A stretch of 59,146 nucleotides of DNA, counting the filler, from Sphacelaria rigidula (taxonomy: Eukaryota), in the NCBI GenBank assembly GCA_964200075.2. It is 10 parts of 10 records of this genome, joined end to end, with 100 filler letters (N's around TTAATTAATTAA, not from the genome) between each part and the next. Parts side by side here need not be neighbours in the genome. Positions count along the whole stretch, not along the records: positions 17,776 to 23,600 come from CAXNAA020024171.1; 9 more parts are not named here. One strand, given 5' to 3'. Made by a program: the position numbers and the translations under genes. A model generated the notes under the pieces. It was not told where the DNA came from and did not search any database. It was given only the letters and a program-made list of their open reading frames with translations. This document shows, one piece after another, positions 1 through 59,146 of this stretch. Each line of letters begins with the position of its first letter. Position 1 is the first letter of the stretch.

Positions 1-32
1 TGGGGGAGAATCTCGGTTATTTTTCGCGATTC

Positions 33-831
33 CATGTCTATGTCCGGGCTGTGTTATAGTAGGCTGAATAACAAGACGGGCTAGCTTCTCTATTTCATGT
101 CCATGTCCGGGCTGTGTTATAGTAGGTTAAATAAGAAGACGGGTTAGCGTCTCTATTTCATGTCTATATCCTGACTGTGTTATAGTAGGTTAAAGAAAAA
201 TGAGGGTTAGCTGCTCTATTTCATGTCCATGTCCGGGCTGTATTATAGTATGTTAAAAAAAAAGACGGGTTAGCTTCTCTATTCCATGTCTATGTCCGGT
301 CTGTGTTATAGTAGGTTAAAGAAAAAGGAGGGTCAGCTCCTCTATTTCATGTCTATGTCCGGACTGTGTTAGAGTAGGTTAAAGAAAAAGGAGGAGGTTT
401 AGCTGCTCTATTCCATGTCTGTATCCGGGCTGCGGTATAGTAGGTTGAAGAAAAAGCAGGGTTAGCTTCTCTATCCCATGTGTATGTTCGGGCTGTGGTG
501 TAGTAGGTGAACTAAAAAAGGAGGGTCAGCTTTTGTATTTCATGTCTATGTCCGGGCTGTGTTACAGTAGGTAAAATAAAAAGGAGGGTTAGCTTCTCTA
601 TTTCATGTCTATTCCCGGGCTGTATTATAGTAGGTAGAATAAAAAGACGGGTTAGCTTCTATATTTCATGTGTATGTCCGGGCTGTGCTAGAGTAGGTGA
701 AAAAAAGGAGGCTTAGCTTCTCTATTCCATGTCTATGTTCGGGCTGTGTTGTAGTAGGTTAAATAAAAAGGAGGGTTAGCTTCTCTATTTCATGTATATG
801 TCCGGTCTGTGTTATGGTGGGATAAATAAAA
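33..831. repeat. 63-bp tandem minisatellite, about 13 units
   Basis: CATGT unit starts at 33, 96, 159, 222, 285, 348, 414, 477, 541, 604, 667, 728 and 791. Consensus is close to CATGTCTATGTCCGGGCTGTGTTATAGTAGGTTAAAGAAAAAGGAGGGTTAGCTTCTCTATTT. The consensus has stops in all frames and there are no unique spacers. Confidence 0.95.
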
Positions 832-1046
832 TGTGTTCCCGGGGGGAAACCATTGGATTGTTTGATTTTCATCCTGTCGTGTATGTCGGTCCGGAACGTT
901 TCCTAGTGGCGGTCCCCGGTGTATGTACGGTGGCAGTCTGTACATTTGTCTAGGTTTTGATGGCTTGTTGCACGAAAAAAGAGGCTCGAAAGTGTGTCAG
1001 ACGACCTGCCACATTCGCGGTGCGCTTGAATTTGGTTCAAAACGGT

Positions 1047-2800
1047 GTCAATCGGTATGAACGAGCGTTATATATCTATAATAAGCTCGCTCGCGCAACC
1101 ATTACGCCTTTCAAGGGCAATTCGACTTGGAATTTCGTGCAAGAAGTGGCCCAAATACCCCTATCCCCTACCGGAGGATGAATTTTTTGCAGGAAAGACA
1201 CGAAACACTTACGACCGAGCGAAGCCATCTTGACCCTCAAATATCCACAGTAGTTAAGCGGCTGCGCGGCGAGGTGCACCTAGCGAATGCGGTGTACACG
1301 CGTGTCGATGACGATATCACCAGAGGGAGAAGCAACGACAGAGAGGAAGCTCCTCGCCCGTGTCATTTGTGTGTCCTTGCTCGGCGATTACCAATCGCTC
1401 GAGCGACTGGCATCATCGATGTTCTTATACCAGCATGTGCCAGATTTTCCAGGTGCCAGAACATCGACGTGCGGAGAGATTCCGTCTCTTCTTGCCTGCC
1501 GCCAACGCGAAGATCGATTTTTCTCTGCCTCTCCCTTTGGACAGGACGCGCCTCTGTGCGCTGAAAAACATGTCGTTGGAGAACAGGACGATGTACCTGT
1601 CACCGCTACTACTGTTCTCTGTCACACACAAGCCAGCAAGGGCGGTGCTACGGCAAAAACAGATAGATCTAATTCGAACTTAGGGGGTGTTAGTCATCGT
1701 TGATTTCCCCGACCTCCCCCGAACCGGGTGCCCGAGCAGAAGAGCGTGCCACACGCCAGTCGAGGGGGGTGTATGATAAATCATACACCTGTAGAGACCT
1801 TCTTGACATGCGCAGTGGAAAAAGATACCTATGGTAGTGATCTGACCGTTACGAGCGTGGTGCAGAGGGGTGCGTCCATGTTGCAATCTGAGCACGCGCT
1901 GGCTGCGTGAACACCTCGGTCAGTAGGTTTCGAGAAATAATTCCGATGTGACGAGGTCAGGCGTTACCATATGAACCCACGAAGAGCAAGGGTGCTCTAT
2001 GATCAACCACTTGTCGTTGCATTTGACACCCACGCCATCAACCGCCAACCTCGAAGGTCTTGTGGCTTTCAAGCAGCGCTGGCGGCAGTACGGCAGGCAA
2101 ATCCGATCATGGCTACCTTCCGTCGCTCTGCTCAACGGACCGGCGTTTTTTCGCGATCTCTGTAAAAACGAAACAGTTCGTTTTTTCAACTAGGCAACCA
2201 TGATCAAAATGACTCTTGTGGTCTGAGGGAAAGTGGCCGCTTTGGGTCCGTTCACATAGTCGAAGATACTGAAAAAAAGCAATACCGAACTTTCCCGAGA
2301 TGTGAATCCCGCAAAAAATACAGAACGGAACAGAAATCGACTGTTTAACGTTCTCATTAGAAAGGAACAGCCACCAAACGGTTTGCAGCTTGGAAAGTGC
2401 GGAATTTCATAGAGGAGAACCTTTATGTTTCCCCGCGAGTGGTACCTGCGATTGGAAAATCTCTGTCCGCCTCCTTGTTCACCTGGCGGGACAGGGAAGA
2501 CGCAGTTCCTCAAACCGCTGGAGTCATTTTTGTCATGATTGTCTAGTTGAAAAAGACGAATTGTTTCGTATTTACAGAGATCGCGAAAAATACGCCGGAC
2601 AGTCCAGTCGGGCGACGAAAGGTGGCTGTGATCGGGTTCGCCTGCCGTACTGCCGCCAGCGTTGCTTGAAGAGTAATCCTACGATAGGGGGGGGGGGGGG
2701 CATTTTCGGCAACTTCTTGCACGAAATTCTGACTCAAATCGCCGTTGAAAGCAGCAATGGTTGCTCGAACAAGCATGTTATAAATGTATATCGTGATTGA
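1047..2800. mobile_element. Diverged fold-back/TIR element whose left arm is split by an insertion of about 880 bp
   Basis: About 1047-1183 is an inverted match of about 2671-2800 (core GAATTTCGTGCAAGAAGT). About 2068-2215 is an inverted match of about 2521-2670. The right arm is contiguous and the left arm is interrupted. Confidence 0.7.
1277..1700 (+). repeat. Dispersed repeat, copy 1 (inverted copy at about 17776-18205)
   Basis: The shared text translates as VYTRVDDDITR..SNDREEAPRPC in both copies, on opposite strands and in different contigs. Confidence 0.85.
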
Positions 2801-3214
2801 ATATCGTCGAGCTGAATAATAGTGCATGTGTACTTGGAGTAATTCGGGTACATGTGGTGCTAATCGATGAAGCATCATGGGTATCGGATTGCGTACGTTG
2901 ACGGATTATGTTACGACTGGATGTGAAACACTTGGGGGAACTCGACATGCTGTCCCCCCAACCATGGTCAGTTGTGTTTTAGGGTACGTTTTGGTCAGTG
3001 CGTTTTGGGTTGGAGAGAGCAGCTCGGGTGGAGCGTGCACGGTTGATGTGTGGTGAGTAGAGGTTGTAAGAGGTTAATACGAGAGGAAGGTATACACATT
3101 CCCCTGTCCAGAGCGCGTCCCCTATGGGATCATCCCTTCATCAAATACGCTAGCGAGTTTCAAACGGGTAGACAGCAGCCGGAGTAGCAGGGAATTACGA
3201 GGCGAGTTTGAGCA

Positions 3215-3452
3215 ATATTCAGCAGCACTTAATAGCGCTTGAGCCACCTCGAGGCAAGATACAGCAGCACTATTTAGCGCTTGGGCTATCAAAGAGAGTC
3301 ACGCATTTAGCGTTTGTCACGGTCAGGCAAAATTCAGCAGCACTTCATAGCGCGTGAGCCATCAAAGAGAGTCACGCAGTCAGCGTTCGTTACGGTCAGG
3401 CAAAATTCAGCAGCACTTCATAGCGCTTGAGCCATCAAAGAGAGTCACGCAA
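3215..3452. repeat. Short degenerate tandem array (about 45-75 bp units)
   Basis: Recurring CAGCAGCACTT(C)ATAGCGCTTGAGCCATCAAAGAGAGTCACGCA motif, about 4 copies. Confidence 0.8.
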
Positions 3453-3456
3453 TTAA

Positions 3457-3502
3457 CAGGGTTGCCAGAAAAATGAGAACGTATTTTGAAATGAGAATCA
3501 AC
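3457..3502 (+). mobile_element. Putative DNA-transposon terminus CAGGGTTGCCAG (second copy at about 11704-11750)
   Basis: CAGGGTTGCCAGAAAAATGAGAACGTATTTTGAAATGAGAATC is near-identical in two contigs. The second copy ends a contig, as a high-copy repeat would. Confidence 0.55.
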
Positions 3503-4809
3503 CGCTCCCCGGGATTGTGTCCATTTTTCAGATTTAGTTTCGCTCGGAAGCGCTTCCGTGGGGTCTTCAAATTGAAGCCAACGCCAAGTGAACACTCCAC
3601 TATAGCCGCGCTTCTTTACATTTACTTGGGCAGGAAGGTTGACATGAGAGGCGAGCTTCACACGCTAATTTATTAAGCAGATTCGGGCCCGGTACATCCT
3701 CAGTATGCCGAATTGTGTACACCAAACGGTCAGATCTCTGCCAATTTCCCCTACACTTGCATCTGGGTAAACTGACCATGTACGCAGGACCACACCCATG
3801 TCATCACATGATATTTGAGGGACTGAGCTGTATTGAAACGCACTGAAATGCAATACCGCTGCTTCTGTATTCTTGGATGCCATAACTGCTGTACGCCCGA
3901 GTTCTGCTGTGTAACGCAGCTGCTCAGTTTTACTGTAGGCTCTGATTTCACCGTGTGATGATACAACGCCATGCTTGCTTCATAGCCGTGACAGGTTAAA
4001 TCTTGTCGTGTAGACCTGATTGAGTAGAGTCACGGTGGATACTATGATTGCAAGGCTCTCCACACTGCTTTGCTAAATAATTCCATGCAACAGCTGCTGT
4101 GTGCTTTCTGCTGTGTGATGCAGCTGAAAGGAGCAACTCAACACGATTTTGCAGTTTGATACAGCTGAAATGGAACTACGCTATCCTGCTCCGCATGTAC
4201 TCAAACTCGACAAGACCCGCTGGATGAACAAAATCGCTTGTGTCTCCGAACATTGGGTTGGGTGTCACCCTTCGGTTTTTCCACATGCTACCGTCTTATT
4301 TATTTGTGATGCTGTTACAATATGGCTATACGGGATGGCGGTACTGACCGTTTCACGGCCTGCACCATCTCCTCGATGAAATCGTTGACTTTGTACTCAG
4401 TCTAACAGTGCATGAGTGGGGTGCTTTCACTATGGGAACAAAACTGTTCCGAATCACCACCGAATATCAAATATCGGACAATGCATGCGGAAGGACCTAT
4501 GCCGTGTACTGTTTATTCGAGTCTATATACTGGGGGAAAACACGAGGTAGTGATGGCCGTGTCGCCTGAGTGAAACTACTGAACGCGATATCAACCAGCA
4601 GATGGAAGTTAACGAACTGCCTGTGGAAGCAATACACAGGAGCTATCGAGCTGTTGTCGGCTACAATTAGTACCGAGTACATACAGCATAATATATATAT
4701 ATATATATACTTTTAGCGCGAACCACTTGCTAGAGTATCTCATGCATGACCACGTATGCAACGGTGAAAGAATCCCGTTTTACTCTATGCTTCGCAAATT
4801 CACGAAACT

Positions 4810-5660
4810 GCTTGTGTGACCGTAATACCAGACTGGTTGTTCATACATGCTACAAGACACGATACCATGTGAGCCGACTCGTCGTGAACGGAAATTGCGA
4901 AGCTTGAATCAACATGGGGTATTCACCCTACCTCGGTCAGGGGGGGAGCAGATCATTGATGCGTTAAATGTGTGTTATTGTCACGGAAATTGAATGTCAC
5001 TTCAACGTGGTTCCCCGTGATTGATAGTTTTGCCCTTGGTGGATAGCTCCAAAGGGTATGGGCGAGTCATACATGCTTGAGAACTTCGGGGCTATGTTAT
5101 GTCTGCTCCGATTTTGAAGAAATCATACCCAATCATGTGCTTTTACTTTACTTCACGACTTTCAATACATCGGTGATTGTTTCCGTGTGCACCTAATCAC
5201 CGCACCTCGTACATGACCGTGTATACAACTGACAGAGAATGACATTGTTAGGCTGACGTCCGCTAGTGCATGGGAATCTGTTTGTCTGACCGTAATGTCG
5301 TACTGTGTGCATACATGCCACCAGGCACGGTACCGATTAGTCGTGGACATAAATTGCGAGGCTTGAACGAACGAAACATGGAGGTATTCACCCTACCCCC
5401 TGGTCAGGGGGGGCAAATCATTAATGCTCGAAATGCTATTTTGTCATGGAAAATGGATTAAACCTCTACGTGGTACTCCTGTTTGATCGTTTGCACCTTT
5501 CGTAGACATCTTCAAAGAGTATAAACGAGCCATGCATGCATAAAACGAACGGAGAGTTATGTGAAGTTGTTTCGATTCTAAGAGATCAAACCCAACCATG
5601 TACTTCTAGCTTACATTTCGACTGCGAATATGTGGGTGGGTGTTTCCAGGTGCACTGTTG
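4810..5660. repeat. Diverged tandem duplication, unit about 465 bp
   Basis: GTATTCACCCTACC..GGTCAGGGGGGG and downstream blocks occur at about 4919 and about 5384. Confidence 0.7.
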
Positions 5661-5825
5661 AACATATCATTATTTGATTAATACTAAGCGCAGCGGTGGG
5701 TCACAGGACTGCATGAAGCCTGCAACAGTTACTCGTCAAAAATATTGTTGGTGCCCGCCTGCCGATTTCTAGGCAGCTACTCATGAGTGTGACAATCAAC
5801 CCAGATCCAAAACGATTGAGCGGCT

Positions 5826-5925
5826 NNNNNNNNNNNNNNNNNNNNNNNNNNNNNNNNNNNNNNNNNNNNTTAATTAATTAANNNNNNNNNNNNNNNNNNN
5901 NNNNNNNNNNNNNNNNNNNNNNNNN
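5826..5925. other. Artificial contig-joining spacer
   Basis: 44 N + TTAATTAATTAA (stops in all six frames) + 44 N. Confidence 0.99.
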
Positions 5926-7118
5926 TTCACGGTCGCCACAACGACCACCCCCCTTTCTCCCCGGAAATAGTTCCCGAGTCTCTCGGCATCGACAAAAAAG
6001 CTGGACTCATAACTCACAACGCGTCGGTCTTTTGTGATGCAGGAGGTTGTGGAACACCGTACTGTTCCGATCTCGGGGCTGCTGGTGTCACGGTCAAGCT
6101 AGGCTTTTCCGTTACGAACGGGCGGTTGTCACATCATCGATGGTTGGTTCAAGCAACGGATACAGTACTAGCGGTCAGGCAGATACCGTAGATACAGGAA
6201 CCGGGCACTAATAATGGGCGCAAGTCGCTGAACGCACGCACACCCCACCGAACCCGCGTGAATCGTCCTTATCAAACTGCTCAATTAACACGAACATCAT
6301 GACACCCATCTTCTTCCCTCCTTCTCCGCTGTAATCATAATGTAGTAGCGATTGGGCCGCTTAAGACACTCGCTTCCCTTCAGCTCGTTCGAACTGACGA
6401 TGTATCGCGAGTTGTGCCAGTAGAGATAAGCAGCGTTGGCCTACAAATGTCCATCGTTGATATTACTTGATAAGAGTGTGCACAATGAGAATCGGATCCC
6501 AAGTATGGCTGACAGTTCCGTGTGCTCCTCGTGTGCGCAGTTTTCGTCGAGATCGGCGCCACAGGAGCTGATTTGGGGCCTGCAAAGGCCGCACTTTGCC
6601 AAAGGAATGTTATGTGCCGCCCTTGTCCGGGTGTTTCGGTTCTTGATGGGTTGGGGTTAGGGTTTCGGGGGTAGGGGTAGCGATACTTGTAAAATGTGTC
6701 AACCATGAACATTTGTAGCCCAACCCCGGTAAACTATCCTACTACTATAACACATCGTGGTGATCGGCAACTCAGTGCTCGTCTTCAAATCTACGTAGCA
6801 CTCCGACCCGACAAGGTCTAATCAAACGAAATACCAAACTGTACAGTTTAATCTTTCTGTGCAGCTTTAAGTCACAAGGCATCTCCCGTGGTTGAACCAG
6901 CCATCGATGATGTGACAACCGCCCGTTCGTAACGGAAAAGCCTAGCTTGACCGTGACACCAGCAGCCCCGAGATCGGAACAGTACGGTGTTCCACAACCT
7001 CCCGCATCACAAAAGACCGACGCGTTGTGAGTTATGAGTCCAGCTTTTTTGTCGATGCCGAGAGACTCGGGAACCATTTCCGGGGAGAAAGGGGGGTGGT
7101 CGTTGTGGCGACCGTGAA
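5926..7118. repeat. Near-perfect inverted repeat of about 225 bp (5926-6151 and 6892-7118) with a loop of about 740 bp
   Basis: TTCACGGTCGCCACAACGACC...CATCGATGGTTGGTTCAA recurs as the reverse complement with only a few mismatches. Confidence 0.92.
6620..6740 (+). repeat. Dispersed repeat with a telomere-like GGGTTAGGG core (copy at about 53430-53550)
   Basis: GGTTGGGGTTAGGGTT..GGGTAGC.AT..TT.TAAA.TGTGTCAAC..GTAGCCCAAC is shared between contigs 2 and 10. Confidence 0.65.
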
Positions 7119-7951
7119 CGGCAAATGAGCGGGAAAAGAGCCGAATGTGTGGGCTAGACCCCCTGGCACAGTGTAGAGAGCGATGGCCCAGCAGAGGTAC
7201 GTTCTCGGCGGATCGGTGGCCCAGATAAGGTACGATTAAAAAAGAACTCCTAGTAGATCAGGTATACCTCGGCGAAATGTGGCCTACAAAAGGTAAGCGG
7301 TTTCTGGAGGCTGATTGTCCGTTTTCGCGTGGCCATATCTCTCGAGTAACATGTTTTATATTCGTTTTTTTTCGAGTCCCGGGTGCCGATGCCCCCCCCG
7401 AACGATGTGCGTGAAATCTCCGGAGCGAAAACGGCCGGAGTGGCATGTTTAGCTGTTTTCGCGTTTCTGGCCATTTTCCGTACCTTTCCTACGCTCAAAA
7501 CGATAAGGTATACCTTTTCTAGGCCATTGCCGTAATGTTTTCCAACCCAAATGTACCCAACAATAATCGCAAGCCAAGCAAAAACAGATGGACGTTTTTT
7601 AACCTTTCTTTGCCAAAATCGTAAGCCACTGGGTTTGTGCCGATCTCGACCACCCTAGGGCATAGGTGTCGTTGTCATCTTTTGACGTGTACCCCTGAAA
7701 TAGCAGGAACAAATAAAGTAGAGTGAAACGGAAAGGATGAAGCAACAGATCAAGCAGGACATGTGCACAAATACAGCCGGGAAAATCGCAAGTGTTGCGA
7801 ACCACGAAAGAAGCCGATAACCGATGAAAAGGAGACAAGGGAATATCAATTTCGTTTTCCCTCTTCATATCCAACCAACTCATTTTTAATCGAGTACAAA
7901 GCCAGTCACTCTCTCGACACCTCCTGACCTGGGTTTCTCGTGAGCTGCCGC

Positions 7952-7985
<34 letters not shown>

Positions 7986-8010
7986 CGTGTTTGTTGTTGC
8001 TTGTTGCTTG
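7952..8010. repeat. (GTT)n microsatellite
   Basis: Direct reading. Confidence 0.95.
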
Positions 8011-8889
8011 TTTCTGCGATACCCTCCCCCCTCCCCTCCCCTCCCCTCATCTCACTTTCTTAGCTTATTTTTTTAGTTGCGATTTTACTTGAGTATGGAG
8101 AATTCGGATTTCACTTTTTTGTGGGTTAAGAACGCTTTCGGGAAGAAGTGGTTGGCACAACACTAGAACGTCTTTATCTCAAGGAGAAAAGTCACCACGT
8201 CCTAATCGTTTTTGTTTGTGAGACCCTAAGGATCCTCTACACCGGGCCGAGAAATGTTCGGTACAATGCTGTTCCGAATCTCTCAACCGGCCCATTCTCA
8301 CCTCAATTTTAAGGATCAGATTTTCTAGTTTGTTATCGAGGATTTCGAGAGCATATACTGAAACGAAATACTGCGAGACGTTGCGTTTGGTTTTTGACCC
8401 TAACTGACGAAGAAGAGAACAAATCGCAACGACCCGGAATGTTTAATTGAATTTTGCTCTTGCACTCTATTCCTTATACCTGAATGTGAAGTCCAACTCT
8501 CTCAACAATGAGGTGAGAATGAGCCTACAACCTACAAATCCCCTCCTGGGCTGGCCCAGCTCGTCGCTTCGTTGTTGCTGATTACGATGTGCTCGAGGTG
8601 CGGCAATTCTGCTGTAGATTGAAAGAGATCGAATGGTTTGCGTCGGATCTTCCGAACAAGCCCACCGACGGGGGGTCAACGACTGCGCGTTTTGGCAACT
8701 TTCCTAGTATGCACCGGGTCGTCCCTCCACCACCAACACTACATGAGTTACCGAGTAACAAAGACTGTGGCGTTTAGATGAACAAGAGCCAGCACCGATA
8801 TGATACGCCTACTTGGCCGGCGTCTGTGCGTCGTTGTTAGGGCTCGTTGTGCCGGTGTGATGTTTTCACTAAGTGTTCTAATGCTGCGA

Positions 8890-9045
8890 GTTCTAGATGT
8901 TCAGAGTTAGCAGCACTCCTATTCAGGTGTTCAAATCTGTTGGGAGCTACGTCCAGCCCAAGAGGAAACGATGTGGGAAGAAACGCGTTCTCGATTAGAC
9001 TCAACACTGGTCGCTATGGAAAAAATATCACGTTCCAAAATGAAC
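8890..9045 (+). repeat. Dispersed repeat (copy at about 44395-44555)
   Basis: AGATGTTCAGAGTT..TCCT.TTCAGGTGTTCA..CGTCCAG..CGATGTGGG..CGATT.GACTCA..CCAAAATGA is shared. Confidence 0.7.
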
Positions 9046-9059
9046 ACTGATGGTCATAG

Positions 9060-9470
9060 CTGGGGTCTTCAAAAGTTAGGATGGAGTTATCATCAAGGAT
9101 AGAAGCTCGGATATTTGGAAACTTCGTATTTCTTCACCTGGTGGCAGCTATTGACAACTACTACACTCTCCATACAACTTTGGAAGCCGATAACCGAAAC
9201 GTTGAGGTCCAAGTTGAAAAATAATAGTGGAGGACATGGGTGATCCGGTAAGACCACCGACCGACCCCTCAGAACGTTTTTTACCCGGGACCCCACGATT
9301 TCGGTTATCGGAATCCAAATTTCTGTGGCGTGTAGTAATTGTCAAAAGCTGCTACCAGGTGAAGAAATGTAATCATGCCTCAAAGGACTAACTGGTGCGG
9401 ATACGGAGATTTACTATTTTTCGGGTTGTCATCCTCATCGGAAAGCTGCGCGCTCCATTTATTTTGACAG
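9060..9470. mobile_element. Degenerate fold-back MITE, CACGG-ended family
   Basis: Internal palindrome CTTCACCTGGTGGCAGCTATTGACAACTACTACAC / GTGTAGTAATTGTCAAAAGCTGCTACCAGGTGAAG. Homologous to 13110-13697 and 36621-37080. Confidence 0.7.
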
Positions 9471-9636
9471 CTAGCTGTCCTGATTTTTATATCTACATGA
9501 TGTGTGTTTCGAACTTTTCAGCTCATGTTGATGCTTCACGACTTGACCTTTTCATCTCTGATGTTTGATTGTGTCCTGGTATTCAATACGCCGATTTTCG
9601 ATTGTCTTGCTTGTAATTTATCCGATCGGTCCGCAG

Positions 9637-9807
9637 TCCGGCACCGAAGAGGATGATTTTGCGTATGCAGCGGTGGCTACCTCCGATGGCAGCACAGTAC
9701 TGGCAGGGCACACGCTCGGCGATTGGAATGGGGTCAACGCGGGAGGTGGTGGGGATTTTGTAGCAATCAAGATCGACACGGACGGGAAAGAGTTGTGGAG
9801 ATGGCAG
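9637..9807 (+). CDS. Internal exon encoding one beta-propeller blade (SBBP-like repeat)
   Basis: CCGCAG| acceptor and |GTGTGT donor; 171 nt, phase 0-0. Protein SGTEEDDFAYAAVATSDGSTVLAGHTLGDWNGVNAGGGGDFVAIKIDTDGKELWRWQ fits the D..G.....G.T.G......G..D....K....G...W blade pattern. Confidence 0.85.
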
Positions 9808-11750
9808 GTGTGTGGGCAAACTGAGGGCAATTCCCAACATCCACCTTGTAGCATGTCGTGGAGAAATCTGCATTTTTTGTGTGCTCACGTCGCCACAACG
9901 TTGAGAGGCGAATATTCTAGCGCAGATAGATAGATACAGGGTCTATACGTGACTCTGTTTACTCTAGAAATATGTTCATGACCCCGGAAAAGGTCTAACT
10001 CTCCGTAATTTCTATGCACAAGATGGATGCTGATGATCGATGATTGTATGATACCGTAGCTGAACCTAAACTATCGAAAGTGCAACGAAGCAAGGGTGCG
10101 GAAATGTCAGGTACGTCAAGAAACTAGCTGCACTCGAGGGAAGTTTTCAGGTCGCCCACCTGCACGCTGCTGATCCTTGTATGGTCACGTGAATCGCGGA
10201 GTAGTACGTCTCAAGCCCGCAAGCTGCCTGTACTCTCCCACCACAGCTTCGAAAAGATATTCTCCGACTTGTAAGGGCCAGTATTGTGGAGATATGAGGG
10301 AGAAATTGCAAAACATCTGCACATCGACACTTCAGAGAGATCCATGATGGATGATGGTATAGTACCGGTAAATATGAGCTTCATCCATGTTGGCGCCGCA
10401 TAACTATAGAAATACTGTTGAGAAAAGAAATATGCACAGGGATGAGAGCGGTGTGAAGGAAGTAACTAGCGTTAATTTGCCTCTTCCATGCTTCCCAAAA
10501 TCCATAGTGGTCAGGCCGTGCGAATGGGTTCGTAGGGTCGGCTCGTATGCGTTGCCAAGATCCAATAAAATGCGAAATCTTGATTCATGCATGCCCTCGG
10601 GAAGATCTATGTTAGACTTCTCGTCACCACCACCTGGAGGATGTTGTTGCTAGGTCTCATCTCACGGCACAAATGCGTCAACATTTTAGCTGTGGCTTGT
10701 GCACAATACACAATGTTCGATAGTCAACTTGACAGGAACAAGCGGTTCAACACGTGAACCCAGCTCTGACAAGAGAGCTGGCAGAGGCTGCACAGTGTCG
10801 TCAAACACATACTTGTGCAATTCAAGAATAAAACATGGTTGATAGTTGGCGCTTCACCCGGCCGAATAAACACAATAAAACACTTCATTCATTATTGACG
10901 CAGAAACCATCAACAAGCTGATATGCTTGATTGAGTGAAGAAAAGTAAAGAATGACCACGAGTTGGTATCTGTGACGAAAATACGCCGTTACGTTGAGTT
11001 GGTAGTGATGAGATGGATAATGACTGGGGGCACGGGTATTGTGGAAGGTTCTGGATAAAGACTAGGGACACGGAGATGATATCTGCGGGTCTAGAAGAGC
11101 TGATGCCTTGGAAGGTCACTCCTGATAATATGAGATGTTGTAAAGGCTGACAACTGAAACTGAGACCAGTAAGACTGGGAAGTACCTCAACAGCAGTGAT
11201 CCACGAGTCCTTCTTCTGGCTGGCGTCACAATATCGATATTAGTGCTGGTGTTAGTGCTAGAAATCTGCTGGGAATGATTCGGTAGGAGTCTGATAGCTG
11301 TGGAAGCCTGATAAACCACGGACGCGTGGAGAGGGGCTAGCTGAGGCAGCTGCAGAGAGGCGGCTGGCCTGTGATTGATCCAGACTGGAGACTTGCTGAA
11401 GCGGCGTGCAGCGGGAGTTTGGAGGCTCCTACGACAGTGTGGTGCGGCGACGAAGCAAGAAAAGTGTGCAATTCGCGAAGGTCCGCTGTCTTGTGAAAGT
11501 TCGCAGGTGGCCGGCTGCAGGTATGGCGACCGGTTCGCGAAATACGTCCAGCGTGGCGCCCGTGGTGATGCGGGAAGAGTTGCGGCCTCCTCCATACGGG
11601 GATGGGTACTCAGAGAGTGCATCTTGCACTTTTAACACGAGGTATTTGAAAAACAAAAAGCGTGTGGAGCAAGCTAATGCAGCGGGTGCCGTGCGGCATT
11701 AAACAGGGTTGCCAGAAAAATGAGAACGTATTTTGAAATGAGAATCCACC

Positions 11751-11850
11751 NNNNNNNNNNNNNNNNNNNNNNNNNNNNNNNNNNNNNNNNNNNNTTAATT
11801 AATTAANNNNNNNNNNNNNNNNNNNNNNNNNNNNNNNNNNNNNNNNNNNN
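11751..11850. other. Artificial contig-joining spacer
   Basis: N44-TTAATTAATTAA-N44. Confidence 0.99.
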
Positions 11851-11891
<41 letters not shown>

Positions 11892-11893
11892 AA
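11851..11893. repeat. (ATA)n microsatellite at contig start
   Basis: Direct reading. Confidence 0.95.
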
Positions 11894-12004
11894 TTCAGAA
11901 GTGCATACTCTACTCGACCTACCCTTGAAAGTTCCTTTTCCCCCTGCGTTTCCTGTGACGACGGTTTGGAGAAATTGAGCTAATGTGACAAAAAACATAC
12001 AAAA

Positions 12005-12151
12005 AATTCGAGCGTATCGATATATTCGAAGTCGATATTCGATATTGATACATATCACATACATCGGGTTTCTACGCTCCGATACCGATATGGCATATCA
12101 CCGATACTTTTCGAATTCGTATCGATTATCGATAGCCCATGTGCAACCCTG
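12005..12151 (-). mobile_element. hAT-like non-autonomous end with CGATA-rich subterminal repeats
   Basis: Dense ATCGAT/CGATA motifs ending in TGCAACCCTG (reverse complement CAGGGTTGCA). Confidence 0.45.
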
Positions 12152-12306
12152 CTACGTAGTAGGATCATCCCCATTGTGGGGGAGGGGCAGCACGTTTTGC
12201 GCCCGAGTATGCTGTCTTTGTAAAATGTCATGAGCCGAGTGATCATGTGTCTCTTGCGCCGAAGCTTCATGGAACTGTTGGCGGTACTATGGTTCACACC
12301 ACAGTT

Positions 12307-12564
12307 GAGTGATGCTGCGATAGGGTCAGCATTTTTGTGGCCAAAACCGGTCTGATTCAGGGGTTCCTAAAATTAGGAACTACACAAGAATATGGGTCAG
12401 GATATCCCCGTTTGCAAATTCATTCGGGATATCCCTAGCAAATTGGAAGAAAAACCCTGGCGTGCTCTCACCTTTTTCGAAAGTCGTGTTTTGGATGAGA
12501 TAAAGGGTTCCTAACAATTCTACTCTCAGGCCGTAAAAGTGCTGAGCCTATCGCAGCATCCCTC
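12307..12564 (-). mobile_element. Sola2-like MITE, 258 bp, 4-bp TSD AGTT
   Basis: TIRs GAGTGATGCTGCGATAGG / CCTATCGCAGCATCCCTC, with AGTT on both sides. The interior is the reverse complement of the 56576-56835 copy. Confidence 0.8.
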
Positions 12565-13109
12565 AGTTCTCGAAGTGTGATCGTACAATGTGATGGGTGG
12601 AGCGTTGCACCGCACAATGTGCGACGTTGTCCACGGTCCGCATTTCTGGACACCTTGGTAGATGACACACAGGTGGCCACTGAGGTGCCTGTAACCTCAA
12701 ATTTGGACATTGCAGACGTCCCAAGGTTTGTAACGTCCAGATTTGAGATTGCAGGCACCCAATGGCCCGCCGTGCATGGTCTATTGGGATCTTGGGAAAA
12801 ACGCAACCTTACCAGGTACTATTCCCCGTACCCGGAAAGGGTCAAGGTCAGGTGTAGGATCCGAAAGTTTGGATACCTCGTTCGGTGATAGACCCTGACA
12901 AGGTCATCGCAAAAATCAACCTTGACAGGATATTGTCCCTCCGACCCCGGAGACGGAGCCGGATGTCCAGCTGTGTTGTCTGAGGAACAATTGCGTCATT
13001 CGTGGAGCACTTGCCTTTTGCCTTGTGAGGTCAAGCATTACATCAGGATTCCCGAGAGCGTTCATCGACTGCCGGCATCTTTGCAAGGTAACATTCTCCA
13101 GTTATTAAC

Positions 13110-13697
13110 ACGAGATTTTATAAATTGGGGGGCGGGAGGGGCGTACTCATTTGTTGCTTGCCTCAGTCGTTTGGCCATTGACCACGCATCCCTTTCGAGA
13201 CGAAGCACCGTTCCTACTCCTAATAGAGACACCTCCAACTTTCTGGCGCTCATTACATTTCTTCCGTAGCTCATGGCGTTTACAAATTGGGGACGAATCA
13301 TTTATTGGGGATGAAAACTCGGCGGATTACAATCTTCGTATCCACACCAAACCTTCGAAGCATGCTCTCGTTTCTTTACTTGCTGGAAGCTATTGACAAC
13401 CACTACACGCCATACAAATTTAGATTTCGATAAGCGAAATTTCGGGGTTCTACGTAAAAAACTCATTTTGGCGTCCGATCAAACACCTCAACCCCCCCCC
13501 AATTGTTTTTTTACCCAGGACTCCGACATTTTGGTCATCGAAATCTCAATTTGTATCGCAGGTAGCACTTGTCAATAGCTACCAGCAAGTGGAAAAATGA
13601 AAGAATACTTCGAAGATTTGGTGTGGATAGGAAGATTTTAGTCCTCCGGGTTTTCATCCCCAATAAACGATCCATCCCCAATTTGAAAAGTCCCGTG
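13110..13697. mobile_element. Fold-back MITE (CACGG/CCGTG termini) with a nested insert at about 13131-13279
   Basis: Arms ..TTACAAATTGGGG..GATGAAAAC..TATCCACACCAAACCTTCGAAG are mirrored at 13605-13697. The insert is flanked by TTA(T/C)AAATTGGGG direct repeats. Confidence 0.8.
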
Positions 13698-14947
13698 TTT
13701 ACTTCTACCGATTCCAGAAAACAAACTATATTATTGGGGCTAGAAGCTGGAAGATACGTTCGTGCAGGTCTGACAGTCGGGACAGGGCATGTTATAGATT
13801 CTGATCTGGTGTGAGGACGTGACGGAAATGCGACACGCATTTAAATCTTCCGATGGTCGCTGATGTAGTGGGAAAACAACTTTGTCGTCGCATACCAATG
13901 CATTACCTGGCCCAACCAAAACGTGCACTCTCCGCAATCAGGAATCATCCATAATTCTTTCAAAGCTTTAACGTGTGAAAGGAATTTTGACACCCAACTG
14001 ATCAAGGACAAGAGGATGGTATCTCGTGCCTAGGATCGAGGCCTCGATTGATCGCTAATCGTTTTCTATAAACCGTGATGCTCAACAACAATTTTTCTGG
14101 AGCTATCTGCCTCCCAAAACATATCAAGTGTAACATAAAAGGTATTGCACACTCAGCCCAAGAAGCCGTGACTAACTGGTCAGCGTCTTTGTTGAGGACG
14201 CGTTCAACCGAAGCAGATGGTAGCTGGGCATACAGCAGGTGATGAAATCCTCGAAGATGTGTCCTATTAGCTTCTACTGTGCTGCTGACTTTAACAGCGC
14301 CGGCTTGAAAACCAGGGTGAGATGAGGAGGCGACAGATCCAAGAAATCCTATCCTCAACTACATACAACAGATTCAAGAAAGTATTCCACAAAATTGAGC
14401 GCGTCGCTGAGTACTTCCAACTTCCCACCGTACGTTTCAACCTTCGTCGTTCAGCAGATGCCATTGGTCGTTTTCAACCGAGCTCGATGATCGCATCTGA
14501 TCACAACCACGTCATCATACGCCTTGTAATTACCACACGCACGCACTCTTAATCACGAAACGGTTAATTTCGTAAAGTGAGGTTCCTTCACCCTTAGTTG
14601 TACGTAAAAATATTCACCCAGAAACTTACTTCATTTACCCGTCAGTCATGTTGAAACGTGAAGAATGACGGGGCAACCCTATACTTTTTGTCTGTGTCTC
14701 GTCACAAACGTACGATCCACCCGAGCCCAACTCCTACCATCGCAGCATTTCCTCTGAAGAGAAGTATCCTAACCTCTACACTGAGGTCAACGTTCCTCTT
14801 CACACTGAAACCTGGTTATCAGTACACACGACTGCTATTCGGCCAGGAATAGCGCGTTGGCTTCACTTGTTCGTGATCATAATCCGCCAACTTCCGATAA
14901 CAGTGTTTTTCTCTCGTAGCGTCTCGGGGGCCCATACCTTGGACGCA

Positions 14948-16621
14948 CTAATCTTCGCCCCAGGCCGGTTTCCGTTCACGGTTAGGTGAAGGTTTTGGTG
15001 CAGGTTTGCGTCCAAAGGTTTTTGATAATACTGCTTGTTTTACTGCCTGTTTCCGATTACCTGGGGATACTGCGACCTGATGGTGTTGGCCTGGTCGGAA
15101 GGACCAAAACCGTTTAGCTACACCAGGCGAGGCGGGTTTGCGCTTCGGGTTCCGTTTCGCAGGAGCATTTTTAGCTATAGGAATACGCTTGAGTCTCCCC
15201 TCATTTTGTCGACGAAGGCGCCAATGACGTAGGGTTCGTAAGATGAACGTGGTTCCTTCCGTGGCCAACGCGATTAAGAAGTTTATGACTGCCATCGGCC
15301 CCCAAAGCTTACACCATACTCCGAAGGTGAGTATCAGGACTGCCGTAAAAGTACTCAGTACAATAAGCAAGACCGGCGGTTCAATTTCTACCATGACCAA
15401 TACAGGTCTCCTTTCTTTTCTCTCTTGTTGTTCAACTGTTCCTTCGAACCAGGATTTGTTAACTTCAACCTGGAAGGAACAGCTAGAAGTTTCACATGCC
15501 GGACGCACCGAAGTGCTCCTGAAAGATCCTAAACAGTCGCCCCCCGTTCCGTCGTATAGTGTGATCGTAACATTGCCCACGAAGAAACGAGAGTAGCTGT
15601 CGTAAACCATACTATTCAGGGCATTTGCTACATCGACAGGTTGTCCGGTAAAGGTCGGCGCTACATCGATGTCGCCGTCCCCGCTACACCTCACGTTGAC
15701 CCAATCATCGCATGACGTTGAATAGTTTAGCACGGACTTGTACTCCTCGCCTACCGACACTACTATCCCACTGCTCATTCTAATGTCTACGCGAATCGCG
15801 TCAAGGTGGCGGTCTATCTCGGTGAGATTGAATGGAGCCCACAAGCCCTCATTTGACGGAAGCATTGTACTATTCTCATCTGACCCAACACCGGTATCAT
15901 TCTCGTATGACTGAACAATCGCGTCGTTTTGGTCTTCCCTAGCCCACGTGTTCTGCCATCGCTCTGGGCAGGTGAGGTTACTACGGTCATTAACATTGGT
16001 AACTTGAACCAGCTGCTCCGCTATTTCTGACGACACTGCAATATCTTGCGTCAGAAACACAGTGACAAAGTACTTGAAGGTCAAATTTTTAGGTTGACCT
16101 TGCAAGTTGGTACCGTTCCACATCACATCAGGAATAGTAAAAAACTGATCACGAGGAATGTAGAGCAATATATTTCCCTCGTCGTACGGATGGTCATCAA
16201 TTGTGGAAAGCTCATATTCGGGTTCAACGGCGTTCTCATTTCCGTCATCGTCTATATCAATGTATCGGCCGTAAGCCGCCTCCGGAAGAAACGTAACAGT
16301 GGCCGTCATATATGCGGTTCCGTCCGCCTTGGCAATCCCATAGAATATCACGTCGCAGTCCGTGTCCTCGAAGCAGGGAAAAAACGGCTCCACGGGGGAA
16401 GCCCACACCCCTGTTTCCGCCGTGATGTTCATTGTGGCTGTCGCAGAATTAGCCTCGTCCCTGTCGTACACCACGAAGCTGAAGGAGTCATTCCCGACTA
16501 TCTGATCCTCGGGAGAGTTGGTTTCCACTGCCCAATTGAACATTTCATAAGCAACTGATGTTGACCATAACGCCTCCCACGCCACTACGGGGATATCGGA
16601 TGCCGACCCGTCGGAGTTCAC
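14948..16621 (-). CDS. Large terminal exon (557 codons) of a membrane-anchored surface glycoprotein with cadherin/bacterial-Ig-like repeats
   Basis: Pyrimidine tract plus AG|GTG acceptor at 16621 and an uninterrupted ORF to TAG. Motifs GNDSFSFVVYD..SATATMNI and VQVTNVND. The ectodomain is acidic with many N-x-S/T sequons, followed by a hydrophobic segment VLLIVLSTFTAVLILTFGVW and a Lys/Arg/Pro-rich tail. Confidence 0.85.
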   Translation of the reverse strand: MNSDGSASDIPVVAWEALWSTSVAYEMFNWAVETNSPEDQIVGNDSFSFVVYDRDEANSATATMNITAETGVWASPVEPFFPCFEDTDCDVIFYGIAKADGTAYMTATVTFLPEAAYGRYIDIDDDGNENAVEPEYELSTIDDHPYDEGNILLYIPRDQFFTIPDVMWNGTNLQGQPKNLTFKYFVTVFLTQDIAVSSEIAEQLVQVTNVNDRSNLTCPERWQNTWAREDQNDAIVQSYENDTGVGSDENSTMLPSNEGLWAPFNLTEIDRHLDAIRVDIRMSSGIVVSVGEEYKSVLNYSTSCDDWVNVRCSGDGDIDVAPTFTGQPVDVANALNSMVYDSYSRFFVGNVTITLYDGTGGDCLGSFRSTSVRPACETSSCSFQVEVNKSWFEGTVEQQERKERRPVLVMVEIEPPVLLIVLSTFTAVLILTFGVWCKLWGPMAVINFLIALATEGTTFILRTLRHWRLRRQNEGRLKRIPIAKNAPAKRNPKRKPASPGVAKRFWSFRPGQHHQVAVSPGNRKQAVKQAVLSKTFGRKPAPKPSPNRERKPAWGED

Positions 16622-17603
16622 CTTCGCCAGACGTTAGGAGAAGAAGAGATATAGAACGGGCCGAAATGTCATTCACGGTTGGTGTCATCAATACCTCCTC
16701 CCCACTATTTTGGGTGGCACATAACTACCGCGACCCGCGCTTTCATGTTTGCAACACCTGGCCCTCCATAAATGGGGTGATCCCACGATCCACATCGCAG
16801 GTATTATCGTATTAGCACACTAGCATTCCACTTTTGAAAAATGACTACGTTCTACCTCGTGGGGTTGAAAAGGCTCATTTCCAAGTGAAAACGAATATGT
16901 GAGCATCAAAGGACATTCAATTCATACCAGAAGTCTTTGTTCCATGCCCCACGGTGTTTCCTTGACGACGAAAAATGCGGTCAATGTTCCCCGAATGAAC
17001 TGTGATAGAGTTTCCCATAGGAGCAATGAGTTCTGCGTGATATGCTGATCAGATAGGATCCAGCGCAATTCGAAATGTTATCCTTCCTCAATGGTGGGCA
17101 AAAACACAAGACGGGGTCACTACGCCCAATGGAAACGTGTGACCATATGGTGACAAACTTCGGGGATTTTGCCGGATTGACAAGCTTGACGCGCACACTG
17201 TTTCCGGGTGTAGGCGCTTGATTGTATGCCCAGGACGGGTCGATTGAGAAGTTCGTCGGACGGGTCAGGGCAGAGACGTCAGAAACAGTCCCCGATGTGA
17301 TGAATCGAATATATCAACGTTTTTGTGGGATTGAGAGCCTAGGATACGATAGAAAATAAAAAAGCGATCAATTAGTAAAATGAATAATATAAGTTCTGAA
17401 ATGATTTTCCGGGCATATATACATTCTTGCCACTGAAGTCCTTGACATCAATGATTAGGACATCGGGTGTAGAGGTGAGCATACGACAGCATCACAGCCA
17501 AAGGAGAGCACGCACAGAATCAAAAGTTGATCAAGTTGAAGCGAATGAAAAAACTCACTCTCAATCAATCATGAGATCCTCAATGTCATTAGTACATTGT
17601 CAA

Positions 17604-17675
17604 ATAACAACAAATTGTGCGAATTGAGGTTTAACTTTGAAGTGAGGTTCAAGCCTAAAACAGTGCTTTCCTCAC
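17604..17675 (+). mobile_element. Truncated left end of a TAACA-type fold-back MITE at a contig end
   Basis: ATAACAACAAATTGTG.GAATTGAGGTTTAACTT..TGAGG.TCAAGCCTAAAACAGTGCTTTCC, also at 23530-23600. Related to 25341-25757 and 41307-41374. Confidence 0.75.
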
Positions 17676-17775
17676 NNNNNNNNNNNNNNNNNNNNNNNNN
17701 NNNNNNNNNNNNNNNNNNNTTAATTAATTAANNNNNNNNNNNNNNNNNNNNNNNNNNNNNNNNNNNNNNNNNNNN
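17676..17775. other. Artificial contig-joining spacer
   Basis: N44-TTAATTAATTAA-N44. Confidence 0.99.
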
Positions 17776-18205
17776 TGATGAATAACAACCCCCTAAGTTC
17801 AAATTGGATGTATCTGTTATTGCCGCAGCACCGTCCTTGCTGGCATATGTGTGTGACAGAGAACAGTAGCAGCGGTGACGGGAACATTGCCCTATTTTTT
17901 CAAAATGGTTTTCAGCGCACAATGGCACGTTCTGTCCAAAAGGAGAGGCAGAGAGAAATCGATGTTCGCGTTGGCGACAGGCAAGAAGAGACTACGGGAT
18001 TTCACCGCACGTCGATGCTCTGGCATATGAAACATGTGGCACATGCTGGTAAGATCAAGGATGCCAGTCTCTCGAGAGTTTGGTAATCGCCGAGCGGGGA
18101 CACACAAAGGGCACGGGCGAGGAGCTTCCTCTCTGTCATTGCTTCTCTCTCTGGTGATATCGTCATCGACCCGCGTGTACACCGCATTTCGTTGGGTTCA
18201 CCTAG
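17776..18205 (-). repeat. Dispersed repeat, copy 2 (homolog of 1277-1700)
   Basis: Reverse-complement similarity along its whole length. Confidence 0.85.
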
Positions 18206-20489
18206 CCAGAGTTGCTTACCCCTTGGACCGCGGTGCCCGTAGTCCATCTGGACCACGCGTGTACTTTTTTCAAGTGAATATTGATGCCGACTCAGCAGGT
18301 GACCTATTCTCGCGGTCTAACGGGTAACTCCTGCTGCGGAGGTTTGGGAAGAAAGATACTTTCGCTCTGCGTTACTCTTTCGTTTCTTCCTTGCAATAGA
18401 GAAACGTGACTTCAATCTCATTTGTCGTTTCAATCCCAAAATATAAAATCGGCTGTTAGTTCGCAAATTTGTTTTCCTGGAGCCGAGTTAGACCGCGTGT
18501 TGTCCTTATTATCCTGATATTCGCCATCAGAGGGAGTACATGTTTACCGTACGATGTGTGTCTGGCACAGGCTGGAGGACATTTCAATAGGCCAAATGGT
18601 ACATCCAACAATGGTGATATTCTGGTAGTCTGGAGACATTCCCCCAGCGTTTGGTCAGATATCAGCGCGTTTCGAATATTTTACCCTTGAACACGGGATT
18701 TTTCAAGTGGGGGGTGGTTCATATTTGGGGGATGGACAAAGTCAAACTTTGGACCGAAGAATGCCAAAACTATTTCGGGGTATCCGTACGGACCGCCATG
18801 TACTGTAAGCGGATTGTTAGATGCACGTTGGATTGAAATCTATCCGAACATCGAACAGAATCCAATCCTATATATATTTTTGTGTACATGCGTGATCTCA
18901 TAGCCTCCAGTAGTTTTCATGGGCCCCACGACGTCCCGAGCAGATCCAACGGCGAGTTATAATTGAAAAGACATGAATCTTAGAAACAAAATGCACTCAC
19001 CATTGAAACCATTGTTACACGGATGCAACAGGCGTTTTGCATTCGTGCCATCCGGTCGGATCGCAACTACAAACGATGTCCTCCCACGGACACTTTTCAT
19101 TGACTACCTCGACGTGGTCTCAGGTTCGCCGTATCTTACAGTCAACACCCACCGAGAAGGTTGCTTCCGCGGCCCGGCACTGGCTCGCGTCACTGCCCCC
19201 GCCGCCGCCGCTGAAAACCCTCCGAAACCTCGGGCGCCTATCCGACAAGTGAAGAAACAATATTTCAAAAGAATCGCTTTTGCACTTCCCGGTCCAACTT
19301 TTGACCTTGTCCACCTCCTCAAAACATCCGTCCCCCATTTGTAGAAGTTGTCAGTCGTCGGCCGGTTTCCCCGAGGGCTGTAAAGGATAGGGCCTTTACG
19401 GCGAAGATTACCGTCATGTCGGCGTCATCTAGAATGTTTGCGCCAACCGTGTTCAGTTCTGATATCCTCATCCAACAGATGTGCAATGCACTGTACTGAA
19501 AGCCTCGTTGTGTCTGCCAACAGTCTCTCGCTCTGCTCAACTTCCGGCGCTTTCCTGGCATGACACTCTGACCCTGGCGACAACAAGCATGTGCTACCAT
19601 GCACACCATGTACACGCGATACGAGCCGTGAAGTCCAAGAGAAAAGTGACCAAAGCAAATATCAGGTAACCCGACATATGAACTCACTTGTGGTTGAAGT
19701 GAAAACCAGAATAATACATTACTGTTGGTTTTCAAGGTACCCGATATGACAAAAGAGATGAAGATATTCAAGCATAGGAGCACATGTGCGCGTGTAATAC
19801 GATTCGGCAGATATGTATACGTTTTTGCGCGTGTGCACATACCAAGTTCTGTAACGAAATTGATATAACTTGCTTTCGACCGTCGCTTGTACCGCTGTTG
19901 AGAACGAAAGACATCCCTCTTCTATTTATATCTTGTAGCCGTGAAATAGAGCAGGATCGAACCAGGCCAGTAGCTCGGAAGGTGATCAGGCATCTTCGCG
20001 TTCAGGACGATTTCCCCTACGTTTGTTGTTGTATATGATTTCCCCCAACGTTGTCAGGTATTCTGTCGTTGTAGAGCAACTTCCCAAAATGTTGGCAGGT
20101 GTTCCACAAGCCTTCAGTTGTGTAAGACTGCATGTATCATGTCCGGTGAATTACGACTTGGTATTATGCGTTCAAGCTTGTCTGCTCCCATTTACCTCTT
20201 GTATCTTTTCAATGCTATATGTACTTCAGATCCATACTGCCGTACTGATGAGGAAGTCCCATGCCCTTGAATTACCTTGAGCACTAGAGTTGTAGTCGTG
20301 GCGATCCGTTTATGTAAAGCTTTTTTTCAGCAAGTGCAGGTAGTTCCTGTTCTTCCCGTTGATGTGTGACAATAGTACTTTTTCCCGAGTCGGTTTCTCC
20401 TGCAGCTGGCAGGAGAACCCTCCGGTGTTTTGCCATTTGTGCTACCGCGAAATGTTACTTCTCTCCAGAAACACCACGCGACCGAGCTG

Positions 20490-22028
20490 ATGGCCCGCGT
20501 GTCAGAACGAGAGTGCATCAACGAGGGCTGCTCAAAGCGGCCGAGGTATGGTGTACCGGGGAGCAAGAAGGCGGAGTTCTGCTCGAAGCATGCCAGGGCG
20601 GGAATGGTGAATGTGGTGAGCAGGACGTGCGGCAACGACGGCTGCTCCAGATGGCCGTTTTATGGTGTAGCGGGAAGCGAGAAGGCGGAGTTCTGCTCGA
20701 AGCACGCCAGGATAGGAATGGTTGACGTGTTGAGCAGGACGTACGGCGACAAGGACTGCTCCAGATGGCCGTCTTATAGTGTAGCGAAAAGCAAAAAGAC
20801 GGCGTTCTGCTCTCAGCATGCCAGGGCGGGAATGGTGAATATGGTAAACAGGACGTGCGGCGTCGAGGGCTGCTGCAAAAAGCCGTCGTATGGTGTAGCG
20901 GTAGGCAAGAAGGCCAAGTTCTGCTTGAAGCATGCCAGGGCGGGGATGGTTGATGTGGTGAGCAGGACGTGCGGCGACGTGGGCTGCTTCAAGATCCCCT
21001 CGTAGGGAGTAGCGGGAAGCAAGAAGGTCGAGTTGTACTCCCAGCATGCCACGGCGGGAATAGTGGATGTGGTAAACAGGACGTGCGGCGACCAGTGCTG
21101 CTCTACAAGGCCGTCGTATGGTGTAGCGGGAAGCAAGAAGGCCGAGTTCTGCTTGAAGCATCCCAGGACGGGAATGGTGAATGTGGTAAACAGGACGTGC
21201 GGCGACGAGGGCTGCTGCAAAAGGCCGTCGTATGGTGTAGCGAAAAGCAAAAAGGCGGAGTTCTGCTCTCCGCATGCCAGGGCGGGGATGGTTGATGTGG
21301 TGAACAGGACGTGCGACGACGAGGGCTGCTGCAAAAGACCGTCGTATGGTGTAGCGGGAAGCAAAAAGGCGGAGTTCTGCGCCCAGCATGCCAGGGCGGG
21401 AATGGCGGATGTGGTGAGCAGGACGTGCGGCGACGAGGGCTGCTCCCAAACCCCCTTGTATGGTGCAGCGGGAAGCAAAAAGGCGGAGTTCTGCTCTCCG
21501 CATGCCAGGACGGGAATGGTAGATGTGGTGAACAGGACGTGCAGCGACGAGGGCTGCTTCAAAGGGTCGTCTTATGGTGTAACGGGAAGCAAGAAGGCGG
21601 AGTTCTGCTCCCAGCATGCCAGGGCGGGAATGGTGGATGTGGTGAGGAAGAAATGCGGCGATGAGCGCTGCTCGAAGAAGCCGTCGTATGGTGTAGGGGG
21701 AAGCAAAAAGGCGGAGTTCTGCATCAAGCATGCCAGGGCGGGGATGGTGGATGAGGTGAGCAGGACGTGCGGCAACGACGGCTGCTCCAAAGGGCCGTTG
21801 TGCGGTGTAGCGGGAAGGGAAAAGGCGGAGTTCTGCTCGAAGCATGCCAGGGCGGGGAGGGTTCACGTGATGAGCTACAAGTCCAGCGAAGAGGGACGCT
21901 TGAAATTGGACATTCTCAATAACGGCGACCTTGATGAGGCAAAAATATGCCGACAGTATCCCACTGCGCATAAAGTAGCTACAGTGTACGACATGGAATA
22001 CCTCAGCTCTGCACACGTGGACAGATAG
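20490..22028 (+). pseudogene. EsV-1-7: EsV-1-7 cysteine-rich repeat protein: 12 x 38-aa C-x4-C-x16-C-x2-H repeats plus a degenerate 13th, with in-frame TAG at 21003-21005
   Basis: ORFs 20430-21005 and 21033-22028 are in the same frame. Period is 114 nt. Consensus RTCGDEGCSKRPSYGVAGSKKAEFCSKHARAGMVDVV is the EsV-1-7 motif of phaeoviruses and brown algae. The conserved Tyr (TAT) of repeat 5 reads TAG. The start may be ATG 20490 or the CTCCAG acceptor ending at 20468. Confidence 0.9.
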
Positions 22029-23529
22029 CACCCTGTGGGGCGCACTGTGCAGGGTCCGTACAAGGTCCTCCTCAGTCTTTGTGAAAAACCCCTGACAGTG
22101 AAATGCAAAATCTGTACCCATCGCAGCGTTTTGATAGGGTTTTCCCCAGGGTTGGATTTTCAACCCTGTGTAGGCACGTCGGCAAAGCCCTGCACAGTCA
22201 TGTGGTAGTGTTTTGGTGAAAAAACCTCAAGTGTGTTTTTTTTCGAAAATTCCAAATACTTGGGTACAAAATCTGTAAACTTATACATCTTCAATACCTT
22301 GTCGTCCTGTCCGAGGTAAATTCCTCGTCACCCGATTTGAATCGAGCGAAAAGGAATTTATTTTAGACAGCAGGACAAGCTAGATCCAAAACAGATCCTC
22401 TCCTCGCCCAATTCATTTCGGTGAAAAAAAGGATTTATTAAGAAGAGCAGAAGAAGCTGTTTAAGATCGATCCTTTTTTCGCCCATTTTTGAGATGAACG
22501 AAAAAAGGATATACTTCGAACAGCTTGTTCTGCTGCGCAAATCCCATGCACACTGGCAGAATCGGAATTTGAACAGCAGGACAAGCTCGAAATAAGTATT
22601 TACTTTTCCCTATAATTCCATCCAGAGATTGGGGGAAAATAAATTTTTACTGCGAGCAGCATCAGCTGCTGGGCAAATCTCGCATACTGCGTCGTCACCG
22701 GCACATGGGATCCGACACGCAGAAAACGTTGCTGAAAGGTATTCATCCTTTTGCCCCCCAGTCCATGTGTACATGGGCTAAAAGATGAATAGCTCTCAAC
22801 CACTTTCGCTGAATAGGGATCCCACACAGTGGATACGTGTGTATGTCCACACCTGTGCTTCGTCAGAAGCCCCTGGGAAGGTGGGAAGATGCCAGATTAT
22901 CTGGTACACCTCGTCAACCTATTTGCATTTTTCACAAAAAACCGTCTTCCCTTCTCTACCAACACGAACCATCTTTAGAAAATATCACTTAATCAATCGT
23001 ATATGAATAGTATATGTGGACCATCACTTCGCATATGTATCACCGCACACAAATCGAACATCAATTAACGCATACACCCGCCATGCAGCTATACTACCAC
23101 AACCCCGCAGCAAAGAGCACGGGTTGGGCACAGGGATATATATAGACACACATACACACTGCCGTGCGGGTGGATATGATGTATTTCTTGTTGGTGGAAA
23201 CTTGAGCACCTTCTTTCATGGCGGTCGCAACATCGCGCGCGGCGACGACATACGCGGGCGGGTGCGTATATATAGGCGGGTGCGAGGAACAATATCAACC
23301 AGCCGCGTATATTATGCATACTGCGGACGCACCGCGACATATCATATATATAGTGCAGCATACAGGCCGCGTACGATATGCTGCACGTTGTTCAAGTCCT
23401 TTTCACGTCGCACTGTGGGTAAAGAACATACATGAACACATTGTCCTGCGCTGTCTGTACTGTATATATTTCCCCTTCCCTTTCACGCCCTACTTACTGT
23501 GCTGCAGCAGCTGTGCGCGCAAATATATG

Positions 23530-23600
23530 ATAACAACAAATTGTGAGAATTGAGGTTTAACTTCGAGATGAGGCTCAAGCCTAAAACAGTGCTTTCCCCA
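23530..23600 (+). mobile_element. Truncated TAACA-type fold-back MITE end at a contig end
   Basis: Near-identical to 17604-17675. Confidence 0.75.
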
Positions 23601-23700
23601 NNNNNNNNNNNNNNNNNNNNNNNNNNNNNNNNNNNNNNNNNNNNTTAATTAATTAANNNNNNNNNNNNNNNNNNNNNNNNNNNNNNNNNNNNNNNNNNNN
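23601..23700. other. Artificial contig-joining spacer
   Basis: N44-TTAATTAATTAA-N44. Confidence 0.99.
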
Positions 23701-23772
23701 CCGAGAATTGAACCCACGACCCAACCGTCAGAAGGCTTCGAGACTACCAACTGAGCCACTGGGGCGACCGGC
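23701..23772 (-). mobile_element. tRNA-derived SINE head (Arg-TCT-like), truncated by the contig edge
   Basis: Minus strand reads GCCGGTCGCCCCAGTGGCTCAGTTGGTAGTCTCGAAGCCTTCTGACGGTTGGGTCGTGGGTTCAATTCTCGG, with A box TGGCTCAGTTGG, B box GGTTCAATTCT and an imperfect cloverleaf. Confidence 0.7.
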
Positions 23773-24169
23773 ACATATGTGGGATCAAGGACACGGTAAA
23801 TTACGGCAGTGCTAGCTGCGTGAGAAATCAGGTCAAGGTTTGCGAGCAACAACAGCAAGGCGAGTGTACGGTGTGGTTACCAAGCTGTTGCGCCGCGTGT
23901 AGAGCTAGTTGGTGTCGGCTCAAGTAGGCCGGTGGCGGTGTACTATATGCCTGGGGGAAAACATGCTCTATTTGTTCGTTGCTTTGAGTAATGCACATAT
24001 GGCACATATAGCAGTTACAATTGTTCTGAGAGCCGTTCCCTGCAGACAGGTGTCATTTTGATCACTTGGTACATAGCTAATGGGGTCATTTCATTCTCTG
24101 AAGCTCTGACAAGCCAGCATTCGGTCTTTACTTGATTTCAGACTATAATTTTGGCTTATACCTCTTCGA

Positions 24170-24730
24170 TTGCATTTCGTTTGACATTCGGGTGCACTCT
24201 GTTTTTGCTCGGGTCTGGAGTACTCTTTCCGCACAGTATTCTGCATGGTCTTAAAGCTGTCTTCTACACGGCGTTAGGCGCTCGCGTTGCGATGCATTTC
24301 TCGACTCTACGCCCCAGTGGACTCTTCGATCGTCAGGGGTACCATCATCCATTTCGACCGCTCACCGGTGGCGTCAGCATCGATTTCACTTGAAAAACGA
24401 ATCGTCATCATATTATTTGACACTCAGCAGACACGAGATCAGAGATGTAACCGCTCTTAATCAAACACCTCGAGGGTGTTTTGATGTGTGAGTCTCTACG
24501 TGATTTTAGATGACATTTTTCCCTAATACCTACTCGCTTGCATTTTGCTGGACATTAGGATGTGTTTTGCGTCTGCTTACGTCTGGAGTACATTTGCCTT
24601 CCGCACTGGGTTCTGCATGGCGTCAGGGCGCTATGACATTACGATGCGTTCCATTTGATGCATTTCCTCTCTCGACGTCTCGTCTCGGACCCTTCCAAAA
24701 CTCAAATCGGCATCATTTTTCGGATCGTTT
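24170..24730. repeat. Diverged tandem duplication, unit about 370 bp
   Basis: TTGCATTT....GACATT.GG.TG..GTCTGGAGTAC..TTCCGCAC..TTCTGCATGG at about 24170 and about 24538. Confidence 0.65.
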
Positions 24731-25340
24731 CTCATTGGATTCTGGACACATTTTTGAGGTCGTGAACCTTTGACCGCGAGCATGGGTCTTCTGTGGCATC
24801 AGCATCAGGTTCACTTGAAAAAGCACTGCATTGGCAGATGACGTATCCTCGCGGTATGAGGGAAAAGCGACGTGCTCAGCTGATGAGCAGCCTCGGCGTT
24901 TTCTTCGAATATGACCTGTGCCACTACGTAACGTACGCACGTATCACCGGTTTGCGCGCGTCTCACACAAACCATCGTTTCACATCGGAACTTTGAACAA
25001 GTTTATGCAGGGTCGCGCACAGCTCAGGTGATGAGCAGCTACGGCTCGAGCTGTATGTGTTTTTTGCCGGGGCAATGAGTTCCCGAGGTTCACCTTTGAT
25101 GGTGTCGGGTTGTGTAACAAGTGTCACGCCTTTCACGGTTCGGACGAATCAGAGTTCATACGAGTTGACTCCCCATGAAGGTTGAATGCGATTGTACCAA
25201 AGAGTCATCCGGTATAAATCACGGATGGTACAGTTGTATGCTCAAGGTCATACCGCACGAATCGCGAACTCGGAATGTGTACACTCCAAGTAGTATCCGA
25301 CGAATCAAGAGTGCAAACTATGTACGAATCACACTTCCTG

Positions 25341-25757
25341 TAACAGACAATTCTATGAAATGAGGCTGTGCACTAATATGAGGTTGAAGCCCGAAACAGC
25401 GTTTTCCCACAATTTCAGCGATGGTGCCCAATGACGTCGTTGTCGGCCTAATGTCTCTCGATCGCGTAGATACTCTTTCAGCTCATTTTACCGACTCTGC
25501 CAGCTTACCGCCCTGACCGAAGCCGTCATTTTCCCTGCTGTCACCCCCCCTTAACAATCAGGGAAAATGACGGTTTTTGGCCAGCGCTGTAAGCTGGCAG
25601 AGTCGGTAAAATGCGCTGAAAGAGTATCTACGCGATCGAGGGACATTAGGCCGACAACGACGTCATTGGGCACCATCGCTGAAATTGTGGGGGGAAACTT
25701 GTTTTGGGCTTGAACCTCATATTAGTGTACAACCTCCTTTTATAGAATTGTCTGTTT
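25341..25757. mobile_element. Complete fold-back MITE with near-perfect arms of about 195 bp and a loop of about 20 nt
   Basis: CACAATTTCAGCGATGGTGCCCAATGACGTCGTTGTCGGCCTAATGTC..GATACTCTTTCAG..CCGTCATTTTCCCTG is mirrored at 25559-25757. Confidence 0.9.
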
Positions 25758-25774
25758 TGTATGAGTCGTGGGTG

Positions 25775-26495
25775 GGACGTGTACACTTGATTCATCTCGT
25801 GTAGATCGAAGGTGGGAGCATGTACGTACGATTCATGCTGCATAAGAGGATACACGGAAATGTGCGCGCTTGGTTCACCTCGTACGGATGAAAGGCGGAG
25901 AAGATGTACGTATGATTCATGCCACGTGAACAAAAATGGGGAAACATGCACATATGGTTCACCTCGTATAAATGGAAGAGGAGATACATGTACGCTTGAT
26001 TAATCTCTTATGAATGGGAGCTGGGAAACATGCATCTGTGATCCATGCTCACGACCATGAGGTGGAAAGCACGTACATGACTCACGTGATTCGTGCTGTA
26101 TGAATCATGGGGAAATAAACAGCTAGAAGAATCACTCTAGGCGTGCAGATGCGTGCTGTGTCATGCTGTACCGTAGTGCCCGCGGGCTGCAGAGTACGCT
26201 GCCGGAATGTTCCCGAAACCTCCCGCGAGCATGCGAGGACAGTTCGTGCTGGCGTTGTGTTCTTCGCAAGTATTCGTGGTATTCTATACAGTATGTCTAG
26301 GTCAACTGTACCGCAGAACACATGAAACCACAAAGGCTGCCAACAGCATAGCTCGGGGGGAACGATGAGCAGAAAAAACGTATGAATATAAGGTGGAGAA
26401 CACGTAATCATATTCGTGCTGCATGAGTGAAAAGTGGCAAACGTAAACACTTGATCGATCTTGTATAAAGAGAAGGTAGGGAACACCTAACCTGA
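25775..26495. repeat. Degenerate tandem array of about 40-bp units, interrupted at about 26115-26375
   Basis: Recurring ATGTACG..TGATTCA.CTCGTATGAATGG..G.GGAAAC motif. Confidence 0.65.
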
Positions 26496-27619
26496 ATTCC
26501 TGATCGATTACGTCTTGGCATGGTTGCATCTCCTTCGAGGGATTACGCGGTGCGACGAAGTTGTACCAGCGTTAGCAGAAAGTGGTGTTGCTCTTGTGCG
26601 GTGGCGGCCTGCAGAGCCGAGTTTGTCTGCGCTGCACCACGACAAACATTTTTCCCTCTGTCCGATTCGTATTTTGCGAGGATACGCTTTGTACTATACC
26701 AGCAGTTTTCTCGATTTATTGAAAAGGGTTGATCATGAGGGCCAAGAGATCCTGAGCGGACCACACACCTCAGCCGTGAGTTTTGTATTGGATTTTACGG
26801 ACTGTGTAATATGTTCGGTGTAGCGTGAAAATTCATGTTTTCGCAACGTCGAATACCACCATCCAGACACGGAACGTTTTCGATAATAATAACGGTGCTC
26901 GTGATATCAACGGCTAGATCATTGGCAGATCTCGCCGAGATGTGTCGATAAATAGCAACGAATTCGTGAAAACCAACGTGATCGTTTTTCCAGATCTTGG
27001 AGTGCACATCCTGGTTTCCTGCAGCTTTGACCTAAAGGGCGGACTACTCAGTCAACGCACCCTCAAAAAAGGCTGAAAACCGTACTACTGAGAACAATAT
27101 GTCATGTCTACGGTTTCAGTGAGATAACTCACGGCAAAGCTATAGAAATCCATCGAATGCCTATATGGTGAGCAAGTGGAGGGAAATGAGGTACCGATTG
27201 TAAGCTATAACGTTTTCAAGAGTAAGGAGTTCTACCTCTGTTCGGGGTCCATCGTCTGCATGGTCCGTCAGTCGAGCCGACTGTAGACAAGGAAATGGTT
27301 TGGGGCCTCGAGAACAGTTGACTGTATGGTCCACCCGAAGACGTTTTTTCACCACCTCCTTCGTCAGTGCAGATTCCAGATAGTCCGAAGCGTCGAGCCT
27401 GGTGATGACATCAGAGAATACGACAACCTCAAGTTTTACGGTACTTCGCCGATGGTACCAGCAATTCAGCCTGAACCAGTGATGGCGACATTCTTTTTTG
27501 TTTCCACCACTAGAAGAGGAATCGCAAACTCGAGGTTCCCGATATGTTTCACTGAAAAATACCGGGAATATATACGGGGAATCGAGTTGGAGATACAGTA
27601 CCTTTATAATGCACATAAT

Positions 27620-28405
27620 GATCGTGGGGTCAGGAACGAAGCCTCCGATTAGTACCGGTTTTGAAATCGAAACTTCGCATATAGCCGCCGAACCATTCTA
27701 GGCAGAGATGTCGGGGTGGACCTCGACTTCCCTGAAGGCGTCGTTTTCCTTCGTAGAAAGCTTGCAAGCCGAAGAGGCAGAGATGATCTGGTTCCAACGG
27801 CGACTGGGATTAGCGGTGGTGCAAAACCAAGGGAGAGACGTTGACTTTGTCTCTCGTTGTATCCTACACTAGTGGCCTGTGTGTTGTCATCAGTCAGCAT
27901 TGGGGCGTGGAACACGAGGAGCAGGCTAGCAAAACATCGTCTGTGCAACCAGAGCAGCACTGGGCGCCTCCAGGTAGATCTGCCCCGAATCATCCCTACC
28001 CCCCTTCAACATGCAACACTACCCGCAGAGGTCGGGATCTTCATATACAATCGTGTGATGTAAAACATTACAGCTGTTGTATTGTACGATCATGTACAGT
28101 GAGCGAACATACCAGGAGCTGTCCGGTGATCCTTCACCTGGACGATCTCGGGCAGCATGCGAAGAGATATAAAGTCACTGTCTATCTCCCTCTTGGTTTG
28201 GCATCGCCGCCAATCCCATTCGCCGTCAAAACCAAATAATCTTTCCCTTCGCTATTCGCAAGCTTTTGACGACAAAAAACGATTTCTTCAAGGAAAATCT
28301 AGGTCGACCCCGAGTTACCCGCCTGAAATTGATCGGCGGCCACATGCGGAGTTTGGATCTCGAACGCGTTCCTAACCTCAGGATTCGTTCCTGATCTCAC
28401 GAGCA
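27620..28405. mobile_element. Old fold-back element with diverged arms of about 220 bp
   Basis: TCGTGGGGTCAGGAACGAA...AAAGCTTGC...AAACCAAGGGAGAGA is mirrored by TCTCCCTCTTGGTTT...GCAAGCTTT...TTCGTTCCTGATCTCACGA. Confidence 0.7.
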
Positions 28406-29525
28406 TATTGTTGGAAATAATCCTGTTGGACATGTCGCCGGACAGTTCCACGCCTACGGTTGTCGGGATACTCGATGTAAAGAAGCCTATGCTAGTGTTT
28501 AAATGTTCGAATATCGAAGAAAAAGTCCCCGGCCAAATAGTAAAGCGTTTGGACAGTTTAATTTACACGTTTTCCTCGAGGCAATTCTTCAACAATAGAA
28601 GAAGTGATCCGCGAGGGCTGTGGCAACACTAAACACGAATGCCACAACTAAGCTGCAGCAGCATGCTGAGGGTCGTGTCAGAAGCATCATGTGTTTGGGA
28701 TGTGCTGTGTGAAGCGTGCTGACTGGGGATACTGGTGTGAGCGGGTGCGCAAGCTTCTACAAAAGCAACGATTGACAGAAGAAACACAGTGGACCTCATG
28801 TGACCCACAGCGGTTCAATGCCACGGTGGCATTCAATCGTTACATCCACCTCCTCGACACGAAGCGTGATGAACAAATCGCAAGCTGACTGCTGTCGTAG
28901 ACCAAGCTAAACAGACACCAGCAACAACCGGAGAAACACAAGGGGTGGAATTCATGTTGCTGATGTAGGTTGTGTTGTTGTTGTTATTGTGATATTTTGA
29001 AGGCCTTCCTTGGTGAAACGTAAATTGCCAAATGTGCGAAGAAACGCTCGTGCTAGCATACCTTCATTCGTGTCGTACGAGATCGTTGACCGCCATGTGC
29101 TGCTGCGGAGCTTTTACTGTGAGCACGAGTCTGCTTATCATGATTGTGCTTGGCATGGGCTCGATTGAAATATGTGGATGTGGGAGCCCGAGTCATGCGC
29201 AGGTCGGTGTCTCAGTAGAAACCGGGTCGGGAAGCGACACATGGGCGATATCGGGATTATTCTGCGGTAGAGTAATGTTCTGTGCGGGGCGGGTTGGAGT
29301 AGCCCAGATTACTAGAGGCATCTCATACTCGTGGTACCCGGTATGTTGATCGTCAAATACTGTGAAGTATACCAGGAATCTCGAGTTTGAGATACCTCTA
29401 CTGGTCAGGGACTGCCGTGGATCTTTACGTGCACGTCCCTTGTGTCATTATGTAAGGAAGGCGTATCGCTAGAGTGGTCAGAGACCTACGGGGGGAAACT
29501 GCCGTCCTGATGCCGAAGGAACTCA

Positions 29526-29625
29526 NNNNNNNNNNNNNNNNNNNNNNNNNNNNNNNNNNNNNNNNNNNNTTAATTAATTAANNNNNNNNNNNNNNNNNNN
29601 NNNNNNNNNNNNNNNNNNNNNNNNN
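29526..29625. other. Artificial contig-joining spacer
   Basis: N44-TTAATTAATTAA-N44. Confidence 0.99.
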
Positions 29626-30290
29626 CTACAATGAGTCGCTTTATTTTCTGGTATCGCCACTTCCAGAGACAGCCACAGCTTATACACTGCCTCATGGGTG
29701 TCTCACCATCGGGGGGGGGGGGGGGGGTACTCCGATGATAATGCATGCCATAGTTATACGACCATTGACCTCGCATCCCAACAAAGCCGGGACGGAGCAC
29801 GCCAGGTTCTCGCCGGACCAGGCTTGCACTCAATCACCAAGCGCAAAGCGCCGTGGTGTGTTCGGCGAGTCGCATGAAGGGTGAGCTGCATCCTGCGAAG
29901 ATTGGTCGGCTCGAAGCCTACTGGTTATCTTGCATTTGGATGACAACGTATAATGAGTTGCTTCATTCTCTTTTATCGCCACTTCCAGAGACAACCCCGG
30001 CTTATACACTGCCTCATGGGTGTCTTACCACTTCAACACTATGAAGTACGATCATCCCCTTTGTGCGGAGTTGGGATTCTCCCACGCCGCACAACATGAT
30101 CTAGCTCGACTAGCATCATCGTTACCGCAAAAAAACGCAAGCGCGCAAAAATAAAACGGTATCCTTGTTGCCCAGCTTTCGCAGTGAGTGGCGTCGTTTT
30201 TAGCGTCATCGCCAACCGACGCCAACCCCATCGGGGGTCCGCCACTACAAAGCCGGGACGGAGCACGCCGGATTCTCGCCGGACCAGGCA
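29626..30290 (+). repeat. Local direct duplication of two modules
   Basis: TATCGCCACTTCCAGAGAC..CTTATACACTGCCTCATGGGTGTCT at about 29652 and about 29973. CAAAGCCGGGACGGAGCACGCC..TTCTCGCCGGACCAGGC at about 29782 and about 30248. Confidence 0.85.
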
Positions 30291-32017
30291 GTGTTGGCCG
30301 GGGGGGGGGGGGACTATGGTGGCATCACTGCTGACACATGGCACAAGTATCTATCGTACAACATGGCGACCGTTCACGGCGTGCGTTGCCCTCATTTCCC
30401 TGCATTCGATATTAAAAATATTGACCAGGATTCAAGATATCCGCAACCAGTTGACTACGATACTCGAGGCATCTCGCTGTCGGCAAAATCGCAAAATTTC
30501 GACTGAACTTGATATATTACACCCCTTAAATACTCCTCCTGTCGTATACCTCACCCAGACGCGAATGCTCTTCAACCAGAACTTCAGCGCACGTTTCACG
30601 TCCGCCAAGCTATTCGCCATGGAGAGAGAGCGCCAGGCAGCGCGCGGATGGGGAGAGGACTCGGGTACAAAGGCTGACGCAGCGCCCGTCCCCGCTAAAA
30701 CAGAAGGTCCGCCGGTGCCTCCCGCGGCCAGCAACAAGCACCAAAGACCAGCGAACCAAAGTGGTCCTGGTGGTTCTTTGGGTAGTTCTGGAGGTGGTTC
30801 AGGTGGACAAAGAGGTCATCATCAGGGGTCAAGAAATGCACACAACGTCGCGCCGGATGCTCCTCCCAGACGCAGCAAGGTCTCCTGAATGTGTGCATGT
30901 TGGGGAGACGTTCGTACTTTTCCAGTTGTCTTTCGCGCGTGTGTGAGGAATGGATGATCAATTTCCTGCAGGACGCGTAAATTCCCGCCGAACGCCTCTT
31001 TAGAGGCAAGCAACACTGTTGAGCACATTCACCAAACAATCGATTTTTTTTCAAGTCAAGGAGAGCCAGGAGTGGAGAACGGAGGGGGGGGGTGTACTCA
31101 TGATCATGCATGCCTTAGTCATAAGATCATCAACCTCGGAGCGGAGGGGGGAAGAGGGGGGGGTACAGTGTTGAAGTGGTAAGCTCGTACCGCTAGTGTC
31201 AACCTGTCGGGGACTTGAATATAATCCTCGTATAGATTCATAGAGTGTTTTTCGGTCCGGCGGGGCGCTGGTGGGTCAAAGTGCTCAGGACCGGCGTTTG
31301 AAGTCGAACGTGTTGTATGGGCATGTCAAATTCCAATCTGTTGCATTTGCGTGTATGTAGTTGTGACGTCGTGACGTTGTGACGTCGTGAAGTCGTGTGC
31401 AGCACGGCGTATGTGGCCTCGACTTGGTAGAGCTCTATTATGGCAGCATGCCTTACTTTTCTTGCATCGCTTTGTCGCCTCAAAGAGTCTGATGGCGTCC
31501 GTAGCTGCACCTCTTATAGTGATAGTGGTGGTGGCGGCGGCGGAACAGAAGCCGGGATTTGGTGGTCACTCTCGCATGAAGTGTTGAAGTGTTGTGCATA
31601 TGCCGAAATCCGCGTGCGCAGTCTGTTGAGCCGTCTTGTGTGTTGTACGTCGTTTCTGTTTCGGTGTCCCATTAGGAGTACGTGACTGTAGTGACTGTAG
31701 TGTTGCTGTGCCCTTGCCGTGGTGTATCTAGTATAGTCCATGGTTGAGTCTTGTGAGAAATGTGTTCTTCGTGGCCCAGCCTAGAGGAGGAAGGAGGTGC
31801 AGCAGCGAGGACCCCCACGCGTGGACGTGAGATTTCGTAGGTGTCAGCTGCATCTGTAGGCATTTAGCTAGCGTTTAGCGATTGTGGTGCTCAGTTTTCG
31901 TGTTAGAAGCAGCCGTGTAGTTTGCATTGATTATCGTATCGTGTACGCTGTGCAAAGTGCAAATATCTAATATGGCGTAACGGTGTGACGTGTCTTTGTG
32001 GTAGTGGTGGTGGTGGA

Positions 32018-32097
32018 GGGGGGGGGGGGGCGTACTCATTTGTTGCTTGCCTTAGTCATTTGACCATTGACCACGCATCCCTTTCGAGACGGAGCAA
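32018..32097 (+). repeat. Poly-G-GTACTC dispersed short repeat (copies at about 13131, 29712 and 31083)
   Basis: GGGGGCGTACTCATTTGTTGCTTGCCT.AGTC.TTTG.CCATTGACCACGCATCCCTTTCGAGACG.AGCA is nearly identical at 13137 and 32026. Confidence 0.8.
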
Positions 32098-32640
32098 GGT
32101 GGTGGTGGAGGGAGGGGGGAGAGTTGGACAGATGTGCTGCACCGCACCTGTGGAACCGGTGGTAGCTGATGTTTTATCTTAGTTGACCCTTTGTTCTGTT
32201 GTCGCTTTTTATTTTCTCGATTGTTATTGTTTCTCGATTTTGTTTTTGTTGTTGTTTGGTCCTCTGACGATAAAGGTGGCACTGCCTAGAGTGTCGTATC
32301 ATCAGTTTTGCAGTCGCCTTGCAGGTTCAATTATTGCAACCAGCAAACCACATGAGGGGGGTCGGGTCGGGCGGGTGATTACAGTATCAAAGTATTGTCG
32401 TGGTCTAGAGCGACATGAGACTCCCTAGACGAGGTGGGGTATGTAAGCAGCCTTAGACGAGAGGGGGTATGTAAGCAGGCACAAAGCACGGTATTGACAT
32501 CGACGAATCATTTGGTAGGTCACCTTCACGTTGATGCGAAGCGTTGGCGTTACTTCTGTAAGTGGTTGGGTGGTTCGACAAGAAATTAAGTCATGTGATG
32601 CTCGCGACTGTTTCCGCACATATATACAGTATATACTTCG

Positions 32641-32727
32641 TATGCATGCATGCATGCATACATACATACATACATACATACATACATACATACATACATA
32701 CATACATACATACATACATACATACAT
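32641..32727. repeat. (CATG)n(CATA)n microsatellite
   Basis: Direct reading. Confidence 0.97.
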
Positions 32728-34029
32728 GTGTCTAACTAAGATTACGTGTGAACGCTCCCGTGCAAGCGGGACAAATAGACCTACTCTCGAAAGAGTACGC
32801 TTCACAAACCCCTTCAGCTCCACGTCACCCTGCGACGTTTTTCATTTTCGAAAGCTTTATGAGATAGTGCAATGTTTTCCAATCATCGTTCACGTTCGAC
32901 GAAGGCGAGATTCGACCTTCGACCCAAGCAGTCAGCGCCTGAAAGTGTGCGCGTGATAAGCAATACGCGGAGCCCTGATGGTGGATCTGACGCTTTGATT
33001 CTGAAGAACGAAAATTTCAATTATACATGTATACACGCGATGAACGCAGGTGACACCAGACTGAAGAACGATTTCTTGGAGTTCGGTGAATTTCGGTGTC
33101 GCAGTTTTTTTTTTTTTTTCGTCTCTTTCTGGGCTGTCCATTATTTGGCAATCGCAGCCTTTATTGTATAATATACAAGTTGCACATATACAAGTTGCAC
33201 ATATTATGTGCAACACATGACGTTCAAACGGTAACGCGATTATATTCATATTTCCTTACACCATAGGTCTGATCGTCATATCAATATGATTTCAATCAGC
33301 AACAATCATAGGCGCTGTGTTTGTTGTTGCCTGTTTGCAGGCCTTTCTGTGTTGCTAAAATTCGATTTCCCGGCGTTCGGGGTTCGGTGAATTTAATAGC
33401 CGATTTGCCGCGGTTCGGTGAATTTTGGAGCCGAATTCTACTGTCTTTGTACGGTCTGCATTGCTTGCAAGCAGTGTCTTGGGTGCGTGTGTGCGTGTTT
33501 CGTACAGGAGGATGTAGAAGAGAAGCAGGCAACGTGCCGTGCATACAGCCCAGAACTATCAGTTCTCTCTTCCTACAATGCGACGTGAAGAGGACTTCAG
33601 CAACGTGCAGCTTTGTGCTGCCTGCACTGTCCATGAGCGTGCACGCAACTCAGTTGCGCACCGTACCACGTTGTTCCGTCGCTGATCTCTACCATGAGAG
33701 AAGATACGAAGTCAAGTTTTCGCCAACAAAAATAAACAAAGCACAACCACCTACTGTACTGCAGTGTATTCATCCCTGGGCGCAACTCGTGCACTATGCT
33801 GCAGAATTGCGGTGGTAGCTGAGAATGGGTTGGATGGAGTATGCATGGTCCTGTGAACAGGTGTTATCTGGCGTGGTGGTCTGTTAAGATAGGAGTCAAG
33901 TGCCGCTTCGTGCCTTTCGACCGCATGTTTTCGATCGAACACTATTGTTTTCAACCTCATTGCATTCTTCTCCGCGCGCCCCGAATTATAATTTTGAGTT
34001 GAAGCCTTCTGGGAACATAAAAGCGGTGC

Positions 34030-35312
34030 ACGTATCAGATCGGCGAAAAACAAATCGACCGCACTTTTTTGATCGAAAAATAAAGTTCTAAGGGCGTGTC
34101 TTAGGCCAACTCGAAAGGAAGCCGTTCAAAATTCCTGTTTAAAACTGCCTTTTGGGCCCCTTCTCCGTCGATTTACGCCCGAAAAGAGGGCTAGGCGGAT
34201 GTTGACGCCACGGAATGACTTGCTCTACTCGTTGAGACCGTTCTAGGGCAACTTTTTCATTTCCCGCTCGCTGTACTTTCGGTTTTGGCCAAACCCGGCC
34301 AAACACGATTTTTCAGTATAAAACGGCCAGGTGATCAAAATTTCCCCATTTTTGTTGATCGCTCGACCGCTTTTTGTTGAAAATTTATGTTTGGCCAAAA
34401 TTGAAAGTGCGGCCAACCGGAAATGCAAAAGTTGTCCTGGAACGGCCTCAATGAGAAGAGCAAGTCATTCCAAGGCGTCAATATCCACCGAGCCCTCTTT
34501 TCAGGCGAAACACGACGGAGAAGGGCCAAAAAGGCAGTGTTAATAAGAAGTTTGAACGGCTTCCATCAGAACTGGTCTTGAAACATTGGTTTTCGATCGA
34601 AAATGTGCTGTTGAAAAAAAAATCCCGATCTGATATATCGTGATTTCAACCATCTTCACAATTTTCTACGATGGTTGAAGTTACGACCCATCAGATCGGG
34701 ATTATTGTTCTGCACCGCACATTTTCGATCGAAAACCAAAGTGCTAAGACACGCCCTAAGGCCAACTCTAATGGAAGTCGTTCAAAATTCCTCTCGAAAA
34801 CTGCCTTGTGGGTCCTTCTCCGTCGATTTACGCCCGGAAAGAGGGCTAGGTGGATGTTGACGCCTTGGAATGACTTTCTCCACAATACTCGTCGAGACCG
34901 TTCTGGTGCACCTTTGCATTTACCGCTGGCCGCACTTTTGTTTTTGGCCAAATCAGGCCAAACACGTATTTTCAGCAAAAAATGGTCAGGTGATCAAAAT
35001 TCCCCCCTGTTTTTTGATCGCCTGACCGTCTTTTGTTGAAAATCCGTGTTCGGCCAAAAATGAAAGTGCGGCCAGCGGGAAATGCAAAGGTGCCCTGGGG
35101 CGGTCTCATTGAGTAGAGCAAGTCGTTCCAAGGCGTCAATATCCGCCTAGCCCTCTTTTCAGGCGTAAAACGACGAGGAAGGGCCAAAAAGGCAGGTTTG
35201 AACATAAATTTTGAACAGCTCATATCAGAGTCGGTCTACAGACCGATTCTGATGGGAGCCGTTCAAAATTCCTGTTGAAAACTGCCTTTTTGGCCTAGAC
35301 CGACTCTAATGG
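34030..35312. repeat. Alternating head-to-head/tail-to-tail array of a unit of about 300 bp (stacked palindromes)
   Basis: The unit GCCGTTCAAAATTCC..AAAACTGCCTT..CTTCTCCGTCGATTTACGCCCG.AAAGAGGGCTAGG.GGATGTTGACGCC is forward at about 34120 and 34775, and reverse at about 34380-34560 and 35040-35220. Symmetry centres lie at about 34345, 34665, 35005 and 35240. Confidence 0.85.
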
Positions 35313-35313
35313 T

Positions 35314-35450
35314 GCCGCGCCCCGCGGTGGTGTAATGGTCCGAGTATCACCATTGGGGTGGAGAGAACGGGGGTTCGATTTCCGATGCGTTAGGTTTTTT
35401 CTTCGTAATGTATGATTTCCACCGTGGAAAGCGTGAGAACGTGAGTAAAC
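35314..35450 (+). mobile_element. tRNA-derived SINE (Pro-like head)
   Basis: A box TGGTGTAATGG and B box GGTTCGATTTCC. Homologs at 44731-45127 and 47238-47298; the 44731 copy also shares the non-tRNA tail GCGTGAG.ACGTGAG.AAAC. Confidence 0.75.
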
Positions 35451-35550
35451 NNNNNNNNNNNNNNNNNNNNNNNNNNNNNNNNNNNNNNNNNNNNTTAATT
35501 AATTAANNNNNNNNNNNNNNNNNNNNNNNNNNNNNNNNNNNNNNNNNNNN
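35451..35550. other. Artificial contig-joining spacer
   Basis: N44-TTAATTAATTAA-N44. Confidence 0.99.
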
Positions 35551-35680
35551 TCATTTTATAGAATCCTCTGTTCATTGTTGTTTTTAGCAGCCGTTCAACC
35601 CAAACTCCTGAAGTGTTCACGCTGAATTTTGTATCGCCTGATACCCCCCGTTCCCGCCGCGCCCCCGCCCTGAACAATAG

Positions 35681-35968
35681 GAAGAAGATTGCGATTTTGT
35701 GGTTGAAGATCTCTGCATGGAGGGCGATCAAGGTTGCGCCAGAGACCCAGATCTCGGAGGCTACGAAGTGTTGATGCCCGAGCCATTGGATGGCGTATCC
35801 AACTACGGTTACAGGGTGCGGATCTCAGAGATCGGCGGTTTTGAGCGAGTACGCGACTCTGAAGACTTCCACCTCGTGTCATCTCTGTCCACATCGGCGA
35901 AGAATATATCTGTTGTGACACCTAGTGCTGGAGATGTCGGTGTTGCTGGAAATGAATACACTGTCGAG
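35681..35968 (+). CDS. Exon A of a Cys-containing, Kre9/KNH-like Ig-fold repeat protein, probably extracellular
   Basis: AATAG| acceptor and GAG|GTGAGA donor; 288 nt, phase 0-0. EEDCDFVVEDLC...GYRVRISE...SEDFHL...ISVVTPSAGDVGVAGNEYTVE. Confidence 0.8.
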
Positions 35969-36011
35969 GTGAGAGATGAAAAAAAAGAAGTTGGAGGTGT
36001 CGTGGTGACAA

Positions 36012-36279
36012 TACACTTTCTTTGTATGACAGCGCCCCCTCTTAAGTGCCTGGTTTGAGGAGGCAAAATCTTCACTTACTTGATGAATCAAAATGGAAAA
36101 AACCGAGCACAACGAACAGCTGGGAATTTCTTACGCTTGAGTTCGTTTTCGTCGATGTCGCCCATTTGAAGTGCTTCGCATTCAGCCTGTACCCGAACAT
36201 CAGGCACTGTATGACAATTTTTTTCGTGACCCTTTAGAAGAGCTGTTTTTTGGGGGGGGGAGCTATTGTAGAAAATGTC
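36012..36279 (-). mobile_element. MITE of the GACACTTT-TIR family in an intron
   Basis: Homologous to 41475-41584 and, inverted, to 45410-45654 (CAGCCTG.ACCCGAACATC; GGGGGG.CTAT.GTAGAAA.TGTC). Confidence 0.65.
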
Positions 36280-36620
36280 GATAGGTTATGTGGTGATGAC
36301 TGAGCACCAATATGAGGAGTGTATTGTTCGGGTGCCTGTTGCATCTGTGTGTCAAGTAGTGCCAGTGCGCTTGGCTGCTCGTTCGATACATTCAAGTAGA
36401 TTTAGAATCGAAACGAAACGCCCGCACTAACAAAGCGAAACGAAACGCCCACCACCAGAATATCCTCACCAGAGCGCCCACCCTCTTGCCTCTTTTCTCG
36501 GGACCGTACATTTCAGCAGTGGTTTTAGAAGAAAGCACAGCAAGCTGTGTAAAGTAGCCCGAATAAGTTATCGCTTGGATTATCAACGTAAACTGCTGAA
36601 CGTGGATATTCGTCGTTCAA

Positions 36621-37080
36621 CACGGGATTTTACAAATTGGGGATGGATTTCTTTTCGAGGATGAGAACCCAAGAATTCAAATCTTTGTATCCACACCGAA
36701 CCTTCGAAACATCGTTCTACTCCTTCACCTACTGGTGCCTACTGGCAACTTACTACTACACGCCGTACAAATTTGTACAATGATGGCCGACATGTTGGGA
36801 CCCAACAACATGATGACCAAGACGAAGAAAAAAATGGGGGAATTTAGATGATCCGATCGGATCGCCGAAGTTCCCCGAAATTGGTTGCTCACCTAGGACC
36901 CCAACATTTCTGCTATCGAAATCCAAATTTGTATGGCGTGTAGTTTTGTCAATATAGCTACCAGCAAGAAGTGGAACCGTATTTCGAAGATTTGGTGTTG
37001 ATACTGTACGAAGATCTTAATTATCCGGGTCTCTCATTCTCATGAAAAACCCACCCCACATTTATTTGTTAAACTCCGTG
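36621..37080. mobile_element. Fold-back MITE (CACGG/CCGTG termini) in an intron
   Basis: CACGGGATTTTACAAATTGGGG...TATCCACACCGAACCTTCGAAA is mirrored by TTTCGAAGATTTGGTG...CCCCACATT..CTCCGTG. Confidence 0.8.
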
Positions 37081-37684
37081 TGTTTGCAAAATCCGATGTG
37101 ACGTCCTGACTAGTACTTCTCGATATTGAATTTACGCTTCATGGTGATGCATCGACTCTCGTACGCATCCACCCGGATGGGATTGTTTTGGGTAATACTT
37201 TCGAAAACTTAGCCATATACTTGCTGTTGTTTCCGTATGTCGCAGCAGTAGCCGCTGCGAGGGTGCATTTTTACACAACATGATGATGGTGTAATGGCAA
37301 ACGGCGAAAACAATGTATAGACACAGTGCGGCAGTACGTTACGTTTGACTTGGCTAGGCCGCCACAAGAAGCGTTCCATATGTTTCTCACATAAACAGAC
37401 TGGTCGTATCAATAACAGTTCGACCTTAATCTTCAAGTATGCTATATTTGACGCTGTATGAGGATTCGAGCAGACTTGTATGTAAAAGCACAGCCTAACT
37501 AGACCATTTAAGCAATGAAGCGGTAAAAGAACGTTAACATCATTCAGCTACTACTTGGAACCACAGTAACGGCATGGGGTAAGATAGCCTGTAAAGTATT
37601 GTCTCCGCGTGTGCGCACTTTGGCATCGACTGATGTCCTTGACGCTGTATCGCCGTTGTGTTTTTTTGCTTTTGCTCTCTCCAG

Positions 37685-37844
37685 TGGGATTACGACGACG
37701 GTCACGGAAACAGCGCTGGGCGCTTCATGATCGACCTATATAAAGTCGACGAAAACGCGCAAAGCGATTCGTCCCAGATCGGCGACTGCGGCGTTTGGCA
37801 GACATCCATCTGTGACAAGCCCGAAGCAGGCTGCCATGATACCA
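37685..37844 (+). CDS. Exon B of the same Ig-fold protein
   Basis: Polypyrimidine-CCAG|TGG acceptor. WDYDDGHGNSAGRFMIDLYKV...CGVWQTSICDKPEAGCHDT. Phase-1 donor A|GTGAGT. Continues exon A as ..EYTVE-WDY. Confidence 0.85.
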
Positions 37845-38158
37845 GTGAGTATATTCTTCGCTCTCCTCGATCAACCATGCATGTTGCACGGGAAAATCGA
37901 CGACTGATGTATCTCGTCGCCCTTGAGAGAAAATGAAACTCCCGATTCGTGTCCCCACGAGACGGTCGGGTGTTGGGTGGCAACCCATCGACTTCGAAAG
38001 TATCCATATTTGTCTGTGCAATGCCGTCTGGGGGCCTTCGGCGGAATGATATTCGTTTATCCATAACCCTGCGGTAGATACCTCTCAGCGTGACGCAGGC
38101 TCACCTCTCCTTCGCTGCATTTTTTCCACATCTCTTTTTGTCCTGAACTGTGGAGCAG

Positions 38159-38313
38159 GCGGAGACTACGACGTGGTCATTCCAGAGGACGCGGAAGCTG
38201 GCTTTTACAGCATCCGCGTTGGCCCGATCAATGATGAATCGGTATATGATTGCTCAGACAGCTTCGAGATCCTGGATGCTGAAGCGACCGACAACTCAAT
38301 CTTTGCTTACTGA
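38159..38313 (+). CDS. Exon C (terminal) of the same Ig-fold protein
   Basis: GCAG|GC completes the AGC codon. GDYDVVIPEDAEAGFYSIRVGPINDESVYDCSDSFEILDAEATDNSIFAY-TGA parallels GGYEVLMPE..YRVRI..DSEDFHL of exon A. Confidence 0.85.
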
Positions 38314-39994
38314 TGAAGCGTAAATATCCCATTCAAGCGATCCGCAACTTTCCCCAAGTGCGGGGAATCTGCCAAGATGTGGTCGCTGTTTTTGCCGTCT
38401 TCTTGCTGATGCTGATTGAAAGGAAAACCCACAACCCCGGGGGGGAGAGGAGGTCAAGTGTGTATTGAGAAGATGCCTGATCTATTACATCGTCTGCTTT
38501 TCATGGAGATAAGCGATCGTCGTCGGGGTATTCGGTTGGCGGCCTGCATTTTTTTTCCTCACCGCGAAAAAAATGGATACTGTTTTGTTGCGTATTGCGT
38601 GCATCGTGGTGGTGAATTTGATTTTCGAATATTCATGCATTGATTTGTTTCCTCGGTGTGTGCGTCTCTGTAGTATGCTGTTTAACATGCATTATAATTT
38701 TGAGTTTTGAATCTTATATATATATATATATATATATATCCTCGTTTCAGGTATTTTGTGGTGCTGTTGTTTCTCGATTTTGGCATGGCGTGTGGCTCTG
38801 TAATACTCGGTGAGGTCAACCTTCGGGTGGTGCTCTGTTCTCTTCCTCGAGTACGACTATATCCCCAGTCTCTAGACTTTTCGGGGTAGGTTGCCAGTTT
38901 TCAGTGGTGCCATTCGTTAAATGGTGAGACCGTTGTCGTCGTCAGCCAACAATTGTAGGGAGTTGAGAGCATGGGTTGTGAAATTGGTCGTCACCATCGT
39001 GAAGTTCAGAGATCCGAGTATTATTCCAGAAGAGCTGTGCGCGTGTTTCTTACTGCTAGGAGATCAGCTGAAGTTCTGGCTAGTCGTCTCTTCTGTGTCG
39101 TGGAGAACACTGTCGAGTATTCTGTAAAACATTTTTCTTTGTGATTCGCCATCTTTAATATGCTTCACGTGCAATACAAGCAACAGTGTCCTGTTGTGTA
39201 TGGGATACTATGGGTGTGTTGTGGTGCTTGTCGACCCCTGTGTGATAGGTTCAAACGTTGCTACAGTGTAGGGATAGCAAGGGGCGGTATTATTGGAGAG
39301 ATGGGCCTACGTCTTTGACCACGGGTTCAAGAGATTGGACCAATGTGCGAAAATAATGTGATTATAAACTATAATATAGTAGCGCGCGCAGGAGGGGCAG
39401 GGTCGAGAGATTGTGAGGGTGCGTTTTGTCTTGCGTTGCATGAAGAAAGATGGCCACACGGCAGGAGAATGGTTGAACGCAGTCAGCAGAGTAAGGGGGA
39501 TGTTGATGGCACTTCTTCCTGGAGTGATTTCGAGATAGCCTTCCCCAGAAGAGTGGCTGGTTTGAGGAGGCAACATGAGAATCAAAGTGACAAGAGCCGA
39601 GCACGGCGAGCAGCTGAAAACTTTCACTGTTGAGATCGTTTACATCGTGTAATGTATGTGTACAGTAGTCAGAATCAGAACTCTTCGGAATTCGCCATTT
39701 TTTTTACTTACTTGGAGGTTTTCAATTTTTTTTTCGCTTGCCACTGCTCATTACGGTGAATGTTGGATGCCAAAAAATAGGGATCTGGAGATATGATTAT
39801 CCTCTTGACAAGTATCGGAAGAAGAAAAATCTGCGATCAATATTGAGTGAATTACGGGCTTGACCGATCTTCGGGGGTCTTGCGATAGTGCAACCCTACG
39901 TTATAGCTTTTCGGTCTTTTCGGTGAACCGCCTCGACCCCGATCATGTACGTGAATACTGTACGTACATTTTTTTTCTTTGAAATTCCACCAAT

Positions 39995-40515
39995 TCACTG
40001 CGCCAGAGCCGGAAAACTATGTGTTTCTTGGACCATTCGCGGTCAGTTTCCCCTTCGTGATAGACGGGGTCCTTTCTCCGTATCGCCCCCACAACACCAA
40101 CTTGGGCATTGTGAAATGAATACGGTCAAGCTTATTTTGCCAAAAATAACTGACGCGAGCACTTTCGAGTGCTCATGGAGAATTGTAAACGGAACCCCCC
40201 GAAAATAAGGCGTCCACAGAAAATGCTGGACTGAGGTCTGTGCAGTATATGGGGGAAAGACGATATTGATCATTATTTTTAATCGTTATTTTGAAGAATG
40301 GTATGCATATTCATTTATGTGAACATTCATTGTTTCGTTGCGAAAGAGCCGGGAAACTGTTTGTACTTCACCGAAAACGGTCAACAACACCCTCCTGATA
40401 AACGGGATATCTAGTCCGTATCACCCCTGAAACACAAACTTGGGCACTGTGGTTTGAGCGCGGCCTATGCTTTCCCCCTTAATCTACCGACGCTGGCACT
40501 TTCAAGTACTACTAA
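39995..40515. repeat. Diverged tandem duplication, unit about 340 bp
   Basis: AGAGCCGG.AAACT..TCCGTATC.CCCC..AACTTGGGCA.TGTG..GACGC..GCACTTTC.AGT at about 40004-40172 and about 40345-40510. Confidence 0.65.
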
Positions 40516-41374
40516 TAATGAAGAATAGTACTCGCGGGAAACTCAAAAAGTGTAGCAACTACAAATTCGGCATACTTCTTACGCTTGCCATAGTGATGGG
40601 GTATAGCTTATGCATTGGCTGGGGTCTTTCAGTATGAGTGCCAGGGGATATCATGGTTTCAGCTCGCCAAGCTCCCAACATGGGCAAAATCATGCAGACC
40701 TTAGCTACCGATCATGCACACAATGCAGCAGTTGTTTTTTCATGTAAACTGCTGGTTGGAGACTCACATGTTGATATCATCATATTATATCTACAAACAG
40801 CTCTCTACTCAGTACAGCCGGGGCGCAGCCATAGGAGCAGAGCGTAGTGATGGTGCCAGAGTAGCAAAAGCAACTAGGTCAGCGACCAAGGCAAAGCCAG
40901 CAAGTGCCAACGGCGGGACCAGCGGCGTCTAGCCGCGCTCAACCCGCAACAATGACAATAACAAATGCGGTAACAACGCGTTACGGAACCCAGGGTCTAC
41001 GAGCAGACCCGCACATCGTGATATCTTGCACAGCATCACTGAGCTTCATCAAACTAGCTCACCCTAGACGAGTCCTTACGCAGTAGAATCAACATCACCT
41101 CGGCACAATGTAATTGCGCCGAGCAAGTTCAAAATTCAACGAGAAAGGCCTCTTCTTCACTCGTAAAAACATGATTCGAAGAGAAAAAACAAAATAAATA
41201 TATTTGGTCCCACACCTCTCTCTACGGGCAAGCATCGCTGCGACCCGTCACATGAAACGTTCAATCCACAAGAAAAAACGTTGTATCTACGTGGCACTCA
41301 CTACTTATAACAGCCGGTTTTCGAAAATGGGGTTGGAAAAAAATGAGGTTTAACTCAAAAGCCGTGCTTTCCCT

Positions 41375-41474
41375 NNNNNNNNNNNNNNNNNNNNNNNNNN
41401 NNNNNNNNNNNNNNNNNNTTAATTAATTAANNNNNNNNNNNNNNNNNNNNNNNNNNNNNNNNNNNNNNNNNNNN
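41375..41474. other. Artificial contig-joining spacer
   Basis: N44-TTAATTAATTAA-N44. Confidence 0.99.
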
Positions 41475-42387
41475 CACGCTTGGATTCGTTCTAGCCGATG
41501 TCGCCAATATGAGGCGCTTCGTGCAGCCTGAACCCGAACATCTTAGCTGGTTTTTTGGGGGGGGGGCTATCGTAGAAAGTGTCTCGCAAGGGTCCATTTT
41601 TCGACCTCTCGAGGGACAACCTTACGTACAAGCATACCAGATATATCAAGACTAGCACCGCATGACATAACGACACCCCTCATCGGGGGGCACGCACACT
41701 AGTTTACACACTGAAAACTGAGCCCAACTAAGAAAAGTACTCTCTCGACCGCGGGTCTGAAAGTACATCATAAACCCTTGTCTCGTCCCCAATGGTCCAC
41801 GACATACTAGGCACGACAACGGCGAATGATGGCTACCGAGAAACAAAATGCGAACCCAACAGTATACTCGTCTACCGTCAGCAGGAATAAGGTCGGTTAT
41901 TCGGTCACAGTAGAGAACTGGATACCCGTAAACGGGACAATACAGCCAGTTCAATGAAAACATGGTAAACCAAGACGCCAGTACAGTATCGTAGCGTACA
42001 GGGCGGGAAAGGGTAGTCTTGCACCCCGACTGTACTGTGCTTGTCGTAGCGCTGACAAAATCTCATGAAAAGAATACCTCGATGTCTTGCGATATGCGGA
42101 TTTCTCGGCAGTGCCGAGTCTTGCTTCTCCAGGGACTCAGAGATCGAAAACCTCACCGGTCGGGGAGGGGTGTTGTACCCCGTCGCCGACGGCATTTGCC
42201 CAAAAAAATATTCTGAAATCCATCACCATAACACGAAACGGTACGAGTACAACAGGAAATTCTATAGTGCGGGAAGTGTGCAGTAATCGTACGGTGGGTG
42301 AAATGCAGGTGTCTATGAGCTAGCCTTTACCGGAACATGGAGGAAAGTCAAAATGTTTGCCATTTTATCCGGCAATACCTTGGATTG

Positions 42388-42781
42388 TGGAGCTCGGAAA
42401 TGGTTTGTCTCACCATTAAAGTGGTTGATGGTTATGCGAAGCGCAGCCATTGACCACTCAAGTGGTCCATAATGGTTTGACGAAGCCGCGGGCCGAGAAG
42501 CCCCCCCGGTAGAGGGGGGGGCGCTGTAGGCTCCGTGCCGCAGGCACTTTTTTACGCGATTTGGCTTCACTAGAGCTAAAATTACGTCAAAGTTGGGCCA
42601 ATTTTCAGGGGCTGTATGTAGCATACATAGCCGGTAACCGTTTTGAAAGACGGTAACGGTAAGTCATGATTTGAAGCCATTATCAATTTTTCATATAATC
42701 ATTACCATTTTTACCATTATTACCATTATTACCAATATAATGATGATGGCCAGTTATAAGCGGTACCATTTCCGAGCTCTG
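42388..42781. mobile_element. Putative hAT-like MITE
   Basis: TIR GAGCTCGGAAATGGT / ACCATTTCCGAGCTC with internal ATTACC/GGTAA subrepeats. No TSD seen. Confidence 0.5.
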
Positions 42782-43749
42782 TGTTGCATTGTATACGGGT
42801 ACCCATGTTATCAAAATTGCACCTCCAAATTACACCGCAATTTGGACCGATATCGCCAGTCGGCCGTTACCAGCTATGATGATAACCGTTCGTCTGCTGC
42901 AGGTCCTGATAATCCCGTGGAGAACGGCGGTGTTGCAGACGGGGAAGACCATAGCCGCACGCTCAGACGCTAGAATGATTTCGTGTATTTTTCCTCTTTT
43001 CGACCAGAAGGATCGCAGCAGCCTATGGTAGCATGGTTGAGCCTCCAAAGTTGGGCTGGTGCTCTGATGGGCAACTCCACGGCTTCCGACTTTGCGAGAC
43101 CCTGCCGAAAACTAACACATGCCCCAAATCGACAAGCTAAACTCTGTTTATCGAAGGGCAGCGTAAAAATCTGCACGGTCGTCTGTTAGGCCCTAGTCGA
43201 TGAGGTACGCAGTAGCCGTGCTGACAAAAAATGGACTAAAACAACTTAAGATCATTGCATTACATGCAATTACATGTCGTATATAGTGTGCTTAATCCAT
43301 GCCTGAAATGCCTTACTTGAATAAGGCATTTTGCCGTAGATTCACGTTGGACGTGCCTCAGTTCCTTTCCCGCCCTCTAGCCGTCCTGGCATCCGTTTGA
43401 TCAGCATTGCAACTGAACATTTACCGTTTTTGCTCTCTCTGTCTGTCTGTCTGTCTCTACGCCCTTCTCCTCAGTTTCCTTCTTTTTTTTCTTCTCCTTT
43501 TTTCCCCTCTCGGCTTGTGTTGTTGCTTCTTAGTCTCTCTATTTGTCTTCGTTTTGATATGGTTTGTGTCTGTTTTTGCTTTTCCCTTTTCTGTTTCGTT
43601 ATTTTATCCCAACCCTTTTTGTAGGCTCGTTCTTGGACCTTATCGCCCTTTTAGCCTTTGTCGCGTCGTGTTGCCTTGCCTCTCGTTGTCTTGCCGTACC
43701 TCACCCTGTCCTGACTCGTTCAGAATGCCAAGCACCGGGTATACATATA

Positions 43750-44277
43750 CTTCCTCTGTCCCATAAGTAAAGGGACCTAAATTTTCACGGGCCCTTAACA
43801 ATGTCCGATCGGGTTTTTTCAAATGAAATCTACGGTGTTGTTGGGGTTAAGAAAATGTGTTCAGAAATTTGCAGCTCGTGCTTGAACCATGCCGCCGAAC
43901 AGCTGCAAAAAAAGTGGTCGGCCCCAAAATGGCCGTTCTTCGCCCCTTTCCGAGGGGGAAAAAAGTTTCGAAGAAAAACGTTTTTTTTTTTAATCGCGTG
44001 GGACTCCCTGGCAGCCCCAGTAAAGGCGGGGACGATTAAGAAATACAAAATTACACTTTTTTCTCCCTTTGAAAGGAGCAGAAAGGGGTAAAACGGCCAT
44101 TTTGGGGCCGACCACTTTTTCTGCAGCCGTTCGGCGGCATGGTTCAAGCATGAGCTGCAAATTTTAAACACATTTTCTTAACCCAAAAAACACCGTAGAG
44201 TTTTTTTTTTTTAAACGATCGGACATCGTTAAGGACCCGTACAAATTTAGGTACCTTTACTTATGGGACGGAGGAAG
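43750..44277. mobile_element. Stowaway-like (Tc1/mariner) fold-back MITE with TA TSD
   Basis: TA|CTTCCTCTGTCCCATAAGTAAAGG ... CCTTTACTTATGGGACGGAGGAAG|TA, with arms palindromic over about 190 bp. Confidence 0.88.
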
Positions 44278-44730
44278 TATATATATATATATATATGCAT
44301 GGGTGGGGTGTCTGCGTGTAGTATTCTGGGCTCCGTTACGCCAGTGTGACGTGTTGTGCCATTTTGACGTGTTACTACCACTACCCTCTGCCAGATCCAG
44401 ATGTTCAGAGTTCAGAGCAGTCCTGTTCAGGTGTTCAGAGCTGTTTGGACCCGCGTCCAGTCGAAGGAACACCGATGTGGGCAAGAAAACAGTGTGTTGT
44501 CGATTGGACTCAGCGTTGCGCTTGTCACTGTGGAGAAATTTCTCGTCCCAAAATGATCAAGGATACTATTTTTTCGTGTCCGCATGAGACACACGGCCTC
44601 AAGGAGTCAATGCACGATGTCGACGTCATTATCCGATAATGACCTGAGTACTATCGGGCGTCGTTGTTCCCTTGCATCTGGATGTACAACCAGAGATAGT
44701 TTCGGAATTTATTGACCATCATTCAATGCT

Positions 44731-45127
44731 GCCACACCCTGGCGGTGTAGTGGTCCGATTGTCAAATTGGTGTGAGGGAACGTGGGTTCGATTCCCGATG
44801 CATGTGATGCTACGGTAGGGATGCACAAATATTTTCCGAGGTTAGAACTGTTACGAGTCCTTGATCTCATCCAAAACACGACTTATGAAAATATGTTAGA
44901 GTACGCGAGGATTGCTATTCCAATGTGCTGGGGAGATCCCGAATGAATTTGCAAACGGGGATGCCCTGACCCATATTCTTGTGCATCTAGAACCGTTAGG
45001 CGCCCCTGAACCAGACAAGATTTCGCGCAAAAAGTATACACCCCTACCGTGGCATTGCTCATGCGTTGGGTTTTACTTCGAAGGCTCCAATGTTTTCATG
45101 GTCGGAGGCGTGAGTACGTGAGCAAAC
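44731..45127 (+). mobile_element. tRNA-derived SINE split by a Sola2-like MITE
   Basis: The head with A and B boxes runs to 44801. The tail resumes at 45061 and matches 35385-35450. Confidence 0.75.
44802..45060 (+). mobile_element. Sola2-like MITE, TSD ATGC
   Basis: GTGATGCTACGGTAGGG...CCCCTACCGTGGCATTGCTC, homologous to 56576-56835. ATGC at 44798-44801 and 45061-45064. Confidence 0.8.
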
Positions 45128-45409
45128 AAAAAGTCGTTAACTGAGTTTAAGTCGTTAACTGAGTTTGTTTTGACTAGAGTTGACGCGATGCGGAAGTATT
45201 GGTCATGATCCCTTCTGGGAGACCTAAATACAAGGTGTGTACCTTGTGAGATGTGGGTGGGGCCCTTAAGACCACGGACTCGTCCCGAGAAAGGGGAGGG
45301 GTTCAAAGTGTGACAAACAAGAAATGGCTGTGCAGATGTGCCGATAAGGAAATGCTTTTACGAGTAACGCAGTTCAGTAACAGTGTCGTCAAATCTTACA
45401 GATACATGG

Positions 45410-45654
45410 GACACTTTTTACGATAGCCCCCCCCCAAACCGGCTAAAAGTGTCACGAAAAAAATGGTCATACAGCGCCTGATGTTCGGGTTCAGGCTGCA
45501 TGAAGCGCCTCANNNNNNNNNNAGAACGAACCCAAGCGTGGGAATTCCCAGCTTCTCGTTGTGCCCGGCTTTTCCCATTTCGATTTACGTGAAGATTTTT
45601 GCCTCCCAAAACCATACACTTTTTTTTTTGGGGGGGGGTATCGTAGAAAGTGCC
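45410..45654 (+). mobile_element. MITE with G(A/G)CACTTT(C/T)TACGATA TIRs and 4-bp TSD ATGG; contains a 10-N gap
   Basis: ATGG|GACACTTTTTACGATAGCCCCCCCC ... GGGGGGGGTATCGTAGAAAGTGCC|ATGG. Confidence 0.75.
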
Positions 45655-46091
45655 ATGGCCTTTACCGATACCTAAGACAGACATGGTTCCCTTTACATCA
45701 TCTTTAGTAATACTGGGAAGTTTTATTTTATTTTATTTTATTTTATTTTATTGTAGCACTTTAACTGACCCCTCAGGGATCCAGCCGTGGTCTCATGATA
45801 GACGAAGTTTTGAACTCCAAAGTACATATGTACGTGAGAGCTGTTTGTTTTTCGCAGTGGCACCATAAAACTTTAATGACAATAATTATTCAATTCGCGT
45901 GAAGAACCAGAGCCCCGGACGACTTCGTACGCTCCGCTCCGGACTGAAGACTTGAGAAGAAATGTGTTCTTTCTTTGTACTGTACTTCTTCTCTTCTACA
46001 TTATTTTCTTGTCAGTAGAGTTTGCGCAAACTGATGCGCAAATTCGAGGATTGAATTACTGTATTTATTGATATTTTTTCTCGAAACATAG

Positions 46092-46274
46092 ATTGGACGG
46101 AGTGGAAGCTTGGAACTGGAAGATGACGAGGAATGGGCGGTGGGAGCAAAGGGCGCCGTAACGGCAAGCCAGCGGCAGCGAGATGCGATCGACACAGACG
46201 AGGTGTTTGCTTTGATACGAGACATCAACGACCCGGAGCATCCGCTCACCCTGGAACAGCTCAAGGTCGTCACA
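46092..46274 (+). CDS. CIAO2B: Internal exon of a MIP18/FAM96 family cytosolic Fe-S assembly component
   Basis: CATAG| acceptor and ACA|GTGAGT donor. Signature [30 protein letters not shown]. Confidence 0.9.
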
Positions 46275-46588
46275 GTGAGTACGCCCGCCACCGGAGCAGC
46301 CCTCTTTCAAACTTCGACTGCGATATACACAATCTTTTTCCAATGATGAGTCCGCGTTTATCAGTGCAAATATCTACGAACTTGACTTCAACTCTTTTGG
46401 TACTGAGTACTGTACCTCTAGGCCGACGATTTCGAACCGACGTTTTGTCGTTTAGATTTCGCTCAATTTTTCCCACTTTTTTCATCCACTACTTTCGCCC
46501 AGCGTGCGGGACTGTTTAGACCTGCTGCGCGCGCGTGGGAAGTTCGGAAAATGACACTCCATGCCTGGTCACTGCGTTTTTTTTAGTA

Positions 46589-46700
46589 TGTTGTTGTTGT
46601 TGTTGTTGTTGCTGTCTTCACATTAAAAACCGTTCCGATATCTGCGCGGTACATTCGTACTGGGCATCTGATGCGGACGTCTGTCGTGGTCACAGGCTAG
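46589..46700 (-). mobile_element. Retroposon-like 3' end with (CAA)n tail
   Basis: Minus strand reads ..GCCTGTGACCACG...TTAATGTGAAGACAGCAACAACAACAA. Similar ends at 47399-47466 (+) and 45721-45805 (-). Confidence 0.5.
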
Positions 46701-47237
46701 CAAAAAAATAAGAAGAAGAAAAATACCCAGATTAAAACTCACAAAACGCGATACAAGCAAAACAGGGATAAACAATGAAGAAGAAAGATAGTACATATGG
46801 CCAACCTCAGAAGATCCGGTGCCGCAGGTGGCCATTCGAACTTGAGGGGGTGACACCCGACTGCCCAACTCGACGCGCGACGCCAAGTAGAAATGAACAC
46901 AGGGTCCGACTACTGGCGAGACTCAAGGCCCCAAATACCGCCAACCAAAGAACTAGTTGTACACGCATAAAAGTGCAACACACGTGTCAGTACAAACGGG
47001 TACAGAAGATACTACCACACATTGGACAGCTCATGAACTATCTCGAATATACAAATTAGGAGGACCCTCAGATCCGGTGCCGAAGAACATGAAGTACAGG
47101 ACGGTGGGATCCGAGCAGTCGAAGCGCTTCTCCGCGTGTCCGGCGTCCAGCGCTATAGGAAGCAAATACGGGAAAAGGGGTCGAATGATCTAGCTCATGA
47201 TCAGCACTAGTACGCTGATGAGAAGTAATAGTTAACC

Positions 47238-47298
47238 GCCGCGCCCCGGTGGTGTAATGGTCCGACTGTCGCCATTAGGGTGGAGAGAACGGGGATTC
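47238..47298 (+). mobile_element. tRNA-derived SINE head truncated at a contig end
   Basis: GCCGCGCCCCGGTGGTGTAATGGTCCGACTGTCGCCATTAGGGTGGAGAGAACGGGGATTC. Confidence 0.75.
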
Positions 47299-47398
47299 NN
47301 NNNNNNNNNNNNNNNNNNNNNNNNNNNNNNNNNNNNNNNNNNTTAATTAATTAANNNNNNNNNNNNNNNNNNNNNNNNNNNNNNNNNNNNNNNNNNNN
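47299..47398. other. Artificial contig-joining spacer
   Basis: N44-TTAATTAATTAA-N44. Confidence 0.99.
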
Positions 47399-48696
47399 GC
47401 GAGCCTACGTCTGTGACCACGGGTTCGCGAGATCGGACTAATGTGCGGAAATAATAATAATAATAACTTGGCGCTGTCATGTCTGCGTGACCCGGCCCCG
47501 GGGGACGAGCTCGAAAGAGTTCCGTTCCTGTGGAGCAGGTTCGAGCCACGGGGTAAAATACCCTCTGAAAGACATTTCAATTTTTTTCTCACAAATTCCT
47601 AAAGTGCCTGAAGAAAAGTCCAGGCCGTTTCCTACGTCTAATTGTCAGGAACGCTTCGGTGAAGGTTGGGGCGCACGACGTGCGCTCCGTAGCGCGGAAC
47701 CTCACCGCAAACGCTTTCCCTTTTAACGTGCATATGAGGAGTTTCGAGGCTTGGCGAAGCAGGCGAATCCTTTCGAGCTGGGGACGGGGGAACATCGCGG
47801 TAGGAACAATAATATGAAGATATTTCTTGTTTGTTTCTTAATATTAACGATGTCCCTCCGGACCGTACATCAGGCCGTCATCTCAGAGTACACGCAAGTC
47901 AGGATCTGAGGACCACGGGATACAAGGTACGCACTTCGTGATTTGGGGGCGCGGCGGCGGGGGAGAAGGGGGGGAGGGGGGGGGCTCGCCAAACAGAGAG
48001 GGTCTGCTCAGATATGGCGTTGTGGTTACCGTTGTTGAAGGTCAACCTGATTTATTGTTCCGAAACGAAGCCTGGCGACCAAGGGATTAACTTGATCTAC
48101 ACCGAAGAGGTTTATCTGAATCGAGCGTCGTCTAGCCACTCACCTTGACCTTTCGGGAGTGTCCCCTCTCATCCCCGGGTCAGAAAACCATGGTTACGAA
48201 ATAAGAACAAATGACGCCTCCACAGCCATTGAAAGATGGTCGTGCGAGATAGGCACCCCGCTGTGGTCGAGTCCGTTTCGCCCGACAGTAAGCAAGCACC
48301 CTCGGGGTAATCGAGTCCAACTTTACTTGATGTACACCAATGGCAGATCTTAGCATAAAAAACAGATTGTAGGATCATCACTGTCTATGGTGTTGTCTTC
48401 CTCGCAGCACGTGTTTAGATCCATGGCACGCTCGCATCGCATACCACGCTGCGCAAAGTCATCAAAAATCAAGCCGCATGGGTGTGATATGGTTTGGTCG
48501 ATTCACTAACTGTTCGATTATCGTAAATCAGAGGATCCACTGCGAGTCATCATCCATCTGGCTCACGTACCCACGGTAAAACAAACGGAAAACATTCGAT
48601 CGCCGAAGGAAAATCTGAGAAAGGAGGTGGCATAAAAAAACAAAGCGAGCGGAAACAACGCAAACAGAGGAAATACTCGAGAGGTGAAAAAACATA

Positions 48697-49299
48697 CTTC
48701 CTCTGTGCCATAAGTAAAGTCCGTTATGATTACACGGGCCCTTAACGGTGTGATATTTGACTTTCGATCTTTTCATTGCATTCGTGGGCGTTTTTTTGAG
48801 CTAAAACCAACTTTTTGTTTACAACGTGAGTGCTTGACCCACGCAGCCGCGCGGCCAAGAAAAAGTAGGACGGTCCAAAAACGGTCATTTTTCGCTCGTT
48901 TTCCAAGGAAAGCATGAGGGACCCGGGAACACGAAAAATCGCAAAAGATGAGCCACAAAATGTGAAAACCGCAAAACCACCATTAATTTTGGCTGCAAGC
49001 GATAACTCCAAACCTACGCATGCCCCATCCAACATTTTGTTAGCATGTACTTGCTTGTACTCGATGTAAAAACGTCCAAAATCGGCCAATGATGGGGTAT
49101 AAATGGATCAAAAAGGGTCAAAATGGGGTATATTTCGACATAATTTGCTAATGAAAACATTTTTTTTTCGTGTTTTTTTTTCACCAGCTTCGTCTGCGCT
49201 TCACTTCTCTAACGAATCCGACCATAGGATGATCGTCAACGTTGAAATACCCAAACGATTCAACGCTTATAACGGACTTTACTTATGGCACAGAGGAAG
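48697..49299. mobile_element. Second Stowaway-like MITE, 603 bp
   Basis: TA|CTTCCTCTGTGCCATAAGTAAAGTCCGTTAT ... ATAACGGACTTTACTTATGGCACAGAGGAAG|TG, with a perfect TIR of about 31 bp. Confidence 0.85.
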
Positions 49300-51294
49300 T
49301 GAGAAGGGAATGAACGAGGAACCACGAAGGCTTGGGCCACTACTTATGGCAAACAAACAAAAGACGTAGAACTGCCTCTTCGGTCCTTCTGCATCGCTTC
49401 ACGCCCTCATAGACGGCTAGGCGGATTCAATACCCTGGAAGGACTTGCTCTACTCGTTGACCATTGGACAGCGACCCTCCCGTAGGTTGACGGAGATGAA
49501 CTATGCCACATTTGGGGTTCGGTACAGCTCTTTTTTCGCTACACAAAACGCCTTGTTTCATAATCATGTGGATCCTGGGCATCCTGTAGTCCACGTGTGA
49601 GGGAACTACGTGCTCATTTTGACTGCCTTGATTAGTCAGAATGGTCATTCCGCGCCTGTCGGGTCTCGTTCCTGGCTTAGAATCTTCCGCGGGGAACTTT
49701 CAACATACATGATTGACTTGGTGAGCTTCCTGGTTGCTCTGCGGACATATCTCTTCCCCCCCCTTCGCCCACTGGAAACCCGCGGATGTTTCCGGACTGT
49801 CAGCCTGTGAAACTCTTCCGAGGTGACGCTCGCTGTCTAAGGGTTACGTCGGAATCAGGACACCATTGCGTTTTCTGGTGGCCCGCAGCTTTTTCTTCGA
49901 CCAAATTTGCATTTTTGGCCAAGGACGATCAAGTCCAGGCAAAAGTGACCGGTTTTCCCAGATTTGACCATTTTTTACCGTTTTAGAACAAATTTGCAAG
50001 TTTTGAAAAAAACTGCGGCCAAGGGAAAACGCAAATATGTACTGAAACCGTCTCAACGAGTAGAGAGAGCCATTCCAAGGTGTCGAACTCCGCCTAGCCC
50101 TTTTTTCGGGCGTGTAACGACGCATAAGGACCAAAGAGGCAGTCTTGAAGTTTTTTTTTGGTCGTCATAAGGAAGCGGTCTTACATCTAGTACAAAATTC
50201 CAAGAACAAATCTGACAAGGCCCTGCCCGAGAGCCACAGGCCACGAAACTGTGCAAAAAAAACAAGATGGTATGTTGCGACTCGGCAATCTGCGAAGCGC
50301 GTTTGGAACCGCAAAAACAGGACGGTGGGCCAGGTACATACGCGTGTATCATAACCCAGGATTTCAGCTATTCCCCGAACAATAATTATACTCGCACTGT
50401 TCTTGCCGTGGAATATCCATATCGGTAATCATGGGAATACATGCGCGGCGGAAAAACCCCAGCAGTTCTCTGATTCAGCGTTCAGGCACATCCTGGTGTC
50501 AGCATCATCAGCATGTCTGTGGCAATTATTGGGTAGCCAAGGTCCGTTTTGGCAACGGGTAAGCGATCTCAGATTGGTCCCGTGCGGGAGTCGAGTGCCA
50601 GTGTACATGAATGGTACACTACTGTAAAATGTACTACAAACCGTACGCTGATATCCTGGTGTCGACCGCGTTATGGGCCGATAACTCGATGTAGACGTAC
50701 TGTGCAAGCATGTGCTGATGAATAGAAATTTTTATGCCGGCTGCAAGCGATAACTCCAAATGCTCAACGGTAACCAGGATTCACGAGGCACCCGGCATCA
50801 ATAGAAAACTGAGTCTGTGCCGTAGGGAATAGAGATAACACTCGGGGTGATACTCAGCGTGATAAGATCGCTCAGCCTCGATTTCCTCCCAAATTGCGGC
50901 ACCCACTCCGCCTCAAGTTGGTTCTTCGGAAATATCGAGATCCTTTGGTGAATGACCTGTCTTCTACCACTTCTAGGCGTGGTAGACAAGATCGAAGTTA
51001 GCTCCAACTTCACGCCGGGGGATATACATAGTCATATCAACACAACACACAACACGAACGATGTATCTTCGCTATGTAGGCTATGTAGGTCTCAGCTCGC
51101 GGGGAACATGTGGGGGGCAGGGATAGAGACGAAGGCTAAGGCCCAGAGAGGCGTAATCAAACATCCATTCAGTAGAACACGCACACCCGTGGAAACAAAA
51201 TAGAGTGAACCGAAGCACCCCCACCCTGACTGTTGCAACGTTGAGCATATTATCATCTGAAACTACACACAACGCACACACCCACGCGACCAAC

Positions 51295-51480
51295 CTGAAA
51301 GCTCTTGACGGAAGCCCACGTGAGCTCCGCCTTCTGGACAGCAGCCGAGGCGTCTGTAGCAAGCCACACCACCTTTCTGCTTGTGAACCAAACCGTACCC
51401 AGCACCTTCTTGTGCACGGCATGTCCCGAGAAAAGCATTTCCTCCCCAGCATCGAGCGTTGGCCCCGACATTGAAGCCAT
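51295..51480 (-). CDS. Probable first exon encoding a PH-like domain resembling the TFIIH p62 (TFB1/GTF2H1) N-terminus
   Basis: ATG at 51480; 62 codons MASMSGPTLDAGEEMLFSGHAVHKKVLGTVWFTSRKVVWLATDASAAVQKAELTWASVKSFQ; donor CAG|GTTGGT. The V.HKK..GT...T..KVVW pattern recalls the p62 PH domain. Downstream exons were not confirmed. Confidence 0.5.
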
Positions 51481-51951
51481 GAGTTGCCCTCGCCCAACGA
51501 GCCGGGTGCTGCCCGGAACGCGAAACACCGAATGTACGTAACGGGTGCCGCTCTATCTTCACTTTTGATTGTGTTTCAATAGTTCCCGTAGGTTAAGGCT
51601 GTGAAAGTTCCCCCGTAGGCTACAAATATTCAAAACGTGTTGTACCATTCAAACTTACTTGTCCAGCCGAGAAATACACGATGAGTTTCTTCTTGCAAGT
51701 GGGATTACTGGCCTCCGTACAGATGCGATCACCTACGGAAGTAGCTGCTCGGGCCGCGACTTTAGATACAAACAATTACACTTAGACGTAAATGTGGGTG
51801 GTTCGATGAAAAACAAATCTGTACAGTGATGCGGTCATCAGATATCGTCTGGACTACTTGGACAGCAACCGGTGCTGTAAGAACAACAGACAGTGTCTTG
51901 TACTGTGTTGGCACGCTCCGTGTATCTCAACCTGTCGCGGCAGTAGAAAGG

Positions 51952-52155
51952 ATGAGCGTCACTGCCATAGCAGACGGTAGTGTTCAGGAGGAACATGGTT
52001 TGGACGAAGGTTATCTAGCGTGGGCAGTAAACGACATGGGTGTGATCGTTCACCACCCGTTGAGAGTGGGCTCTATGCCTGGAAGGGAGGAGAGGGGGGT
52101 ATTCTGCCAGCAGGATATTCCCGCGGAGTCTATCGTGGTGTCTGTGCCGTGGGAG
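51952..52155 (+). CDS. 5' exon of a SET-domain (Rubisco-LSMT/SETD3-like) methyltransferase
   Basis: YLAWAVNDMGVIVHHPLRV...ERGVFCQQDIPAESIVVSVPWE matches SET motif I (RG.FA..DI..GE....VP). Donor GAG|GTTAGT. The start position is uncertain. Confidence 0.75.
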
Positions 52156-52861
52156 GTTAGTCCAGTACGTCATATAACATGCGCTTGCATCGCAATGTGG
52201 GGCAATACCGCAATACGTGCGTCTCATCGCCACATGCTACCACAAGTTTTTGAATGTATCTTTGAAATTGAAAATCCGAGCATCGCGGACCGTAGATAAC
52301 GGGGTATAGCACCCCCTCTGAAAATGTTATCACCCAGCCTCATTGATTTCGAAAGTTGAGCGGTCTCCCCTTCCAAAGGCTGTTGCTTATCGAAAAAATC
52401 TCAATCTCGACTAGATTTTCCCAAGGCCGCAACGTTAAGCAGCATATTGGAGCTGCCGGCCAGGAGGTTTTACTTCCTCTCTCACAGTACTAGGTTTTCC
52501 TGGTGTCGAAAACGTGCAGTGAGCGATTCGATCTCGAACGTTTTCAACACCAAAATGTTTTAAGAAAACACGTCCTCAGACCAACTCTTATGGGAGCGTT
52601 TAGAATTTTGTTTTGCAATAATTTTAAACGACTTTTTTTTTTTCTTTGCCGTGGTTGTGTATTGTGTGCCCGTTCACCATGATGACAAAGAAGAAAAAAA
52701 AAAAACTCCTCTGAAATTGTTGCAAAATAAAATTACCAACGCTCCCACAAGAGTTGGCCTCATACCCACAATCCTCAGGAGCACATATCATAAAACGGGA
52801 AATTCCCAATCGAGGACCCATGTGTTTTCTTGACAACGAAAGAATTCAATGGCAGGTCGAG

Positions 52862-53168
52862 TAGGGTATGTACTTTCGAATACTCGGGTAGAATACCCGG
52901 GTATTTATCCTACTCAAGGTTTGGGTAGATTGGGCACGGCCTCGAATAGTCTACCCAAACTCTGGGTAGATTGAGTATGACCTCGAGTTCCCTACCCAAT
53001 TTTTGGGTAGATTGGGTCCGGCCTCAAATACTGAACCGAAATTTGGGTAAGCACTCTCAGCAACACCTGGGTGTAGAGCATCACTTGGGTATGACCTCAA
53101 TACTTTACCCAGAATTTGGGTAAGTTGGGTACGATCTCTAATACTCGACCCAAAGTTTGAGTAGATTG
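52862..53168. repeat. Degenerate tandem array of about 40-bp units, each with an internal hairpin
   Basis: Recurring CTACCCAAA.TTTGGGTAGATTGGGTACGACCTCGAATACT. Confidence 0.8.
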
Positions 53169-53222
53169 CACGGTTAGGACGAATCATCACGACTAAGAAT
53201 CACCAAATCCACTATTTCTTCG

Positions 53223-53322
53223 NNNNNNNNNNNNNNNNNNNNNNNNNNNNNNNNNNNNNNNNNNNNTTAATTAATTAANNNNNNNNNNNNNNNNNNNNNN
53301 NNNNNNNNNNNNNNNNNNNNNN
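53223..53322. other. Artificial contig-joining spacer
   Basis: N44-TTAATTAATTAA-N44. Confidence 0.99.

Positions 53323-53363
<41 letters not shown>
53323..53363. repeat. (TAA)n microsatellite at contig start
   Basis: Direct reading. Confidence 0.95.
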
Positions 53364-53366
<3 letters not shown>

Positions 53367-53579
53367 TGTGGGTATAATTGTTGTCATGACACATAGGCCG
53401 CACCTTATGCAAAGGGAACCCTGTATGTACGTCCCGTGCCCGACGGTTCTTGGTATGCGTTGGGTTGGGGTTAGGGTTAGGGGTAGCAATAGTTTTAAAG
53501 TGTGTCAACTGTCTGTGGACATCTCGTAGCCCAACGCTCGTTAACCCAACGCCGGTTAACCCGCCTCTTCTTTTACGGT

Positions 53580-54025
53580 AACCAATCTCGATTTGTGCAA
53601 ATATGAGGGTTTCAGCCCGTCTATAGGCGACTTTCTCCTCCCGTGGATTGGTTTTTCGAACCCGAGTCCGTTGGGCACTGTTTTTCAGCTAGCTGTGAGA
53701 AGACACACATCAATTCTCCGATTCTCTGGACGTTGACTTTTGGTGTGTCACCTTCATGCTCAAATCGGGACCCTCCCGCCTCTCCTCGGATTTTTTATGC
53801 AGGGGAGATGCGGGAGGGTCCCGATTTGAGCAAAAAGTTGCATGATCCACCATAAAAAGTCAACCACGCAACGTCCAGCGAATCGGAGAGTTGATCTGGT
53901 TTTCTCGCATATCTAGCCGAAAAACATTGCCCAACCGACTGGGGTTCGAAAAATATATTCACGGGAGAGAATGACCTGTAGACGGACTGAAATAATTACA
54001 TTTGTACAAACCGAGATCGGTTGTA
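53580..54025. mobile_element. Fold-back MITE
   Basis: AACCAATCTCGATTTGTGCAAAT...TGCTCAAATCGGGACCCTCCCGC is mirrored by GCGGGAGGGTCCCGATTTGAGCA...ATTTGTACAAACCGAGATCGGTT. Confidence 0.8.
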
Positions 54026-54732
54026 AAAAAATATTATCTATAATAATAGTTACATAACCGGTAAAGAAGGTGCGTTATATGAGGGTGATCACAACTGTAG
54101 TGATTGATATTTTGACGTACGTCTCATTAACGCCTTTCCAACGGCAGTACGGAACGCCAACTAATTTGGAAACACAGGTTTCAGGACGAGGAAAAGACAA
54201 TACAGCTATACTGTCATATGCCGTTTGGCCTGCGCCCCATTTGAAATGCTGCTTTCGAGTGTCAAGGCCAATCGCGTCTGTAGTACTTTGTAGTTGGATT
54301 TAATCATCGCTTTTGGCGATCTTACAAAATTCGAGTTCAGATGCATGTTGACAATAAAGGTTGAAGGTTTGAAGGTTTCACGTTCCTACTGGCAAACAGT
54401 CCGCAGCACGGAAAATGACCGAAAATGATTCTTTGAGCGCGTTCGGATATGTCATGCATTTGAACTGCCACTGAACTTCAGTTTAATGCCGGCAGCTGGA
54501 GCTGGTCGAAGGTGGACCCAATAACTGCAGCAACGGATAGTTGTCTCCTGGCTGCTTCCGCACGCACAGCTACCCACCCGCGGCGCACAGCACATCGAAG
54601 GACACCTACCTTTGCTTCTATTCTGCTAGCAAATATCTGTCCAGACGAGGCCAGCTCGGTCTCTCTCTACTGGATCTCTTGACAGTTGGATCCGAGCCGC
54701 CGTTTGTGCTGATTCAGTCTCATTTGTCGAGG

Positions 54733-54849
54733 ATGGCTACCGTTGCTGCGCCAAGCAATGGATCTACAGCCGTTAACTCAGCAGCTGAGCAGCCTGAAGA
54801 GTCGGCCGTGGCTGCGTCTTACCGGCAAGGTGAACTCATCAAGTTGATG
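54733..54849 (+). CDS. CLC/EriC-family anion channel or transporter, exon 1
   Basis: ATG 54733, MATVAAPSNGS...GELIKLM, donor |GTGAGT, phase 0. Confidence 0.75.
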
Positions 54850-55174
54850 GTGAGTCCAAGCCGCGACCTCTCGGTTCCGAGAACATGAGTAGTGCCTGTA
54901 AAACTTGTGTGTCCAAACTAGTGTTTGTTGTGCTACAGATTGTTGTCTGTCTTGTCTGTATACTCTGCCGTACTGTACTGTACTGTCGAGTGGCGAATGA
55001 TGTAAGAGTACGATTACGGTTCTGGAAGTGTGTAGGTACTGAGACTTGTGCTGAATCGTGAAATGTCGACCCTTGAGTCAAAGTTTGATGCATGCTTCAT
55101 GCATTGCCATGGGTACTCGATTCGTAGAGATTGACGAAATTCCTCCACGTGCAATGCTCCGCGCTCTGTGACAG

Positions 55175-55212
55175 CTCCTGTTCGGCTTTCTGGTTGGATT
55201 CATCGCCTTCAT
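55175..55212 (+). CDS. CLC gene, exon 2 (38-nt micro-exon)
   Basis: ACAG|CTC..TTC AT|GTGAGT encodes the hydrophobic stretch LLFGFLVGFIAF(M) and supplies the phase 2 that exon 3 needs. Confidence 0.75.
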
Positions 55213-55769
55213 GTGAGTTGATATTGTTGCCCCTGTTGAACTGTACTGTCAAGGTGTATTTTAACAAACGATGTATTGCTTGGTGATTGAATAGGATTGA
55301 AAACAGCAAAATTTCATGCGGTTTTGAGCTCGCCGCACAACCGGACGGCAGTGTATGGTACCGACCGTGCCGTCTACTCGAAGTATTTGGCGACATAATC
55401 TCTGCTTGCACACTCAGTACGACATCAGCTAATGTGCAGTTCAATCGTTCGGGCTCCAACGTCATTGACGTTTGTCCGCATGAACGAACGGCCCAGTGAC
55501 TCGGATCAATGTATGTGCACACTTGTTGTTGTCCTACCTCTTGCGCATTACTCGTACTACTGTGATTTGTTGATTATTGTGCGGCGTTACTATGTTGTAG
55601 AGTTCTGGCCAACGCCTGCAGCAGGTTGAAATGAGCATTTGCGTGTTCTATCCAAAATCATATTTCCCCCGTGGTTGCGCCTACTCCTCTATTTTCCATG
55701 CTCACCTACGCATTTATGATGTCTACGGCGCGTCCACTCGTGTCGTGTTGCGTCACCGTCGATCTCTAG

Positions 55770-56224
55770 GTACGATTCATGCATGGAAATATCTCTGGAG
55801 ATCGTGTGGAAGGTTATTCCGGAAGCATTGGTTGCATCCGCAGAGAAGACAACAGGCGGCCTGGAGTTCCTCAGCAAATGGGGCTGGTTGTACACCATAA
55901 TAGCCTCCACAACCCTGGGGGCGCTCGCCGGTCTGTCGATAAAGTACTTGGGCTTTCCCGGCGACCTACCGAACGTGATCAAGTGCGTGCACAAGCTGGG
56001 ATACGTGCCTATGAAGCAAACTCTGCCAATGATCTTCGTCAGTTTGTTCAGCATCGCGGCCGGCGGGTCTTTGGGCCCGGAGGCGCCCCTTGTGGCCATT
56101 TCCGCGTCCGCCTGTGGCTGGTTGTCCATGAAGTATTTCGATCATGACCCCGTCATGGTGCGCAAGTGCACAATAATCGGGATGTCCGCAGGACTCAGCG
56201 CTTTCTTCGGCGTGCAGCTCGGCG
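55770..56224 (+). CDS. CLC gene, exon 3
   Basis: TCTAG| acceptor and G|GTGAGC donor. Contains GGSLGPEAP (GxEGP gating-Glu motif) and GMSAGLSAFFG. Confidence 0.92.
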
Positions 56225-56575
56225 GTGAGCCCATGAATGCCAACAACTATTGTGCAAGAGTCAAATTCAGTGCGTGTCACGCTTTTATCCACGTAGTCAG
56301 CGCGGGGAGAAGGTGGACTTTCGCTCGCTCACATGTCAGAGGATTTACGCTCGTACACAGTCATCAGTACTACACCACAGACTTTTCAAAGTCTTCCCAA
56401 AAAGAGTAGCCTCACTACGGCCGTCGACGGTGATTCCCTTCTTTTCTCGCTATGACACACATGAGTCGTAACTCACAACCTACGTATGGTCAGGTTCATT
56501 CTTGTTCCGTGGTGATCGATCGACCTGGCGACGAACTTGGGTGTGGGTGATCCCGTAACCGAAGAGTCAATAAAG

Positions 56576-56835
56576 GAGTGATGCTACGGTAGGGGTACAC
56601 AAATATTTCCTGAGGTTGGAATTGTGTTCTAGGAGCCCTTTATTTCACCCAAAACACGGCTCATGAAAAAATGCGCAATTACGCCAGGATTACTATTTGA
56701 ATGTGCTGGGGACACCCCGGATAAATTTGCAAACGGGGATGCCCTGACCCGTATTCTTGTGCGTCTAGAATCGTTAGGAACCCCTGAACCAGACAAAATT
56801 TCGCGAAAAAGTGCACCCCTACCGTAGCATCGCTC
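56576..56835 (+). mobile_element. Sola2-like MITE, 260 bp, TSD AAAG, in a CLC intron
   Basis: AAAG|GAGTGATGCTACGGTAGGGGTACAC ... GTGCACCCCTACCGTAGCATCGCTC|AAAG. Confidence 0.88.
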
Positions 56836-57700
56836 AAAGGCTGTGCTCAAAAAGCGCGTGCAAGTAATCGCCGTCGAAAACTGTTCCTCTCAGGTCCTGT
56901 CTCATCGAGACGAAACAAGAAGTGAGAAACGCAACAAACGTCCAAAATAGCATGTTGATTCGTACCAGGGCGGGTCTATGGTTGCGGCGACTAAGGCCCA
57001 TTATTGTCTACACTGTTTTTCGGAAATGTCGAAAGTTTTCCGATTTTTCGGACTCTGCGTTTTGACTTTTCCGAAAACGAGGCGGCTTGATTTCTTCTCC
57101 GCAGCTTTATTTTTGGAGGAGGCCGAAAAGGTCAAGAATTTTATCTGCAACGTAGCACTTCGGAGGGCTATGTCCTATGCGTACGCTATGGCGCTCGCAG
57201 GCGTTCAAGAGTCCTAGGGTACCTTGCCAGCCCCGAAAAATTCGGAGAAGTCCGAAAAAAAAAAGAAAAATGGATCAATCAAAATACTGCTTTCGGACGC
57301 TCGTTTCGTTTTACGTTTCTTTTAGTCTCGAGAAGACTCGCCTCATGGGGTGGCGGCGCTTTTCACACCGTTTGATGTTTTAACCGTGGAGGGTAGATTG
57401 TGCCACACGCGATCTCCTCCGTTATGGTGGTATGCACATGTGACGAGACGGAATTGGTTGTGATGCGTGGTTTCCTGAGCTTGTCTCTGCACGCTGAGCA
57501 CACTGCCCAGAACACCTACGTGGAAGTGGTGCTAAAGTTCAGCGTTTTTGACGACGCTTGCTGTTTTCATGCTATTAATAGCACGCCTCCTTCGTTATGG
57601 TCTCAGGGAACTTCTGCCAGTCTTGCGCATTCACGGTACGAGACAGTCGCGTAACGTTTGCCAATCCCCGCGCCCGAACGATGTGTTACGTGGTTTTCAG

Positions 57701-57932
57701 GAGCTCTCTTCGCCCTGGAGGTTCTTCACACGATGGGTATGCAGTTTTTCGACGTCGCTGTCTACGCCATTGGAGCGGGTGGTATGTGCTTGGTCGTCTA
57801 CCGTGGGCTTGGGGGTGACACGTTCGGTGCCATCTGGGACTTCGCAATCCCGCCGCAGAGCAGCGCGGCCGAAGTGATTCTAGGCACTCTGGTGGGAGTA
57901 GTCGCTGGTGGCGTTGGACTGGTGTTCCGCAG
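57701..57932 (+). CDS. CLC gene, exon 4
   Basis: TTTTCAG|GA completes Gly. Encodes GALFALEVLH and ILGTLVGVVAGGVGLVF. Donor AG|GTGCGC. Confidence 0.92.
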
Positions 57933-58029
57933 GTGCGCATTCCCTTTGCCATGTAAAGCATTTTGTAATCTGTGCAGCTGGAGTTTTTCAGGCAGTGAGC
58001 TGTGGTCGCCACTTGGGTTTGGCTGATCA

Positions 58030-58320
58030 TCGATTAGCGGTCCGAATCTTCGACCTTTCTGTATATATTGTCTTCCCCTTGGACAATGTATGGTCAATAC
58101 TGTATTTAAAATAGTTGCGATAGACAGTACAAATATTCTGCTCTCAGTATAGGCCTATTACGACTGTTGTCGGTCGACAATGATCGCAAAAGGCCCATTC
58201 TGAAAGCTGTACATTTTTTGTCTATTGCAACTATTGACCATACCTTGTTATTGTCCAAGGTGTGGTATGTTCTGACATGTCGGAAAGACAGTCACACATG
58301 ATTGTTTGGCCCTCTGATCG
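58030..58320. mobile_element. Degenerate fold-back element in a CLC intron
   Basis: CCTTGGACAAT..GTATGGTCAATA..AATAGTTGCGATAGACA versus TGTCTATTGCAACTATTGACCATAC..ATTGTCCAAGG. Confidence 0.65.
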
Positions 58321-58466
58321 CCAGTTTGGATCATCCGCAATCTGTTGAATCGGCATGTTTTTCACTTGAACAACAAGTGCAAAAGCTAGGTGACACACTC
58401 TGGCGGCCGGAGGGTTGATGTACTAATTTGATTCGTCGCCCCCTCGTCGCGTCTCCCCTCATGCAG

Positions 58467-58671
58467 CTTTTTCCGACGTGTGGGAAAGGGCGTTGGCGCC
58501 ATCGGCCTAGGCCACTTCGAAAATCCCCCCGCACCGGTCATTCTCTGTGCTTTAGGTGGACTCTCCATCTCGATCATTGGCGTTCTCGTTCCGCCGTCCA
58601 TGTTTTGGGCTGAGTTCGAGATAGGATCCATCGCCGATCCCAGCAAGGAGTTGCCGCACGTCTGGCCTCCG
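58467..58671 (+). CDS. CLC gene, exon 5 (gene continues beyond the contig)
   Basis: ATGCAG|C, phase 2. LGGLSISIIGVLVPPSMFWAEFEI. Donor CCG|GTACGT. Confidence 0.88.
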
Positions 58672-59146
58672 GTACGTAACTCTACCGTGGTCGATAAATG
58701 GCCTCCACAATGCCGTAAAGTGTCGTACCTCGGTACACGGGACTGTTTCATTCCCACTCCTCTCTAGGTCCCTGGCGTAAAAGTCAAGATTGCGTTCGTT
58801 TTCTGCGGTTGTGCGCTTGAATGAGGTTGGTACCCGGAACCTAACTTGACTGCATCTTCCGAACGGAACTCGTACTCTCATAAGTTAGGCCGACAATTTT
58901 ACACACGTGTGTAGCCAGCCACACAAGGCTACATGCTCACTCTGTGGTATAGCGAGACGCAGGTCTTCGATTGGCAAAAGTTCTTGCATGCTTTTGCATT
59001 GTGCAATATTATGCAGTGTGTGTGTGGAGGTACTGCTGGGAAGGTGTATCTAGGTGCGAGTGTGTGTTGAGTGTTCTTGCTCGAGAAACAGCCAATCATC
59101 TATGTTGAGGATGGTGCTTTTGATTGAGGATGAGAACCCGGAGGAT

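Follow-up and report, generated by a model that had tools for sequence, protein, structure and literature searches.

A broken EsV-1-7 array in Sphacelaria rigidula and the recurrent variable positions of its repeat family

In the C2H2 zinc finger arrays of PRDM9 and the KRAB-ZNF proteins, tandem zinc modules, each with a small number of variable residues that are polar or basic, are homogenised at the DNA level and changed by in-register unequal exchange; a C2H2 module has the ligand spacing C-x2-4-C-x12-H-x3-5-H and a beta-beta-alpha fold. TALE and PPR proteins consist of helical hairpins that form a superhelix, with essentially two code residues; the TALE superhelix is right-handed and its variation falls on one adjacent residue pair per repeat, while the PPR motif measures 35 aa. 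The locus described here belongs to the EsV-1-7 family, which includes the Ectocarpus protein IMM and the phaeovirus protein EsV-1-7. The available text of one survey presents EsV-1-7 as a possible novel zinc finger class of unknown function, and as expanded in brown algae, often in tandem gene clusters, with 2018 members in 31 genomes (10.1101/2024.02.19.579948). Ectocarpus members are described as having no other Pfam domain in the accessible part of a further source (10.64898/2026.04.27.720984), and the IMM protein is called "of unknown function" in the relevant passage of another (PMC7457493). EsV-1-7 and "hypervariable" were not found together in the literature search; Macaisne et al. (2017) lies outside its scope and may cover the conserved and variable positions. 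EsV-1-7 and "DNA-binding" do co-occur in the literature.

The window, that is, the whole stretch of DNA that was analysed, measures 59,146 nt, filler included, and joins ten parts of ten records of the Sphacelaria rigidula assembly GCA_964200075.2; parts side by side need not be neighbours in the genome. The part from CAXNAA020024171.1 (17,776 to 23,600) contains a single tandem array, found by Tandem Repeats Finder at 20521-21856 (period 114, 11.7 copies, 81% matches, 0% indels, score 1676), and translation in register from the ATG at 20490 gives 12 consecutive units of 38 aa (114 nt each; Table 1). Both results bear out the original prediction of twelve in-register 114-nt repeats without indels, and the twelve hexamers and the residue pairs between Cys3 and His that it had listed are identical in the translation. 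Its EsV-1-7 assignment also holds, since PF19114 (EsV_1_7_cys), with a cutoff of 25 bits, matches one half of the array in 4 stretches (198.2 bits) and the other in 8 (329.5 bits). A CCCH scaffold had been proposed; this ligand set, spaced C-x4-C-x16-C-x2-H, is complete in 10 of the 12 units, and one Cys is missing from each of units 3 and 5 (2 of 48 zinc-ligand positions lost).

Table 1. Features of the EsV-1-7 locus, in window coordinates.
Feature	Position	Strand	Basis
Start codon of the former gene	20490..20492	+	Alignment of the encoded N-terminus with that of P0001, the closest paralog
Array of 12 EsV-1-7 units (114 nt / 38 aa, C-x4-C-x16-C-x2-H)	20508..21875	+	Tandem Repeats Finder, translation, PF19114
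Tyr (TAC) in place of the first zinc-ligand Cys of unit 3	20742..20744	+	99% Cys at this position family-wide
In-frame TAG, unit 5 position 14 (Tyr/Phe in the family)	21003..21005	+	Sequence; second-study contig
Tyr (TAC) in place of the third zinc-ligand Cys of unit 5	21036..21038	+	98% Cys at this position family-wide
45-aa stub of the conserved region behind the array, predicted helix	21876..22010	+	tblastn; AlphaFold2 model
Five unrelated codons and terminal TAG (22026-22028), from inserted or abutting repeat	22011..22028	+	Sequence, tblastn
Very high-copy dispersed repeat, left edge and first ~90 nt	22009..22100	.	Word depth, loose contig ends

The units of the array differ from one another at 11-32 of 114 nt (mean 21.9), and adjacent units are no closer to each other than distant ones (mean 21.5 differences). 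An HMM derived from the units gave no further match among the window ORFs of at least 25 aa outside the array. When 8000 candidates were scored, 194 relatives of the array were found at E<=1e-3, with P0001 at the top (70% identity) and P0003 next; all of the nearest proteins carry the name Sphacelaria rigidula. Searches for other families were negative: zf-C2H2 profiles did not match the array at E<=0.01 or three of its units at E<=10, PPR profiles did not match the array, PF24906 did not match three window units at E<=10, and none of the described DNA-binding domain families in Pfam was matched. A sequence search of the PDB returned 0 matches for the window array and 0 for two viral ORFs.

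The window does not carry an intact EsV-1-7 coding gene at this locus, as the frame is interrupted by a TAG in unit 5 and the tail of the paralogs is absent. The asterisk in the hexamer FKIPS* corresponds to this genuine in-frame TAG (21003-21005). A 168-nt contig from run X3, which belongs to a different study of a possibly identical strain, covers 20950-21117 with 0 differences, TAG included, so that the stop is not peculiar to one assembly. Splicing around the TAG was considered and rejected: the read joints lack GT..AG ends and resemble other family copies. Units that lack a ligand make up 2 of 12 in the window and 24 of 478 family-wide; taken alone, this loss is nothing unusual.

In intact members of the subfamily the 38-aa units stand at the N-terminus, and a conserved tail of ~170-200 aa, often with a G-x-KRKR motif, comes after the array. 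This tail is common to 15 of the 170 proteins compared, all of them Sphacelaria rigidula paralogs, and 9 of the 15 contain the motif, whose KRKR we take to resemble a monopartite nuclear localisation signal. In tblastn searches the tail of P0003 aligns with 21858-22010 (78% identity over 51 aa, overlapping the end of the array) and that of P0001 with 21828-22010 (70% identity over 61 aa). Both alignments stop at 22010, exactly where a high-copy repeat starts, and beyond the first 45 post-array residues nothing credible of the paralog tail was found anywhere in the 59-kb window. A helix is predicted in the post-array region (AlphaFold2 model residues 216-230). The summed word depth in run X1 rises from 137-167 over 21886-22007 to 602,073 over 22008-22068, and in run X3 it reaches 145,133 beyond the repeat edge. 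Four runs show many different loose contig ends "before" 22009, 22010 and 22012. The jump in depth, together with the varied left flanks, is the mark of a dispersed repeat of very high copy number that begins here, for which we found no Rfam family, no tRNA and no terminal inverted repeats starting at 22010.

The decay of the copy is slight: the frame after the TAG is still open for 340 codons, and with the family HMM, whose median is 65.4 bits, the window units reach 59.7-81.3 bits. This suggests that the gene died recently and that most of the variation among its units is older. The locus is thus very probably a recently pseudogenised, tail-less member of the Sphacelaria-type EsV-1-7 subfamily. 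A truncated product of 171 aa, or an allele without the stop, may occur at this locus. The functional binder that had been proposed here is not supported, as the copy is broken by the stop, by two ligand losses and by the cut of its tail at 22010.

To place the variation among the window units in the context of the family, we aligned 478 units from 120 relatives over 38 columns, keeping those of 697 domain hits that had at most 3 gaps. Columns C3, C8, C25, H28 and M33 are near-invariant, with the ligand columns 97-99% conserved, and P12, G15, G18, G32 and V36 are strongly kept. The most variable columns are 9, 11, 27, 4, 30, 31, 5, 6, 16, 17 and 26. Within the window array, 15 of the 38 positions have an entropy of at least 1 bit; sites 9, 11 and 13 vary, as do 4-7, 17-18, 35 and 38, and the per-site entropies of window and family are correlated (Spearman 0.58, p=1.4e-4). 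The six residues after the second Cys had been described as variable. This is correct for sites 9, 11 and 13, whereas P12 (11 of 12 units), Y14 (10 of 12) and K10 (8 of 12) are mostly kept, and the hexamer really reads x-K-x-P-x-[YF], in which positions 10, 12 and 14 are kept and 9, 11 and 13 are free. Such an alternation is the pattern that would be expected of an extended segment with one exposed face.

Position 11 recurs as the most variable site of single arrays. Among 43 arrays with at least 5 units it has the highest within-array entropy in 13 and is among the top three in 27; where the units are at least 60% identical (27 arrays), it ranks first in 10 and among the top three in 18. The recurrent hot sites after it are 4-6, 13, 9 and 2. 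The aligned repeats agree with the proposed variable patch in placing positions 9, 11 and 27 at the top across the family, whereas the pair 26/27 between Cys3 and His is less prominent within arrays. Each array has roughly 8-16 variable positions, the set of which differs between arrays, and this does not fit a two-residue code. The composition of position 11 in the 478 units is biased, with 66% R/K/H/Q/N, 10% aromatic residues and 0.00 D/E, and the mean charge of a unit is +2.6.

The combination of a constant scaffold with a variable spot, as originally predicted, is real, and it belongs to the family and not to the window locus alone, for it recurs in independent algal and giant-virus arrays. 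A degenerate motif pattern running from His to Val was found at 90 loci on viral contigs, where 24 ORFs carry arrays of up to 15 units. The arrays L085, L043 and L072 show the pattern more cleanly than the window does. In the 16 viral ORFs that were scanned, PF19114 was the only Pfam match, except for PF24906 in two of them. A pattern scan of metagenomes gave, among the matches listed, at least 7 ORFs on at least 5 loci, two with a single unit. BFVD gave 29 matches at E<=1e-3, among them the Ectocarpus siliculosus virus 1 proteins EsV-1-7 and EsV-1-115 as well as marseille-, pitho-, cedrat-, klosneu- and Tetraselmis virus proteins. Five of the 29 carry enzyme names as database labels, "Endonuclease" in four cases and "DNA primase" in one. 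No nuclease or other DNA-enzyme Pfam domain was found in 70 longer relatives or in the 16 viral ORFs, and the scan of viral contigs yielded no close relative of the window array.

The fold of the units was predicted with AlphaFold2 for units 6-12 with the stub (pLDDT 86-95 over the units, pTM 0.50) and for three units alone (pLDDT 89). In these models, DSSP assigns two strands to each unit (14-16 and 33-35), with a bridge at 24 and a turn of three residues at 26-28 between them. Helical hairpins were absent from the units of both models, and the TALE/PPR-like architecture that had been suggested does not agree with the short strands and turns predicted. Foldseek against the PDB gave no match at E<=1e-3 (best E 1.1). 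VIA reached a top Z of 3.8 for the whole model, with rows falling mostly on model residues 184-272 (the last two units and the following helix), and returned 0 rows at Z>=2 for the three-unit model. The weak structural neighbours are all zinc modules (RING, B-box, ZZ and ArfGAP). As the two variable spots flank ligands of one zinc site, positions 9-11, after C8, and 26-27, between C25 and H28, should be neighbours in space.

Selection was assessed in the window array and in four intact viral arrays. Constraint on the window array is weak, in keeping with a broken copy: nucleotide diversity at its codon positions 1, 2 and 3 is 0.18, 0.19 and 0.21, and its maximum-likelihood omega is 0.70, at which omega=1 is not rejected (p=0.086). 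Estimates of 0.86 for the patch and 0.76 for the remainder are both indistinguishable from 1, and positive selection in the window array is not borne out. A rough check that assumes a star phylogeny, and thus ignores shared ancestry, gave a pN/pS of 0.59 overall and 0.61 in the patch. The scaffold pN/pS is 0.62 in the window versus 0.19-0.44 in the viral arrays. Whole-array omega in the latter is 0.32, 0.58, 0.25 and 0.095 (the last for L079), and purifying selection on the four whole arrays is clear.

If the variable positions were merely free loops, nonsynonymous divergence at such a site should not exceed the synonymous divergence of the scaffold. In three of the five arrays, two of which are intact and come from giant viruses, pN at position 11 is higher than scaffold pS even at the upper 95% bootstrap bound of the latter (window, 0.56 against 0.35; L043, 0.64 against 0.31; L072, 0.66 against 0.51); in L085 (0.45 against 0.56) and L079 (0.60 against 0.61) it is not. 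Omega of the 8-residue patch in the viral arrays is 0.28, 1.00, 0.43 and 0.15, none clearly above 1; estimates from three codons are unstable. Synonymous divergence at the hot codons is also above that of the scaffold, in all five arrays; selection would account for this, but so equally would older divergence or an escape from gene conversion. The data thus fit two readings, diversity maintained at the hot codons as in PRDM9, or free loops that escape gene conversion. Unit 12 looks like a composite, with the front half taken from the penultimate unit of a paralog and the back half from the last unit of that paralog. Together with the 0% indels, this composite appearance makes the register-preserving reshuffling that had been suggested plausible.

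We consider it likely that three elements jointly explain these observations: a recent pseudogene, a variability pattern inherited from its family, and zinc modules with a variable basic surface. A working ancestor would have handed down the scaffold with its variable spots, after which the TAG arose, two ligands were lost and the tail was cut at 22010. Judging from the invariant CCCH set, each intact unit would bind one zinc and fold as a small knuckle-plus-hairpin module. The side chains at 9, 11 and 13 after Cys2 would face one way and, with 26/27 beside Cys3 and His, could form a variable, basic and non-acidic surface; the grounds for the one-face reading are the i, i+2, i+4 alternation and the adjacency to the ligands. 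Through such a surface, each unit might contact a polyanionic polymer in its own way, as in C2H2 arrays; DNA is the most likely such polymer. Unequal crossing-over in register and gene conversion would homogenise and resize the arrays, while differences at the hot codons would persist.

Transposases carry a DNA-binding domain at an N-terminal position. An Ectocarpus Tc1/Mariner (TcMar-2) transposase with an N-terminal EsV-1-7 domain is described in the available portion of PMC12477816. This published fusion, the basic units and the KRKR motif in the tails of the paralogs make DNA binding plausible. The nucleic-acid recognition that was originally predicted is therefore plausible, also in view of the basic or polar position 11, whereas its modular code would be a further step. 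For intact arrays, we put the prospect of a string of single-zinc modules that reads nucleic acids at slightly below even, and we think it unlikely that their binding follows a truly modular code. If it did, a few bases of DNA or RNA would be contacted by each unit through residues 9, 11 and 13 together with 26/27; in-register exchange would rewrite the arrays and selection would keep the units different, as in PRDM9 and the KRAB-ZNF proteins. EsV-1-7 arrays might then be modular sequence readers, an independent class based on zinc and shared by brown algae and giant viruses; we put this idea forward tentatively and think it unlikely on present evidence.

Several other explanations have to be weighed against this one. 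Positions 9, 11, 13 and 26/27 could be unconstrained loops near the ligands that escape gene conversion and hold no recognition code. The patch omega of 0.86 in the window and of at most 1 in L085, L072 and L079, the raised synonymous divergence at hot codons in all five arrays, and the spread of variation over some 8-16 positions that differ by array are all in line with this. However, the composition of position 11 is not free, acidic residues being excluded and R/K/H/Q/N prevailing across the 478 units; its pN exceeds scaffold pS in three of the five arrays, and an identical hot spot occurs in algal and giant-virus arrays. We regard neutral loops as rather unlikely for these reasons. The modules could also act as a protein-protein scaffold, like RING, B-box or LIM modules, with the variable spots tuning the choice of partner. 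RING, B-box, ZZ and ArfGAP modules are indeed the weak structural neighbours of the model, and no described DNA-binding domain family was matched, but the structural matches are far below a meaningful level, the VIA rows fall mostly on the last two units and the post-array helix and not on the well-modelled units, and the three-unit model has no row at Z>=2. The basic units, the exclusion of acidic residues from the hot site and the N-terminal fusion to a transposase in the available text of PMC12477816 also speak against a protein scaffold, for which the chances appear small.

Other alternatives concern the locus itself. It might still be functional, through a protein of 4.5 units, a stop that is polymorphic between strains, or readthrough, as neither the start codon nor the first units are damaged, the frame downstream of the TAG is open and the unit scores remain family-like. 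Against this, the TAG falls within unit 5, whose third ligand is lost too, it is repeated in the second-study contig, the conserved tail is absent, and omega is indistinguishable from 1, so that continued function seems quite improbable. The array might further derive from an integrated phaeovirus or a transposon and act in genome conflict or, as originally proposed, in alga-virus conflict. The family is common to giant viruses, with 29 BFVD matches and 24 array ORFs on viral contigs, and the Ectocarpus transposase fusion (PMC12477816, in the part available) would fit as well. The surroundings do not: of 74 window ORFs of at least 110 aa, scanned with the array region 20300-22100 left out, 0 matched a viral or transposase Pfam family, and the only match above the cutoff was an exon of a host-type voltage-gated chloride channel (CLC) at 55720-56406. 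There is thus no sign of an integrated phaeovirus among these ORFs. The scan of viral contigs was without a close relative, and the relatives nearest to the array, 15 paralogs with a common host-type tail, are cellular. A viral or transposon origin is accordingly hardly credible, and the proposed role in conflict finds no support in the window. The preferred explanation remains a recent pseudogene that displays the variability pattern of its family.

By itself, the window locus is an ordinary dead paralog in a hugely expanded brown-alga family. The useful result lies at the level of the family, in that position 11 and its alternating neighbours recurrently separate units that are otherwise homogenised, in algal as well as giant-virus arrays. 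The question of the biochemical function of EsV-1-7 proteins thereby becomes specific, namely whether residues 9, 11 and 13 set the bound sequence. Were the arrays modular readers, a readable specificity code would follow for a large brown-alga family, IMM included.

Compared with the EsV-1-7 family as described for Ectocarpus IMM and phaeovirus EsV-1-7, the window copy agrees in its PF19114 match, its tandem C-x4-C-x16-C-x2-H motifs, the lack of another Pfam domain and its place in a brown-alga expansion, and it differs in its stop, its two ligand losses and its truncated tail. In contrast to the IMM lineage, the window gene lacks the unique N-terminal domain of IMM, and its subfamily has a tail of its own. 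The plant WRKY19-type zinc finger family PF24906 is matched by the relatives P0009 (36.2 bits), L043 (83) and L072 (32.5) at a cutoff of 27, but not by the three window units. Similar to TALE and PPR repeats, EsV-1-7 units are of a length within 33-38 aa and are near-constant with few candidate specificity residues; unlike them, they are predicted to form strands and turns round a zinc site, and they have more variable sites. They resemble the C2H2 arrays of PRDM9 and KRAB-ZNF proteins as tandem, homogenised, putative zinc modules with variable polar or basic sites, and position 11 pN exceeds scaffold pS in three of five EsV-1-7 arrays, although their ligands are CCCH, their units measure 38 aa, no beta-beta-alpha finger is predicted and zf-C2H2 profiles do not match. 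Among these described systems, a C2H2 array of the PRDM9 type appears to be a nearer analogy for EsV-1-7 arrays than TALE or PPR proteins.

The last unit of the EsV-1-7 array, unit 12 (21762-21875), has a composite appearance when set against units 4 and 5 of P0003, one of its closest paralogs in Sphacelaria rigidula: its front resembles the penultimate unit and its back the last one. Such a front/back join is the product that in-register unequal exchange would be expected to generate.

Downstream of the array, a dispersed, very high-copy repeat begins at 22009 and extends through 22100 and beyond, with a word depth of approximately 6e5 in sequencing run X1, versus approximately 150 in the unique flank. 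No terminal inverted repeat beginning at 22010 was found for this repeat, and the 22009-22100 segment matched neither Rfam families nor tRNAs. The array and its immediate flanks contain no N runs. Elsewhere, paired runs of 44 N recur at regular spacing, about every 5925 bases (e.g., 17676-17775 and 23601-23700), and the window holds 802 N altogether, ten of which form a single run at 45513-45522.

Additional features of the window are listed below. The inverted pair and the self-complementary stretch are likely other repeat elements. The 561-codon frame has no Pfam match, and the chloride channel ORF indicates an ordinary host gene context.

Other open reading frames and repeats in the window
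Feature	Position	Strand	Characteristics
Open frame, 561 codons	14951-16633	-	One predicted hydrophobic membrane-spanning stretch; basic C-terminal end
Exon-like ORF, voltage-gated chloride channel family	55720-56406	+	PF00654, 52.2 bits
Inverted duplicate pair	17802-18207 and 1268-1674		84% identical, ~16 kb apart
Self-complementary stretch	25342-25756		415 nt, 88% self-complementary

An ORF type of 599 aa was found on each of seven viral contigs (L007, L020, L025, L029, L041, L046, and L069), in which 10 EsV-1-7 units are followed by a C-terminal region of approximately 200 aa. In the two ORFs scanned against Pfam (L007 and L041), this region gave a weak, sub-threshold match to AAA_18.

The plant WRKY19-type zinc-finger family PF24906 scored above cutoff in the viral EsV-1-7 arrays L043:2770-4110 and L072:3-1637, and in P0009, another EsV-1-7 relative. 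That some EsV-1-7 arrays match both models suggests that the EsV-1-7 (PF19114) and PF24906 families describe overlapping motifs.
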